Part shown: positions 1-64,000 of the stretch, one piece after another
Numbering within the stretch: position 1 is the first letter of the stretch
How the letters are laid out: each line of letters opens with the position of its first letter
Assembly (NCBI GenBank): GCA_963804955.1
Contig: CAWDSQ010000014.1
Span: 64,001-128,000 of the forward strand
DNA length: 64,000 bases
Source of the DNA: an uncultured delta proteobacterium
Lineage (GTDB): Bacteria; Desulfobacterota; WTBG01; CAIYCZ01; CAIRTM01
Direction of reading: 5' to 3'
Notes under the pieces: model-generated
Database searches by the model: none
What the model was told of the DNA's origin: nothing
Seen by the model: only the letters and a program-made list of their open reading frames with translations
Program-made: the position numbers and the translations under genes

Positions 1-1
1 T

Positions 2-874
2 GCCCGCGGTTCCGGAGAAATCCAGGTCAACAGCGCCCACGCAGCCGATTATCTGCGGCAATGCAAGCAGCGGACATTTGAAAGCAGCATGCCCGCGCTG
101 CTCGGCCTGGGCTGCGGCGGGATGAGCCTGTACCCGGGCACGATTCTGCTGGTCCTTGCCGCCATCGGCATAGCCGCGGCGCGCAGAGAGAAAAACCCGA
201 GGTGGTTTGGGTACTGCCTTGCCGGTTGCTGTCTTGCCGTGCTGCTCAGCCTGGGGCTGAATGTAAAGCTTGGCGGCTGGCAGCCCTATGAATTGCTGCG
301 CATGTATTATCCGGGCTTTCAGAAACTGCGCAGCCCCTTTCGATTCACCGTTTTTGCGCAGATATTTTTAGTGGTGTTTGCCGGATGGGCGCTGAGCGAG
401 CTTGCAAAGCGCCGGCTGTGGCTGGCTGTGCTGGCAACGGCCGTATGCGTGCTTGAGCTGCTTTCCGCGCCCATAAACCTGTACCGGTTTTCTATTGATG
501 CATTTCGCGACCCCTGGATTGCCTATATGCGGGAGCAGAAAGGGGCGGTGATGGCAATGGTGCCCTTCCCTGCAGACGGTAACGCCCACAGCTTCGAACA
601 CAATGTCAAAGGCATGCTCTATGGCCTTGAAGCCGGCGCTCCTCAGGCAAACGGCTATTCGGGTTTTTTCCCGGATTCATTCAATCATCTGTCACACGCT
701 ATGAAATCGTTTCCAGACAATGAAAGCCTGCGGCTGCTGAACACGGCCCGGGTCACTCATGTTGTTGTTGACAAAAGCTGGGTGAAGGAACATCCGGGCC
801 GTGATCCTGAAAATTTCGGGCTGCCCTATCTCACCGAAGACAGAAAAAAAATAATCTACGGCTTTCGGCAGTAG
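2..874 (+). CDS. Polytopic membrane protein, YfhO/GT-C-like (5'-partial)
   Basis: Frame is open from the window edge; several TM segments, LRSPFRF motif, C-terminal soluble domain with NGYSGFFP. Confidence 0.55.
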   Translation, partial: ARGSGEIQVNSAHAADYLRQCKQRTFESSMPALLGLGCGGMSLYPGTILLVLAAIGIAAARREKNPRWFGYCLAGCCLAVLLSLGLNVKLGGWQPYELLRMYYPGFQKLRSPFRFTVFAQIFLVVFAGWALSELAKRRLWLAVLATAVCVLELLSAPINLYRFSIDAFRDPWIAYMREQKGAVMAMVPFPADGNAHSFEHNVKGMLYGLEAGAPQANGYSGFFPDSFNHLSHAMKSFPDNESLRLLNTARVTHVVVDKSWVKEHPGRDPENFGLPYLTEDRKKIIYGFRQ

Positions 875-1066
875 AGCAGCTCACCTGCATATCGCACCAC
901 CATTCTGTTTTTGGCAACAGCAAAACTTTAAGACAGGCCACGTCAATACATTTGCCGCGGTGAAAAAAACCTGCACCGGCAACGGGTTGCCGGAATCTTT
1001 CTACCGTTTGTCCCCTGGCACGATGAAATCGCAGCATTCCTGACGACCATATCAGCCTTCAAGCAC

Positions 1067-1100
1067 AAAAAAAGCCCCTCGCAAAGGAGGGGCTTTTTTT
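1067..1100. terminator. Bidirectional intrinsic terminator
   Basis: A7-GCCCCTC-gcaaag-GAGGGGC-T7 between convergent genes. Confidence 0.85.
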
Positions 1101-1118
1101 GCTGACGATAAGCCTGCT

Positions 1119-1532
1119 TTATTCCGGGAGCTTGTCCTTTGTGTCTTTTTCGGTAAAATAGCTGTTGGCATCAGCGCCATAGGCCCGCACCTCAAGCCTG
1201 AACAAAACAGGATCTTTATCCCCGGACCGCCGGTATTCCACATCGGCTTCGCAGGGTATTTTCAGCTCGCTTAATTCAATGGCTCTGCCGTTCTCATCAA
1301 AGATCATAGGATTGTAGGGCACCACGAGCCGGTTGGTGTGAAGTTTGTCAAACCCGTTCTCCGACAGTATCAAAACAGCGGGCCCCTTGCCGCCAATGAC
1401 TGCTTTTGCCCGCTCGCTGACCATTTTCCCCTCATCCGCCGCAGAGGCCGTGGCTGACAGGCACAGCAGGCTTATGATACAGACAATAAACAGGCTCCTG
1501 CGGCAATGCAGGGTGGCAACTGTTTTCATCAT
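1119..1532 (-). CDS. Exported hypothetical protein at the end of the minor-pilin operon (PilY2-like position)
   Basis: Signal peptide ending ASA-A; start overlaps the pilY1 stop. Confidence 0.6.
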   Translation of the reverse strand: MMKTVATLHCRRSLFIVCIISLLCLSATASAADEGKMVSERAKAVIGGKGPAVLILSENGFDKLHTNRLVVPYNPMIFDENGRAIELSELKIPCEADVEYRRSGDKDPVLFRLEVRAYGADANSYFTEKDTKDKLPE

Positions 1533-4500
1533 CGTCCCTCCTTCCAGTTTTCAACACCGCTTTTGGTGTTGAATGCAGGTTTAATATCAATTTCGTTAAT
1601 GAGGCCGGTGCTCATCTGGCTGTACAGAGTGGCGCCGGCGCCCTTTTCCCTTGCCGCATGAACGCCGAAGCTCGAAGAAAGACCATAGCCCAAATCCATT
1701 GTATACTGTATTGCCGCTGTGTTATCCAGGCCTATCAGCACCGGCGCTTTATAGGCAGTGCCTGTTTCATAGTACAGAGCATAGAGGCTGCTGGTTCCGC
1801 CGAAGCCGCAGGTGTCGGTATTGGGCGTATAGGTCGGAAATATGGCAATGCCGCCAAACACCGTGGGTTTATTCACCATACGCTCAGACGGGCCGGTTCC
1901 GGGGTCTCTCAATTGTCTGTACCACCCCTGATACGATTCCAGCTGGGTCACTGTATCTGTCTTGCGCACTTCAGCCATGAGCTTGTCCCAGGTTGTCAAG
2001 CCCGTAATACCGCCGGTTATAGGCTGAACCACATTGTTCGGCTTTATGATATAGGGGTTCGAATAAAAAAGGTCCCCATGGGCCACGGCGCAGTCAGTGG
2101 CTGTGTAGCTGTGATAACACTCCGGCGCCGGTACCGTGCCGCCCGCCACTGTGCCGCGGGCATTATAAAACGGGTCTTTAACGCCCACAAGCCAGTTTGT
2201 GGCTGCTGTCGGTCTTATCGAGTGTTCAGCTGATATCTGCCGGACCCCAGATACAGCCATACATTGTCCTTTTTATCGGAGCTTATGGTAAAAGGAGCGC
2301 TGACCAGCGGCAGGTCCGGATCGTCGACCATTTTGGTCCATGTCCAGCTGGCAGGGTCCTTGTTATAGCGGGCTTCAAAGCCTTCGATATACGGACTATT
2401 GGTTATGGGAATGCCCACGCGGTACACCTTGCTTCTGTTCAGAAACCACCCCGTACCATTCCAATAGTTGCTTGCCGCATAGATAGCATCAACGCTGTAA
2501 TTGAGCGACTTGTCTATGGCAATGGGTGTATTCATATAGGAGTAGGTTTCCGCTGTCCTGAATTGTCTTTTCAGCTCCCCGGTCTTGATATCGACTATAT
2601 AAAGGCTGCTCTGAACTGCGCCTACCCACCCGTTGAAGTCGTCAAACCCCGATCCCATAACTAAATACCATGCATCATCAGTATTCCAGGTTTTCGTCGG
2701 GCCATTAAAGGTTCTCCCGACCGAAATAACCGTCGGCTGATTGATCGTGAGCCCCAGGCCGGGAAACCACTTGTCCCATAACAGCTGCGGGTTGCGCGGA
2801 TCGGTTATGTCGATGGCGAAATAGCTCGAATAGTAGTCGCCGACCTTCGTTCCGAGGGCATTGTTTACCCATATATATTTGCCGCCGAAATTCATGCCGC
2901 CGACAAGCACCGTGCCCCAGCCGCCGGGATGCACCGCATCATCGGCAAATATGCGCACGTCGATAACCTTCGGCTTCAGGTCAACATACGGGACATGCAC
3001 AAGGGAATCATAACTGGTGCTTGAAAGCCATTTCAAATGCGGCAGCAGCGCCCGGGGAATATAGGCCCACAGCTCGTCGCCGACACGCTCCGGCGTACCG
3101 CTTCTCGGCGAAAACCCATGGGTTGACTTATTGAAAACGCCCCCGGTGAAAGCATGCAGCATGCCGTCGTTGCCGCCCACATACACAACCGACTCGCGCG
3201 CGGTTGTGGCATTGTCGCCATATTTATCAACAAAAGCCTGATAGCTTGTATCATCATAAATAAGGCCGTATTTTTCCACGGGCCGCGTAATGGTGACCGG
3301 CGTCGAGTAGACAATATCGCCCAGCTTCCATACTTTGCTGTCCAGCATGCGGTCGCGCACGAAGACAGTCCCCTGAAGGGCTGCGCCGCCCAGGCCGTCG
3401 CCGGTTTTATCAATGCCGCGGATAAAATTGATCAGGTTGGCGCTCCGCATGTCGATATCGGCGCCCAGATAATTATAGTCGCCGAGAAGCGTATCCTGAA
3501 CGCCCAGAAAAGGCTTTATTTGAGCTGCATTGGCAGCGGTGAACTCGATACAGCTGCCGCTGCCGAAAGCTGTGGGGCTCGATATGGCCGGCATATCGCC
3601 CACATAGGTATATATCTTTCTCTCGTCGGCCGGCCTGTCGGCAAGCAGGCTGCCTGCCTCCCATATGGCAGAGCTCCCCAGCTCCTCAAGGGTTATATTG
3701 TCGGAGTCAGCCGTATCCTTGTCAGGATAGGGATCATCTCGCGCTGACCGCATAGCGCTTGACCCTGGTCTCACTGGATTGCCGTATCAAAATAATAGCT
3801 CACAATCTTGTCGACATCCAGTTCAAGGCTTTTGTTTTTATTGGTATCTTCGCGTATATTGCCCTTGGGGTCGACCCACAGCGACTGCAGATACCCGACC
3901 CAGTTCACCTCAGCCACGTCCGCGGTGATGCCCGGCCTGAATATGGCCTGCACCAGCGTGCCCTCGCCCTCGCCGGTGGTGGCAAGCACCGACACTGCCG
4001 TGCCCGAAGCAGCCTTGTTCAGAATGGCATTGATGGCGGCCAGCAGCTGCTTCTCCAGCATGATAGCCGTCCTCGGCCTCGTAAAAATTATCCGGCAGGC
4101 CGTCGCCGTTGCGGTCCCATTCTCGCCGATCCGCCGGGGGCCACAGGGTAAAATTACCGTCATTTGAATACCCGTCGGGCTTTTTATTGTTGTTGCGGTC
4201 GTCGAAGCCGCCGTTCATGGCCGTTTCGGTGAGCAGCTTTTTGGCGTCAGGGTCCTTGCCGAAGGCATAGATCACAAAGGTGTCCATGACCTGCGTTCCG
4301 TCCAGGTCCGGCGCGCAGATCAGTGACATGGCTGTACAGGGCCACATCATCGAGATAGTCGCTGCCGTCGCTGTCATAGGTGCGTGTCGTTTCATTGGTG
4401 TCGCCGTCAAAATTTCTGACTGCCGCCGGTATGTTTTTATCGCTGGTCGGCACGCCGTCGGTGAGCATGAGCACAAAGCTTTTGGCGCAGGGAATCAGAG

Positions 4501-6759
4501 CTTTACCATCATAGAAAGGGTCTGTCGTGGCCTGGACCCCCCACGGGCTGGCAGTTTTGAGTATACCCTGAAGGGAGGGTGCATCTCTGGGCGAAATACT
4601 TCATGGCCGTATACAGGGTTTCGGCAAGGGGCGTCGCCGTGCTCATGTCCGGTGCTCTGGAAATCATTGACAATGTCCTGAACGCCGCCGCCGATGGCGC
4701 TTGCAACCCTGCCGCCTTCATTTGATGTGAGTCGAACCAGATATTGCCCCACCGGGCCTGATCGCCCACTTTCTGTATGATGCCGCAGGGATTGCCCGCC
4801 TCCGTGCCGGAGGAGCAGAAATAATCGGGCTCCTTCTCCTGCGTCACTTGCCACTTCGACGACAAAACTGGCGGTCGGGCTGTCCCAGGGGTTATTGCCG
4901 TCGGAGGTATAGCCCGCAGTGGTTGTTTTCACATACAGCTTGCCGCCTTTCACACCGTACCAGGCTTCATCATAGGGAGTCGGTTTGGGGTCATCATCGC
5001 CTCCGGCATAATAATAGGTCTGCCAGTAGCGGCTAGTCTGCGCCGGAACTTCGCCCTGCAGATTTGCCATTGCCGTTGCAGGTCTCGCAGGGCCTCTTGC
5101 CGCCCATGAGGGCTTTTCTCAGCACATCGATGCGGCGCATGGTGAGCCAGTTGAGGAAATTGCCGCTCCAGGCGCCGGCAGCGTCATCGCGGCGAAACAC
5201 ATTTGAGCTATAGGTGTAGCGGGCATCGGGGTTAAAATAGCCGTAATATTTTTTCGGCACGCAGGGCTCATACTCTATGACCAGAATCGGGCTTTTGGAC
5301 GCGCTGCTGTTATAGGAATGCGCCCGCCGGCGGCTGCCGGCATCGCCGGTGATTTTAAACACCATGGCATTGCCGGCATTCCAGCCGGAGCGATTGATGA
5401 TTTCCTGCACAATGGCTTTCAGGTCGGGCGTTGTGGCATTGGCCTGGGAATCTGTCGTCCACTGCCCCACATCAGCCCAGGTGACTTTGGCTGTTGTTTC
5501 GGCTCTGCCCGATATGTTGCCGATAGTCGGGCTGGATGAAGTTCCAGCGTTGAACGTAGCCGCATCGTCTGCAGCCTGCCCTGCTATATACAGGGTTGCC
5601 GGATCAGTGATGTTATCGCCGGAATCCGCATAGGCCGTAAAAATTATTTTAGCGCTGGTAATCACAACGGGCACGCCGTCAACCGACCGGGGAATCTGGA
5701 TATTATCGAACCGTATGCCCGCAACCTGGCCAGCCTGGTTGCTGCAGTAGTTGATGGAGGTTGTGGTGGTGGTAGGCACGGTGGTGGTGTGAGGTGGTGG
5801 CGCTGCTGCAGTGGTCGCTATGATCGTCGCAGTCGCGCCCGTGACTCAAACAGGTATGCGACAGACAGCTGCACCTGGACCCGTGTTGAGAGGAGTTGCC
5901 GCAGTTGTGGCTGTGATCACAGTGGTCATTCCACGCATTACGTGCCTGATTACTGTTATGGGGCCGCACACCATATGCTCCAGACAAGGGCAGTCAGAAA
6001 AGGAGTTAGTGTGCGTGCAGTTGTGGTTTCCCCCGTCAGCAACCATATAGGGTTTGCGCTCCTTTTCCCGCGACAGGTACCACTCATCAACAATAACGCC
6101 GTCGGCCTGGCTGCTATCAATGCCATAGGGCTCAAGCTCAAGGCCTTTGCCCCGGGGACCGGCAAATCTCATGCCCGCTGCGGCTCTGCCTGCTGACAGG
6201 CAGCATGTCCGCATCGCTCATGGTCAGGGGGGTAGCGCCCTGCCACCTGAAAACCGGCCACAGAAGGAATGCTCAGCACGGGAACCATCCGGCCTGCAGA
6301 ACCTGAAGCGCTGCCGGACTGCCCGCGGGCGATCTGCAGCTGCGGCATAATGCCGGCTGTTATCGACTGCTCATCGGTAATCAGGTCAAGATCCGGGCTG
6401 GTGAGCATGTTCACGCCGCAATAGTAAATTTTTCGATCGCTCAGGCGCTCTTCAGCATCATCACTGCCGTTGGTCACATGAACGGCAATCCTGCACCTGA
6501 CGCCTTGATACGAGGCATTTGCCAGCTCGGTGCCGCTGTCTAAACCGTCCACATCGGGATTATAGGGATCGGGATAGGCCGGAAAGTTCATGCTGCCGGA
6601 ATTGTCCAGCATGACGAGAATATTGGGCATGACCGACGATGACTGAAAAATGGGCAGCGAGCTGTAGCTTGCCATCTGGGGCTCGGCCCCGCGGGCGGTT
6701 GCCGTGCACAGCAGCGCAACAGCAAGGCTCAATGCCGCGCAAAGTATATGTTTTCTCAT
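1529..6759 (-). CDS. pilY1: Type IV pilus tip adhesin PilY1/PilC (multiple frameshifts)
   Basis: Fragments give a signal peptide, MPNILVMLDNSGSM, WSGNFLNWLTMRRIDVLRKALMGG, LTDG, WKLGDIVYSTP, VYVGGNDGMLHAF, ELWAYIP, GWGTVLVGGM and C-terminal CGFGGTSSLYALYYETGT; follows pilX. Confidence 0.9.
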
Positions 6760-6802
6760 TGCATGACCTCTTTTGAAAAAAGTTTTTATTCCGGCTGCAG
6801 GG

Positions 6803-7598
6803 CTAAATCCCCGTAGGCAGAAGCCCCCACCCGATCGACTGTTCGGATTTAGGAGCTGTCTGGCTTTCAATATTTTTGCCGGGCACCGTTGCGCTGCAGT
6901 TAAAAACATAGGAGATTTTCACAGACATGCCCGCGCCTCCGTCCGCGCCGGACCCGAACTCGGCAACACCGCCCGCGGAATATTTTACCGCCACCTTGTC
7001 CACATCAACATCTATAACAAGCGTTGTCGGCCCGTATGCGCATATCGGGGCAGGCATCGACCCCTGCTGCCTCCTTCTCCGCCTTGGTGGCCTCATTCAA
7101 AGCAAAAGGGTCGTCGATGGGCTTGTAGGCAGCCTTATGCGCCGTATCCGCCCTGGAATATTTGCCCCAGTTGTTCCATCTGGTCCCGTAGACCATGTCG
7201 AAATCCCTGCCTTCAAACAGAAAATTGCCGTCTAAAATCTGAATAACGCCCTCGTCGGCCTCCGCATCAGAATCGTAGTCATTCAGATACACGGGAGAGT
7301 CGCAGGTGGCGTCCCATCTGCCCTCGCCAAGCGTTCTTGCCACGGGTATAGACCCGAGCGGCATGCCCGACTCGGCCATGCTGAAAACCTTCTTCACGAT
7401 CACCTCATTGTTGGTGATATCGGTTTCATCCACGCTCGTATTCATGGCCCCGACGCCAAGAAGCGTGCAGACGGCCAGCAGAAACATGACGAAAGCCAGA
7501 ATAAACCCGCCCTCATTGCGGAGTATGCCTGCCGGATATTCCCGGGGCGCGGCATCAGAGCCTGAACTTTTTTTTGCAGTCATGCGCATCATACACAC
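6803..7598 (-). CDS. pilX: Minor pilin PilX-like (frameshifted near 7010)
   Basis: NEGGFILAFVMFLL prepilin-like helix without E5; ITNN...FSMAESG PilX N-terminal motif; operon position. Confidence 0.75.
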
Positions 7599-8288
7599 CT
7601 ATGCTCCCCACATGCTTGCCCCGACGACAAAGCGCAATGTTACGCCCCTGCTGCGGATGAAAGCGTTTATATAGATAATTGAAATTTCGATGGTGGCCGT
7701 ATTAACCACCGGCACATTGGCTGCAATTCGCCACACCATGCGCGAGCCCGCCGGCGCCGGCGGCGGCATGTCCTGTACCTCAAAAGGTATATACACCTCC
7801 GACGAGCCCTGTTTTCTGAATTGCAACTGCACGGTATACCCCTCGGTCGTAACAAAGGGCCTAACGCCATTGAACATATCCACAAGCTCCTGCCTCGTGG
7901 CCGGCATCTCCACCTGAACAAAGGGGGACGGCGGGAGCTGCGGCTCGAGCAGAAATACGTTCATCGTCACATTGTCGTAGACAGCCATTTTATCGTTGGG
8001 ATTATCTTCATCAAGACTGGTCAGCAAGACGAAATTCTCCGGGTGCAATGTCTGGATATCCCCGAAATAGACACTCGTGTCCTGGTTGGGGTTTTTCATC
8101 AAGCCGGTCAGCCACTCCTCCCAGGCCAGGGCAATGCCCGCGCCGGAGGACTGCGAATTGGCGAACATGGAGCCCTCCAGAGCCGTCATCTGCATGGCTG
8201 CGACGCCCGTAAGGCCAATGCACAGAACCATGGTGGCTATCATCATCTCCACAAGAGAGAATCCCCTGTTGTCACGAATTACCCGCAT
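7599..8288 (-). CDS. pilV: Minor pilin PilV-like
   Basis: RG|FSLVEMMIATMVLCIGLTGVAAMQ N-methylation motif. Confidence 0.8.
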   Translation of the reverse strand: MRVIRDNRGFSLVEMMIATMVLCIGLTGVAAMQMTALEGSMFANSQSSGAGIALAWEEWLTGLMKNPNQDTSVYFGDIQTLHPENFVLLTSLDEDNPNDKMAVYDNVTMNVFLLEPQLPPSPFVQVEMPATRQELVDMFNGVRPFVTTEGYTVQLQFRKQGSSEVYIPFEVQDMPPPAPAGSRMVWRIAANVPVVNTATIEISIIYINAFIRSRGVTLRFVVGASMWGA

Positions 8289-8317
8289 GGCTTTGTCTCC
8301 CCGAATCGCACCTCTGG

Positions 8318-9112
8318 TTAGCCTTGATCCTGCAGCGACATGTTTCTGCACTGTATATTGGTTATGACCCGCCTGCGCTTGTACGAGTCGTTAAACGCGC
8401 CCCCGCTCGGGCCCCATTTTGTTCCGCTCGCGGAAGTCCAGAGCGTTGTATCTGTAATGCCCCTCAGCCGCGTGCGGGTGCGCATCAACAGGCTCACCGT
8501 TACCGAGCGGATTTCGGCCAATGAATGCCCCGCAGCCACGGGATCAGTGTGCGCTGTGCCGTCGCTCATGTTGTACAAAAACTCAAGCGCCTGAACACCC
8601 TCGACAACATCCTGCGCATTAGCGCTCGTCGTCGCGTTGAAGGTCTTTTGCACCGCTGTTGTTTTTTTCACATCATTGGGAATGCCATCGAGGTTGGCGT
8701 CGTTTTTGAGGGCATAGCGTATGGTTTCAGCCACGCAGTCTGTGCAGGGAGATGAAATAATGTCACCGTCGGGCATAGTGTCGCAGCCTGCGCCCGTGCA
8801 ATCCGGCGCCCCCCGCGGCCTGCCCAGATCAGCCGTAAAGGCGATTTCACCGGGCTTTGCTATCAAAAAGCCGGCCTGGCCCTCCTTGTACACATCATAG
8901 CCTGCCATGCGCAAATCTTTTTCCAGAAAAAACTCAAACGCCCGAATATTCTGCTGCATTTCAACCAGCTGCTCCTGCAAAAAGTAGCTGCGCTGCTGCA
9001 CGCTGTACATGGCATAGGCGGCCGCTGAAACACCTCCGAAAATCCCCACGACTATTATGAGTTCAACCAGGGTAAAGCCACGGGCTCCCATTGCTGTCGG
9101 CTTTATTTTCAT
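8318..9112 (-). CDS. pilW: Minor pilin PilW-like
   Basis: RG|FTLVELII, MQQNIRA...DLRMAGY, C-terminal IRSVTVSLL...RN; the start could be upstream (9154). Confidence 0.85.
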   Translation of the reverse strand: MKIKPTAMGARGFTLVELIIVVGIFGGVSAAAYAMYSVQQRSYFLQEQLVEMQQNIRAFEFFLEKDLRMAGYDVYKEGQAGFLIAKPGEIAFTADLGRPRGAPDCTGAGCDTMPDGDIISSPCTDCVAETIRYALKNDANLDGIPNDVKKTTAVQKTFNATTSANAQDVVEGVQALEFLYNMSDGTAHTDPVAAGHSLAEIRSVTVSLLMRTRTRLRGITDTTLWTSASGTKWGPSGGAFNDSYKRRRVITNIQCRNMSLQDQG

Positions 9113-9146
9113 AGACATCCTTCCCGCATGATATGTATGTGCAAAG

Positions 9147-9656
9147 CTATTCAAGACACGTTATGACAGCGCCATTGCCGTCTGTGGTTCCGCACTTCTC
9201 CATAACGACATTGGCAGCCAAAGATGAAATGCCGATGCGGTAGCCCTGCTTCTTGCTATTCTGCAGATACACATACCCTCTCACATTGCCGGTCAGGCCC
9301 AGGGTATTAAAGGTAAGCTTATTTTCGGGGAAACTCAGCTTTGTGCTTCTGCCCGGAAAGCCAAACCTGATGCCGCCGTATTCTTCAGGTATGGCTACAT
9401 GTTTATTAATGCCCAGTTTATCAATGGTATATGAATCTGCAGCCACATCAAATTCAATCACAACATTTCGGTTGAACTTGATCGCCATGCTCCTGGCTTT
9501 GCGCAAACCAGAGACCATATCACGGGCCGCCCTGGTTAAATTGTACGAAGGAAGCGTTGATACTACCGTCATAGTGCCAATACCCCCCAATATGCCAATG
9601 ATGGCAACGACAATCATGAGCTCTACTAAAGTAAAACCCTTTGCTCTGTGGTGCAT
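9147..9656 (-). CDS. fimT: FimT/FimU (GspH-like) minor pilin
   Basis: KG|FTLVELMIVVAIIGIL, LRKARSMAI, LTFNTLG; AAGGAG RBS. Confidence 0.8.
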   Translation of the reverse strand: MHHRAKGFTLVELMIVVAIIGILGGIGTMTVVSTLPSYNLTRAARDMVSGLRKARSMAIKFNRNVVIEFDVAADSYTIDKLGINKHVAIPEEYGGIRFGFPGRSTKLSFPENKLTFNTLGLTGNVRGYVYLQNSKKQGYRIGISSLAANVVMEKCGTTDGNGAVITCLE

Positions 9657-9684
9657 TGGCAGTCTCCTTTTGGTGGAAATAAAC

Positions 9685-9700
9685 AGCACAAGGCGTGCCA
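9685..9700 (-). promoter_or_regulatory. Sigma-54 (-24/-12) promoter of the minor-pilin operon
   Basis: Minus strand TGGCAC-GCCTT-GTGCT with correct GG/GC spacing, just upstream of the fimT RBS. Confidence 0.65.
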
Positions 9701-9864
9701 CCTTGAATTAAAATTTCAAGTATTTGTTTTTGCTTGTTTTTTAAGTTTTAGAGGGGATATCTTTTTCAGTAGTGTCGGCAAAACTATAAAAAAACTTTAT
9801 AGAAATATAAATAAATATTCTATGGCATGCGGGGTTGGCACCCGGTGGGGTTCTCGAGGAAAGC

Positions 9865-10210
9865 GATGCTCCCTGCCTGTGAGGCGGGGCATCCTGGAGT
9901 TAAAAATTGATTTAGAACATTTTTTCTCTATTCTGTCATCTCGACCGCAGGGAGAGATCTTAGAGCATGTACGAAAAGCCAAAGCACCTTCTGTTTTGTC
10001 ATTCTGAGCGCAGCGAAGAATCTCGTGGTTTTAATGCATTCAGGGATCCTTCACTTCGTTCAGGATGGCAGTACATGACTTTTCATACACGCTCTCAGGC
10101 TGAATGACAACCAGGGTGTTACGATTGATGCGCAATGGAGCAACCTGCGGACTCATCCGCTTGCGGCGGATTCGAAATGACAATAAGGCTGAGCCCTTTA
10201 GAAAAATGCT
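9865..10210. repeat. Nested REP/MITE-like palindromic elements (locus A)
   Basis: Hairpin 9865-9893; TGTCATCTCGA...TCGAAATGACA (9934-10182); IR 9962-9980/10077-10095; inner TGTCATTCTGAGCGCAGCGAAGAATCTC...TTCAGGATGGCA (9997-10070). Confidence 0.8.
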
Positions 10211-10325
10211 GCGGAACAATCCCGTGCTCCCGCACAGGAAAACTATCACTTGAGTTCTTCTGTTTCAGCCTCAGCCCGCTGCACGGTCTCTGCTTCACTG
10301 CTGCAGTGACGTCGCAGCGGGGGTG

Positions 10326-11174
10326 TCAGGCATAGCTGTGCAGGCCCGACAGCAGATAATTCACCCCGAGGAAGGTAAACAGCACGCAGACAAAACCGAC
10401 AATGGAGATGATGGCGGCGCGCCTGCCCCGCCAGTCGCGCGTGAGCCGGGCATGCAGAAAAGCCGCGTAAATGAACCAGGTGATGAGCGACCAGGTTTCC
10501 TTGGGGTCCCAGCCCCAGTAGCTGCCCCAGGCATAATTGGCCCAGACCGAGCCGGTGATGATGCCCACGGTCAGCAGCAGAAAGCCGATGGCGATGGTTT
10601 TGTAGATGATCTCGTCGATGGCCTCAAGCGACGGCATCACGTCGGTGCTCTTCACGGGCTGCTGCCCCGCGCCCTGCATGCTGCCCGCCTTGAACAGATA
10701 GACGATGCTCGAGACAAACGATACGGCAAAAGCAGAATAGCCGAGAAAGCAGGTAATCACATGATAGGTCAGCCAGTTGCTCTGCAGTGCCGGTATAAGG
10801 GGTGCTATCTCGCTTTGCACGCTCGGCGACAAAGAAGCGTAGGCCATGGCAATCGATATGATGGGAAAAACCAGGGCGCCCATGAGCTTCACCTTGTAGC
10901 GCAGCTCAATATAAAAGAAAACAATCATGGTCGTCCAGGACAGGGAAACCAGGGACTCGTAAAAATTCGCCAGCGGTATATGCCCGTAGCCGACCTGGTA
11001 GGACTCATACCAGCGAAACCCCAGGCCTGCGGTGTGCGCGGTAAAACCAAGCACCGCAAGGCCCATAAGGGCGGCATAAAACTTTTTGCCGCGGAAGAAC
11101 AGATAGGCGAAGTTGCCCGCCATGCAGAGAAGATAGACAAGCGTTGTTACGCCCAGAAGCTTTGAGCTGATCAT
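10326..11174 (-). CDS. ccsA: System II cytochrome c synthase CcsA/ResC
   Basis: WWD domain WANYAWGSYWGWDPKETW; LQSNWLTYHV; C-terminal GLHSY. Confidence 0.95.
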   Translation of the reverse strand: MISSKLLGVTTLVYLLCMAGNFAYLFFRGKKFYAALMGLAVLGFTAHTAGLGFRWYESYQVGYGHIPLANFYESLVSLSWTTMIVFFYIELRYKVKLMGALVFPIISIAMAYASLSPSVQSEIAPLIPALQSNWLTYHVITCFLGYSAFAVSFVSSIVYLFKAGSMQGAGQQPVKSTDVMPSLEAIDEIIYKTIAIGFLLLTVGIITGSVWANYAWGSYWGWDPKETWSLITWFIYAAFLHARLTRDWRGRRAAIISIVGFVCVLFTFLGVNYLLSGLHSYA

Positions 11175-12563
11175 GACTGTTTCTCCAGAGATTTAAGCTG
11201 TTCAAAAAGCCTGTTTAATTCCGCAGCGAAAGCCTGCCGGTTTTTGCTGGCGCTGCCGGCAAGCTGGCACCGCATCCCGCCGTCTTTTTCTTCAAGCACC
11301 AGATACACCCTGCGGTGGGACATAAAAAACGCCATGCAGATGCCCGAGATCAGAAAAACGCACCCGAGCCACACCACATTGACGCCCGGGTCGCGGGTGA
11401 CCTGCAGGCCCGTATAATAGCTCGTGTACAGCTGGACAAGCTTCACCTCGTAGGCGGCGTTCTGATTGCGGTGAAAGTCGGGAAATTTCACGAACGTCCA
11501 CGAGCTTTCGAGCTCTTTGCCGCTGCGGAAAATGACCACGCGGGCCGCGGGGTTGTTGGGCTCGTCGGAGCGGGAAAAATATTTGCCGTTATCCATGGCG
11601 AAATCGGCAAGCACGGTATCGACGACGGCCTCGTCCTGGGTGCCCGCAAGGGCAAAGCGCTGCCCCGGCCGCACGCGGTACTCGCGGTCCTGCTGAGCCC
11701 CGGCGGGCCTGATTCGCACGAGCAGCTCGCCGCCTGCGGCCGCGGTCGTTCCGTAGCTTGACTGGTAGAAGAAAACCCCTTTGTAGATGAGCGGGTCATT
11801 GACCTCGATAACCTTTTTCAGCACTTCTTTTCCGCCATCGATAACGGTCAGCCAGCTTTTATAATCTTTGGGCATGCCGCCCTTGTCATAGTAGCTCACC
11901 TCGAACCGGTCGCAGCGCAGGGCAAAACCGAGCTCATGCTCCTGCGTGGTATTTTTCAGCGTCACCGTACCCTGCGTTTCTCCCTCATTCAGTTTCATGA
12001 ATCCCTGATAGCCGATGGTGCCCAGCAGCACGCCCGCAATGACGGTAATCATGCCGATATGGGTCAAATAGAACCCCAGGTATGACAGGCGCCCCTTTTC
12101 AGCAACGATATAGGTTTTGCCGTCCTGCCGGGTAACGGCCGGCGCGGCCAGAAACTGCCCCACGGCTTTTGCCAGAGCATCGGACAGGCCGGGCGAGGCC
12201 TTTTTTATATTGAACTTTTTCACCGTGGCCATGGCCTGCAGCTGCTGCTCGGTCGGGGCCTTCGGCGGCTGCTGCAGAAGCCGGCGCAACCCGGAAAGCC
12301 GGTTGAGCGAACAGGCCGCAAGGTTGAGCGTAAAAAGACCCAGGGCAACCATGAACCACCAGCAGTGATACATGTCGGTGAAGCCCCATGGCTTTCAGCA
12401 GCCCGTAGGTCGACGGGCTGTACAGGCGCTGGTAGTCCTGCTCGGCGGCATTCTGCGGCACGACGGTACCAATGACGCAGACGGCCGAGAGCACGATGAG
12501 CAGCACTATGGTCAGCCGTAAGGATATGAACAGCTTCCAGACTTTTTTCAGCATACCAATCAC
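11171..12563 (-). CDS. resB: Cytochrome c biogenesis protein ResB/CcsB (frameshift near 12378)
   Basis: SLRLTIVLL...IGTVVPQ, MYHCWWF...NLAACS, YLTHIG, IEVNDPLIYKG.FYQSSY, TGLQVTRDPG. Confidence 0.9.
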
Positions 12564-12787
12564 CGCTTGAATTAATTACATACATTCAAAAACAAATTCA
12601 GTTTTTGAAGGGCTTGCACCACGTCAGGTCGCAAAACTAGCAAAAGAGCGCCGCATTTGCAATGAAATTATATAATAATTACTTAAAAAATATTGACAAA
12701 AGGTGCAGGTTTTTGTTAAAGTTTTTCAAAAAAAACCGATAAAGTATATGAAAACAACGTATAAAATTCCTATAAACGGAGCCACAC

Positions 12788-13306
12788 TTGAAAAAAGTAC
12801 TTCTTTACGTCATACTCGGTCTTGTCCTGTTCGGTCTACCGTTCATAGCCTACACATCAGAGGAGTACAACGGCGCCAGCAAATGCAAGGTCTGCCATAT
12901 TAAAATCTTCAAATCATGGCAGGAAACCCCCCATGCCAAAGCCATGGACAGCCTGAAGCCCGGAGCTGCGGCCGAAGCCAAAAAGAAGGCAAAACTTGAT
13001 CCTGCTAAAGATTATTCAAATGACCCGGCATGCATTCAGTGCCACACCACCGGCAACAACCCGGCTTTTGCAGGCATACAGTGCGAAGCCTGCCACGGCC
13101 CCGGCGTAAAATATTCCGCCATCAGCATCATGAACAAAAGCAAGTGGAAAGAAAACCCCGATGCGCAGCGCAAGCTTGCCATAGAAGCAGGCCTCGTGAT
13201 ACAGCCCGAGGAGAAAAACTGCACAGCCTGCCACAATGAAAAAAGCCCGACCTTCAAGCCCTTCGACTTCAAGGCGCGCTATGAATTGATCAAACATCCC
13301 AAGTAA
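12788..13306 (+). CDS. Periplasmic tetraheme cytochrome c (c554-like)
   Basis: Signal/anchor plus four heme motifs: CKVCH, CIQCH, CEACHGPG, CTACH. Confidence 0.9.
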   Translation: MKKVLLYVILGLVLFGLPFIAYTSEEYNGASKCKVCHIKIFKSWQETPHAKAMDSLKPGAAAEAKKKAKLDPAKDYSNDPACIQCHTTGNNPAFAGIQCEACHGPGVKYSAISIMNKSKWKENPDAQRKLAIEAGLVIQPEEKNCTACHNEKSPTFKPFDFKARYELIKHPK

Positions 13307-13332
13307 CTTTTGGGCTTGTACTGCAGCCATTG

Positions 13333-13362
13333 AGGCCTGCCCGAAAAAGGCAGGCCTTTTTT
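13333..13362 (+). terminator. Intrinsic terminator
   Basis: AGGCCTGCC-cgaaaaa-GGCAGGCCT followed by a T tract. Confidence 0.8.
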
Positions 13363-13395
13363 ATTGCCGGCCTGCAGCAGCACCTGTCGCATGCA

Positions 13396-13425
13396 TTGAC
13401 ACTGCCGAAGATTTCACGCTATACT
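13396..13425 (+). promoter_or_regulatory. Sigma-70-type promoter
   Basis: TTGACA-N18-TATACT upstream of the HD gene. Confidence 0.55.
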
Positions 13426-13471
13426 GGCTTGCAAACTTTAAAAGTACACCTCATCTCAGGCACATAGAGCA

Positions 13472-14059
13472 ATGCACGACAGGCTAGACAAGCAGCTGGC
13501 TTTCCTGCTGGAAATAGATCGGCTCAAAGAGGTGCTGCGCCAGTCCTATATCTGCCGGGGGCTGCGCAGGGAAAACTCCTCCGAGCACAGCTGGCATCTT
13601 GCCGTCATGGCCCTGGTGCTGGCCGAGCATGCCCGTGATGCCGTCGATATCATGCGCGTGGTGAAAATGACGCTGGTGCATGACCTGGTTGAAATAGATG
13701 CCGGCGACACCTTCTGCTATGACGATGCGGGAAATGCGGACAAGGCGGCCCGCGAGGCAGCAGCTGCCGATCGCATTTTTAGTCTCCTGCCCGATGATCA
13801 GGGCTGCGAGCTGCGCAGCCTGTGGGAGGAATTCGAAGAGCGTGCAACCCCCGAAGCGCGCTTTGCCGCCTCCCTTGACCGCCTCATGCCCCTTCTTCAC
13901 AACTACTCCAGCAGGGGTAAAACCTGGCAGGAGCACGGCGTTGCGGCAGCGCACGTGCTGGAGCGCAACCGGCATATCGAGGACGGCTCAGCGCAGCTGT
14001 GGGCCATTGCCAAATCGCTCATCGAAGACGCCATTGAAAAAGGGTGGCTGAAAAAATGA
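13472..14059 (+). CDS. HD-domain phosphohydrolase (HDDC2/YfbR-like)
   Basis: [32 protein letters not shown]...TPEARFA..LDRL. Confidence 0.9.
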
Positions 14060-14730
14060 TCACCGACACTGAGCACCTTACCCTCGAGCATACGCCACCG
14101 GTATACACCCTCTGCCTGAAAAACGGCGGGGCGTGCTCGCTTTCGTTTATTGCCGGTTTAAACGCTGCCCTTGACGATGTCGAGTCATCGACGGGGCCGG
14201 CATGCCTTATCATCTCCGGAGACGGCAAATCATTTTCAACAGGATTTCAGCTGGAGGACTTTTTCAGCGGAAATGCCGGGCTGCGCCAGGCCATGCTCAG
14301 CCGGTCGATTAAACTGCTGGGCCGCGTGGCCTGCCTGCCCGTGCCGACTGCGGCGGCCATAAACGGCCATGCCTTCGGCTTCGGGGCACTGCTTGCCCTG
14401 GCCTGCGACCGGCGCATCATGCGCAGCGACCGGGGCTTTTTCTGCCTGCCGGAGCTCGACCTGCAGGTTGCCATCCCCCGGCCCATGATGGAGCTGCTGA
14501 AGCTCAAACTGCGCCACAATGTGCTGTGCGACCTTGTTTTTTCCGGCAGGCGCATCGGCGGCCAGGAAGCCTTCGGGCTGGGCATTGTGGATGCAGCATG
14601 CCCGCTGGCCGAACTTATGGCACAGGCACAAAATATGGTGCAGCCGCTTGCGGCAAAAGACCGCGCCACCCTCGGGGCCATGAAGCGCGAGCTGTACCGG
14701 CAGTTTCTGGATACTGTACCGCTTGATTGA
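14056..14730 (+). CDS. Enoyl-CoA hydratase/isomerase (crotonase) family
   Basis: [39 protein letters not shown]. Confidence 0.85.
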
Positions 14731-15265
14731 TATGCCGACAGTGCGCACCATTTCACTTATGCCGTTTGAGGCTTCCGCTGCCACGCAGCCTTTCTTGTGC
14801 AGCACGAGCATACAGCTGCAGGACAGGATACTGGCGCTTGTGTACACTGTTTCCGGCCCGCTGAAGGACCTCATCATCCCTGCGGCAGCAGCTTCACCCG
14901 GCTTCACCCCTGACCTCTGGCAGGGCACCTGTTGTGAATGTTTCCTGCGGCGGTATGCCATGAAAAACTACACGGAATGGAATTTTTCACCCTGCGGCAG
15001 CTGGTGGGCATGCGCCTTTGATGATTACCGGGCCCCTGCCCGGCGGCAGCCAGAGGATATGCAGCCTCGGCAGCTCGACATACAGCGCACGGACTCTCTT
15101 TTGACCCTCACCGCGGCACTGGCCTGCCAGGCTGCGCACGGGCTGCGCATCGGCCCGGCGCTGATACTTCAGCATGCAGACGGCAGCCGCTCGCACTGGG
15201 CCATGGACCACCCGGGCGGCAGGCCTGATTTCCATCGCGCAGAGATCTGCGCATGTGTCGTGTGA
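14723..15265 (+). CDS. DOMON-like domain hypothetical protein
   Basis: LWQGTCCECF, YTEWNFSP.G.W..F.DYR, HWAMDHP..RPDFH. Confidence 0.7.
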   Translation: MIDMPTVRTISLMPFEASAATQPFLCSTSIQLQDRILALVYTVSGPLKDLIIPAAAASPGFTPDLWQGTCCECFLRRYAMKNYTEWNFSPCGSWWACAFDDYRAPARRQPEDMQPRQLDIQRTDSLLTLTAALACQAAHGLRIGPALILQHADGSRSHWAMDHPGGRPDFHRAEICACVV

Positions 15266-15299
15266 ACAACCAATCAGATCTTCCCCGGAGGACAGCACT

Positions 15300-16143
15300 A
15301 TGAAAAAAGCCCTGAAAGCCTATAAAAACCCCGAATTTCTCGGCAGCCCCGAGGCGCGCACCATCCGCATGCTTGCCGAATACCTGGAGCCTGAAAGCCG
15401 CCTCAGGAAATTCAATATAGAAGACACCATTGTCTTTTTCGGCTCAGCACGCATCAAGCCGCCGGCAGACGCCAGGGCCTGCCGTGATGAACTGCGACAG
15501 AAAATAAGCCGGGGGGGCATCGGGCTCGATGCCGACCTGGTGCGGGCCGAACAGGGCATAATCATGTCAAAATATTATGATGATGCCGTGCGGCTTGCCC
15601 GCATGATAACTGTTTGGTCAAAGGATCTGCATAATGAAAAAACGCGTTGCAGCCGCCGGTTCATCATCTGCTCGGGCGGCGGGCCCGGCATCATGGAGGC
15701 TGCCAACCGCGGTGCTTCCGAGGCCGGCGGCTACTCCATCGGCATGAACATCAGCCTGCCCTATGAGCAGGAGCCCAATGCCTATATCTCCCGTGAGCTC
15801 ATGTTCGAGTTCCACTACTTCTTCGTGCGCAAGTTCTGGCTGGCCTATATGGCAAAAGCGCTTATCATCTTTCCGGGCGGCTTCGGCACCCTGGATGAAA
15901 TGCTGGAGATTCTCACGCTGCTGCAGACGGGCAAAATCACCAAGCGCATGCCCATCATCATCTACGGCAGCCCGTACTGGAAGGAGGTGCTCAATTTCGA
16001 GGCCATGGTAAAATGGGGCATGATCAGCCCCGAAGACCTCGAGCCTGTTCAGCTTCTGCGACACGCCGGAAGATGCCTTTGCCTGTCTCAAAGCAGCCCT
16101 GGAGCCCCTGTGCGCCGAGACGCCGCCGCAGGAGCAGTCTTGA
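15300..16143 (+). CDS. LOG family nucleotide-binding protein (frameshift near 16045)
   Basis: FFGSAR, SGGGPGIMEAANRGA, FHYFFVRK, FPGGFGTLDE. Confidence 0.9.
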
Positions 16144-16167
16144 CAAACGGATTATTATGAATATAAT
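16140..16167 (+). promoter_or_regulatory. Sigma-70-type promoter of pckG
   Basis: TTGACA-N16-TATAAT. Confidence 0.6.
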
Positions 16168-16217
16168 ACGCTGGCCCCAAAAGACGGCAAAACCAACAAA
16201 GGCAGAAAGGTGCTGAT

Positions 16218-18014
16218 ATGAGAGTCGAGGATCTGAAAAACAAAAAGCTCAAGGCATGGATTGAAGAAGTGGCGGCCCTGTGCCGGCCCGATACAATTGA
16301 AATCTGCGACGGCTCGCAGCAGGAATACGACCGCCTGTGCGACCTGATGGTGCAGAGCGGCACATTTTCAAAACTCAACGACGCCAGGCGGCCCGGCAGC
16401 TATATCTGCTTCTCCGATCCCGGCGATGTGGCGCGCGTTGAGGACCGCACCTATATCTGCTCGAAAAACAAGGAGGACGCAGGACCCAACAACAACTGGC
16501 GCGATCCCGATGAAACCAGAAACCTGCTGAAGGGCCTGTACAAAGGGTGCATGCAGGGCCGCACCATGTACGTTATTCCGTTCTGCATGGGCCCCCTCGG
16601 TTCAAACATCTCCTATATCGGCGTTGAACTTACCGACTCGCCCTATGTTGTGGTCAATATGCGCATCATGACCCGCATGGGCCGCGCGGTGCTGGATCAG
16701 CTCGGAGACGGCGACTTCATCCCCTGCCTGCATTCGGTCGGAGCGCCCCTTGCGCCGGGACAGAAGGACGTTGCCTGGCCCTGCAACCCGGACAACAAAT
16801 ATATCGTCCATTTCCCCGAAGAGCGCAGCATCTGGTCTTACGGCTCAGGCTATGGCGGCAATGCGCTGCTGGGAAAAAAATGCTTCGCCCTGCGCATCGC
16901 CTCCATCATGGCCCGCGACGAGGGCTGGCTTGCCGAGCACATGCTCATCATGGGCCTCACCTCGCCCGAAGGCGAAACGAAATATATCGCGGCGGCTTTC
17001 CCCAGCGCCTGCGGCAAGACCAACCTCGCCATGCTCATTCCGCCGATTCCGGGCTGGAAAGTGACCTGCGTGGGCGACGACATCGCCTGGATGAAATTCG
17101 GGGCCGACGGCAGGCTCTATGCCGTGAACCCCGAGGCGGGGTTTTTCGGCGTGGCGCCCGGCACATCCATGGAGTCGAACAAAAACGCCATGCTCACGAT
17201 CACCAAAAACTCCATATTCACCAATGTGGCCCTGACGCCCGATGGTGATGTATGGTGGGAGGAGATGACCGACGAGCAGCCCGCGCAGCTCACCAGCTGG
17301 ACCAAAGAGCCATGGACGCCCGGCTGCGGCAAAAACGCTGCGCATCCCAATGCCCGCTTCACAGCGCCCATTGCCCAGTGCCCCATCTTCGACCCCGCCT
17401 GGGACGACCCGAAGGGCGTGCCCATCTCGGCCATACTGTTCGGCGGCCGCCGCTCCCAGGTGGTGCCCCTGGTAACCGAAGCGCGCAGCTGGACAGAAGG
17501 CGTATTTTTGGGCTCAATCATGGCTTCGGAAAAAACCGCTGCGGCGGCAGGCAAAGTCGGCGACCTGCGGCGCGACCCGTTCGCCATGCTGCCCTTCTGC
17601 GGCTATAATATGGGCGACTACTTTGCCAACTGGCTGAAAGCGGGCCAGCGCACCGGCGCCAAGCTTCCGAAAATATTTTATGTGAACTGGTTCCGCAAAG
17701 ACGACCGGGGCAAATTCCTCTGGCCCGGCTACGGCGAAAACTGCCGCGTGCTCAAATGGATATGTGAGCGCGTCAGCGGCACGGCCGCCGCCGTGGAATC
17801 AGCCATCGGCCTGCACCCGGCCAAAGACGCCATCCAGACGCAGGGCCTTGGCATTGCAGAGGATGCCATGGATGAGCTGCTGCGGGTTGACGCGGCCGAG
17901 TGGAAGGCCGAAATCCCGAGCATTACCGAGCATTTTAATCAGTTCGGCAGCCGCCTCCCGAAAGAGCTGTGGGATGAGCTGAAAGCGCTTGAAGAGCGGC
18001 TGGGCAAGGCGTAA
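16218..18014 (+). CDS. pckG: Phosphoenolpyruvate carboxykinase (GTP)
   Basis: [63 protein letters not shown]. Confidence 0.97.
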
Positions 18015-18035
18015 ACACAAGAGCTATACAAACAG

Positions 18036-18072
18036 AAGCGGGAGCAGCCGTTACGGTTGCCCCCGCTTTTTT
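18036..18072 (+). terminator. Intrinsic terminator after pckG
   Basis: AAGCGGGAGCAGCCG-tta-CGGTTGCCCCCGCTT followed by a T tract. Confidence 0.7.
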
Positions 18073-18088
18073 GTCTCAGCACAACAGA

Positions 18089-19648
18089 TCATGCAACAAA
18101 CCGCTCAAGAGCTGCGGGGATACGCTCGATGATATCGCTTGCAAGAATGCCAAGCGCGCCGCGCTCGGCGTGCTATGTCATCGCCGATCTGCCATGGACA
18201 TACACGGCAAGCAGCGATGCTTTCAGCGGATCGATGCCCTGGGCGATAAGGCCGGTGATCAGGCCGGTGAGCGCATCGCCCATGCCGCCGCTTGCCATGC
18301 CGGGATTGCCGGTGGGATTTACATAGACGCTGCCGTCGGGGGCTGCTATGACCGTGCGGCTGCCTTTGAGAACCACTATCACTTTATACTGCTGAGCAAA
18401 CTCCCGCGCGCAGCCGATGCGGTCTGCCTGAACCTGCTGAGTTGTCAGGCCCGTAAGCCGCGCCATTTCGCCCGGATGCGGGGTGAGCACGGCAGGAACC
18501 TTTAACCTGCCGAGCATCCCCGATATTGCGTGCCAGCAGGTTCAGGCCGTCGGCATCAATGACAAGCGGCGCCGGCGAAGCCTCAATGAATCCAGTTCAT
18601 CAAGACCGAGGTTTCCTTATGGTCGCCCATGCCCGGCCCGATGGCCACAACGCTTTTACCCTGCAAAAGTCTGGTAATTCCGGGCAAAGCCAGGGCGCCG
18701 AGAAAACCGCCAGACTCTTCGGGCAGCGGCTTCGGTCATGGGCTCGGTAAGCTTTGCTTCAAGGATCGGAGTTGAGCGATGCGGGCACGCCCACGGTCAC
18801 CAGACCCGCCCCTGCACGCATGGCTGCCTGCGCACACAGGGCTGCAGCGCCGGTCTTGCCCGGCGAGCCTGCAAGAATGAGACGCGTGGCCATAGGTGCC
18901 CTTATGCGAATCAGGCTCGCGGGCGGGCACAATGCCAGCCAGCATGGCCGCATCAAGCAGATACTCATTGATATTACTTGATTCTACAAGCTCTGAAGGA
19001 ATTCCTATATCGATAACTTCGAAGCGGCCTGCATACTCGGACGCCGGGATGGACAACAAGGCCTTTCTTGGCAAGACCGAAGGTGCAGGTAAGGTGCGCC
19101 TTCACTGCTGCGCCAAGGACTGCGCCCGTTGTTGCATCGATGCCTGAGGGGATGTCAACGGCAACAACCATTGCTCCTGACGCGGCATTAATGCTCTCAA
19201 TTGCGCTGCGGTACAAACCCCGCACCTCAGATGAAAGCCCTGTGCCGAGCAGCCCGTCAATGATAATGCCTGCCTGCTGTATGTCCGGTGCAGCCTGCCG
19301 CCACTGTTCCTCATCGGTGACTTGAATGATTCGGCCTCCTGAATCTTTGAAAGCTTCAAGGTTGATCAGCGCATCGCCTGCGACCTTGCCTGGATCGGCA
19401 AAAAGAAAAGCTGTGACGCAGGCGCCGTCATTATGAAAGCAACGGGCTATCACGAATCCGTCGCCGCCGTTGTTGCCGCGGCCGCACAGCACGGCAACTG
19501 GCCGGCCCGCAGCATCCGGCACCGTTTCAACTATTTTTTCATATGTGCCGCGTCCGGCATTTTCCATAAGCACTGCGCCGGGTATGCCGATATCATTGAT
19601 GGTTGCGCGGTCAAGCTCCTGCATCTGCCGTGCGCTGACAATCTTCAT
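18089..19648 (-). CDS. nnr: Bifunctional NAD(P)H-hydrate epimerase/dehydratase (several frameshifts)
   Basis: LMENAG, CGRGNNGGDG, DGLLGTG, AVDIPSG, DSHKGTYGH, AGSPGKTGAA, LTPHPGEMARL, GNPGMASGGMGDALTG. Confidence 0.9.
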
Positions 19649-19747
19649 GGCATGAATCTCGCTGTTTAGTGGCTGAGTAAAAATCCCGTACCATACATTT
19701 GTCGGGTTCGCCCTATATGGATACTTCTTCGCAAACATTTGCTGTGC

Positions 19748-19804
19748 GCAGGTTGGGTTGAGGTGCGATACCCAACGGTTTCTTCCGGGCTTAACCCAAC
19801 CTGC
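19748..19804. repeat. REP-like palindrome
   Basis: GCAGGTTGGGTT...AACCCAACCTGC 12-bp inverted repeat with internal ACCCAAC. Confidence 0.65.
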
Positions 19805-19884
19805 ATAAAAAAGGCTTTTCGTGCAGGCGCTATTAATAGAGTGCTTTAAATTTCCTGCAGGATCGGCCCGTTGCAGCCGGCAGG

Positions 19885-21869
19885 CTAACAGGCTTCCTGG
19901 CCTGCCTGATCCGCTTTCCCGCTCAGCACATCGTGCAGCATGCAGCAGACCTTTTCAATCGTCAGGGGCTTTTCAAGAAATCCCTTCACCCCGAGCCGGA
20001 GCAGTTCATCGATGCGGGCATCATTAACAACCCCGGACATGACAATGACTGCAACCTGCGGATCAAGATCTTTAAGGGCCAGGTACGTATCTTTGCATGA
20101 TTTGCGCGGCATAATCAAGTCAAGCATCACGGCCCTGACGTCGCCGCTGTACATCTTGAAAAGTTCAAGGGCCTGCACGCCGTCTTCGGCGGACAGCACC
20201 GCATAGCCGCAGGCTTCAAGAATCACCTTCATCACCTGCGGGTGATCAGCTCATCATCGGCAATAAGCACCAGTCCCTCGCCGCGCGGAACCGGCTCGGC
20301 AGCATGCGCTTTTAGCGATGGCGGCCTCCTGCACACGCCGCCGGCAGATACACATCTAAATGTCGTGCCGGCCCCGGGCTCGGACTGCACGTCGATAAAG
20401 CCGCCATGCTGCTTGACAATATCGGCCACCATGGCAAGCCCGAGGCCCGTGCCCTGTTCGGCGCCCCTTGGTGGTAAAAAAAGGATCAAATATTTTATCA
20501 AGCACCCCGCTGTCGATGCCGACGCCTGTATCGGCGACCGACAGCTTCCAGAACTGCCTGGCCGGCAGCATCGGGGCAGATGCTGCAGCGGCGGCTCGTC
20601 GGCTGCGGTTTTACCCGACCGAAACGGTCAGCACGCCGCCTGGGCCTGCTGCCCCGCAGGCCGCATGATGGTCATGGCGTGACAGGCGTTAACCAGCAGA
20701 TTTAGAACCACCTGCTCTATCTGCGTGGGATCGGCAGACACCATGGCATTCTTTTCGGGCTGTACAGCGCGGATTTCCACGCAGCGGTCGAAGGTGTTGC
20801 GGCACAGCTCGATTGCCTGGCGCACCGCCTTGTTCAGGTCAAAGGACACGACCAGGCATTCTTTTTTTCGCGACAGAGACAAAAGCTGTTTGACCAGATC
20901 GATAGCGCGTGCGCCGGCATTCTGCATAAGATCAAGGAAACAATTCGAGCTGATCGTCTGGAATACGTGCTTGCGGTCTTCAGTTTGCTGCGCAGCACAG
21001 ACAGTGAGCCCGTAATGCCGCACAGCACATTGTTGAAATCATGGGCAAGCCCCCCTGCAAGCATGCCGACAATTTCCATCTTTTGCGCCTGCCGCAGCTG
21101 CTGCTCGGTGAGCTCAAGCTCGGTGACGTCGTCCATGCGTATCACAATGTCGGAAGAGTGATCGATGTCCAGCGGAAAAAGTGTTACATCAAAATAAACA
21201 TTGCCGAAGCTGCATTCCTGAACTGTCTTGAAGCGGTGCGGGACGTGTGCGCTGACAACATCGCTGATGTGCTGCTTGAACCCGTCAAACCATGGAAGCA
21301 CCTGGGCAATATCCCGCCCGATGGCATATTCGGCGGGGACGCCCGCATACCTTTCCGCTGCGGAATTCCACTGCGTGACAACACCCTGTGCCGGTGGCTG
21401 ATATAAGCATGCTGGAAAGCGAGTTAAAAACGCTTGCAAGATATTGCCGGGTGTACTGAACTTCCTGCGCTGCAATGCGGCTCTCGTGCCGCATGATGGC
21501 CTCGCGCATCTCCCGCTCGATAGCCGGCGCCAGGCGGGCAAGCTTGTCTTTCATGACAAAATCATGAGCGCCCGGCCTTCATGGCGCGCACGGCTGTTTC
21601 CTCGCCGATGGTGCCCGAAACGATAATAAATGGTACATCAAGGCCGCGCTCCCGAAGCGATATCAAGGGCGACAAACAGACTGCAATCGGGGCATGCTGT
21701 AGTCCGAGAGTATGACATCCCAGGGGCTCTCGAGGGCCTCGAGCAAAATCGCCGGCCGTGTCAACGCGCAGGGCTCTCGGGGGCATAGCCGCCGCGGCGC
21801 AGCTCACGCAGCAGCAGCTCGACATCATCTCTCGGAATCGTCAACGATCAGCACGCGCAGGTTCGTCAT
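19885..21869 (-). CDS. Hybrid histidine kinase REC-PAS-HisKA-HATPase-REC (several frameshifts)
   Basis: [78 protein letters not shown]-terminal receiver. Confidence 0.85.
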
Positions 21870-22325
21870 GGCATGCCTCAGGCACAGGGGCGTGCGCGGG
21901 CACTGATTGAGCACCATCCAGTACAGGCTCAGCTGCCGCACGGCTTCGGTAAACTGTTCGAAATCGACAGGCTTGCGGATATAGCTGTTCACGCCGTAGT
22001 GATAGCTGTCGATCATGTCTTTTTCCTCGTCCGATGACGTGAGCACCACCACCGGCAGATACCGCGTGCGCTCATCAGCCCTGATGCGCCGCAGCACTTC
22101 AAGGCCGCCGAGCCTGGGCATTTTAAGGTCCAGCAGCACAACCTCCGGCATGACGCACAGGTCGCGGCCCGCATGGGGCCCTGTGCCGAACAGGTAGTCG
22201 AGGGCCTCGACGCCGTCGCGGGCCACGACGATCTCATTGAGCACATGATTGCGCTTAAAGGCCCGCATTGCCAGCTCGAGATCATCCTCATTGTCTTCAA
22301 CAATCATTATAATGCGCTTGTCCAT
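21825..22325 (-). CDS. Single-domain response regulator (Rcp1-like); true stop probably near 21878
   Basis: IVEDNEDD, LLDLKMP, VVVLTSS, NSYIRKPVDF...YW. Confidence 0.9.
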   Translation of the reverse strand: MDKRIIMIVEDNEDDLELAMRAFKRNHVLNEIVVARDGVEALDYLFGTGPHAGRDLCVMPEVVLLDLKMPRLGGLEVLRRIRADERTRYLPVVVLTSSDEEKDMIDSYHYGVNSYIRKPVDFEQFTEAVRQLSLYWMVLNQCPRTPLCLRHAMTNLRVLIVDDSER

Positions 22326-24321
22326 TATCCCTCCTGTGCCAAGGTAAAATAAAAGGTGGCGCCGCCGTCGGGAGCGCTCTGCGCCCAGATGCGGCCGCCG
22401 TGCCGGTGCACGATGCGCTGCACCGTGGCAAGGCCGATGCCGGTTCCCGGGAACTCCCGCTCGGCATGCAGGCGCTGAAAAGCGCCGAACAGTTTATCGG
22501 CATAGGCCATGTCAAAGCCCACGCCATTGTCGCGCACGCAGTACACCGGCGCCGCGGACATGCTCCGGCATATCGCCGTCGCCCCGTCAGCGGTCCCGAA
22601 AAAAATTTCGCGCGCGGGCCGCGTGCCCGTGTATTTCCATGCATTGCCCAGAAGGTTTTCAACGGGCGATGCGCAGCAGGTGCCCGTCGCCCAGGACAAC
22701 AAGGCCCGGCTCTATCGTGCAGGCAGACATCCCTGCCCGGGCTCCTGCTCCTGGAGCTGGGCCGCGATGTCGGCGGCAAGCGCGCTCAGGCTGACCTGTT
22801 TCGCGCCGCATTTCATAGCGCGTCAGCCGGGACAGCTTCAGGAGATCATCGATGAGCCGGCCCATGCGGCCCGAGGCGGCGCGGATGCGCTCAAGGTAGC
22901 GCCTGCCTTCCGGCGGAAGGCATTTCGCCGAAATCCTCTGTCAATGGGGCGCTGGAAACCGCTGATGCTTCGCAGCGGGGCCCGCAGATCATGGGATACG
23001 GAATAGGAAAAGCTCTCAAGCTCGCGATTGGCGGAGGCAAGCTGGTCGCGCTGCCGCACCAGCTCATGCTCCATGCGCCTGCGCGCCGTAATGTCGCGCA
23101 TGATGCTTACCGACCCGACGGGCTTCCTTGTCTGGCTGTAGAGCATGGCTATATTGGCCTCAACCTCGACCAGGCGGCCATCCTTGCGTTTTATATAAAA
23201 ATTATAATTCGGTGATTTTGCCCTTTGCAAAGAAATCGTCCATGCGGCTGTAGGCCGCCATCATATCGGCTCATACTGACCCATGAACCTGTTCACCCTG
23301 CGTTGTTTCATACCATCCCTCGTCAAAAAAAGCGAAGCTGGCAGGGGTAAGTCCCATCAGCTCATCTGCGTCATAGCCCATGAGATCGGCGCAGGCCCGA
23401 TTGACACTCATAATATGACCGGTGCTATCGCTTATGATAATGCCGTCAAGAGAATTTTCGATGATATTGTTCGAGAAAATCATTGGTCGAGGACAGCTGC
23501 TGCTCGATGAGCTTACGGTGCGTTATATCCCGCACGACGGAAATTGTGCCGGTGCGCCGGCCCTGCTCATCCATCAGATTAGAGACGCTGGCTTCAACAG
23601 GAACAAGCTCTCCCTCACGGTTGACGACATAGTATTCCCAACTGATCATGGCCTCACTGCGAAGCCTGCTCATATTTTGATACATAGTGTCATAATATGC
23701 CAGGTCGATCATCACCTCATCGCCCAGGGTGGTGCGATAGGTTTTGTCGACTTCCGGCATAAAGCAATAGGGCCTATTGCCGATCACTTCGTCGCGCCGC
23801 AGCCCACCATCTCAAGGAAAGCCCTGTTGGTTATCAGGATGGTCTCAGTGCCGCTTTGGGTAATAAAAATGCCGTCGACCGACTGTTCCAGCACGGATTC
23901 AAGCTGCTTCTCGGCGGTGTGCAGCAGCTCCATATCGCGAGCGCGCCGGGCCATTTCCTGCTGCAGCCGCTCATTGGCCTGCTGCCGCTGCAGGTACAGA
24001 TCGCGAATCCAGCCCACGAAGCCACCCTTCAATAATAAAGGCGATATGGCCTATAATGCCCGCGCGCTGAGCATGCCGGGCTTCCAGTCAAGGCCGAAGG
24101 CCGTCATCATGAGCATATTTACGGGGAAAGGCGCACAATCCCGCTGCAAGCCCTGCCCGCCATCCCCAGCAAAGAGCGGCGGTAAGTACGGGCAGAAGCG
24201 CAAGTATGGCGCCATGGCCTGCCCTCTGCCGATTAGCTACAAACAGCAGGACATAGGCCAGCAGCGAAAAGATAAATACGGCTTTGCGGTTATGGAGATA
24301 CGCAATAAACAGGCCCTGCAT
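22325..24321 (-). CDS. Membrane multi-PAS sensor histidine kinase (several frameshifts)
   Basis: TM N-terminus, three PAS fragments, [43 protein letters not shown]. Confidence 0.85.
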
Positions 24322-24555
24322 TCCTCATGCACCTCCAGAAATTTTTTCTTTAGGACCCTTTGCTCTTATCTGCTTATATAAGGCTATATCAATATATCGC
24401 ATATTTTTATTCGCTTTCCAAATTATTTTTGTTTTGTTTCCTGACCGGACACGGCAGCACAGACAGACCTCAGCATGACGACAATTGGTCATTACGTGCC
24501 CTCCAGCAAGCTCCAGCTGACGCAAGACCAGATGAACGCGTTGGCGGGCCAGCTA

Positions 24556-25842
24556 TCAGCGATTAAATGATTCTTTTGTTTTATTGTAATAGCCGAACTG
24601 CAGGCCGGGAAATTCTTTTGACAGGATTTCTTTCACCTTGCCCAGGCCCATGCCGGGCTCATCGGGCGGCGCCATGGCTTTCCAGTAAAAATCGGGATCA
24701 ATGTTCAGATTCTTCATGTGAATGAGATGAGGCGAGGTTTTTCGTATCAGGTCGCAGAGGGCCTCAACCTCGCCTGCCTGATCCGTGATGCCGGGAAAAA
24801 CAAGATAATTGATCATGGTGAAAGCCCCGTGCTGCCGCGCCAGCCTGAGGGACTCCACAACGTCTTCAAAGCAGTAGCCTTTTGGTTTATAGTAGCGGGT
24901 ATACAGCTCCGGGCGGGCGCTTGAAAGGCTTATGCGTATGCTGTCAAGGCCGCTGCGGCAGATGGCATCAACAAAGCGGGGTACGCTGCCGTTGGTGTTG
25001 AGGTTAATGGTGCCCGTGCCGGTTTCCTTCCGTATGGCGCTGATCGACTCGCTTATCCGCTTCCACTGCATGATGGGCTCGCCCTCGCAGCCCTGGCCGA
25101 AGCTGATGATGGGGTCCTGGGCCTCTTTGAGATGCCGCACAAAGGGCTCAACAATCTCCTGCAGCTCGGGCACGAAGCTGATGCGCTCCTGCGGGGCCAT
25201 GCATGAGCCGTCGGGCTGCAGCGATATGCAGCCAAGGCAGCCGGAATTGCACACCGGGCTTGTGGGGATGGGTGCTTCCCAGCGGCGGTGAAAAAAATTT
25301 TTAGCGGCAAAGCAGTGATAATGGACGGCGCAGTTGCGCAGATGCTCGATGAGGCGGTTGCCGGGATATTCACGCAGCCGCTTTTTCACATTCGGCAGCA
25401 GTGTCCGGTCATCGAAATTATCCGGGTTCCAGCGGAAATTGTCATCAATCTCGAAGGCTGGCGCATAATAAGCCTCATCATGAAACCCCACGGTGCTGTA
25501 GGCCCACATGGGAAGCATGGCTTTTTTTCTGCTGTAGTCCATGGCCGGCAGCAGCAGCCGCACCCAGCCCTGCTGAATGAAGGCCGACACGGCATTGCAC
25601 CTGACGGTCTTGCGGCCGATTTTGGTCTCCCGCAGCAGAACGATTTTGCGCTTTTTCGGATCATAGCCATAGGGCGGACAGCCGGGATGAAAATAAAGCC
25701 TGCTCATGGCGGGAAGCTGCACGAGATCGTTGGACGCAGGCCGCACCAGGCGCGGCCCGCTCGCCCCGGCCATCTCGAGAAACGGATGATCGTAGATGGT
25801 GCCCTGGTCGTCGGCGAATAAAAGTTTTGGTCTCATGGCCAT
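24556..25842 (-). CDS. Radical SAM protein of unknown function
   Basis: PTSPVCNSGCLGCISLQ (CxxxCxxC), SFGQGCEGEP, NLNTNG. Confidence 0.9.
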   Translation of the reverse strand: MAMRPKLLFADDQGTIYDHPFLEMAGASGPRLVRPASNDLVQLPAMSRLYFHPGCPPYGYDPKKRKIVLLRETKIGRKTVRCNAVSAFIQQGWVRLLLPAMDYSRKKAMLPMWAYSTVGFHDEAYYAPAFEIDDNFRWNPDNFDDRTLLPNVKKRLREYPGNRLIEHLRNCAVHYHCFAAKNFFHRRWEAPIPTSPVCNSGCLGCISLQPDGSCMAPQERISFVPELQEIVEPFVRHLKEAQDPIISFGQGCEGEPIMQWKRISESISAIRKETGTGTINLNTNGSVPRFVDAICRSGLDSIRISLSSARPELYTRYYKPKGYCFEDVVESLRLARQHGAFTMINYLVFPGITDQAGEVEALCDLIRKTSPHLIHMKNLNIDPDFYWKAMAPPDEPGMGLGKVKEILSKEFPGLQFGYYNKTKESFNR

Positions 25843-25995
25843 AGTGATGCTCCCCGCCTGCACGGCGGGGTATCCCGGTAGATACGATTGATATTTTATA
25901 CATGCCGTGCGTTGCCCTGCTTATCCCGCAAGCAGGACGCGGCACATTCCGGTCAGGCGTGCATGCAGGCAAGCCGGTCAGCTCGCCGGTATATG

Positions 25996-27164
25996 TTAGG
26001 CAATCTTTTTCTTAAACCGCAGGATGCTCAAAACAAGAGTGCCGAGCCCGATGGCCAGCAGGCACAGACCTTCGTCCCACAGCACCTCCATGCCGACGCC
26101 TTTAAGAAATATAGCTGCGCACGATAACCGTAAAATAGCGCAGGGGAAACAGGTAGGTGACCATCTGGATGGGCTTGGGCATATTTTCAATAGGAAATAT
26201 AACGCCCCCGAGCAGCACAATGGTCATAATGAAAAAAAACGTGAGCACCATGGCCTGCTCCTGCGTACGGGATGCGGTGGAGATGAAAAGTCCCAGGCCG
26301 AGCGTGGTAAAAAGAAAAACAGACGAAAAGAGAAACAAAAGCGGGATGCTGCCCTTGATGGGCACATTGAAGATCAGCTGGGCTCCGGTCAAGATTATCG
26401 CCACATCCACAAGCCCGATGAAGATAAAGGGCGACAGTTTCCCGATGATCAGCTCAACGCGCGTTGCGGGAGATACCAGCAGCTGCTCAAGGGTTCCGAC
26501 CTCGCGTTCGCGCACAAGGCTCTGAGCGGTAAGGTTGGTGGTCACGATGAGCAGAATCATGCAAATGACGCCGGGCACAAAAAAATATTTGCTCAGAAGT
26601 TCGGGGTTGTACCATATCCGCATCTCTTCGTTGATAATGGTTGCTTTGCCGGTATCGCGGCGCCAGGTGCCCAGAAAGTCGTTCTTGTTGAACAATGACG
26701 TATCGATGCTCTGCAGCGCATATTTTTGAGGAAAACCGCTGAGAGATAATCGTGGCATAGGTCATGGCTATGGTGGCGCTGTTTGATTCGGTTCCGTCGA
26801 CAAAAAGCTGCACCTGGGGGGAGGTGCCGGTTTTGAAGTTTTTTTGAAAATCGACCGGGATATCGATGCCGATCTTGATTTTGCCCCGGTCAAGAAGATC
26901 ACACAGTTCTTTCCGGCTTGCCGGGTAATAGAGAAGGTCGAAGTATTCGCTGTGGCCGAACTGCTCGACATACCGGCGGCTGAGATAGGTTTTATCCTGA
27001 TCAAGCACGCCCGTAGGCACATGCCTGACTTCAAATGAGGCGGCATATCCCAGAATCGCAAGCTGCAGAACGGGCGCAAGAAACAGCAGGGGATACATCT
27101 TCCAGTCCCGCTTCATCTGATGCAGTTCTTTTATGGTGATGGCAATGAGGCGATGCAGGCGCAC
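25996..27164 (-). CDS. ABC-2 exporter permease (YbhR-like; frameshifts near 26730 and 26110)
   Basis: KELHQ..RD, VDGTESNSA, WYNPEL.S..FFVPG, REREVGTLEQLLVSP. Confidence 0.85.
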
Positions 27165-27167
27165 GGT

Positions 27168-28302
27168 CTAATACCTCTTTTTAAAAAACAGGCTGCTGCC
27201 GACCAGTGAAACAACGGCAAAGAGAAACAGGATGGCCGCGTGCTGGTACAGCACGGACCAGCCGACCCCTTTCAGAATAATGCCGCGCAGTATGACCATA
27301 TAGTACTGCAGCGGCATCAACGCCGCTATAATCTGTATGGGCCGGGGCATGCTCTCAAGGGGAAAGATGAAGCCCGACAGGATGATCGAGGGCAGGATGG
27401 TCACTATGAACCCTATAAACCATGCAACCTGCGAGGTCTTTGAAATGGCCGAGATAAAAAGCCCCGCGCCGAGGGCAGACCCCAGAAATAAGAGCGACAG
27501 AAAGAGAAACAGCGGCACGCTGCCCCTGAAGGGCACATTAAAAACGTATCTGCCCGCAAGCACGATCAGGATAAGATCGAAAAAAACAATGACTATGTAG
27601 GGCGTAATCTTGCCGATCATGAGCTCGATGGGGCGCAGCGGTGAAACCATGAGGCTTTCGATGGTGCCCTTTTCCCGCTCCTTCACCAGCGACAGCGACA
27701 TGCGGATTGCTCCGACCACCATGACGATGAGGCCGATGATGCCCGGCACGAGAAAATTGAGGCTGGCAAGCTCGGGGTTGTACCAGATGTTGGGGCGCAC
27801 GTCCAGCGTGGCCATGGACGAGGAGCCTGCAATGCCGTTTGCAGTTGAGAAGATCGAAAATGACGTTCATGGATGCGGCGGCAAGAATCGCTTTCACATA
27901 GCCCATGGTGATGTTTGCCGTATTGCTGTCGGTGCCGTCGATGATCACCTGCACGGGCGTATTTTTGCCGTTGAAAATATCCTTCTGGAAATCCCGGGGG
28001 AAATGCAGCGCAACTTTCACCTCTCCCCGGTCGAGCACGCCCGCAATGTCGCTGTCTGCTGTCAGCCTTTTCTTCAGCACAAAATAGCCGGAGGTGACGA
28101 ACCGGTCGACAATGCTCCGGGACAGTTCAGTCCGGTCAAGGTCGTAGACTGCAATGGGAATATTGCGCACATCAAGGTTAATGGCATAGGCAAAAACGAG
28201 AAGCATGACGATGGGCAGCAGCAGGAGCAGCCACAGCGCCAGCGGATCGCGCAGGACCTGAATGAACTCCTTATACAGAAGGGCGCTGATTCTGCGGGCC
28301 AT
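27168..28302 (-). CDS. ABC-2 exporter permease (YbhS-like; frameshift near 27840)
   Basis: KEFIQVLRD, IDGTDSNTA, WYNPEL.S..FLVPG, KEREKGTIESLMVSP. Confidence 0.85.
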
Positions 28303-29239
28303 TTTTATTTTCCTGTGCCAGGGATACGAACACATCCTCTATGGACGGCTGAATTTCCTCGAGCAGGCTAACCTGGATGCCCTCCTGCGCGAGTATGCGC
28401 GCAAGCGCGGGCATGGCCTGCGCTGCGTCATGAACCGAAATGTGCAGCTCGTCGCCGTAAAAATTGACGTCGATGATGGCATCGCTGCTCTTCAGCAGCT
28501 TATACGCCTTGTCGATGGGGCTGCACTTGAGGTTTAAAAGCTGCTGCGTGATATAATCTTTTTTCAAGCCCTCCGGCGTGCTGCAGGCGACAAGGTTGCC
28601 CTGCCAGATAAATCCGATGCGGTTGCAGCGCTCGGCTTCCTCCATGTAGTGCGTGGTCACAAACAGCGTGGTGCCCGCATGCGACAGCTCATAGAGAAAA
28701 TCCCAGAGAATGCGGCGCGATACGGGATCGATGCCGGCGGTCGGCTCATCCAGAAAAATTATTTGCGGCTTATGCACAACCGAACAGGCAAGGGCCAGGC
28801 GCTGGCGCCAGCCGCCCGAGAGCCGCGATGCAAGGGTTTTGCGGTAGCGCTGCAGCTGCACCAGCTCTATGGCCTGCTCGATATTGCTCAGGCAGGTTTT
28901 GCGATCAGCAATATACAGCCTGCCGTAAAACCTCAGATTTTCCTCAACCGTCAAATCCTGATACAGTCCGAAGCTCTGGGACATGTAGCCGATCTGCTCC
29001 TTGACCTTTTCCGGCTCGGTGTTGATATTATAGCCGCCGATGGAGCCTTCGCCGCTGGTGGGCTCAAGAAGCCCGCAGAGCATGCGGATGGTGGTTGATT
29101 TACCCGCCCCGTTGGGCCCCAGAAACCCGAAAATCTCCCCCTGCCGGATGGAAAGGTTCAGGTTGTTGACAGCCGTGAACTTGCCATACCGCTTGGTGAG
29201 GTTTGTGGTTTCGATAGCGATCTTCGTGTAGGCCGTCAT
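28271..29239 (-). CDS. ABC exporter ATP-binding subunit
   Basis: GPNGAGKST, LSGGWRQR, FLDEPTAGID, TTHYMEEA. Confidence 0.92.
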   Translation of the reverse strand: MTAYTKIAIETTNLTKRYGKFTAVNNLNLSIRQGEIFGFLGPNGAGKSTTIRMLCGLLEPTSGEGSIGGYNINTEPEKVKEQIGYMSQSFGLYQDLTVEENLRFYGRLYIADRKTCLSNIEQAIELVQLQRYRKTLASRLSGGWRQRLALACSVVHKPQIIFLDEPTAGIDPVSRRILWDFLYELSHAGTTLFVTTHYMEEAERCNRIGFIWQGNLVACSTPEGLKKDYITQQLLNLKCSPIDKAYKLLKSSDAIIDVNFYGDELHISVHDAAQAMPALARILAQEGIQVSLLEEIQPSIEDVFVSLAQENKNGPQNQRPSV

Positions 29240-29261
29240 GGAAGTATATGCCGTGCTGCTT

Positions 29262-30227
29262 TTATTTGGAGGGTTCGATTGCAATGGCGACATCAGCTGG
29301 CATACCCGGCTTGAGCAGCTCCTCATCATTCTGAATCTGCACCTTGATGCCGTAGACAAGCTTTACCCGTTCTTCCTTGGTCTGAATATTCTTGGGCGTA
29401 AACTCGGCCTCCGGAGAGATATAGATCACCTTGCCGGGAAATGTCCGGTCGGGAAATGAATCGACAGAAACGGCAGCCGCCTGACCGATTTTCACTTTCC
29501 CGAGATTCATTTCAGAGACATAGGCCATAATCCACATATCCTGAAGATCAATGATGCTGAACAGAACACTCCCTACCGATACAAGCTCACCGGGCTCCAC
29601 ATAGCGCTCACTGATGATCCCCTTGCCGGCGCTGGTGATGGTGGCATCCTTAATTCTTCTCTTGATAAGATTTACGGCGGCCTCGGCGCTTTCCTTCACA
29701 GCCTGCCCTGCGGCAATGTCTTCAACGCGATAGCCGGATTGAAGCATTTGATTATCCTGCTGGGCCCGCTCAAAGCGCTTCTGGGCTGACTTATAGTTTG
29801 TTTCAACCGTATCGCGCGTATTTTCCGCAGCTACCTTATCGGCATGCAGTTTCCGGACGCGCTCATAATCGCGCCTGGCATTTTCAAAAATAATTTCAGC
29901 CTCCTGCAGCGTTTCCTGAGCTTTCTGCACATCCTCCTTACGGAAGCCGCTCTGAAGCATGTCAAGCCGGGCCTGTGCTTCCCGCAGGCGGCCTTCGGCA
30001 TTCTCCAGCTCCAGATCCATTTTTTCATGATCGATGCTCGCAAGAACATCACCGGGCTTCACCCTGTCGCCTTCGTCAAAAGCAAGATTCAAAATCCTGC
30101 CCGCCACCTCAGAGCGTATATCAACCTGCGTTGCCTCTATGGTGCCGGTAGATTCTACAATGGAGTCATTGCCGCTCTTGCATCCTGTTATGCATGCAAC
30201 AAAAACAAATAGAATAAAATATTTCAT
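29262..30227 (-). CDS. HlyD-family membrane fusion protein (YbhG-like), probable lipoprotein
   Basis: ITGC lipobox, GTIEA, EGDRVKPG, ISPEAEFTPKNIQT, LKPGMPAD. Confidence 0.9.
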   Translation of the reverse strand: MKYFILFVFVACITGCKSGNDSIVESTGTIEATQVDIRSEVAGRILNLAFDEGDRVKPGDVLASIDHEKMDLELENAEGRLREAQARLDMLQSGFRKEDVQKAQETLQEAEIIFENARRDYERVRKLHADKVAAENTRDTVETNYKSAQKRFERAQQDNQMLQSGYRVEDIAAGQAVKESAEAAVNLIKRRIKDATITSAGKGIISERYVEPGELVSVGSVLFSIIDLQDMWIMAYVSEMNLGKVKIGQAAAVSVDSFPDRTFPGKVIYISPEAEFTPKNIQTKEERVKLVYGIKVQIQNDEELLKPGMPADVAIAIEPSK

Positions 30228-30732
30228 AAAAAACTATCCAATCATGGTTTTGCTGACAAAAAGCCGCGCGGATCACCCCGCCGCCGGTATGCTTCACATA
30301 GTTTTTCTTGTGCATTTTAAACAACTTGACTCGTAGTTAGTACCTCAAGGCTGTGCAGAAAGTCAAGGGTCAAGATACGATGGCCAGTACTACCTTTATA
30401 CACTGCCGGCAGAAAAAGTTTCTTGAAAGTTTCTTTATTTTAAGTAATACATAGTGTTGACCGTCATAGTGCACTGCACAGCGTCTGCTGGTATGTGCAG
30501 GGACAGGGAACAGGCATATTCTTTTTCACGCAGCATGGCCACGATGCAACTGGTACAGCAACAGGCTGAATAAGCTTTAAGCTGAACATGCCCTGCACCC
30601 AGTTCTTCATTCCCTGCCTGTATGACGATGTACATATGATGGCGGCAGTTCCGGGCGGTAATCCTGCATTCCTGTCATGCGGGCAGGCTCCGGAGGCTTT
30701 CCTTACTAATTCAGCGCGACGCTAAGAATGCA

Positions 30733-31068
30733 ATGAAGGGGAAACTGACCTTTCTTATAATCAGATCACGCACAGGCAAGCGCCGGAGATTTTCAATAAG
30801 CAAAAATTTCATCCTGTGCATTGCCCTGCTCAGCCTGGTGCTGCTGGGAAGCGGCATAGCCGGAGCATTAAAATACAAGGAAAATCTGGAACTCAAAAAA
30901 AAATGCCTCCGCCTCGAGGTTGAAAAAAACAAGTTTGAAGCCGTGTCCCGCACGGTGCATAGCATTGAAAAAGATGAGGAATCCATACGAAAACTCCTTG
31001 GGCTGCAAGCCGGCAGCGCAGCTGAAAAAGACAGTGATCGACAGCCGTCCCGTGCGGAGGCCGATTGA
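30733..31068 (+). CDS. Small bitopic coiled-coil protein resembling the N-terminal half of bactofilin-associated M23 peptidases
   Basis: Basic cytoplasmic tail (LTFLII..RTGKRRRFSI), one TM helix, coiled coil; no catalytic domain; directly precedes bactofilin. Confidence 0.6.
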   Translation: MKGKLTFLIIRSRTGKRRRFSISKNFILCIALLSLVLLGSGIAGALKYKENLELKKKCLRLEVEKNKFEAVSRTVHSIEKDEESIRKLLGLQAGSAAEKDSDRQPSRAEAD

Positions 31069-31094
31069 CCAAACTCTTTTAAAAAGGTGAACCC

Positions 31095-31499
31095 ATGGCT
31101 TTATTTAAAAAAGACGTCGACATGAACAGGCTTGATACGCTTATCGGCAGCGGCACAATCGTTGAGGGCACGATAACTTCAAAAGAAAGTATCTGCGTTG
31201 AAGGAACTGTCAGGGGCGGTAAAATCATCACCGAAGGCAGCGTTATCGTCAGCGAAAAAGGCCGGGTTGAAGCCGACATCTTCGCCGACATGGTCATGCT
31301 TGGAGGTGAGGTCAACGGCAATATAGTTTCCCGCACAAAGCTCGAGATAACAACAAAGGGCAAAATGCGGGGAGACATAAAAACCGGCAGCCTTATCATT
31401 GCAGAAGGTGTTGTTTTTGAAGGCAAATGCCAGATGATCACAGACGAGCGCAACCTTAAGGCTCAGGCTGGATTGGAAGATGACGATATGCAAATTTAG
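31095..31499 (+). CDS. Bactofilin (polymer-forming cytoskeletal protein)
   Basis: MALFKK membrane-targeting N-terminus; TLIGSGTIVEG...VEG.V.G...GEVNGNI...LIIAEGVVFEGKCQM beta-helix repeats. Confidence 0.92.
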   Translation: MALFKKDVDMNRLDTLIGSGTIVEGTITSKESICVEGTVRGGKIITEGSVIVSEKGRVEADIFADMVMLGGEVNGNIVSRTKLEITTKGKMRGDIKTGSLIIAEGVVFEGKCQMITDERNLKAQAGLEDDDMQI

Positions 31500-31563
31500 C
31501 AATAAAGCAATTAATTTTATATAAAAAAAGTAGCAATCTTCGCCTCCTTCAGCAATTTTACTA

Positions 31564-31592
31564 TTGACTATCTTACTATTCACTGTTATAAT
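31564..31592 (+). promoter_or_regulatory. Sigma-70 promoter upstream of the SLT gene
   Basis: TTGACT-N17-TATAAT with extended -10 TG. Confidence 0.7.
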
Positions 31593-31733
31593 TATTATTA
31601 ACTGCATTACTGTCTTAACCCATTAGGCTCACTCACATACAGGCATCGGTCAAGAAAACGCCTGCTCCTGATTGCTTCGATTCCCTGATGTCACGGTAAA
31701 TCTCAGAATTATCTCTAACAAGGAGACGTACAC

Positions 31734-32333
31734 GTGCAGAAAAATACATGGTTCTATAGGTTTATAGTTGCCACCATCAGCATAAATACTGTCATGATCT
31801 GCATGCTCACTTTCTGGACAATTGATGACCGCCACACGCTTCAGGTTGTGCAGGTTGAAGTTCAGGAACTCAAGCGCCGTATCGAAATGGAAATCAAACT
31901 TCGGCAGGAACTGCTTCCGCAGATAAAAAAATCCGCCGAGCTGCTCAGCCGCTACAATCCGGGCCTGGACCCGTTGACAGCTCTCTCCTATGCAATAAAA
32001 ATCTGGCAATGCAGTGATGCGGTTGTGACAAACGACCTGTTAACGGCGCTTATCGTTATTGAATCAGGAGCCGACCAGAAGGCCGTAAGTCCGCACGGAG
32101 CCCTCGGCCTTACGCAGATCATGCCCGGTCATTGGCCATATGAACATAATGAGCTTCGCGATCCCTATAAAAATATCGAGGCGGGCGCAGCAATACTGCG
32201 GCAGTATGTTCAGCGCCATGGGCTGATAGGCGGCCTGCGAGCTTACAACTGCGGAACCTCCAGCAACCCCCCTGGCGACTCCTCTATGAAATATGCAAAA
32301 AAAATACTGCAAACGGCCGAAAACCATTTTTGA
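31734..32333 (+). CDS. Membrane-anchored lytic transglycosylase (SLT domain)
   Basis: TM helix plus coiled coil; ALIVIESG...AVSPHGALGLTQIMP, DPYKNIEAG, AYNCG. Confidence 0.88.
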   Translation: MQKNTWFYRFIVATISINTVMICMLTFWTIDDRHTLQVVQVEVQELKRRIEMEIKLRQELLPQIKKSAELLSRYNPGLDPLTALSYAIKIWQCSDAVVTNDLLTALIVIESGADQKAVSPHGALGLTQIMPGHWPYEHNELRDPYKNIEAGAAILRQYVQRHGLIGGLRAYNCGTSSNPPGDSSMKYAKKILQTAENHF

Positions 32334-32637
32334 CAGGCGTGCTCATTCTTCCCTCAACAAGGCGCATGCCTTGTCACTGTGCCCCCCACAGGGGCACTCC
32401 AGTGGCGCTGCCATGCCTACCTGCAAGTCGCGTTAAGCGCTTACCCATGCGCAGAAAGCTCACGTAAAAAAACCTGCGATTCGATCGTCGCCAGACAGAG
32501 AAACTATGTGCGTAGCGGGTGCAGGGACCTGGTACAACAGGCCTTTGACTGAAGGCTCAGAGTCCAACCTTCCTGAAAGCAGCACGACTGTTTTCGGGCT
32601 TTGGCGCTTAGCCACTCAAGGACGAAACCGAAAATAC

Positions 32638-32667
32638 TTGACAAATAACGTGAATACGTTTTATAAG
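32638..32667 (+). promoter_or_regulatory. Sigma-70 promoter upstream of the PxxKW gene
   Basis: TTGACA-N18-TATAAG. Confidence 0.55.
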
Positions 32668-32677
32668 TTAAATTGCG

Positions 32678-32711
32678 GATCGGACTGTGATTGAACAGTC
32701 CGATCTTTTTT
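32678..32711 (+). terminator. Terminator-like hairpin upstream of the PxxKW gene
   Basis: GATCGGACTGT-gattga-ACAGTCCGATC followed by T6. Confidence 0.65.
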
Positions 32712-32779
32712 ACGCGGCACCGGTCGCTCCTCTCGCTGAGGGGTGAACCATGATCAGATGAAAGGAGGTTTTTAGCACT

Positions 32780-33061
32780 ATGATTTGTCAAACAACCAAG
32801 CAGGGCGTCGAATGCTTCTTCATGAGCAAATCGGGCTGCACCTATAACGGGGGCACCTGTGTTCAAATTATCGCCCAGTGTGAAGGCTGCGAAAAAATCA
32901 AAGATTTCCCGTCCGGCAAATTCTGCCTGGCATATCCGCAGCCCGACCTTAAGTGGAAAAACGGAAACTGCAACTTCGCCAGTCACATAAAACGCGAAGT
33001 CAAACAGGACAAAATCGTCAACGCACTCAAGGCATCCAAGAGAAAAGCTGCTGGAAAATAA
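32780..33061 (+). CDS. PxxKW-family cysteine-rich protein
   Basis: C-x8-C-x7-C-x6-C...CEGC...C..YPQPDLKW...CNFASH...NALKASKR; strong AGGAGG RBS. Confidence 0.88.
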   Translation: MICQTTKQGVECFFMSKSGCTYNGGTCVQIIAQCEGCEKIKDFPSGKFCLAYPQPDLKWKNGNCNFASHIKREVKQDKIVNALKASKRKAAGK

Positions 33062-33084
33062 AAAATCACCTGCCATGCACTCAC

Positions 33085-33118
33085 AGCCGGACGGGCTTGC
33101 CCGGGCCGGCTTTTTTTT
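33085..33118 (+). terminator. Intrinsic terminator
   Basis: AGCCGG.CGGGC...GCCCGGGCCGGC followed by T8. Confidence 0.7.
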
Positions 33119-33331
33119 GCCCTGCACAGCAAAAAACCCCGACAGCTTGTACCATGCAGCACACACTGCTGCAGCAACGGTGCGCGCCTCTCATGGGAGC
33201 GCATCTCCTGGGAGCTGTAAAAATTAATATTTCACAAGCACTCCGTTCGGCAATTGCATCCTTCACGCCGGCTTGAAATAACAGGCTTCATGTTCTCTGT
33301 TCGGCAGAAGGATTATGCTCATGATCAACCA

Positions 33332-33370
33332 AAGAGAAGGCCCCTTCGTATGCGGAAGGGGCCTTCTCTT
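33332..33370 (-). terminator. etfA terminator
   Basis: AAGAGAAGGCCCCTTC...GAAGGGGCCTTCTCTT long inverted repeat. Confidence 0.8.
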
Positions 33371-33396
33371 GTTTACGTATAAAAAAGCAGGGCTGT

Positions 33397-34386
33397 TTAT
33401 TCAGCCATAAGCTTTTTAACTTCGGCGGTCAGGGCAGGCACGACCTTAAAAAGGTCATCGATCACGCCATAATCGCATTTGGTGAAAATAGGCGCTTCTG
33501 AATCCTTGTTGATTGCAACAATCATCTTTGAGGTTCCCATGCCGGCATAATGCTGGATTGCGCCGGAAATACCGCAGGCGATATACAGATTGGGAGAAAC
33601 GACCTTGCCTGTCTGGCCGACCTGGTCGGACAGGGGGCGCCAGCCTGCATCGACTGCCGCGCGTGATGCGCCAACTGTAGCGCCGATAACAGCTGCCAGC
33701 TCTTCGATCATTGCATAATTTTCCGGGCCCTTCATGCCGCGGCCGCCGGAGACGATGCGCTCGGCTTCGGTAAGGTCAACCTTGCCGGCTGCGGTTTTAA
33801 CGACTTCGAGGACCTTCACGCGGATATCGCCGGCTGCAAGTTCGGGGGCCACCGTAACGACTTCAGCCGTGCGGGCCGCATCAGGAGCAGCAGCCACCAG
33901 CACATTGGGCCGAAAAGACGCCATGCTGATATCGGTGTTCTGGAAAGTGACTTCAGCATAGACTTTGCCGGAATACATGGGCCGCCGCACGACAACCTTG
34001 TCGCCGTCAAGCTTAATATCGACGCAGTCGGCTGCAAGGCCGGCATTCACGCGGGCCGCAACTTTCGGCGCCAGATCCTTGCCCATTACTGTTGCGCCAA
34101 AAAACACCATGGAGGGCTGCTCCTTGGCAATAAGATCGGCAAGCGCCTTTGCATAGGCGTCGGTGGTGTACTGGCCAAGTAGGTCATGGCTCACCATATA
34201 GGCCTTGTCTGCACCATAGGGGGCAAACCTGTCGGCAAGAGCGGCTATATCTTTGCCGAGGCATACGGCAGCAAGCTGCTCGCCTTTGGCATCTGCTATT
34301 TTACGGACATTGCTCAATATTTCAAAGGTAACCTTTCTTACCTTACCGTCTTCCTGCTCGGCAAAAACCCAAATTCCTTTTCCCAT
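33397..34386 (-). CDS. etfA: Electron transfer flavoprotein alpha subunit
   Basis: IVSGGRG, GASRAAVDAGW, QVGQTGKVVSP.LYIACGISGAIQH, AINKD. Confidence 0.96.
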   Translation of the reverse strand: MGKGIWVFAEQEDGKVRKVTFEILSNVRKIADAKGEQLAAVCLGKDIAALADRFAPYGADKAYMVSHDLLGQYTTDAYAKALADLIAKEQPSMVFFGATVMGKDLAPKVAARVNAGLAADCVDIKLDGDKVVVRRPMYSGKVYAEVTFQNTDISMASFRPNVLVAAAPDAARTAEVVTVAPELAAGDIRVKVLEVVKTAAGKVDLTEAERIVSGGRGMKGPENYAMIEELAAVIGATVGASRAAVDAGWRPLSDQVGQTGKVVSPNLYIACGISGAIQHYAGMGTSKMIVAINKDSEAPIFTKCDYGVIDDLFKVVPALTAEVKKLMAE

Positions 34387-34429
34387 TGTTTCTTTCTCCT
34401 TTTATTTAAAATAAGTTAATGTCGCCGGA

Positions 34430-35230
34430 TTAGATGGCCTTGGCATCTTCGCGAAGAGCCTTGGCAAGGGCTGCCGCCTTTTCTTCAGCGCTCTCGCCCT
34501 GAATGATCTTGGCTGCCGTGCGTGCCGGAGGAAGGGTGAAATTGATGCCCTTGGTCTTTGCGCCTGCGGCGCCCGCGGTTGCTGGATCTATGCCGATATC
34601 GCCGGCCTTAACCGGGGTAAGGGGCTTCTTTTTGGCTTTCATAATGCCGGGAAGCGAGGCATAGCGGGGCTCGTTCAAGCCCTTCGGTGCGGTCAGCACT
34701 GCAGGCAGGGGCACTTCGATTATTTCTTCGCCGCCCACGATCTGGCGATTGACCTTCGCGCTCTTCTTATCGGCCGCAACTTCAACCTTTATAACGAGAG
34801 AAACATGGGGTATCCCGAGATTTTCAGCAAGAGCGACACCAACCTGGCTCTGGTCGTCATCAATTGCCTGCTTGCCGCAGAAAATCACGTCATAGTCACC
34901 AATTTTTTTGATCTGGGCTGCAAGAGCCTTTGCCGTTGCCTGGGGATCGCTGCCTTCAAAGGCCGCATCGTCAAGATGGTAGGCATCATCGGCGCCCATG
35001 GCAAGGCCTGTTCGGATAGACTCAACGCAGCGCGCCGGGCCGAGGCACACCAGCGATACCTTGCCGGCGCCCATCTTTTCCTTCATGCGCAGAGCTTCCT
35101 CAATCCCGAATTCATCATAGGGGCTGATGATAAACTTTACGCCGTCCAGAACGACATCGGTACCATCGGATTTAACCCGGATCTGTGCTTCTGTGTCAGG
35201 CACTTGTTTCATGCATACTATACTGTTCAC
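34430..35230 (-). CDS. etfB: Electron transfer flavoprotein beta subunit
   Basis: VCMKQVPDT, PYDEFGIEEAL, LAMGAD, GKQAIDDD, NEPRYASLPGIMKAKKK. Confidence 0.96.
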   Translation of the reverse strand: MNSIVCMKQVPDTEAQIRVKSDGTDVVLDGVKFIISPYDEFGIEEALRMKEKMGAGKVSLVCLGPARCVESIRTGLAMGADDAYHLDDAAFEGSDPQATAKALAAQIKKIGDYDVIFCGKQAIDDDQSQVGVALAENLGIPHVSLVIKVEVAADKKSAKVNRQIVGGEEIIEVPLPAVLTAPKGLNEPRYASLPGIMKAKKKPLTPVKAGDIGIDPATAGAAGAKTKGINFTLPPARTAAKIIQGESAEEKAAALAKALREDAKAI

Positions 35231-35304
35231 GTTGTCCTCCCTAAAGCTAGATTGTTAACGATAAGCCTAAGATTACAAGCTTCAATGGCAATTCAAAAGA
35301 TTTA

Positions 35305-35333
35305 TTAGTAACATAGTCAATTTTAGCGGTCAA
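35305..35333 (-). promoter_or_regulatory. Putative sigma-70 promoter of etfBA
   Basis: Minus strand TTGACC-N17-TACTAA. Confidence 0.45.
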
Positions 35334-35399
35334 GAAAATTTTCAGCCCAGCATTTGTCACCGACGCTTCTTATGTGAAAAATTGATAAAACGTCTTCAT

Positions 35400-35620
35400 G
35401 AAGGGGGGGATTTGGCAGCCGGTCCCGGTCAATTGCTAAGGGTAACAATGAGGGGGATATTTGAGGTTGTTTTTTGTTGGGGCGAACGAAACCGGCTGCC
35501 AAAATTGTATTCACATTAATTAAAATTGAACTGTACACTTCTAAAAAAAGGGGGGGCTGGCAATCAAAATTAAGTGCTTTCAAGGGGGATACCAACATCG
35601 ATTTTTGATTGCCAGCTGCA
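35400..35620 (-). ncRNA. Candidate sigma-54-dependent C-rich small RNA(s), two tandem hairpin units
   Basis: Perfect stems 35603-35616/35556-35569 and 35491-35503/35411-35423; each loop carries UAUCCCCCU and each stem is followed by C7-UU; starts at the predicted +1 of a sigma-54 promoter. Confidence 0.6.
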
Positions 35621-35630
35621 CACTAATCTT

Positions 35631-35646
35631 TGCAATCCTTATGCCA
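35631..35646 (-). promoter_or_regulatory. Sigma-54 (-24/-12) promoter
   Basis: Minus strand TGGCAT-AAGGA-TTGCA, near-perfect consensus. Confidence 0.8.
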
Positions 35647-35753
35647 CACCAGAAGAAGAAAACTTGTGCTGGTTAACCGCTTGAAAAACTTTTCTTATTT
35701 TTTATTTTTCGAAAAAATTCTATGCAGCACACCCTCTTTTTTGCCTTAATAAA

Positions 35754-35808
35754 TTGCCAGATTGGCAAAACAGTTGAAATTTCCTAAAAGCAGAGTAAAG
35801 ATTGGCAA
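35754..35808. promoter_or_regulatory. Putative enhancer-binding-protein site (UAS)
   Basis: Palindrome TTGCCA-GAT-TGGCAA plus repeated AGATTGGCAA 40 bp away, about 110-160 bp upstream of the sigma-54 promoter. Confidence 0.5.
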
Positions 35809-35862
35809 GAGGTTATTGCTAACATGCCCGGGAAGGAGGGTTTATCATAGACGGAGAATCGC

Positions 35863-36051
35863 TAGAGCATTTATTCTTTATTTTGTAGCCATATTTTCCA
35901 TATATGGCATTCCCGTTCGTGGTGAGCTGAGTTGACGGGGTCGAACCATGAACGGAAAGTCGGCCCTTCGACAGGCTCAGGGCGAACGGATAGGAGTTTC
36001 TTTTTCGGAAAATATTTTTTTGCAGGCTACAGTATTTAGAAAAATACTCTA
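35863..36051. repeat. MITE/REP-like element (locus B)
   Basis: Terminal IR TAGAGCATTT/AAATACTCTA, inner TGTAGCC/GGCTACA, core CCGTTCGTGGTGAGC...CCCTTCGACAGGCTCAGGGCGAACGG. Confidence 0.8.
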
Positions 36052-36120
36052 AAAAACTGAGCTGCTGCGACAGGAAAATGTCAAACGGGCCACATTTCTG
36101 ACAGGCAGTCAGCTGGCGCT

Positions 36121-37530
36121 TCAGGCTTCCGGCTCATCATCGCTGTCCGGGACCTCTTCTGCATCCATCTTCCGATACAGCGTACGGGTGGAGATGCCCA
36201 GTATTTTTGAAGCGATATTTTTATTGCCTCGTGACTGTTTCAGTGTTTCCTCCATGACGATCTTTTCAATATCTTTCAGGGGAATTCTGCCGATGGGGAT
36301 ATTGAGAACCCGCAGGCCCGAGGACACATCTTCCGCGTTTTTTGATACGCTCAGTATATCCTCGGGAAGATCGGCTGGCGTAATGCATGACTCACGGGTA
36401 AGCACGACAGCCCGCTCGATGGTGTTTTCGAGCTCCCGGACATTGCCCGGCCAGGGATACTTCATGAGAACCTCCATGGCCTCCTTTGCAATGCCCTCTA
36501 TGGCTCGTCCGTTCTTGGCGCAGTACATGCGTAAAAAATAGTTTGCGAGCAGCGGGATATCGTCCTTGCGCTCCCGAAGAGCAGGCAGCTGAATATTGAT
36601 GACATTGAGCCGGTAATAGAGATCCTCCCGGAACTGCTTCTTCTCAACAAGTTTTTTAAGCTGTGCATTGGTTGCGGCAATCACCCTGACATCGGCCACA
36701 AATGTCTTCCCGCCGCCCAGCCGCTCAAACTCGCCGCTCTGCAGGACGCGCAAAAGCTTCACCTGTACGGAAGGGTTTATATCGCCGATCTCATCGAGAA
36801 AAAGCGTTCCGCCGTGAGCAAGCTCAAAGCGCCCTTCCCTCCGGCTGATGGCGCCGGTAAAAGCTCCTTTTTCATAGCCGAAAAGCTCCGCTTCAAGAAG
36901 GGTCTCCGGCAGCGCAGCGCAGCTGACCTTGACGAAATTTTTTTCACTGCGCGGGCTCAGCTGGTGAATGGCATTGGCAATCACTTCCTTGCCCACGCCG
37001 CTTTCTCCCGTAATCAGAACTGTTGCCGTGCTGGGAGCCACCTGTGCGGACAGCTCCATGACCTTGCGCATAACAAGGCTTTTGCCCACCACATTTTCAG
37101 AGCCCTGAATGTTTTTAATACGATCGTGCAAACTCTTGTTTTCAAGCACAAGCGACCGTTTTTCGAAGGCATTCTTGATGCTTTTAATCACCGTAACCTT
37201 GTTGAAGGGTTTCTGGATAAAATCAAAGGCCCCGTCCTTCATGACATCGACCGCCACATCAACCGTGCCGTGGCCCGTAATAAGAATTACCTCGATTGCG
37301 GGTGAAATTGTTTTTGCTATTTTCAACAGCTCTGCCCCGTCCACCCTGGGCATCTTGAGATCGGTCACCACCACCCCCACCTCGTTTTTCTGCAGCACGC
37401 GCACGGCATCTTCCCCATCGGCGGCAGCCAGCACTTGAAAACCCTCTTTTGACAAAATTTTTGAAAGCGCGTCCCGTATGCCCGGCGTATCGTCAACAAC
37501 CAGAACAACATTATCTCCGGAAAAATCCAC
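36121..37530 (-). CDS. Sigma-54-dependent response regulator (NtrC/AtoC family)
   Basis: REC domain, GESGVGKE, ELFGYEKGAFTGA, FLDEIG, FREDLYYRLNV, WPGNVRELEN, Fis-type HTH; GTG start after GGAGG. Confidence 0.95.
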   Translation of the reverse strand: MDFSGDNVVLVVDDTPGIRDALSKILSKEGFQVLAAADGEDAVRVLQKNEVGVVVTDLKMPRVDGAELLKIAKTISPAIEVILITGHGTVDVAVDVMKDGAFDFIQKPFNKVTVIKSIKNAFEKRSLVLENKSLHDRIKNIQGSENVVGKSLVMRKVMELSAQVAPSTATVLITGESGVGKEVIANAIHQLSPRSEKNFVKVSCAALPETLLEAELFGYEKGAFTGAISRREGRFELAHGGTLFLDEIGDINPSVQVKLLRVLQSGEFERLGGGKTFVADVRVIAATNAQLKKLVEKKQFREDLYYRLNVINIQLPALRERKDDIPLLANYFLRMYCAKNGRAIEGIAKEAMEVLMKYPWPGNVRELENTIERAVVLTRESCITPADLPEDILSVSKNAEDVSSGLRVLNIPIGRIPLKDIEKIVMEETLKQSRGNKNIASKILGISTRTLYRKMDAEEVPDSDDEPEA

Positions 37531-37738
37531 CTTGAACCTCCATTGCACCAACAGCTTTCAAGAAACTGCCGCGCTGCAGCATTCACCGAATGTCCACGCC
37601 AGATTGCCAGCTTTTCGAAAAAAATGCGGCTCCTGCTGCAGGCTCTGTCGATAAAAACGTATTGGGCGCATCCGACTGCACCCGAGCAGAGTGCCTGCAC
37701 AAGCTCCGTCCAAACCCTTAATGGTATATCCTCCAGCA

Positions 37739-39808
37739 TTAAACCGTCTCTGCCGGAAACTCATCAGCCCCATCCTGCCACACAGGCAGTCGCACCGTAA
37801 ACCGGGTGCCCTGGCCGGGCTCACTGTCGCAGAGGATCACACCTTTGTGTTCTGCAATGATGTGCTGGGTGATCGAAAGCCCAAGCCCCGTACCGCCGCT
37901 TTTCGTCGTATAAAAGGGGGTAAAAATACGCTCGAGCTGATCTGGCGGCATGCCGGAACCGGAATCGGCAAACAAAATCTCAATCCAGGGCTGCGTCAGG
38001 CGGGTGGCCACCTCTATTGTGCCGCCAGCAGGCATTGCCTCAATGGCATTGCGCGCCAGATTGAGAAAAGCGCGATGCATATGATCCTTGTCAAGTGCTG
38101 CAGCAGGCAAATTATATTCAAAGGTTGTTTTAAAAAGAATCTTGCGATGCCGGAACTCCTCCTCGAGAAACGCGAAAAGATCTTCTATCACCATGTTGAC
38201 ATCCTGCTTTGCAGGCTGGATTTTCGGAAAACGGGTGCATTCCAGATACTCCCGCAGCACCTTATGCAGGCTCTCGATCTCATTCTTGATCGTCACGATC
38301 AGTTCCTTGGCCTCAACGGCTTCCGGCGCCTGATACCCGCTGATGGCGTCATCGAGCAGGTCTATATTAAGCGTCAGCGACCCGAGCGGATTTCTGATCT
38401 CATGGGCCACCTGGGCCGACATTTTTACAATCATTGACTTGCGCTCATGCTGCAGAAGCTCACTGCGCAGGGCCATTTCGCCCGTGACGTCTTTCACATA
38501 CTCAACCACGCGCATGGTCCGGCCATCTTCGTCCTTGAGCGGAAAAGCCGTAAGATGAAAATAAAACTTTTTGCCGCCCAGAGTTGTGCTCACGCGTTCG
38601 CGAAAAACGGGCCTGCCCGTATCAAAGGCTTCATGGGCCGGGCATCCCTGGCACAGGCTGCTCTGCTGCTGAAACACCTCGTAGCAGGGCTTGCCTCTGA
38701 ACAGCTCCATGGGCTTGTTATGCCATTGGGAAATTGCCTTGTTCACCATGAGCACGCGGTAATCGCGATCAATAATGGAGATGCCATCGGTGATGCCGTC
38801 GATGACCTCGTGGCTCCAGGCTATCTCCTGAGCGGCTATGCGCTTGCGCTTTTCCTGGGCCGAAAGAAAAAACGCGCCGACTACCAGCACCGCTAAAAAG
38901 CCGCAAATAAATATCAGCGGGCCCATGAGGCTTTCCATAAGCGGCGACATCGCTTCCCGGTAGGGCGCGGCAACGCCAATGGACCAGAGCAGGCCGTTGA
39001 ATTTTATGGGGGCATAGGCTATGAGCTTTTTTGTCAGCTGCTTCTCACCGATATGCCAGCCCGTATATTCGCCTTTGCCTTCAACGCCCTTGACCATTTC
39101 CCGGTCTATCAGGGTCTCAAGATTGAAAGAGGTGTTTTCCGGCCAAAGCTCTTTGAGCAGCCCGGCAACTTTTTTCCCCTCCATGGCTTTATTGGGATGG
39201 GCAAGCAGAACGCCCCGGTTGTCGATCATCCAGGCATAGCCGGTTTTCCCCGATTTTATGGGATAAATAAATTCATCCTTGAGCGCCGAAAAATTGACCA
39301 GGCAGCACATCCACTGGCTTTTGCCTCGCACCGGCACCCCCATGATAAATGACCTGCCGCCATTGCCGGAGGTGGCTTCAATAAAATCAGAAATAAAGAC
39401 CTGCTGTTGCGCGGATACAGCCTGAAATAAAAGCTTCTGAAGATTAGCCTGATCAAAATGTGCAGTAAACTGCGGCGGGTGCATATGGATTATGCCGCCG
39501 TCCTGAGAAATCAGAAAAAGCGCCTGCATGAGCTGCGGCTGGCGCAAAAAAAACGGGGCAAGGGTTTTGGGGTCGGGATACAGGCCGTAGGTGTCTGCTG
39601 CCGTGTTCAGGCTTATCTGTATGCCCTGTATGAAATTTTCAATACCGCGGGCTGACTCCCGTACCAGAAAAAGCTGCTGCCGGTTGAAGGCTTCGGCAGT
39701 ATTGCTGACAATCACATGCCGGCTCACAAACGCCACGGCTAGCACGCCCGCAATAACCACTGCGGCAATGACCCATATTCTTGCAACAGAAGGCACATAT
39801 CCCTTCAT
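37739..39808 (-). CDS. Cache-PAS sensor histidine kinase
   Basis: Two TM helices flanking a Cache domain (GKTGYAWMIDNRG.LLAHP), PAS, VAHEIRNPL, NAIEAM, DSGSG, GTGLGL. Confidence 0.92.
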   Translation of the reverse strand: MKGYVPSVARIWVIAAVVIAGVLAVAFVSRHVIVSNTAEAFNRQQLFLVRESARGIENFIQGIQISLNTAADTYGLYPDPKTLAPFFLRQPQLMQALFLISQDGGIIHMHPPQFTAHFDQANLQKLLFQAVSAQQQVFISDFIEATSGNGGRSFIMGVPVRGKSQWMCCLVNFSALKDEFIYPIKSGKTGYAWMIDNRGVLLAHPNKAMEGKKVAGLLKELWPENTSFNLETLIDREMVKGVEGKGEYTGWHIGEKQLTKKLIAYAPIKFNGLLWSIGVAAPYREAMSPLMESLMGPLIFICGFLAVLVVGAFFLSAQEKRKRIAAQEIAWSHEVIDGITDGISIIDRDYRVLMVNKAISQWHNKPMELFRGKPCYEVFQQQSSLCQGCPAHEAFDTGRPVFRERVSTTLGGKKFYFHLTAFPLKDEDGRTMRVVEYVKDVTGEMALRSELLQHERKSMIVKMSAQVAHEIRNPLGSLTLNIDLLDDAISGYQAPEAVEAKELIVTIKNEIESLHKVLREYLECTRFPKIQPAKQDVNMVIEDLFAFLEEEFRHRKILFKTTFEYNLPAAALDKDHMHRAFLNLARNAIEAMPAGGTIEVATRLTQPWIEILFADSGSGMPPDQLERIFTPFYTTKSGGTGLGLSITQHIIAEHKGVILCDSEPGQGTRFTVRLPVWQDGADEFPAETV

Positions 39809-39905
39809 TAATTCCTCTCACTGAATATCCAGTTTAATAGTAGTGAAAAGTAACGGAAAAAGCAAGAAACCAAAAAGGGGGGATTTGTCTTTGCTGCATG
39901 GCGAT

Positions 39906-39946
39906 AAAAAGGCTTATGGCCGGGTTGCCCCGGCCATAAGCCTTTA
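39906..39946 (-). terminator. acs terminator
   Basis: AAAGGCTTATGGCCGGG...CCCGGCCATAAGCCTTT inverted repeat. Confidence 0.8.
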
Positions 39947-39976
39947 TGAAGCGTGAAACCATGCCGGAAGCAGGTA

Positions 39977-41950
39977 TTACTGCTTGTTCTTTTTCAGATC
40001 TTCCACAACAGCGGGATCGGCCAGCGTTGAGGTATCGCCCATATCGTCAAACTGACCGGCGGCGATCTTCTTCAGGATGCGGCGCATGATCTTGCCGGAG
40101 CGGGTCTTCGGGAGGCCATCCGCCCACTGAATCTTGTCGGGCGTGGCGATGGGGCCGATTTCCTTGCGCACATGGGCGACCAGCTCCTTCTTCAGAGCAT
40201 CGGTCTTCTCGACGCCCACGTTCAGGGTGACATAGGCATAGATGCCTTCGCCCTTGATCTCATGGGGAAAGCCGACAACCGCGGCTTCGGCAACCTTCGG
40301 GTGAGCAACCAGCGCGCTTTCGACTTCGGCGGTACCCATGCGGTGGCCGGAAACATTGATAACGTCGTCCAGACGGCCCATGAGGAAGTAGTCGCCGTCG
40401 GCATCCCTGCGGGCGCCGTCGCCGGTGTAGTACTTGCCCGGGAACTGGGTGAAATAGGTATCTTTGAACCGCTGATGATCGCCGTACACAGTGCGCATCA
40501 TGCCGGGCCATGCCTTCTCAACGCAGAGATAGCCGCCTTCATTCACATCGGCTTCGCTCTTGCCGTCTTCGCGCAGAATAACGGGCTTGATGCCGAAGAA
40601 GGGGCGGTTGGCTGAGCCGGGCTTGATCTTCATGGCGCCGGGGATCGGGGTGATAAGGAATCCGCCGGTCTCGGTCTGCCAGTAGGTGTCGACGATCGGG
40701 CAGCGGCCTCCGCCGATTTTGTTGTAGTACCACATCCATGCTTCGGGATTGATGGGCTCGCCCACGGTGCCGAGAATGCGGAGGCTGGAAAGATCGATGC
40801 CTTCAACCCACTGGTCGCCCTGTGCGGCAATGGCGCGGATGGCGGTGGGGGCGGTGTAGAACTGGTTGACCTTGTACTTCTCGACGATCTTCCAGAAGCG
40901 TGAATAATCAGGATAGCTCGGTACGCCTTCAAACATAACGCTGGCTGCGCCGTTTGCAAGGGGGCCGTAGACGATATAGCTGTGGCCGGTGACCCAGCCG
41001 ATGTCGGCCGTGCACCAGAAGGTGTCTTCTTCCTTCAGGTCAAAAACATACTTCAGCGTGGTTGCGGCATACAGCAGATAGCCTGCCGTGGTGTGGCAGG
41101 CGCCCTTGGGCTGGCCGGTGGAGCCGGAGGTGTACAGAATAAAGAGAGGATCTTCCGCGTCCATCCACTCGGGCTCGCAATATGCAGGCAGGCCCTTGGC
41201 ATTCATTTCCTCATTCCACCAGATATCGCGGCCTTCTTTCATGGTGACGGCTGCGCCCGTGCGCTTTACGATAATCGAGGTCTTTACCGTGGGGCAGGAT
41301 TCCAGTGCCTTGTCGGCATTGCCCTTCAGGTCGACCGACTTGCCGGAGCGGTAGGAAGCGTCGCTGGTGATGAGCACCGTTGCTTCGGAGCCCTGAATTC
41401 TGTCGCGGAGCGCGTCTGCGCTGAAGCCGCCGAAGACGATGGCATGGATGGCGCCGATGCGTGCGCAGGCAAGCATGGCGATGGGAAGCTCGGGAATCAT
41501 GGGCAGATAGATAACAACGCGGTCGCCCTTCTTGACGCCCTGTTTCTTGAGCACATTGGCGAACTTGTTCACTTCCGTGTACAGTTCGATATAGGTATAG
41601 GTGCGTGCTTCATCAACGGGCTCGCCCTGCCACATGAGAGCGGCCTTGTTCTTGCGGGCCGTCTTGATGTGCCGGTCAAGGCAGTTGTAGGAGACGTTCA
41701 GCTTGCCGCCCTTGAACCAGGCGATATTTGCTTCCGTAAGATCGGCCTCAACAACCTTGTCCCACTTTTTGAAAAACTCGATGTTCTCGTCTGCCATTTT
41801 GGCCCAGAATGTATCGGGGCTTTCAATAGACTCTTTGTACATTGCCTCGTACTGGGCCATGCTCTTGATGTGGGCCTTCTCGGCCAGTTCCTTGGGAACG
41901 TCGAAAACTTTTCCCAGCTGTGCAAGTGATTGCATTTTCTGTTCTGCCAT
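39977..41950 (-). CDS. acs: Acetyl-CoA synthetase (AMP-forming)
   Basis: [63 protein letters not shown]. Confidence 0.97.
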
Positions 41951-42062
41951 TTACTTCCTCCTTCTAACATTGTTTCTTGAAGTGTGATTAATAAGAAATG
42001 AAGCTAAAACAAACTTCCCCAAATTTATATAAATATAATTTCAAAGTTTAAGCTTTTTGACT

Positions 42063-42078
42063 ATCAAATAGTATGCCA
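42063..42078 (-). promoter_or_regulatory. Putative sigma-54 promoter of acs
   Basis: Minus strand TGGCAT-ACTAT-TTGAT (GA instead of GC at -12). Confidence 0.5.
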
Positions 42079-42627
42079 TATGTTAAAGGGGGCATCAAAG
42101 CGTGACAATTGAGAATTTAGAATGTTATTTCATGGAGTTCCGTTTGTCAATAGAAAACCTATCAACAAAAAAATTTTGTCACTTTGTCACACTGCCGTCC
42201 TGTTCCGAGTATTTTTTTTGGTGAAATCCGACAAAAACTTTAACTACAACACAGCCAGGGCCTGATAAAGCTCTAGTGACATTCTGGCAGCAAGAATACT
42301 GTTTATCCTTTTAAAGCTATGTGATAACACGGGTGCACCAACGTATAAAAATATGCACAACTTCGTATCAAACGGCTCATGCTTTGGTTATACACTATAT
42401 AATTTTACTTCACTTATTGTATTCCCTGCCACCCCGTTCGCCAATGCCGGCCAAGCTCGTCCGCAACAACTTTGAGATAAAATTTTTTATGGCTTTATTT
42501 TTGCTTAAATAATAGGCTACACTCTGAATAGTTTTGCCGGCAGACTGACTGCGCGGCCCTAATGGTATCGATTTACATGGCGCCCATTCCAGGGGCATCA
42601 TGTGCTACACACCAATGGAGAAGGTTC

Positions 42628-44102
42628 ATGGAACAAGGCAATCCCGGCAGCTTTAAAAAATACATGCATCCTCTTGAAGAATCCGTTTTGTCTCTGGCAA
42701 CGGGAAGAATCGAAAACCCGGTTCCGGAACCGCCCAAAGATAATGTCATACCGATGACGCCGCGCATCGAGGAGCTGCGGCGGCTCCGGAGGCAGAGCCT
42801 GCAGCGCCGGTTGATAAGCTGCAATCGATATCCACGCTGATAAATGAATGCATGATCTACATAAACAAGCAGGTCCTTGGCCGCAAAGACATTGTGCGCC
42901 AGTCCTTTCTGGCGCTCATGACCGGCGAGCATCAGCTGATCATCAGCCGCACGGGTATGGCAAAATCGCTGCTTGCCCGGCAGATATTCGCCTGCTTTGA
43001 CGGAGCAACTGTTTTTGAAAAGCAGCTCACCAAAGACACCATGCCGGAAAATCTGTTCGGCGCCTACGACATCGAAGCCATGAAAAAGGGTAAAATGATC
43101 CACAATGTCGAGGGGTCGCTCGTGCTGTCGCATTTCGCCTTTCTTGATGAAATTTTCGACGCCAATGACATGCTGCTGCGGGCGCTGCTCTCCGTGCTCA
43201 ATGAAAAGCAGCTCGTGAACGGCGAGCAGATGGTTTCCTCGACGCTGCACAGCGCTATCGGAGCTGCCAACTATATCCGCATTACCGAGGTGCTCGAGGC
43301 GGTGCTGGACCGGTTTCTCTACAAAAGCTTCATCCCGGAAAACAAGGATCTGTATTTTCAATACTCCATCGACCAGATTTACCAGGAGCATTTCGGCAAA
43401 GTGGCTGCACCCGAGCGGCGCCTGACCCTCGGGGAGCTGTCATTTGTAAAAAAGCTTGTGCAGAGCAAGCAGCTGGAGATACAGGGCTATGTGCTGTTTC
43501 TCAAAAACTATATTCTGAAAAAGTATATTGAAGAGACCCGCGCCGTGGTCTCCGACCGCAAAGACTATACGATCAGCGACCGCAAAAGCGCGAAAACACA
43601 GGATACGATGCGCGCCTCCGCCATTATGGACGGAAGAACCGAAGTTGATGAAAGAGATCTCGACAGCCTCTACTATGTCATCTGTACCCTGGGGCGCGAG
43701 GAAGAAAAAATACGGTTCGATAAAATACTCAATGCCACCAAAAACTATTTCCGGCAGGACAAAACGATTCTGGAAAACATGTTCAATGCCATCGGCATTT
43801 TCAACATCATCAAAAAAAGCAAAAGCACCGACTCGTTGAGGAGCGACCAGGCATTCCAGGAGGTGCATCAAAAGCTTGAGCGGGTGGCAAAGTCGGAAGG
43901 CTCCGTGCTGATGGAATACTTCACGAAGCTGCGCCAGAAATTCATGTCCCTCACGCGCGACAACTTTCTGCCCGAAACATTCACGCTGTTTGAAAACTTG
44001 AGCGAAATGTCGCTGAAAGAGGCCAAATCACGCGAAACCAGAGATCTGATTTCAGGATTCCGGGAAGATGTCTTTCATGAAAAAAAGATCGCTCTCAAGT
44101 AA
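42628..44102 (+). CDS. MoxR-family AAA+ ATPase, RavA-like (frameshift near 42770; main ORF 42852-44102)
   Basis: LALMTGEH.LIISRTGMAKSLLAR, TMPENLFG, AFLDEIF..N...LL.VLNE, GAAN, AVLDRF. Confidence 0.85.
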
Positions 44103-44108
44103 GCCGCT

Positions 44109-45684
44109 ATGGACGCAGCAGCATTTCAATCTCAGCTTGAATTCTATATGCCGCCCTGCGGCGTATGCAATATGGAGACGCTGCGCTTCACGCCCGAGAT
44201 GCTGAAAATTTTCTATATCGCCCGTGTCCTGTTCAGCGAAACAAGCACCCACCGCATTAAAGCACAGACCGCTCCGCTTCTGAACCGTGAGGAAATATTC
44301 ACCTCGCACACCGTCACATCCCCGATTGATACCGAGGCGACAAACCCCTCCCTCATGGACAATTTTATCAACCTGACCAAAATGACGGCCCTGCGCGACA
44401 TCGCCCGCCTGCTGCCGCGCGAATATTTCCTGTACTCCGACCTGATATTTTATAAAAAGCTTGCCAACCGGGAGCTCATAAAAATCGATTATGAAAGCCC
44501 GTCCGGGGGCGTTACGTCAGTTGACAGCTTTCTCAAACACCATGAAACCGAGCTGAAGCGCAGCCAGAAAGTGTATCTGCTGTTTGACAACTCAACATCC
44601 ATGAACGGCGAAAAGTTCAAAAAGCTCTTCGTCGCCAAGGCCATCGCCATTGAATATCTGCGCCGCGTCTGCCGGGAGCATCCGCAGATATACTTTCGCT
44701 CTTTTCACACTGACGTGGGCAGCCTGGTAAAAGCCGCAACCGAAGAAAGCATCTACAAGCTCATCAACCACATCTCCCAAATCCAGACCGGCGGCGGCCG
44801 CATCACCAATATCGGCGATGCCATCGTGCAGGCCATCGAAGACATTACCGCCGACCCCGAGCTTGAGCAGGCTGAAATCATGGTGCTGACCGACGGCTTC
44901 GGCCCCATCCCGACGGATTTACGGCAGCAGCTCGGCGAAATCAAGCTCCACATCGTTCTGATTCCGGACCTTGACATTGAAAAAATCCTCACCCTGTACC
45001 CGACCCGGCAGGAGTGGGAGCGCGGCGGGCCATCAGGCACCCGGCCCATGCCCGACTTCTGGCAGTACTACAGCAAAACGCCTCCTCCCATGTTTCTCGA
45101 AGGAGAGGAGATGTACAAGGACACGATGCGCTCCTATCAGCTGGCCAGCAAGTCCATCTCCGACCAGAAAGCGCTTGAAGTACTCCAGGGGCTCAACCAG
45201 ATCTATAAGCTGCATGATGTGTGCAAGGAATTTATCTTCGTGCTCATCACCTCGATTCTCAACGAATCGTTTCAATTTTCCGTCAGCGACCTTGAGAGCA
45301 TGGAAGCCCATATCCGCGAGCTGAACGAAAAAGATATAAGCGCCATGAACAACGAGCAGAAGCTGCAGTTTCTGCAGGCGGTCAATTTCCTGCTCCAGTT
45401 TTTGATGATGGCCCGGTCAAATGCCAAAGACAAGGCGACCAAGCAGAAAATAGGCGAGCTGCGCGTATTCCTCGAGGCGATCCAGGCCCGCATTATGCAG
45501 GACCCCTGGATACGCACCATGCTCCAGGCCGATGATATTAAAATCAACTTCAAGTTCGACCTCGGGCGCCGCGCGCAAGGAAGACCAGATGCCGATGCTT
45601 GAGGCTTTCGGCTGGCTCATGCGGTTTTTCTGGCAAACAATTTCCGACGCCTTCCGCCGCATCTGGCATGAGTATAAGATGTGA
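44109..45684 (+). CDS. VWA-domain protein, ViaA-like (frameshift near 45570)
   Basis: MIDAS motif LLFDNSTSM, GGGRITNIGDAI, IMVLTDG; follows the AAA+ gene. Confidence 0.8.
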
Positions 45685-45754
45685 GCTCGTCAGCAACTGC
45701 AAACCGTGACCGCACGACGCCCCATCTTTTGTCTTTAACACCTCGGCAATAAAC

Positions 45755-47076
45755 ATGACGAAAAAAAACCTCACCATCTCATTTACAACCCTTGGGTGCA
45801 AGGTCAACCAGTACGACTCGGGCGCCATGGCTGACGTGCTGAGGCAGGAAGGCTACAGCATAGCGCCGACGGCATCAGGGGCCGATATCTGCATCATCAA
45901 CACCTGCGTGGTAACCGAGAGCACCGAAGCCCAGTCGCGCCAGCTTATCCGCCGGGTGCTGCGCGAGCAGCCCGGCTGCCGCGTCATCGTAACGGGCTGC
46001 TATGCCCAGAAATCGGCAAAGGCATTGCAGGCACTGTCCGACAGGGTATCGGTGATCGGCAATACGGAAAAAAAAGATATCGCAGCTTTTGTCGCATCGC
46101 TTCAGGCAGGCCGATCTTCATTTGCAGCGGTATCTGATATCGCGGCGGAAAAAACTTTACCACGCCTGCCTGCACAAAACTTTTTGACCGCACGCGGGCA
46201 TTTCTGAAAATTCAGGACGGGTGCAACAGCCGCTGCACCTACTGCATCGTGCCGTCTGTGCGCGGCCCGAGCCGCAGCCTGCCGGCAGGTGAAGTCAAAG
46301 CCCGGATTATCGAGTTAAAGCAGGAAGGCTACCGCGAGATTGTGCTCACCGGCATACATCTGGGGGCCTTCGGCCTTGATGCCCGGCCCCGGACAAGTCT
46401 TGCCGGCATGCTTGCGAGCCTTGAAGACGAGGAGGCCCTTGCCGGCATGCGCCTGCGTCTGAGCTCCATAGAGCCCACAGAATTCACCCCGGACCTTATA
46501 GACATAATCGCCCGGTCGAAGCTCATCTGCCCCCATGTTCATATTCCGCTGCAAAGCGGCGATGCCGATATTTTAAAAAAAATGGGGCGGCCCTACAGCC
46601 CGATATTTTTCCAGGAGCTTATACTGCGTCTTGCAGAGGCCATACCCGGCCTCAATATCGGCATCGACGTCATTGCCGGCTTTCCCGGCGAAACAGACAA
46701 AGCTTTTAAAAATACGGCAGAACTGCTGCACGGGCTGCCTGCCGGCTACCTGCATGTATTCCCCTATTCGCGGCGCTCAGGCACGCCTGCGGCTGATTTT
46801 ACGGACCAGGTGGCAGCGCAGATCAAAAAAGAGCGGGCTCTAAAGCTGCGGCAGATATCGGATGAAAAACGCCGCCGCTTGTATGCCGCCCATGCAGGCG
46901 CCATTGTGCCGGTGCTTGTGGAGAACCGCCGCCACAAAAAAACCGGGCTTCTGCGCGGCATATCGCGCAACTATATTCCTGTGCTTTTTGAGGGACCAGC
47001 CGGCCTTGCCGGGCAGGAAGTGCCCGTACAAATTATTACAACGGACACGGAGGAGCCGCAGGGGCGGCTGGCCTAA
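45755..47076 (+). CDS. mtaB: tRNA methylthiotransferase MtaB (frameshift near 46160)
   Basis: TLGCKVNQYD, INTCVVT, VTGCYAQ, LKIQDGCNSRCTYCIVP..RG, LTGIHLG, HIPLQSG, LHVFPYS.R.GTPA. Confidence 0.92.
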
Positions 47077-47230
47077 AAACCGCTGCTCCTCTCGGGCGAA
47101 GCATTAAAACAGCATTTAAACTTTTGATTTTTTTGACAAAATTTATTATATACTAATGGTAGTATTATTCAGGTTAGAATAATTTTATTCCGTTCATGCA
47201 ATACGGGTTTTCAAACATACTGCTTGAGGG

Positions 47231-47578
47231 GTGCGGACAATGATCGATATCGGGGATTTCAACATCAACAGGCGCGGTAAATTTCGCGCCAAAACCAGGC
47301 TGAACGCCCAGTACTTCATAAAAAAACAAAGCTCTCAATATCTTGATTGCCAGATCGTCAATCTCAGCCGCACCGGGGCCGCAGTCAGCGTGCCTATGAC
47401 AGAAAAACTACAGTGCGGATATATTATGTTTCTTGATATTTATATACCGAAAACACTTATGCATGTCTCGGCACAAGCTGAAATCAAGCGCATTGAACAA
47501 AGGGAGCAGGAAATTATCGGCGGTGTCAAGTTTACAGAACTGATCAGCCAGTCCGTATTTGAACAGCTTACCAAATAG
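47231..47578 (+). CDS. PilZ-domain protein
   Basis: RRGKFR (RxxxR) and NLSRTG ([D/N]xSxxG), GVKF. Confidence 0.8.
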   Translation: MRTMIDIGDFNINRRGKFRAKTRLNAQYFIKKQSSQYLDCQIVNLSRTGAAVSVPMTEKLQCGYIMFLDIYIPKTLMHVSAQAEIKRIEQREQEIIGGVKFTELISQSVFEQLTK

Positions 47579-47721
47579 CCTGCTGCAACAGCCGGATTCC
47601 GGCCATGTTCAGCCACAGGCTCAGGACAAACAAATTCTATTGTAAAATCTTCAAAAAAAGTATCTAATACAAGGTATTAAAATCTACCTTCAGCAGCCAC
47701 ATACTATATAAGAAGATTTCC

Positions 47722-48117
47722 ATGAAACGAAAAACCACGCTCCTGCGCTTCACAACTGCAACTTCTCTGGCTCTCGGGCTTCTTTTTTTCCTTGCCGTGA
47801 TCGTCACAATCCAGGAGCAGAGGGTCCAGATAGCTCTGATCGGTTTCCTCATCGGCGCAGCATTAGTATGGCTTGTGTATCTGGCTATCTGGTTCATCGG
47901 GCGCGGCGTGAGCAGAACCATGTTTCCGGGATTGTCACGGCTGCTAATTATAAAGCTCAAGCAGAAGGCGCACCTGAGCCTGTCCGGCTACCAGGAAAAA
48001 ATGTTCATAGAAACCATCGGGGCTTTTCTCACCATATCCTCGATTCTCGGTCTGGCTGCCTGTGTCTTCTTCATCATTTCCGGCATCGTCTATATCGTGG
48101 GACGGCTCAGCTGGTAA
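47722..48117 (+). CDS. Hypothetical membrane protein
   Basis: 131-aa ORF with three hydrophobic segments. Confidence 0.6.
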   Translation: MKRKTTLLRFTTATSLALGLLFFLAVIVTIQEQRVQIALIGFLIGAALVWLVYLAIWFIGRGVSRTMFPGLSRLLIIKLKQKAHLSLSGYQEKMFIETIGAFLTISSILGLAACVFFIISGIVYIVGRLSW

Positions 48118-48123
48118 TCTGTC

Positions 48124-48783
48124 ATGAATCAACCCTTTACCCGCGACGACCTGCGCCGAAAAGGCGCGGAAAAAATAAGCGGCGGCAGATGGGCCAATGC
48201 CGACCTGCTCCTGTACACACATTCTGACGGCGTCTGGGTCGTGAAAGACTTTACGCCCTGTTCGCCTTTCATCCGTAAAACATGGGGAGCCTGGATGGCG
48301 GCCCGCGAACTCCGGGCCCTTGTTCACCTGCAGGGCATACCAGGTATTCCCGCAGATCCCTTTGCCCTCGATACCTATGCATTCTGCTATCGTTTTGTTC
48401 CGGGAACAAACCTGAAATACATCCGGCGCACGAATCCTCCGGGCGCAGACTTTTTTCTCAAGCTTGAACAGTCGGTGAACCAGATGCACCAGCGGGGCAT
48501 TGTGCATCTTGACATTCGCTATATGCGCAACATTGTGGTGAGCGACACGGGCGATCCGCTGCTGCTTGATTTCCAGACATGCCTGTTTCTTAAACGGATA
48601 CCGCGCTTCGTGCATCAGTTTCTTAAAAATATTGACATCTCCGGCGTATACAAGTGCTGGAAACGCGTCAGCGGAAAGACCATCGATCCTGAGCGCCTGG
48701 CATTTCTCAACAAAATGGAAAAAAAACGCTCTCTCTGGGTGTTTAAAGGCTATCCGCTGGGAACGCGCGCATCGCGGCGCTGA
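48124..48783 (+). CDS. RIO1/Kdo-kinase-like protein kinase-fold protein
   Basis: VVKDF, RE.RAL, GIVHLDIR..RN, LLDFQ. Confidence 0.75.
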   Translation: MNQPFTRDDLRRKGAEKISGGRWANADLLLYTHSDGVWVVKDFTPCSPFIRKTWGAWMAARELRALVHLQGIPGIPADPFALDTYAFCYRFVPGTNLKYIRRTNPPGADFFLKLEQSVNQMHQRGIVHLDIRYMRNIVVSDTGDPLLLDFQTCLFLKRIPRFVHQFLKNIDISGVYKCWKRVSGKTIDPERLAFLNKMEKKRSLWVFKGYPLGTRASRR

Positions 48784-48902
48784 AAGCCCTGCAGGCTAAA
48801 GTCCACTGCAACACGAAACACGCACCAGACTTCACCCATGACACCACGATCTCCTATTCGACTACAGGCTTATTGAGCAGTTGCAGGCGCCCTCTCCTCT
48901 TG

Positions 48903-49096
48903 GAGGCTGTGTCGCAATTAACTTTGCTGTCATCTCGACCCCTTCGGCTTTGCTCAGGGCAGGCTCCGGGAGAGATCTTTGTAGTAAGTAAAATCAAGGG
49001 CTTAAGATTGATGCGCGTGACGGTGGCGCAACCTGCGGACTCACCGCCTGCGACGGATTCGAAATGACATTAATAAATCAATTGCGACACAGCCTC
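48903..49096. repeat. MITE/REP-like element (locus C1)
   Basis: Perfect 17-bp terminal IR GAGGCTGTGTCGCAATT/AATTGCGACACAGCCTC enclosing TGTCATCTCGA...TCGAAATGACA, homologous to 9934-10182. Confidence 0.85.
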
Positions 49097-49119
49097 TTGT
49101 GGTGAGGTGGGCTGAGGGG

Positions 49120-49276
49120 GCCTGCATAAAAATTTGGAAAAGCATCCCTATTCGTTCGCCCTGAGCCTGTCGAAGAGCAGAACTATCGCATGCTCGTAAG
49201 GCAAATTTCCGTTCATGATTCGACAAGCCCACCACGAACGGACATGCGTTGAGCGTACAATGCGGCTGCAAAATAA
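49120..49276. repeat. REP-like element (locus C2), inverted relative of 35878-36027
   Basis: CGTTCGCCCTGAGCCTGTCGAAG...CCGTTCATG.TTCGACAAGC.CACCACGAACGG with matching flanks. Confidence 0.8.
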
Positions 49277-49284
49277 TACGTGCT

Positions 49285-50304
49285 TTAACTTTTCAGCATC
49301 TGCAGCAGTTCTTTAACACGCTGAGGCGTTGGAATAGTGTAGGGGCATTTTTCAATACATGCACCGCATCCGGCGCATTTTTCAAGGGCCGGAAGCATTC
49401 GCTTTGCAAGTTCAAGTGTGTAGGCAACATCATCGCTCATGGGCTTCTGCCATGTTTTCATGTGCAGCATATGCACAAAGGGAATCATAATCCCATTCGG
49501 GCATGGCATGCAGTACGAGCACCGTCGGCAGAACTCCTTCCCGAGCACTGCAACTTCATCCTCAAGGCCGCGCAGTTCCCCGCCTGAAAGCGGCTGCCGA
49601 TTTTCAAAAACATTAAAATTTTGTTCAAGCTGCTCCATCGACATCATGCCGGGCGTCACAACGCCCGCTGGATGATTAAAGAAAAACCGCAATGCAAGAG
49701 CCTTGCTTTCGATAACGCCTCCGGCAAGCGGCTTCATGACCGAAGTCGCAACCCCCAGCGAAACCGCCTTTGCGAGCAGCCCATCAAGCGGTTCCCGCTC
49801 AATTATATTAAAGGGAAACATGGCAAGTTCAAACTCACCTGTATCGAGGGCCTCGGAAAGCGTTTTGGGATTGTGGCTGGTGATGGCGATATGGCCAATG
49901 CGGCCCCTGGCCTTCTGCTCCTTAAGAAAGGAAAGCGGCTCCTTCATTGCCATTTCCAGCTCACCCGGCTGATTGACGGCATGAAAACCATAAAAATCTA
50001 TGCGCTGGAGCTTGAGCCGTTCAAAACTCTGCTCAAAATCCCCGCGGAACGCATCAAGGCCCATTTTATAACTTGCTGAGCGCGATGTGATCACAAAATC
50101 CTTCCCGCACTTCGACAGCACGCGCCCCAGCTTCTCTTCGCTGTCCTGATAGGCCGAAGCCGTGTCAAAATACTGTATGCCAAGGTCAAGAGCCCTGTGG
50201 ATAATGGCATCAGACACCTCGGGCGTAACACGCGGCAGGTACATGGCCCCGAAGCCAAGCTCCGCAACTTCAAGCCCTGTTGAGCCGAGCTTTACTTTTT
50301 TCAT
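49285..50304 (-). CDS. Aldo/keto reductase with C-terminal 4Fe-4S dicluster domain
   Basis: LGSTGLEV..LGFG, YFDTA.AY.DSE, MKPLAGG, CRRCSYCMPCP, CAGCGACIEKCP. Confidence 0.9.
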   Translation of the reverse strand: MKKVKLGSTGLEVAELGFGAMYLPRVTPEVSDAIIHRALDLGIQYFDTASAYQDSEEKLGRVLSKCGKDFVITSRSASYKMGLDAFRGDFEQSFERLKLQRIDFYGFHAVNQPGELEMAMKEPLSFLKEQKARGRIGHIAITSHNPKTLSEALDTGEFELAMFPFNIIEREPLDGLLAKAVSLGVATSVMKPLAGGVIESKALALRFFFNHPAGVVTPGMMSMEQLEQNFNVFENRQPLSGGELRGLEDEVAVLGKEFCRRCSYCMPCPNGIMIPFVHMLHMKTWQKPMSDDVAYTLELAKRMLPALEKCAGCGACIEKCPYTIPTPQRVKELLQMLKS

Positions 50305-50394
50305 GGCGACTCCCTGAATTTGATTGCATAAGGCTGTTCACCTGTGGATACTCATTGCTGTCGTACAATAAACATTAATGTATGCTCGGCTGCC

Positions 50395-51343
50395 ATGTCA
50401 ATATATTTAAAATTCGCGCTGTTTCAGTGCGCCATTATCATCCCGTTCATCGCAGGAATAGCCGCTCGTGCACGGTTAGAGAGCCCGCAGGATTTCAGCC
50501 GCAGGCTTCTGCGTATCAATATAATCGGCCTTGAGCCGCTCATTGTGCTGTGGTGCACCTGGGGTCTGACGGTATCGGCAGACCTTATTGTTTTGCCGGT
50601 CTGCGGGTTCGGGCTTATTGTGCTTGGCGTACTGGCAGGATCGCTTGCCGTACGAATGATGAGACTCTCCGGCAAGCGGCGGCAAACTTTTCTCATCACC
50701 GCATCGCTGGCAAACCATGGATTCACCATGGGCGGTTTTCTGTGCTACTTTTTTCTGGGCGAATTGGGACTGGGGCTTTCGGTGATTCTGGTGCTGTATT
50801 TCATCCCGTATGTATACTGCCTGGTGTTCCCCTATGCACGGGCAGGCGCCGGCCAAAGAATTTCATTCAGGGGTTTTTTTAAAAAAATCGTGTGCGACGT
50901 CCAGAACATGCCGCTGTTTGCTATGGCAGCGGGGCTGCTCCTGAACGCAACCGGGATCAAAAGGCCAGCATATCGCCTTTCCCCTGGACGCCTTGCTGCT
51001 GACCTCAATTTCCCTGTATTACCTGACGCTGGGAATAAGCTTCACGCGGATTGATGTGCGGAGCATCCGCAGGGAGCTGACGACGCTATCAGTCATAAAA
51101 TTCGCCGTGGTGCCGGGAGCAGCGTTTGCTGTGCTGCACCTTCTCCCGCTTGGCCCTGCGCTGAAAGCGGTCATTCAGCTGCAGGCTTTCATGCCGACCG
51201 CCATCTATTCAATGGTCACTGCCGTTCTTTTCGACCTTGACACTGACCTTGCATCCGGGCTTTTCGTCTGCAATACGGTTGTTTTTCTGACAACAGTGCT
51301 GCCGGTCATATTTATTTTTAAGGAAGCGCTGTTTGCGATGTGA
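50395..51343 (+). CDS. AEC-family transporter (frameshift near 50975)
   Basis: Multiple TM helices; ANHGFTMG, IKFAVVP, QAFMPTAI. Confidence 0.75.
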
Positions 51344-51702
51344 TGCTCCCCGCCTGGTAGGCGGGGCATCTCGGTGCTTAAAATTGGTGAAATCGTAAAA
51401 GTCCCAGCGGATGCCCATTGCGAGGAAGGAGCGGAGCGACCGACGCAGCAATCTCCGACTCTGCACCGGCACATAAGATGGCCACGGCCTTCGGCCCGCG
51501 ATGGGCAAAAAAATCACCTGCTTGCATTGACCGTTTTTCGAGTCATGCACCACAATCAAGATCCTCAGGAGTAGCGGAACTACATGGCAAATCCGGTTTT
51601 TCGCAGGGGCTCAAAATCTTGAGCCCCCTACTCGCATAGAGAGTTTGCTTCACTGCGTTGGCAATGACAGTTTTTTGACTTTGTACGAGAACATCAAAAT
51701 TG
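51342..51702. repeat. Nested REP/MITE-like elements (locus D)
   Basis: Hairpin similar to 9865-9893; IR 51387-51403/51677-51695; inner CATTGCGAGG...GCAATCTC / GCTTC...GCAATGAC; GGGGCTCAA...TTGAGCCCC palindrome. Confidence 0.75.
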
Positions 51703-51897
51703 ATTTAATGGAGACCTGCCTTTTTGTGGCCGGTTACAAAGCGGGGATACAAAGGCAGGATTCCGGTAAAAAAACTCCTCGCAACCTGCCCGTGCAGCCG
51801 GAATCAGCTCGGGCAGCATGGCGCTCTTGTCAGCCCGTCCCTTACCGGGCGTATAGAGGACTTTCACCTCCCAGTGCGTGCGCCCTGCCGGGCGCAC

Positions 51898-51928
51898 AAA
51901 AAAGGGGTGGGCATTTCTGCCCACCCCA
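51898..51928 (-). terminator. Terminator of the OmpA operon
   Basis: Minus strand GGGGTGGGCA-gaaa-TGCCCACCCC followed by T6. Confidence 0.8.
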
Positions 51929-51953
51929 TAAGGTACTCATCTGTTTCTAATCT

Positions 51954-52367
51954 TTAATTCTGCCATTGCCCGTTGCGGTACATGAAAATAGCTTTCACGG
52001 GTGATTGGCTCACAATGTCAAACGGACCCTGCTTTGCGGCATCCTGCGTCTTTCCATGACGCTGGTACTTTACCTCATTATAAGACAGTATGCCGACATA
52101 GATCTTTTTTGCAGGATCTGCTAGTTTCACCTGAGTACTGTAATTATCGCTGAACCCGTCATACTCAGCTATAAAGCCTTGATCAACCTTGCGGTAATGC
52201 ATCTTTTTGAATGCAAAATTGCTTACCGTTTGCATCCAATCATTGCAAAAGGTTGTAAAACGCTTCTCTACCGATTGAGGCTCAGCTGCCCATACAGCAC
52301 CGGGCGCTAACGCAATACACAACATTCCAACGAGGCACAGTTTAAAAAGTCTTTTTTTTGCCAGCAT
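51954..52367 (-). CDS. Exported hypothetical protein
   Basis: Signal peptide (VWA-A); translationally coupled to the OmpA gene. Confidence 0.65.
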   Translation of the reverse strand: MLAKKRLFKLCLVGMLCIALAPGAVWAAEPQSVEKRFTTFCNDWMQTVSNFAFKKMHYRKVDQGFIAEYDGFSDNYSTQVKLADPAKKIYVGILSYNEVKYQRHGKTQDAAKQGPFDIVSQSPVKAIFMYRNGQWQN

Positions 52368-53007
52368 TACTCGGCAACTTTAAACTCAACGCGCCGATTG
52401 ATCATGCGGCCTTTTTTGGTCTTGTTGTCGGCAATGGGATTTGCTTCGCCGTTGCCCACCGCGGTGAACCGCTCAGCCGCAAGGCCCTTACCAACCAGGT
52501 AGTCCTTTGCCGCCGCAGCACGCTTCTCGGAAAGCTTCGCATTATACTTCTCGGAACCCATATTGCAGGTGTTGCCCTCAATGGTCACATTCTTACTGGC
52601 GCATGCCGGCTTCTGCAGTGCTGCTGCCGCCTCGTCAAGAATCGGATAGTATTCTGGCTTAATTGTGGCCTTGTCAAAGTCAAACTGAACCGAATTTATT
52701 ACTATTTTGTCGCACACGGGCGCTGCCGCTACGGGTGCGGGTGCGGGCTTGGGCTCTTCCTTGCATACCAGATAGCCTGTCACGCCGCCGATCACAGCAC
52801 CTGCTACGCCGCCGATAATGCCGCCGCGGAGCCTTTGGTCGATGGACCCTGATCCCAGTTATGGCCGACTATCAGCCCTGCAGTTGTTCCGACTGCTGCT
52901 CCAGCTGCCGCGCCAACGCAGGCGCACTTTGCGCGTTTACTCATGGTCGAGCATCCGGTAAACACAAACAATGCTGCAACCATCAAAACAATAGCCTTTG
53001 ACTTCAT
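52367..53007 (-). CDS. OmpA-family lipoprotein with glycine zipper (frameshift near 52830)
   Basis: FTGC lipobox, Gly zipper, VQFDFDKATIK, IEGNTC..G...YN.KLSEKRA, NRRVEF. Confidence 0.88.
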
Positions 53008-53173
53008 GTTTTCCTCCTTCTTTAAATAAGTTAACGGGTTTTTGTTTATCTCTTTGCCAAGAGACTCTTTAATCTTAAATTCATATACCATATAACATAA
53101 TAAAAAAAAATATTCAATGGAATATTTTTGAACATAATTCGGCAAGGTTCTATGCACCCCTTCCCTGGTTTTT

Positions 53174-53698
53174 TCAAGGTGGCGCCTCTGCTGTTTTCAA
53201 GGCTGCGACAAGCTTTGAAAATTTAGATAAATAATATTTTTCAAGGTATCCGCGCGAATGAAGCGTCATCTGACGGGTACGGCCGAAAAGCACGTCAAAA
53301 GCATCTCTTCCCGTTGCATCAACCTTAAGGTTAATTGTAATATTTGTTGCGCGCTCATCCTGCGGGGAAATACGTATTGCAATATGGGCAACAGCCTGGC
53401 TCCAGAACATACCTGTGTCATCATGGGCATAGAGCCCGATATCGCCCGGCACAACATTTCGTTGCAGACTTATAAAACCGCTGTCTTTATCGGCAGAGGT
53501 CACAAGCTCGCCATCCTGCGTCACCGCCTCTATCAATTTTTTCCATGCTATGTCATACGGCACAGAAAATATCATGCTGTTATCAACTGCAGGGGCAACC
53601 TTCGGGGGATAGGTTGCGCAACCCGCGCTGAATAAACAGACTACACACGCTATAATCGGGGCTATGGGCCACCAAAACTGTTGGAATGTAGGCTTCAT
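53174..53698 (-). CDS. Hypothetical lipoprotein
   Basis: FSAGC lipobox; ADKDSGFI motif. Confidence 0.65.
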   Translation of the reverse strand: MKPTFQQFWWPIAPIIACVVCLFSAGCATYPPKVAPAVDNSMIFSVPYDIAWKKLIEAVTQDGELVTSADKDSGFISLQRNVVPGDIGLYAHDDTGMFWSQAVAHIAIRISPQDERATNITINLKVDATGRDAFDVLFGRTRQMTLHSRGYLEKYYLSKFSKLVAALKTAEAPP

Positions 53699-54136
53699 AT
53701 GAATTAATTATGAAATTACTGGCTGTGTTAGTCAAGGTTTTTATCAAAAAAAATAACAATAACTCAATTTTTTTCGGACCATGTTAAAAAATACTCCTCG
53801 ACATGCAGTGCCATAACCCGGCAGTCTGCGAATGAAGCGGCCTCTTTCTGCACAAAGCAGGGTTCACCATTACTGTAGAACAAGGCGGCTCTACCGCCCA
53901 CCTCCAAACATAATCCAATGGGCACAAAAAAACCTTGCGCCTGTTTGCAAAAAATGGTGTACTTATTACCGGTTACCCCAGCCTGTAAACTTTAAATACT
54001 GCAACAATCCGGTTAAGAACTGCACGTGCTGAACCGATAAAATTAACTCGGCTAGAACATGGTCCAGCTACAACTTTCAATTGACTTGTATGCTTTTTAG
54101 CTTAATAATGTTTTATTATTAATACAGTTTTCATGC

Positions 54137-54152
54137 AGGCACTATCCTTGCT
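54137..54152 (+). promoter_or_regulatory. Sigma-54 promoter of the Chp operon
   Basis: AGGCAC-TATCC-TTGCT with consensus spacing. Confidence 0.65.
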
Positions 54153-54276
54153 GTTATCTGCAACGTGATTGGTGCCTGTGCAGCAGTTCAATCCCCATCA
54201 AGCTGCACAGAGAACGCACGGGGGTAAAGACCCAAAGCAGTGGCCCGGATACTACGAGGGCAAGGAAAAAAAAGAC

Positions 54277-55443
54277 ATGCAGGAAAACAGGCCAGCATCC
54301 ACCAAGCCGCGGTCAAAGGCAACCATACTTGTCGTAGATGACAGCCCTACCATAAGAAAGCTTGTTTCAATGACCCTTGAAAGCAGGGGGTACTGCGTTG
54401 TTGTAGCCTGCGACGGCGTAGATGGTCTTGCAAAAATGCAGGAAGGAATTCCCGATCTGATTCTCTCTGATATATCCATGCCCAGGCTTGACGGCTATCA
54501 ATTCTGCAAGGTCGTTAAAAGCAACAAAGAAACAAAACACATTCCGGTTATAATGCTCTCTGGCAATGATGGTCTTTTTGACAAGGTCCGCGGCAAAATG
54601 GCGGGTTCTGCAAATTACATCACAAAGCCATTTGAGCCGAACCATCTGGTAAAAGAAATTGAGAGATTTGTTAAAACAGAGAGAGCCCCTGCGCCTGCGC
54701 CGCCCCCAAAACAGCCTGCAGCAGCCGCACAGGCGCCGGCTACAGCCGGCAGGGGCACAGTTGTTAAGCCCGTCGATGCTGAAGCGGCCAAACAAATTTC
54801 AAAAAAACTTTCAGGAATTTATATACCAACGGCTATGTCTTCCGGAAGCACCGGCCAAAGCCAGGCTATGCCCGGCGGAACCGGCCTGTCAGGCGGGGGG
54901 GGGAACAAACAGCTGCCGATGGGGCACAACCTCAAGCACCAGCGGCAAAACGGCCTGCGCCGAAACTCCATGATGAGCCGGAAATTAAAATTTTCTATCA
55001 CAACGAAGCTACTGCTGCGCCGCCCCCCGAACAGGCAGGCTCTCCTTCTCCTATGAACAAGGCTTCTGCTGGGGGTGGACCAGGGCAAGACCAGGGTTGC
55101 GCCACAGGCAGCACAACCTACTGCCGGCGCTGGATTAGGAGGCGGGCCGGCAGTAGCCGCTTCTGCCCAGGCTTCGAAAAATATTCCGCCCCCAGCAACT
55201 GGTTTGCAGCCCCAGCCTGTCCGGACTGCGCCTTCCGGCGCAGAGGTGCATCATACAGCACAACCTTCTGCCGCGCCACGGCCCGCTGCACCTCCCCCGT
55301 TGCGAGCAGCGGCGCCGACACAGCACGGCACCATAAAAGCAACCTGTCCCGGATGCCGCACTGTCTATACGAATATAAAGCCTGAGCATGTTGGCAAGTA
55401 TGCACGGTGCAAAAAATGCGAAACACGATTCCTGATCAGCTAG
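54277..55443 (+). CDS. PilG-like response regulator with Pro/Ala linker and C-terminal zinc ribbon (frameshifted)
   Basis: VVDDSPTIRK, DISMPRLDGYQ.CK, MLSG.DGLFDKVRG.MAG...YITKPF; terminal CPGC...CKKC. Confidence 0.8.
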
Positions 55444-55616
55444 TCCTTCGCCCGATGAAATATGATATGAGCATTGCAGTTTGTTGCACCAGGCACCGTT
55501 GCCAGGAAAGTATGTAATTTAATATAATCAATTAAAAGCATTGCTTTTTAAATTGAAAAAAGGTTAATTAAAAAACATATTTTTTTATAAATCCATACGA
55601 CAACCAGAGGAATGTC

Positions 55617-55982
55617 ATGGCCGAAAAAGCCATTTTAGTGGTAGATGACAACCAGCCTGAACTTGCCATGATGCAGGTGCTGCTGAAGTCAAAAGGCTTT
55701 ACCGTTATCACCGCAATTGACGGTGAAGAGGCTATTGCCAAGGCAACGGCACTGCACCCCCGGCTGATTCTGCTTGATGTCATCCTGCCGAAAAAAAATG
55801 GTTTTCAAGTCTGTCGTCAGCTGAAAACATCGCCGGAGACCAGGGATATTAAAATAATTATGGTCACCCAGAAAAATCAGGAAAGTGACCGTTTCTGGGG
55901 CCTCAAGCAGGGGGCAGACGACTACCTTACAAAACCCCTGAAGGATGAAGCACTGCTTTCATGCATTGCAAAGCATATGTAA
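55617..55982 (+). CDS. pilH: PilH-like response regulator
   Basis: LLDVILPKKNGFQVCRQLK, KNQESDRFWGLKQGADDYLTKP. Confidence 0.85.
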   Translation: MAEKAILVVDDNQPELAMMQVLLKSKGFTVITAIDGEEAIAKATALHPRLILLDVILPKKNGFQVCRQLKTSPETRDIKIIMVTQKNQESDRFWGLKQGADDYLTKPLKDEALLSCIAKHM

Positions 55983-56051
55983 CAGCCGTGGATGCCTGCA
56001 GAAAGGCCGCGGGCTGCCACGGAGCAAGCCCTGATCAAGGATGAAAAATTG

Positions 56052-57841
56052 ATGCAGAGAGATCAATCAATTCGCCATATTGCACTTACCTGCCCGCACT
56101 GCGGCAAGCACTATAAAAAGGTGCCCTACGAGCTATAAAAAAGCATCAATTTGCATTCTGCAAACAGTGCAATAAAAAATTCCGCGTTGAACCCTCAGTG
56201 CTGGAAGCAGCGCTCAAACAGGCCGCGCTTGCCCTTGCCGGGCAGAGCCCGGAAGGCGCCGAATTACCGGGCCGACACACAGAAGATACACCAGACCCGG
56301 CCGGAGAGCAGGCATCGGGCACGGACCAGTCAGCACAGATGCATGATGCACAGACTATTCCCGGCCTGCAGAATATTGTGCAACAGGCTGCAGCGGCAGC
56401 ACAGGATTTTCTGCCGGAGCCATCAGCCGCAGATCAGCCGCTTGACGGCGGCATGCTGTCAAAGCTCTTTGACTCACAGCAAAGCCAGGCAGAAGAACAA
56501 CCGGGCATTCAGGGTTCTTTTCAACAAGACATTGATAAACTTGCATCTGCAATGGACGAAACATTTCATCAGCCGCAAGAGGCGCATCCGTCTGAGGATA
56601 CAGCAGGGGCTGCTGGTGAAAATATTTTTAGCGACAGCGCGCAGTTCGAGCAGCTCCTTGAAACAGCAATGGCTTCTCCTGCCCCTCCATCCGTCTCCGA
56701 TCGTAAGGAGCCTGCAGGCATGTCTGCCGGGGAATTGGTCCCCGGTCAGCCAGATGAGCCTGCTGCACAAGAAGACCTTGAGCGGGAAGATCGGAAAGAG
56801 CCCTTGATCCAGCATCAGGGCGACGATGCTCAACTCACAATTGCCACCAGCCCTGAAATCACTGAAGAACCCCTGGTCGAAGATCTGCCGCTTCCGGCAT
56901 CGACAGGACCTGCCATTGAGGATGAGACCTTTGAAGCAATAATGAAGGAGTTGTCTGGCGAGTCTCCTCTTGAAATTGCTGCAGAGCAGGAGCCGCTTGA
57001 GGCGCCACCGGCCGAAGATCTGGTGGCTCCGGCATCCATAGAAACCGCCATTCAGGATAAGACCATTGAAGAACTCATTGAAGAGCTGGATGTCGAGGCC
57101 CCTCTGGAGATTGATGCGGACCAGGAACAGGTTGAACAACCCATGGTCGAAAACGGGCTTGCCGCAACACAGGCAGAGACTGCTCCCGATGAAGAGCCAC
57201 TTGATGAATCCCTGATTGAAGAACCGGGCAGCGAACAATTCGAGCAGGAGAGCGTTTACGCCATCCAGGAGCAGGGGAAAAACCCTGCTGCAGCAAACCG
57301 GGACTTCCTGGCTTCACCGGGTGATACTGGGGGAAATCGTGACGTAGCAAGTATGCTCAAAGACCTTGTGCTGCCAACAGCCGATGCCAGGGAAGGAATG
57401 GAGCAGTTCGTGCTTTTCCCCCTGGGAGAGCAGCTGTTTGCAGCGCCGGTTGCCAATGTAGCAGAGCTCAGCCTGCCGCCTGATTTCATACTGCTGCCCA
57501 ACACACCGCAATGGCTCCTCGGCATCGCCAATATGCGCGGTGAGATTATCTCCATAGTAGACTTCAGAGGCTTTCTCAGCATGGATCAGGAAAGCATCAA
57601 AAAAACATCCCGCATGATTATTGCACAGACAATAGACCGGCAGATGATGGTTGGGCTGATTGTCGACAGGATCAACGGCATATACTATTTTGCCACTGAC
57701 GACATCCTCCCCGTTGAGCAGCAGGCAGCAGGCCAGGCAGCAGCATATGTAAGCGGAACCTGTGCGCACGAGGATACCGTTGTGGCAATTCTTGACCTTG
57801 AAAAACTGCTGCAGTCCCAGAAAATGAGGCAATTCCAATAA
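56052..57841 (+). CDS. CheW/PilI-like protein with N-terminal zinc ribbon and long acidic region (frameshift near 56133)
   Basis: N-terminal CPHC...CKQC across the frameshift; C-terminal LPNTPQWLLGIANMRGEIISIVD, VGLIVDRI, ILDLEKLL. Confidence 0.82.
56870..57180 (+). repeat. 135-bp (45-aa) imperfect tandem repeat within the CheW gene
   Basis: CGAAGATCTG at 56878 and 57013; units EDL..PAS...AI.D.T.E....EL..E.PLEI.A.QE. Confidence 0.8.
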
Positions 57842-57884
57842 TACTAAAAACAAATAAAATCTTTATTGGCAAAGGAGTACGAGA

Positions 57885-60041
57885 ATGAAATCGAAAAGCG
57901 GAAGCGCACGTGCCGAATCGAGCGGAAAATCCGGAGGCACCCCGTTTAGAAGCATCAAAAAAAAGCTCTACGTTTCATTCGGTTGCCTGATCCTGATTTT
58001 TTTCCTGGTCAGCCTGGGAGCCATTGGCAGCCAGCTTTATCTCAACAACAGTGTAACAAATCTTCTCAATACAGAAATCCGCTTTTCGGAACTGTTGAAG
58101 GCTTCTGAGTCAGGGATGCAGGGCGCTCAGGTGCTTGAGCATGATTTTTTCGCCAATTACCGTGAGCGCGGTTTCGAAGCGGCAAAAGCCCTGCTCAATG
58201 AGGCGGAAGACCAGTTTCAAGCCATCCATAAAAACCTCCGCGACATTCGGCAGCTGGCTATCGGGCAGGAAAATATAGATAAAGCGGAAGCCTGCGACAG
58301 GGCAGTATCGCTCTACCAGTCCGGGCTGCGCACCGCCGTAGCCATTATTGAAAAGCGTGTTGCTGCTGACGGGCCCGAATCTCAGTTGCGGACCGCAGGC
58401 CAGGCTCTGGAAGATTTTTTCCATTCGCGAAGCATGAACGCTGCAGGCATACAGCTTATGCGCATGTATGAGCAGCGGTATCTCATGGGCGAAAGCAAAG
58501 CCGGAGGCATACTTGCCGATGCGATTGCACAAATCAAGAACCAGATGGAAACGGCCCGGCTCTCCGACGGCGACGGGGAACAGCTCAACCGGCTCTGCAC
58601 CGTCTATGCATCCGCCCTTGAGAAAGCCAGAAACATGGATGCGCAACTGCAAAAAACCATTGCCGACTACCGCATCATCGACAGCAAAATCAAGCCCATG
58701 CTCGTGTCCCTTCACGCTGCCGCAACCCGCGAAAAAAATATGGCGGTTGATGCTATGAAAAAAATGGCCGGCATCACACTGGCCGCGACTGCGGCAGCCT
58801 TTTTGCTCGTTCTTGTTGCCGGCTTTGCAGCAGCAGGGCAGCTCGCCAGGGGCATCACCCGTCAGGCGCAGAATATAATGGGTATTTTTAACAAAATAAG
58901 CATTGGAGACTACAGCGCCCGCGCTCAGGTAACATCAAACGACGAGCTGGGCGCCATGGCGCGATCCCTCAACACCATGCTTGATAATATTTTCGAGCTT
59001 ATTCAGACCCGGGAAGAACGCAACACCATGCAGGCCTCGCTGATGAAACTGCTTGACGATGTGAGCGGCATCGCCGATGGCGATCTCTCCAAGGAGGCCG
59101 AGGTTACCCAGGACTTCACCGGAGCCATCGCCGATGCATTTAACTTCGCCATCATGCAGCTGAGGCAAATCGTCCACAGCGTTCAGGACTCGACCTTCAA
59201 AGTCGGCTCGTCGGCAAGCGAAATTTCATCAGCCGCTGAAAAACTTGCCAGAGACAATGAGATAACCGCCGCGCGTATCGTTGAGACAACGGCGACAGTA
59301 AAGGAAATGGCGCTTTCCGCGCGGAACGTTTCTGAAAACGCCATACAGTCAGCGTCAGTATCCGATCAGGCTCTCGATACCGCAAAACAGGGCGCGCAGG
59401 CCGTGCTCGACACAATTGATGGCATGAACCGTATCCGGGACAGGGTTCAGGAAACAGCAAAGCGCATTAAACGTCTGGGTGAAAGCTCACAGGAAATCGG
59501 AGATATCGTCCAGATGATCAACGACATAGCCGACCGCACCAGTATTCTGGCCATGAATGCCTCTATCCAGGCCGCCATGTCAGGCGAGTCGGGCCGTGGC
59601 TTTGCCGTCGTTGCGGAAGAAGTTGAGCGCCTGGCGCAGCGCTCTGCAAAAGCCACAAAACAGATCACCGAACTTGTCAAAACGATTCAGTCGGAAACCA
59701 ATGAAACAGTTATTGCCATGGAAGAAACAACTCATGAAGTGGTTTCCGGCTCCGATCTGGCAAATGATGCCGGCCAGGCTCTCAATCAGATCGAAACTGT
59801 TTCAAGCACCATGGCCGATATCATCAAATCGATTTCTCAGGCAGCACAGAATCAGGCCCGCAGTTCCGATGAGGTAGCACAGATAATGAACGAGATATCC
59901 GAGGCAACGCAGCAGGCTGCGGCTGGGGTCAGGCAGGCGGCTCTGTCCATTACGAGCCTTGCCCGCATGGCCGAGGATCTCCGCGGATCGGTAAACGTGT
60001 TCAAACTGCCGGACGATGAAAAGCCGCGACTGAACGCATGA
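57885..60041 (+). CDS. pilJ: Methyl-accepting chemotaxis protein, PilJ-like
   Basis: TM-sensor-[16 protein letters not shown]...[52 protein letters not shown]. Confidence 0.88.
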
Positions 60042-60128
60042 ACAAACTGACGTTTGACGGGCCATGCCCATACAGGGCCTTCCCCGTGCTGACATGACAC
60101 GAAACGCCTGCATATAAGCGATATCGGT

Positions 60129-63029
60129 ATGACATACAAGGTGCAACAGGAAGTTCTCGATGGATTCATAGCGGAGGCGCAAAGCTATCTGCCTTCAATC
60201 CGGGAAGGAATTTTTGCGTTTCAAAGCAGTCCGGATAATACCGGACTTCTTGAGGAAGCATACCGCCAGGCGCACATCATTAAAGGTGCAGCCTCCATGG
60301 TCGGCCTGCCGGAGCTGAGCTATCTGGCAGGTTTTGTCGAGCAGATTCTGGAAGAAATTCTCAACGGGACCATCAGCCTGAACATGCAGGCCCTTGCCGT
60401 GCTGGACAACGGCCTGTCCTGTATTGAAGCCTGCCTTGACCGGCTCGGGGAAAATCTTGACGATTTAAGAACTATCGTCAGCGCCCTGTTCATTGCCTAC
60501 CGGAGACTGGCCGGGCTTCCTGCGGACGAAGACAGCGACGCAGTGGCGGAAATAATGGATGCTATTGCCGCATATTATGAAAAAATGGAGGCTGAGGTTC
60601 TTGAGGAAGATGCTTTTGCCGAGCAGTCCGAAGAGCCGGCCGTTTCAGCACCGCCTGCCGAGCACGCAGTGCCGGTGATGACAGACATACCCCCCGAGCT
60701 GCTTGAAGTGTTCCTGCTCGAAGCCGAAGATCACTTAAAAAATATCACTGTTTTTCTCGCATCTCTGAAGCAGAACCCCGTTCAAAAAGATGTCCTTCAA
60801 AGTCTTCGACGCAGCGTGCATACGCTCAAGGGTTCGTCTGCGGCAGTCGGTTTCCGCGTCGTATCGACACTGGCCCATCGCATGGAGGACCTGCTTGACC
60901 GGCTTTTTGAAGGAGCGCAAAAACTCGATCAGAGTATTCTCGAACTGCTCACGTCATCTGCTGAAGCACTTGAGGACCTTGCCTCCAATACGGCTGATAA
61001 CACCTTTGTTCAGAGCCTCTACGACAAATATGACCGCCTGCTTCAGTCAAAGGAACAAAAAGCCGCTCCGGCAGAAAAAAAACCCGAAGCGCCACAGGCT
61101 GCGGCGCCAGGTGAACCTGCACAGCCCGTTGCGGCGCCGGTACCGGCACATGCCAAGCCCGAAGAAATGGTGCGCATCGGCATGGACCGTATCGATGAAA
61201 TCATGCGGCTCATGGGTGAGCTTGTCATCAGCAGAAGCTCCATTGAACAATATATCACTGATCTCACCAACAGGGTCGAAAACATGGCGCCGACCATCGA
61301 GCGCCTGAAAAAAGTCTCGGAGCGGCTGGAAACCGAGTATGAAATCAGCGCTCTTGGCGACGGCCTTGCCAGCCGGCGCGGCAAGGCCCTGTCAGACGGA
61401 CGCCGGTCGATGCCGGTTTTTGCCGAACATGATTTTGACGAACTTGAGCTTGACCGGTATACCGAATTTCATCATCTGCTGCGCCAGCTCGCCGAAACGA
61501 TCTCCGACATCAAGCTGATCAATACCGATCTGGGCAATGTGACCAGCGACTTTGAAAGCATGTCGCACGTGCAGGGCAGGCTCTCGAGCGACATGCAGGA
61601 CAAGCTTATGAAAATACGCATGATGCCGATCGCCTCAATTGCAGCCCGCATGCGGCAGATCGTGCGCGTCATTGCTCTGGCGCAGAACAAGCTGGTGGAT
61701 ATGGTGATCGAAGGCGAGCAGATGGAAATTGACAAAAAAGTGCTCGACAGCATGATTGATCCGCTCATGCACATCCTGCGCAACAATGTCGATCATGGCA
61801 TCGAACCCCCCGAGGAGCGCAAGGCAAAGGGGAAAACGGAGCGGGGAATTATCCGGCTGCGAGCATACTACTCGGGCAATAAAATCGTTCTTGCCATCAG
61901 CGACGACGGCAGAGGGCTGGATGCGGACAAAATCCGCCGCAAGGCAATCGCCGCCGGGTATATCGATGAAGAGGGAGCGGCCCGGCTGACCAGTCAGGAT
62001 ATATTTCAATATGTGCTCCTGCCGAATTTCAGTACGGCCGACAAAATAAGCGAGTTCTCAGGACGCGGCGTCGGCATGGATGTGGTAAAAACACAGGTCA
62101 CAGCCCTCCAGGGAACAGTTGAAATCGAATCTGTCAAGGGCCAGGGCACGCTGGTCATCATCCGCCTGCCCATGTCGCTTGCCGTGACACGATCCCTTCT
62201 GATGAAATCGTACAACAACACTTTTGCAGTTCCCCTCGGGTTCATCAAGCAGGTCCTGCGCCTTGAGCCCGGCGAAATCGAGCAGACCAGAGACGGCGGG
62301 ATCGTGCATGTTGAAGATATTCCCTATCCGCTTCTGCGTCTGGGCGATGTCCTGGGGCTCCCGCGCCCGGCAGATTATGAGGAATCTCAAACACCCCTGG
62401 TGCTCCTGCTGGATATAGGCGCGCAATATATCGCCATGACCATTGATGAGCTGCTGGGAGAGCGCGAAATCGTCGTAAAAAACCTGGGGACACACCTGCG
62501 GCGCGTACCCGGCATTGCGGGCGCGACTCTTCTTGGCGACGGCTCGGTGGTGCTGATTCTCAATCCGCTTGATCTTGCCTCGCTGCAGTCCCAGAACAAG
62601 GGGATAAGCCGCACTCTTGCTGAGCAGGAAAAAACCCCTGCGGAAAAAATGCTCTCGGTGCTCATCGTTGATGATTCCGTAAGCGTTCGCATGATCATGA
62701 CCAACTTCATAAAAAGCTCAGGATGGCTGCCCATAACGGCAAAAGACGGCGTCGAGGCGCTGGAAATACTCCAGGCCGTTTCTCAGCAGCCCGACATCAT
62801 TCTGCTCGATGTGGAAATGCCGCGCATGGATGGGTATGAACTGCTGTCGCGCCTCAAAAGCAACGCTGTCCACAGAAGCATTCCCGTTGTGATGATTACG
62901 TCGCGATCAAGCGAAAAGCATCGCATGAAAGCGCTTGAAATGGGCGCTGCCGACTATGTGATCAAGCCCTACCAGGATGACCTCCTGAAAAATCTCATAG
63001 AGCATCTGATATCACAGCCCAAGTTCTGA
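60129..63029 (+). CDS. chpA: ChpA-like hybrid CheA kinase (two Hpt domains, HATPase, CheW, REC)
   Basis: AHIIKGAA and VHTLKGSS Hpt domains, FDELELDRY, HILRN.VDHGIE, DDGRG, SGRGVGMDVV, terminal receiver. Confidence 0.9.
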   Translation: MTYKVQQEVLDGFIAEAQSYLPSIREGIFAFQSSPDNTGLLEEAYRQAHIIKGAASMVGLPELSYLAGFVEQILEEILNGTISLNMQALAVLDNGLSCIEACLDRLGENLDDLRTIVSALFIAYRRLAGLPADEDSDAVAEIMDAIAAYYEKMEAEVLEEDAFAEQSEEPAVSAPPAEHAVPVMTDIPPELLEVFLLEAEDHLKNITVFLASLKQNPVQKDVLQSLRRSVHTLKGSSAAVGFRVVSTLAHRMEDLLDRLFEGAQKLDQSILELLTSSAEALEDLASNTADNTFVQSLYDKYDRLLQSKEQKAAPAEKKPEAPQAAAPGEPAQPVAAPVPAHAKPEEMVRIGMDRIDEIMRLMGELVISRSSIEQYITDLTNRVENMAPTIERLKKVSERLETEYEISALGDGLASRRGKALSDGRRSMPVFAEHDFDELELDRYTEFHHLLRQLAETISDIKLINTDLGNVTSDFESMSHVQGRLSSDMQDKLMKIRMMPIASIAARMRQIVRVIALAQNKLVDMVIEGEQMEIDKKVLDSMIDPLMHILRNNVDHGIEPPEERKAKGKTERGIIRLRAYYSGNKIVLAISDDGRGLDADKIRRKAIAAGYIDEEGAARLTSQDIFQYVLLPNFSTADKISEFSGRGVGMDVVKTQVTALQGTVEIESVKGQGTLVIIRLPMSLAVTRSLLMKSYNNTFAVPLGFIKQVLRLEPGEIEQTRDGGIVHVEDIPYPLLRLGDVLGLPRPADYEESQTPLVLLLDIGAQYIAMTIDELLGEREIVVKNLGTHLRRVPGIAGATLLGDGSVVLILNPLDLASLQSQNKGISRTLAEQEKTPAEKMLSVLIVDDSVSVRMIMTNFIKSSGWLPITAKDGVEALEILQAVSQQPDIILLDVEMPRMDGYELLSRLKSNAVHRSIPVVMITSRSSEKHRMKALEMGAADYVIKPYQDDLLKNLIEHLISQPKF

Positions 63030-63254
63030 AGCTGCTGCATTCCAAATGCCGTACGTTTAAAAACCGGTTTCTCTCGAAAATTTTGCCGCTTTGGTCAACA
63101 CCCCGTGGGTGAACCCCGCGTTCGGGTGAAGAAACTGGAGCTGAGTGAACACAAACCTCAAAACGATATATCCCGAAACAGCACACCTGTAAAAAAGCCG
63201 TAATGTGCGTGATGCGCCATGGCTTTTTCTTTGCGCCCGGCATACGGGCAGGCT

Positions 63255-64000
63255 CTACATCAGCGTTTTTTTTCTTGTGCAGGCGTTCGCTGGCAGGCAG
63301 AGGGATTGAAGCACCGCAAGCGTTTTATTGCCAAGGCCTTGGGGCACTTTCAAGGTATAGCTCCCGTTGGGCAGCAGGTAGCCGGTAAACTCGGGGTTAA
63401 GCTCTTTAATAATTTTAAAGTCCGTGCCGATGCCCTGAGCCACATCGGTTATATGAACGGGGTTTCCCAGCTTCACGGCGATCGAATCGCTTGTAACCGG
63501 TGCATAGATATGCTCTTTGGGAATAGCATAGCCGTACCGCTCCGGATGCTGCATGATCAGCTTTATAGCCGCAATGCGAAAAACAAACCGCTCTGTTTCA
63601 AGAGGCAGATTCAAGCGGTAATAATCGGACACTTTTTGTATGTCCATCTCGCGGCGCAGGCGCGCTTCGCCGCAGTTATAGGCGGCAAGGGCCAGAGTCC
63701 AGCAGCCGAATTCCTGCCGCAAGCCCTGCAGGTACCGCAGGGCTGCACGGGTGGCTATTTCAGGACTGTTGCGCTCGTCAACAAGCTCGTCTTTGCGAAG
63801 GCCATTGCGCACACCTGTTTCCTCGATCATCTGCCAGGTTCCCACAGCCCCCTTATTCGATTCAATATAGGCAAGCAGCGAGCTTTCGGCAACGGCAAGG
63901 TATTTCAAATCATCCGGCATACCGAGCTCTGCAAGTTTTTTTTCAATCAGCGGAAAAACCCTGCCGGCGCGCTTAATCCACATAAACACCTGCGCCTGCC
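63255..64000 (-). CDS. MltD-like lytic murein transglycosylase (5'-partial)
   Basis: DDLKYLAVAES, AVGTWQM, VDER...AT.AA.RYL, LALAAYNCGE, LPLETERFV, ELNP. Confidence 0.88.
   Translation of the reverse strand, partial: QAQVFMWIKRAGRVFPLIEKKLAELGMPDDLKYLAVAESSLLAYIESNKGAVGTWQMIEETGVRNGLRKDELVDERNSPEIATRAALRYLQGLRQEFGCWTLALAAYNCGEARLRREMDIQKVSDYYRLNLPLETERFVFRIAAIKLIMQHPERYGYAIPKEHIYAPVTSDSIAVKLGNPVHITDVAQGIGTDFKIIKELNPEFTGYLLPNGSYTLKVPQGLGNKTLAVLQSLCLPANACTRKKTLM

Follow-up and report, generated by a model that had tools for sequence, protein, structure and literature searches.

Pxr (RF01812) of Myxococcus is a sigma-54-dependent small RNA whose gene lies directly behind those of a kinase and an enhancer-binding regulator (pxrK-pxrR-pxr), and an exposed C run is seen in the Pxr loci. 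As far as the cited portions of the reports go, Pxr has tandem paralogues, its host lacks hfq, and a conserved stem is needed for the RNA to accumulate (PMC5684412, PMC5568312). In Pseudomonadaceae, a carbon-related two-component system, CbrAB, has an RNA with a sigma-54 promoter (CrcZ/CrcY) just downstream, and CrcZ titrates Hfq/Crc according to the section cited (PMC8871633). Decoys of the CsrB/Rsm type act on CsrA and carry repeated GGA loops. Several unpaired C-rich patches are typical of RoxS and FsrA (Bacillus), 6C (Actinobacteria) and cuckoo/CcsR (Alphaproteobacteria); in these RNAs, which are not known to depend on sigma-54, the patches are located in short hairpin loops or linkers. 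In the excerpts cited, RoxS and FsrA pair with their targets via C-rich regions, those of RoxS including acsA and EtfA (PMC8216469). 6C is reported to act without chaperones (PMC6486639). Finally, the two-component system CrbS/R (MxtR/ErdR), which has an SLC5-type sensor, governs acs and a putative acetate transporter (PMC5436829, PMC8871633); the cited excerpts mention no small RNA in its regulon.

A locus that shares features with several of these systems lies in the window, i.e. the whole stretch of 64,000 nucleotides analysed here, which comes from an uncultured delta proteobacterium (genome G000). In the direction of transcription, it comprises the following features:

Positions 39977-41950, minus strand: acs, acetyl-CoA synthetase (TIGR02188 above cut-off).
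Positions 37739-39808, minus strand: sensor kinase with dCache-like (score 41.3, just below the cut-off of 45), PAS, HisKA and HATPase domains.
Positions 36121-37551, minus strand: sigma-54 enhancer-binding response regulator with receiver, AAA+ and Fis-type HTH domains, the predicted activator.
Positions 35755-35767: palindromic enhancer, a perfect 13-bp site of two 5-bp half-sites and a 3-bp spacer, the predicted activator site.
Positions 35674-35686, minus strand: IHF-like site between enhancer and promoter (regex match).
Positions 35631-35646, minus strand: sigma-54 -24/-12 promoter, read in the sequence and kept in RNA-bearing relatives.
Positions 35543-35616, minus strand: unit 1 of the RNA, with a 14-bp closing helix, a 33-nt loop with one C5 cluster, and a C then U tail.
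Positions 35401-35503, minus strand: unit 2, the conserved core, with a 13-17-bp closing helix, an open loop of ~60 nt and a C-rich 3' tail.
Positions 35305-35333, minus strand: sigma-70-like promoter of etfBA, a -35/-10 pair between RNA and etfB (regex match only).
Positions 34430-35230, minus strand: etfB, which follows the RNA in 13/13 RNA-bearing genomes.
Positions 33397-34386, minus strand: etfA, after etfB.

A small, cysteine-rich DUF6811 gene (32780-33061) converges on etfA.

An earlier, sequence-only reading of this DNA had proposed a tandem pair of C-rich hairpin RNAs behind a sigma-54 box, and most of its anatomy is borne out. The box is present on the minus strand at 35646-35631, standard sigma-54 spacing would put the +1 of the RNA at about 35620, and rpoN is found in the genome. 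Both perfect stems that it described, of 14 and 13 bp, are in place. In unit 1, positions 35616-35603 pair with 35569-35556; of the C7-U7 said to follow, the U7 (35549-35543) is there, and the C7 counts in the last C of the stem, which leaves six free. Unit 2, about 105 nt in length, is closed by pairing of 35503-35491 with 35423-35411, or by 17 pairs if the helix is taken to include three G·U, and its 3' side reads one U, then the predicted C7 and UU (35409-35401). Its loop contains C clusters at 35482-35479, 35466-35463, 35456-35452 and 35442-35440. The 9-nt motif described as common to both loops occurs at 35591-35583 in unit 1 and at 35459-35451 in unit 2; it is not special alone, with 47 copies in the genome, many of them in an unrelated dispersed repeat. 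This second dispersed repeat family of the genome, found on many contigs, has paired G and C runs and holds many copies of the motif.

Folding z-scores are -4.3 (unit 1) and -5.6 (unit 2) on the minus strand, where none of 200 shuffles is as good, and -3.5 and -2.3 on the plus strand. A plus-strand reading was rejected on these weaker scores and on the asymmetry between G·U and A·C described below. An open reading frame of 91 codons (35598-35323) overlaps the RNA region; the region is taken to be non-coding, judging from gaps of variable length in alignment A2 and from the G-poor sequence. The element matches no described family when checked against Rfam 15, as the sequence-only reading had advised: the window yields no match at gathering threshold, and the best E value of a relaxed scan is 0.18. 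A genome-wide dispersed repeat, the outcome named beforehand as fatal to the proposal, was likewise rejected, neither blastn nor the covariance model finding a second copy of the two-unit region in the genome of the window.

By DNA search of relatives and by covariance model, 13 of the order's 21 genomes each have a single unit-2 locus; the model was built from 11 sequences, and 10 of the 13 positive genomes contributed training sequences. Clearly independent matches (58 bits) are those of G010 and G015. In G005, G009 and G014, the regulator-etfB junction is kept, and promoter and RNA are both absent. G012 (locus L046) keeps promoter and enhancer, followed by a divergent hairpin with two short C runs and no model score, the RNA having been replaced by, or having decayed to, a different hairpin. 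G002, G003, G004 and G016 are uninformative on loss of the RNA, because the orthologous etfB was not found in their assemblies. Outside the order, the best unit-2 matches have E values of 0.006 (21 other genomes of the class) and 0.01 (a 151-genome sample of the phylum) and were treated as noise. A metagenome scan of 80 loci recovered one close relative of the kinase, at a locus that ends before the RNA; among the loci listed for kinase relatives at ~30% identity (family f48, six genomes; L102-L107), none has a promoter plus RNA after the regulator.

In syntenic regions of the relatives, where the sequence-only reading had advised looking for covariation, the closing helix covaries: in 11 sequences, 92.5% of 187 cells are paired, with two-sided change at 10 of 17 pairs. 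None of 500 shuffles matches the paired fraction or the covariation score, although such shuffle tests are inflated by related sequences; slid registers give 17-44%, and RNAalifold returns the same helix. Across 13 genomes and 13 pairs, every one of the 169 cells is paired when read on the sigma-54 strand, 157 as Watson-Crick and 12 as G·U, with 0 A·C; the presence of G·U without A·C fixes the strand, favours an RNA over a DNA palindrome and is less easily explained away than the shuffle results. It would be very surprising if the units were instead inverted repeats at the DNA level or decayed ends of mobile elements, with no function as RNA. Dispersed palindromic repeats do occur in the genome, one of them 200 bp upstream, and the helix ends resemble the enhancer half-site; set against this are the single locus per genome, the one-strand G·U pattern, the conserved loop sequence and a place behind the promoter that is fixed across two families.

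The loop comprises 54-75 nt in the 13 genomes, with 13-22 C versus 2-8 G. Four C clusters recur in it at almost constant intervals, except that G008 and, by pattern matching, G001 have three; the clusters are predicted to be largely unpaired (mostly 0.77-1.0; four clusters at 0.53-0.71). Clusters 2, 3 and 4 stand 8-11 and 13-15 nt apart, nearly fixed distances, despite varying linkers, and the spacing is kept even in G010, G015 and G008, where the linkers deviate; ahead of cluster 3, most genomes of two families share a near-identical linker. The pyrimidine tail after the helix is C-rich in 12/13 genomes and U-rich in G017, and a canonical terminator is lacking, most genomes having C residues between helix and U run. 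The unit-2 model gives weak scores for unit 1 in six loci including the window (21.8 bits, E 0.009, a rough value), and a long closed helix is found at +1 to +11 ahead of unit 2 in 9/13 cases, counting locus L082. The proposed structural duplication thereby gains support, on a weak score. Because G008 and G011 are without unit 1 and have unit 2 directly behind the promoter, unit 1 is most plausibly an optional, degenerate duplicate of unit 2. Of the sRNA pair originally envisaged, an undescribed conserved RNA stands, and the obligate pair does not. Whatever its mechanism, the element is very probably a functional RNA under sigma-54 control. In a freshwater metatranscriptome (run X1), a 170-nt contig matches 35425-35516 with one mismatch in 92 nt and is the best long piece among those listed (8 of 346); the kinase gene is uncovered. 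The contig is a weak hint of expression, because contigs show no strand, ends or level and the library may hold DNA. Runs X2-X4 leave the RNA uncovered.

How far does the likeness to Pxr extend? Both RNAs lie behind a kinase and a sigma-54 activator, both expose C residues and both have tandem copies. Pxr consists of three consecutive hairpins, the last with a U run, whereas in the window RNA one long-range helix closes a 54-75-nt open loop. PxrK matches the window kinase at 34% over residues 446-675 (the kinase core) only, PxrR matches the regulator at 40-42% with a different HTH (two loci compared), and the palindrome upstream of Pxr loci differs from the 13-bp enhancer. The Pxr covariance model, which scores above cut-off in 7 of 121 Myxococcota as a positive control, has no match in the genome of the window and none in an E-value scan of the region. 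Membership was rejected, with fold, kinase, enhancer site and covariance model all in disagreement. The "Pxr-like logic" claimed from the sequence thus survives as a layout and fails as a family assignment; since fold, kinase and enhancer site differ, the likeness is one of logic only. As the two systems are not orthologous, modules of kinase, sigma-54 activator and sRNA seem to have arisen more than once in the former Deltaproteobacteria without Hfq. In three Myxococcota (G543, G484, G524; loci L270, L271, L275), Pxr-like RNAs with intact C run score 48-51 bits, under the Rfam cut-off; the family seems wider than its threshold admits.

The other systems differ as well. CrcZ titrates Hfq in its host, whereas here none of 42 genomes of the class, which are incomplete, has an Hfq above cut-off; the CbrAB kinase has an SLC5 input and the window kinase a Cache-like one; and no Rfam match ties the window RNA to CrcZ or to the group of RoxS, FsrA, 6C and cuckoo/CcsR. 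The window RNA resembles this group in its C-rich patches, its pairing being putative. Unlike CsrB/Rsm decoys, it has a loop that is G-poor on the transcribed strand, and neither CsrA nor ProQ has a match in the genome of the window (one genome, 87% complete), in which rho and KhpA-like and KhpB-like KH genes are present. Compared with CrbS/R, the locus combines a Cache-like kinase with a sigma-54 activator, and its predicted regulon includes an RNA. Weak Hfq-like matches below the cut-off occur in genus g7 only (G010, G015 and G016), in frames of 163-241 aa.

Acetate is a hub metabolite of anaerobic food webs. The sequence-only reading had suspected that the adjacent kinase/regulator pair controls the RNA and that the module is linked to acetate metabolism; both are supported, control by the pair as probable, and the link to acetate gains from the distribution of the enhancer. 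For site calls, we used sigma-54, IHF and sigma-70 consensus sequences that we take to be the standard ones. All 23 promoters examined have the 13-bp site upstream at 7/8 or better, 19 of them in perfect form; it stands at nominal -139 to -143 in 9/14 loci of the order, and IHF-like regex matches fall at nominal -64 to -74 in 8/23 promoters. As background, 0.27% of 3000 intergenic windows contain a perfect site. The motif was derived from the RNA loci, and its occurrence elsewhere is therefore the independent test. A relaxed scan of the genome of the window returns exactly two arrangements of enhancer plus sigma-54 promoter, that of the RNA and that of acs:

Positions 42065-42289, minus strand: acs promoter, with perfect enhancer sites at 42289-42277 and 42189-42177 and a sigma-54-like box at 42078-42065 that has a variant -12 element.

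As the kinase and regulator genes lie behind acs, the system may autoregulate. In 23 genomes, a strict enhancer-plus-promoter pattern has 15 matches versus 0 for the reversed control. Seven are RNA promoters; the eight others are acs (twice), a DUF485/ActP-like acetate permease operon (twice) and four single genes (a family-III CoA transferase, a formate dehydrogenase subunit, a NuoE/F-like gene and one gene of no annotation). Among the acs upstream regions listed, all seven distinct ones carry a perfect site, five of them with a sigma-54-like box. The HTH of the regulator is conserved across the two classes that share the enhancer site (see below). From these site patterns, we infer that the adjacent regulator activates a regulon of acetate uptake and activation that includes the RNA, and the proposed link to acetate metabolism is backed by the sites common to RNA, acs and actP. 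In the window, positions 35858-36057 are occupied by a ~200-bp dispersed repeat with inverted arms (11 other matches in the genome, many in the genus), which may have ousted the second enhancer site that relatives carry at this place.

The analysis yields a well-supported RNA family, a predicted enhancer sequence for the activator and, as members of a small regulon that is itself predicted, acs, actP and the RNA. Literature searches on sRNAs and sigma-54 control in Desulfobacterota turned up neither the RNA nor the regulon, though supplements of large motif surveys could list the RNA. This is apparently an undescribed RNA family that is confined to one uncultured order and would belong to a sigma-54 acetate regulon predicted here; the uncultured hosts limit immediate testing.

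The module could operate in the following manner, which we put forward as the leading but tentative view: the conserved sigma-54 RNA would be a trans-acting sRNA that pairs via its C clusters independently of Hfq. The neighbouring kinase/regulator pair, on a signal that is probably acetate or a related short acid, would switch on the RNA together with acs, the adjacent regulator binding to the 13-bp site. Both units would be carried by one transcript of ~220 nt, which might be processed to products of about 75 and 105 nt, each shielded by its terminal helix. The unpaired C clusters may then serve as pairing seeds on G-rich ribosome-binding sites and so turn down other mRNAs in trans, without Hfq. 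Tandem duplication fits a trans-acting RNA, by analogy with the Pxr paralogues as described in the cited section (PMC5568312). Pairing with Shine-Dalgarno sites, as proposed in the sequence-only reading, gains no support from target prediction, which does no better with the real loop than with shuffled ones and whose two top candidates are not conserved. In a ranking by contiguous helices, pairing below -18 kcal/mol is predicted for 17 of 2925 start regions versus 1-17 for six shuffled loops, i.e. without excess; as targets of the unit-2 loop, etfB comes 1121st and acs 1671st of 3573. Whole-loop duplex ranking is dominated by gapped duplexes, and the genes come from a home-made caller, some of whose starts are wrong. 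Two of five candidates were followed in relatives, with a possible shift of register in rows at contig edges: a cyclophilin-like gene beat all 40 shuffles in 3/11 RNA-bearing genomes, and gatC came close to the top in 1/8 genomes.

Varying linkers at held spacing suit the binding of a protein. The closed helix could present a ring of evenly spaced C clusters that titrates an RNA-binding protein, much as CrcZ titrates Hfq/Crc, the candidates being KhpA/KhpB or Rho. We regard such a protein decoy as possible, though rather doubtful. It would account for the near-fixed spacing of clusters 2, 3 and 4 amid changing linkers and for a duplication that adds sites; the shuffle-controlled search, with its two candidates followed across relatives, found no mRNA target; genes for all the candidate proteins exist in the genome of the window; and CrcZ, in the section cited, has the same layout of kinase, regulator, sigma-54 promoter and RNA (PMC8871633). 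Yet the proteins known to be titrated, Hfq and CsrA, were not found in the searches described above, and the near-identical linker before cluster 3 in two families suits a pairing seed as well.

Both of these readings place the action of the RNA in trans. It is unlikely that the RNA is instead a cis-acting leader of etfBA, in which the sigma-54 promoter would add acetate-dependent transcription and the C-rich, G-poor loop would be a Rho-loading site or an attenuator gating read-through. The synteny is suggestive: etfBA comes next in every RNA-bearing genome, and in G010 and G015, where kinase and regulator lie elsewhere, the module remained with etfBA, these being the two genomes in which no sigma-70-like site was found before etfB. 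The lack of a canonical terminator and the presence of rho would suit a leader, too, and the loop composition matches a description of Rho sites as C>G; the same account, as cited, calls C>G regions very common and poor predictors (PMC6144790). On the other hand, 11 of the 13 genomes have a sigma-70-like site between RNA and etfB, a regex match that supports the separate etfB promoter noted in the sequence-only reading, and the distance from RNA to etfB varies from 140 to 379 nt. By eye, a similar site is also present in the RNA-less G005, G009 and G014; these three genomes have lost promoter and RNA and retain etfBA, which therefore does not need the module.

A second class bears on the same question. 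In its family f42, 13 sampled genomes have orthologous kinases, and in 12 of them, an enhancer laid out in the same way and a sigma-54-like promoter are followed by a different RNA of about 105 nt:

L050:4111-4234, L051:7384-7507 and homologues: second-class RNA (alignment A4, model R2).

This RNA has a 16-bp covarying closing helix, a near-invariant inner hairpin, a C-rich, anti-SD-like single strand and a U run. It has no Rfam match, and homology with the window RNA was not detected (unit-2 model R1 run on the f42 loci; R2 on the genome of the window only). The order of genes is RNA, stand-alone receiver gene, acs. That a different RNA precedes different genes would suit leaders acting in cis, but the second-class RNA is still present where the downstream receiver gene was not found (G238, and G393, which has an assembly gap there). 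In G179 and G114, its module lies apart from kinase and regulator, as does the window module in G010 and G015; both rearrangements left the RNA with its downstream genes, which is compatible with a cis role, two events being too few to decide. With its strongly conserved loop and the next gene so close by, the second-class RNA looks like either a riboswitch-like leader or a separate sRNA. A wider scheme, which we consider improbable, would unite these observations: an acetate regulon of two uncultured Desulfobacterota classes would couple actP and acs to a post-transcriptional arm, a different end-closed RNA having been recruited in each class behind the same enhancer, here as a C-cluster ring titrating Rho or KhpA/B. 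If true, such a ring would represent a novel type of decoy RNA and provide Hfq-free catabolite control in anaerobes.

The stand-alone receiver protein of the second class (L050:4297-4788 and homologues) comprises ~160 aa and is 42-49% identical to the receiver region of the activator; it could act as a phosphate sink or a feedback brake.
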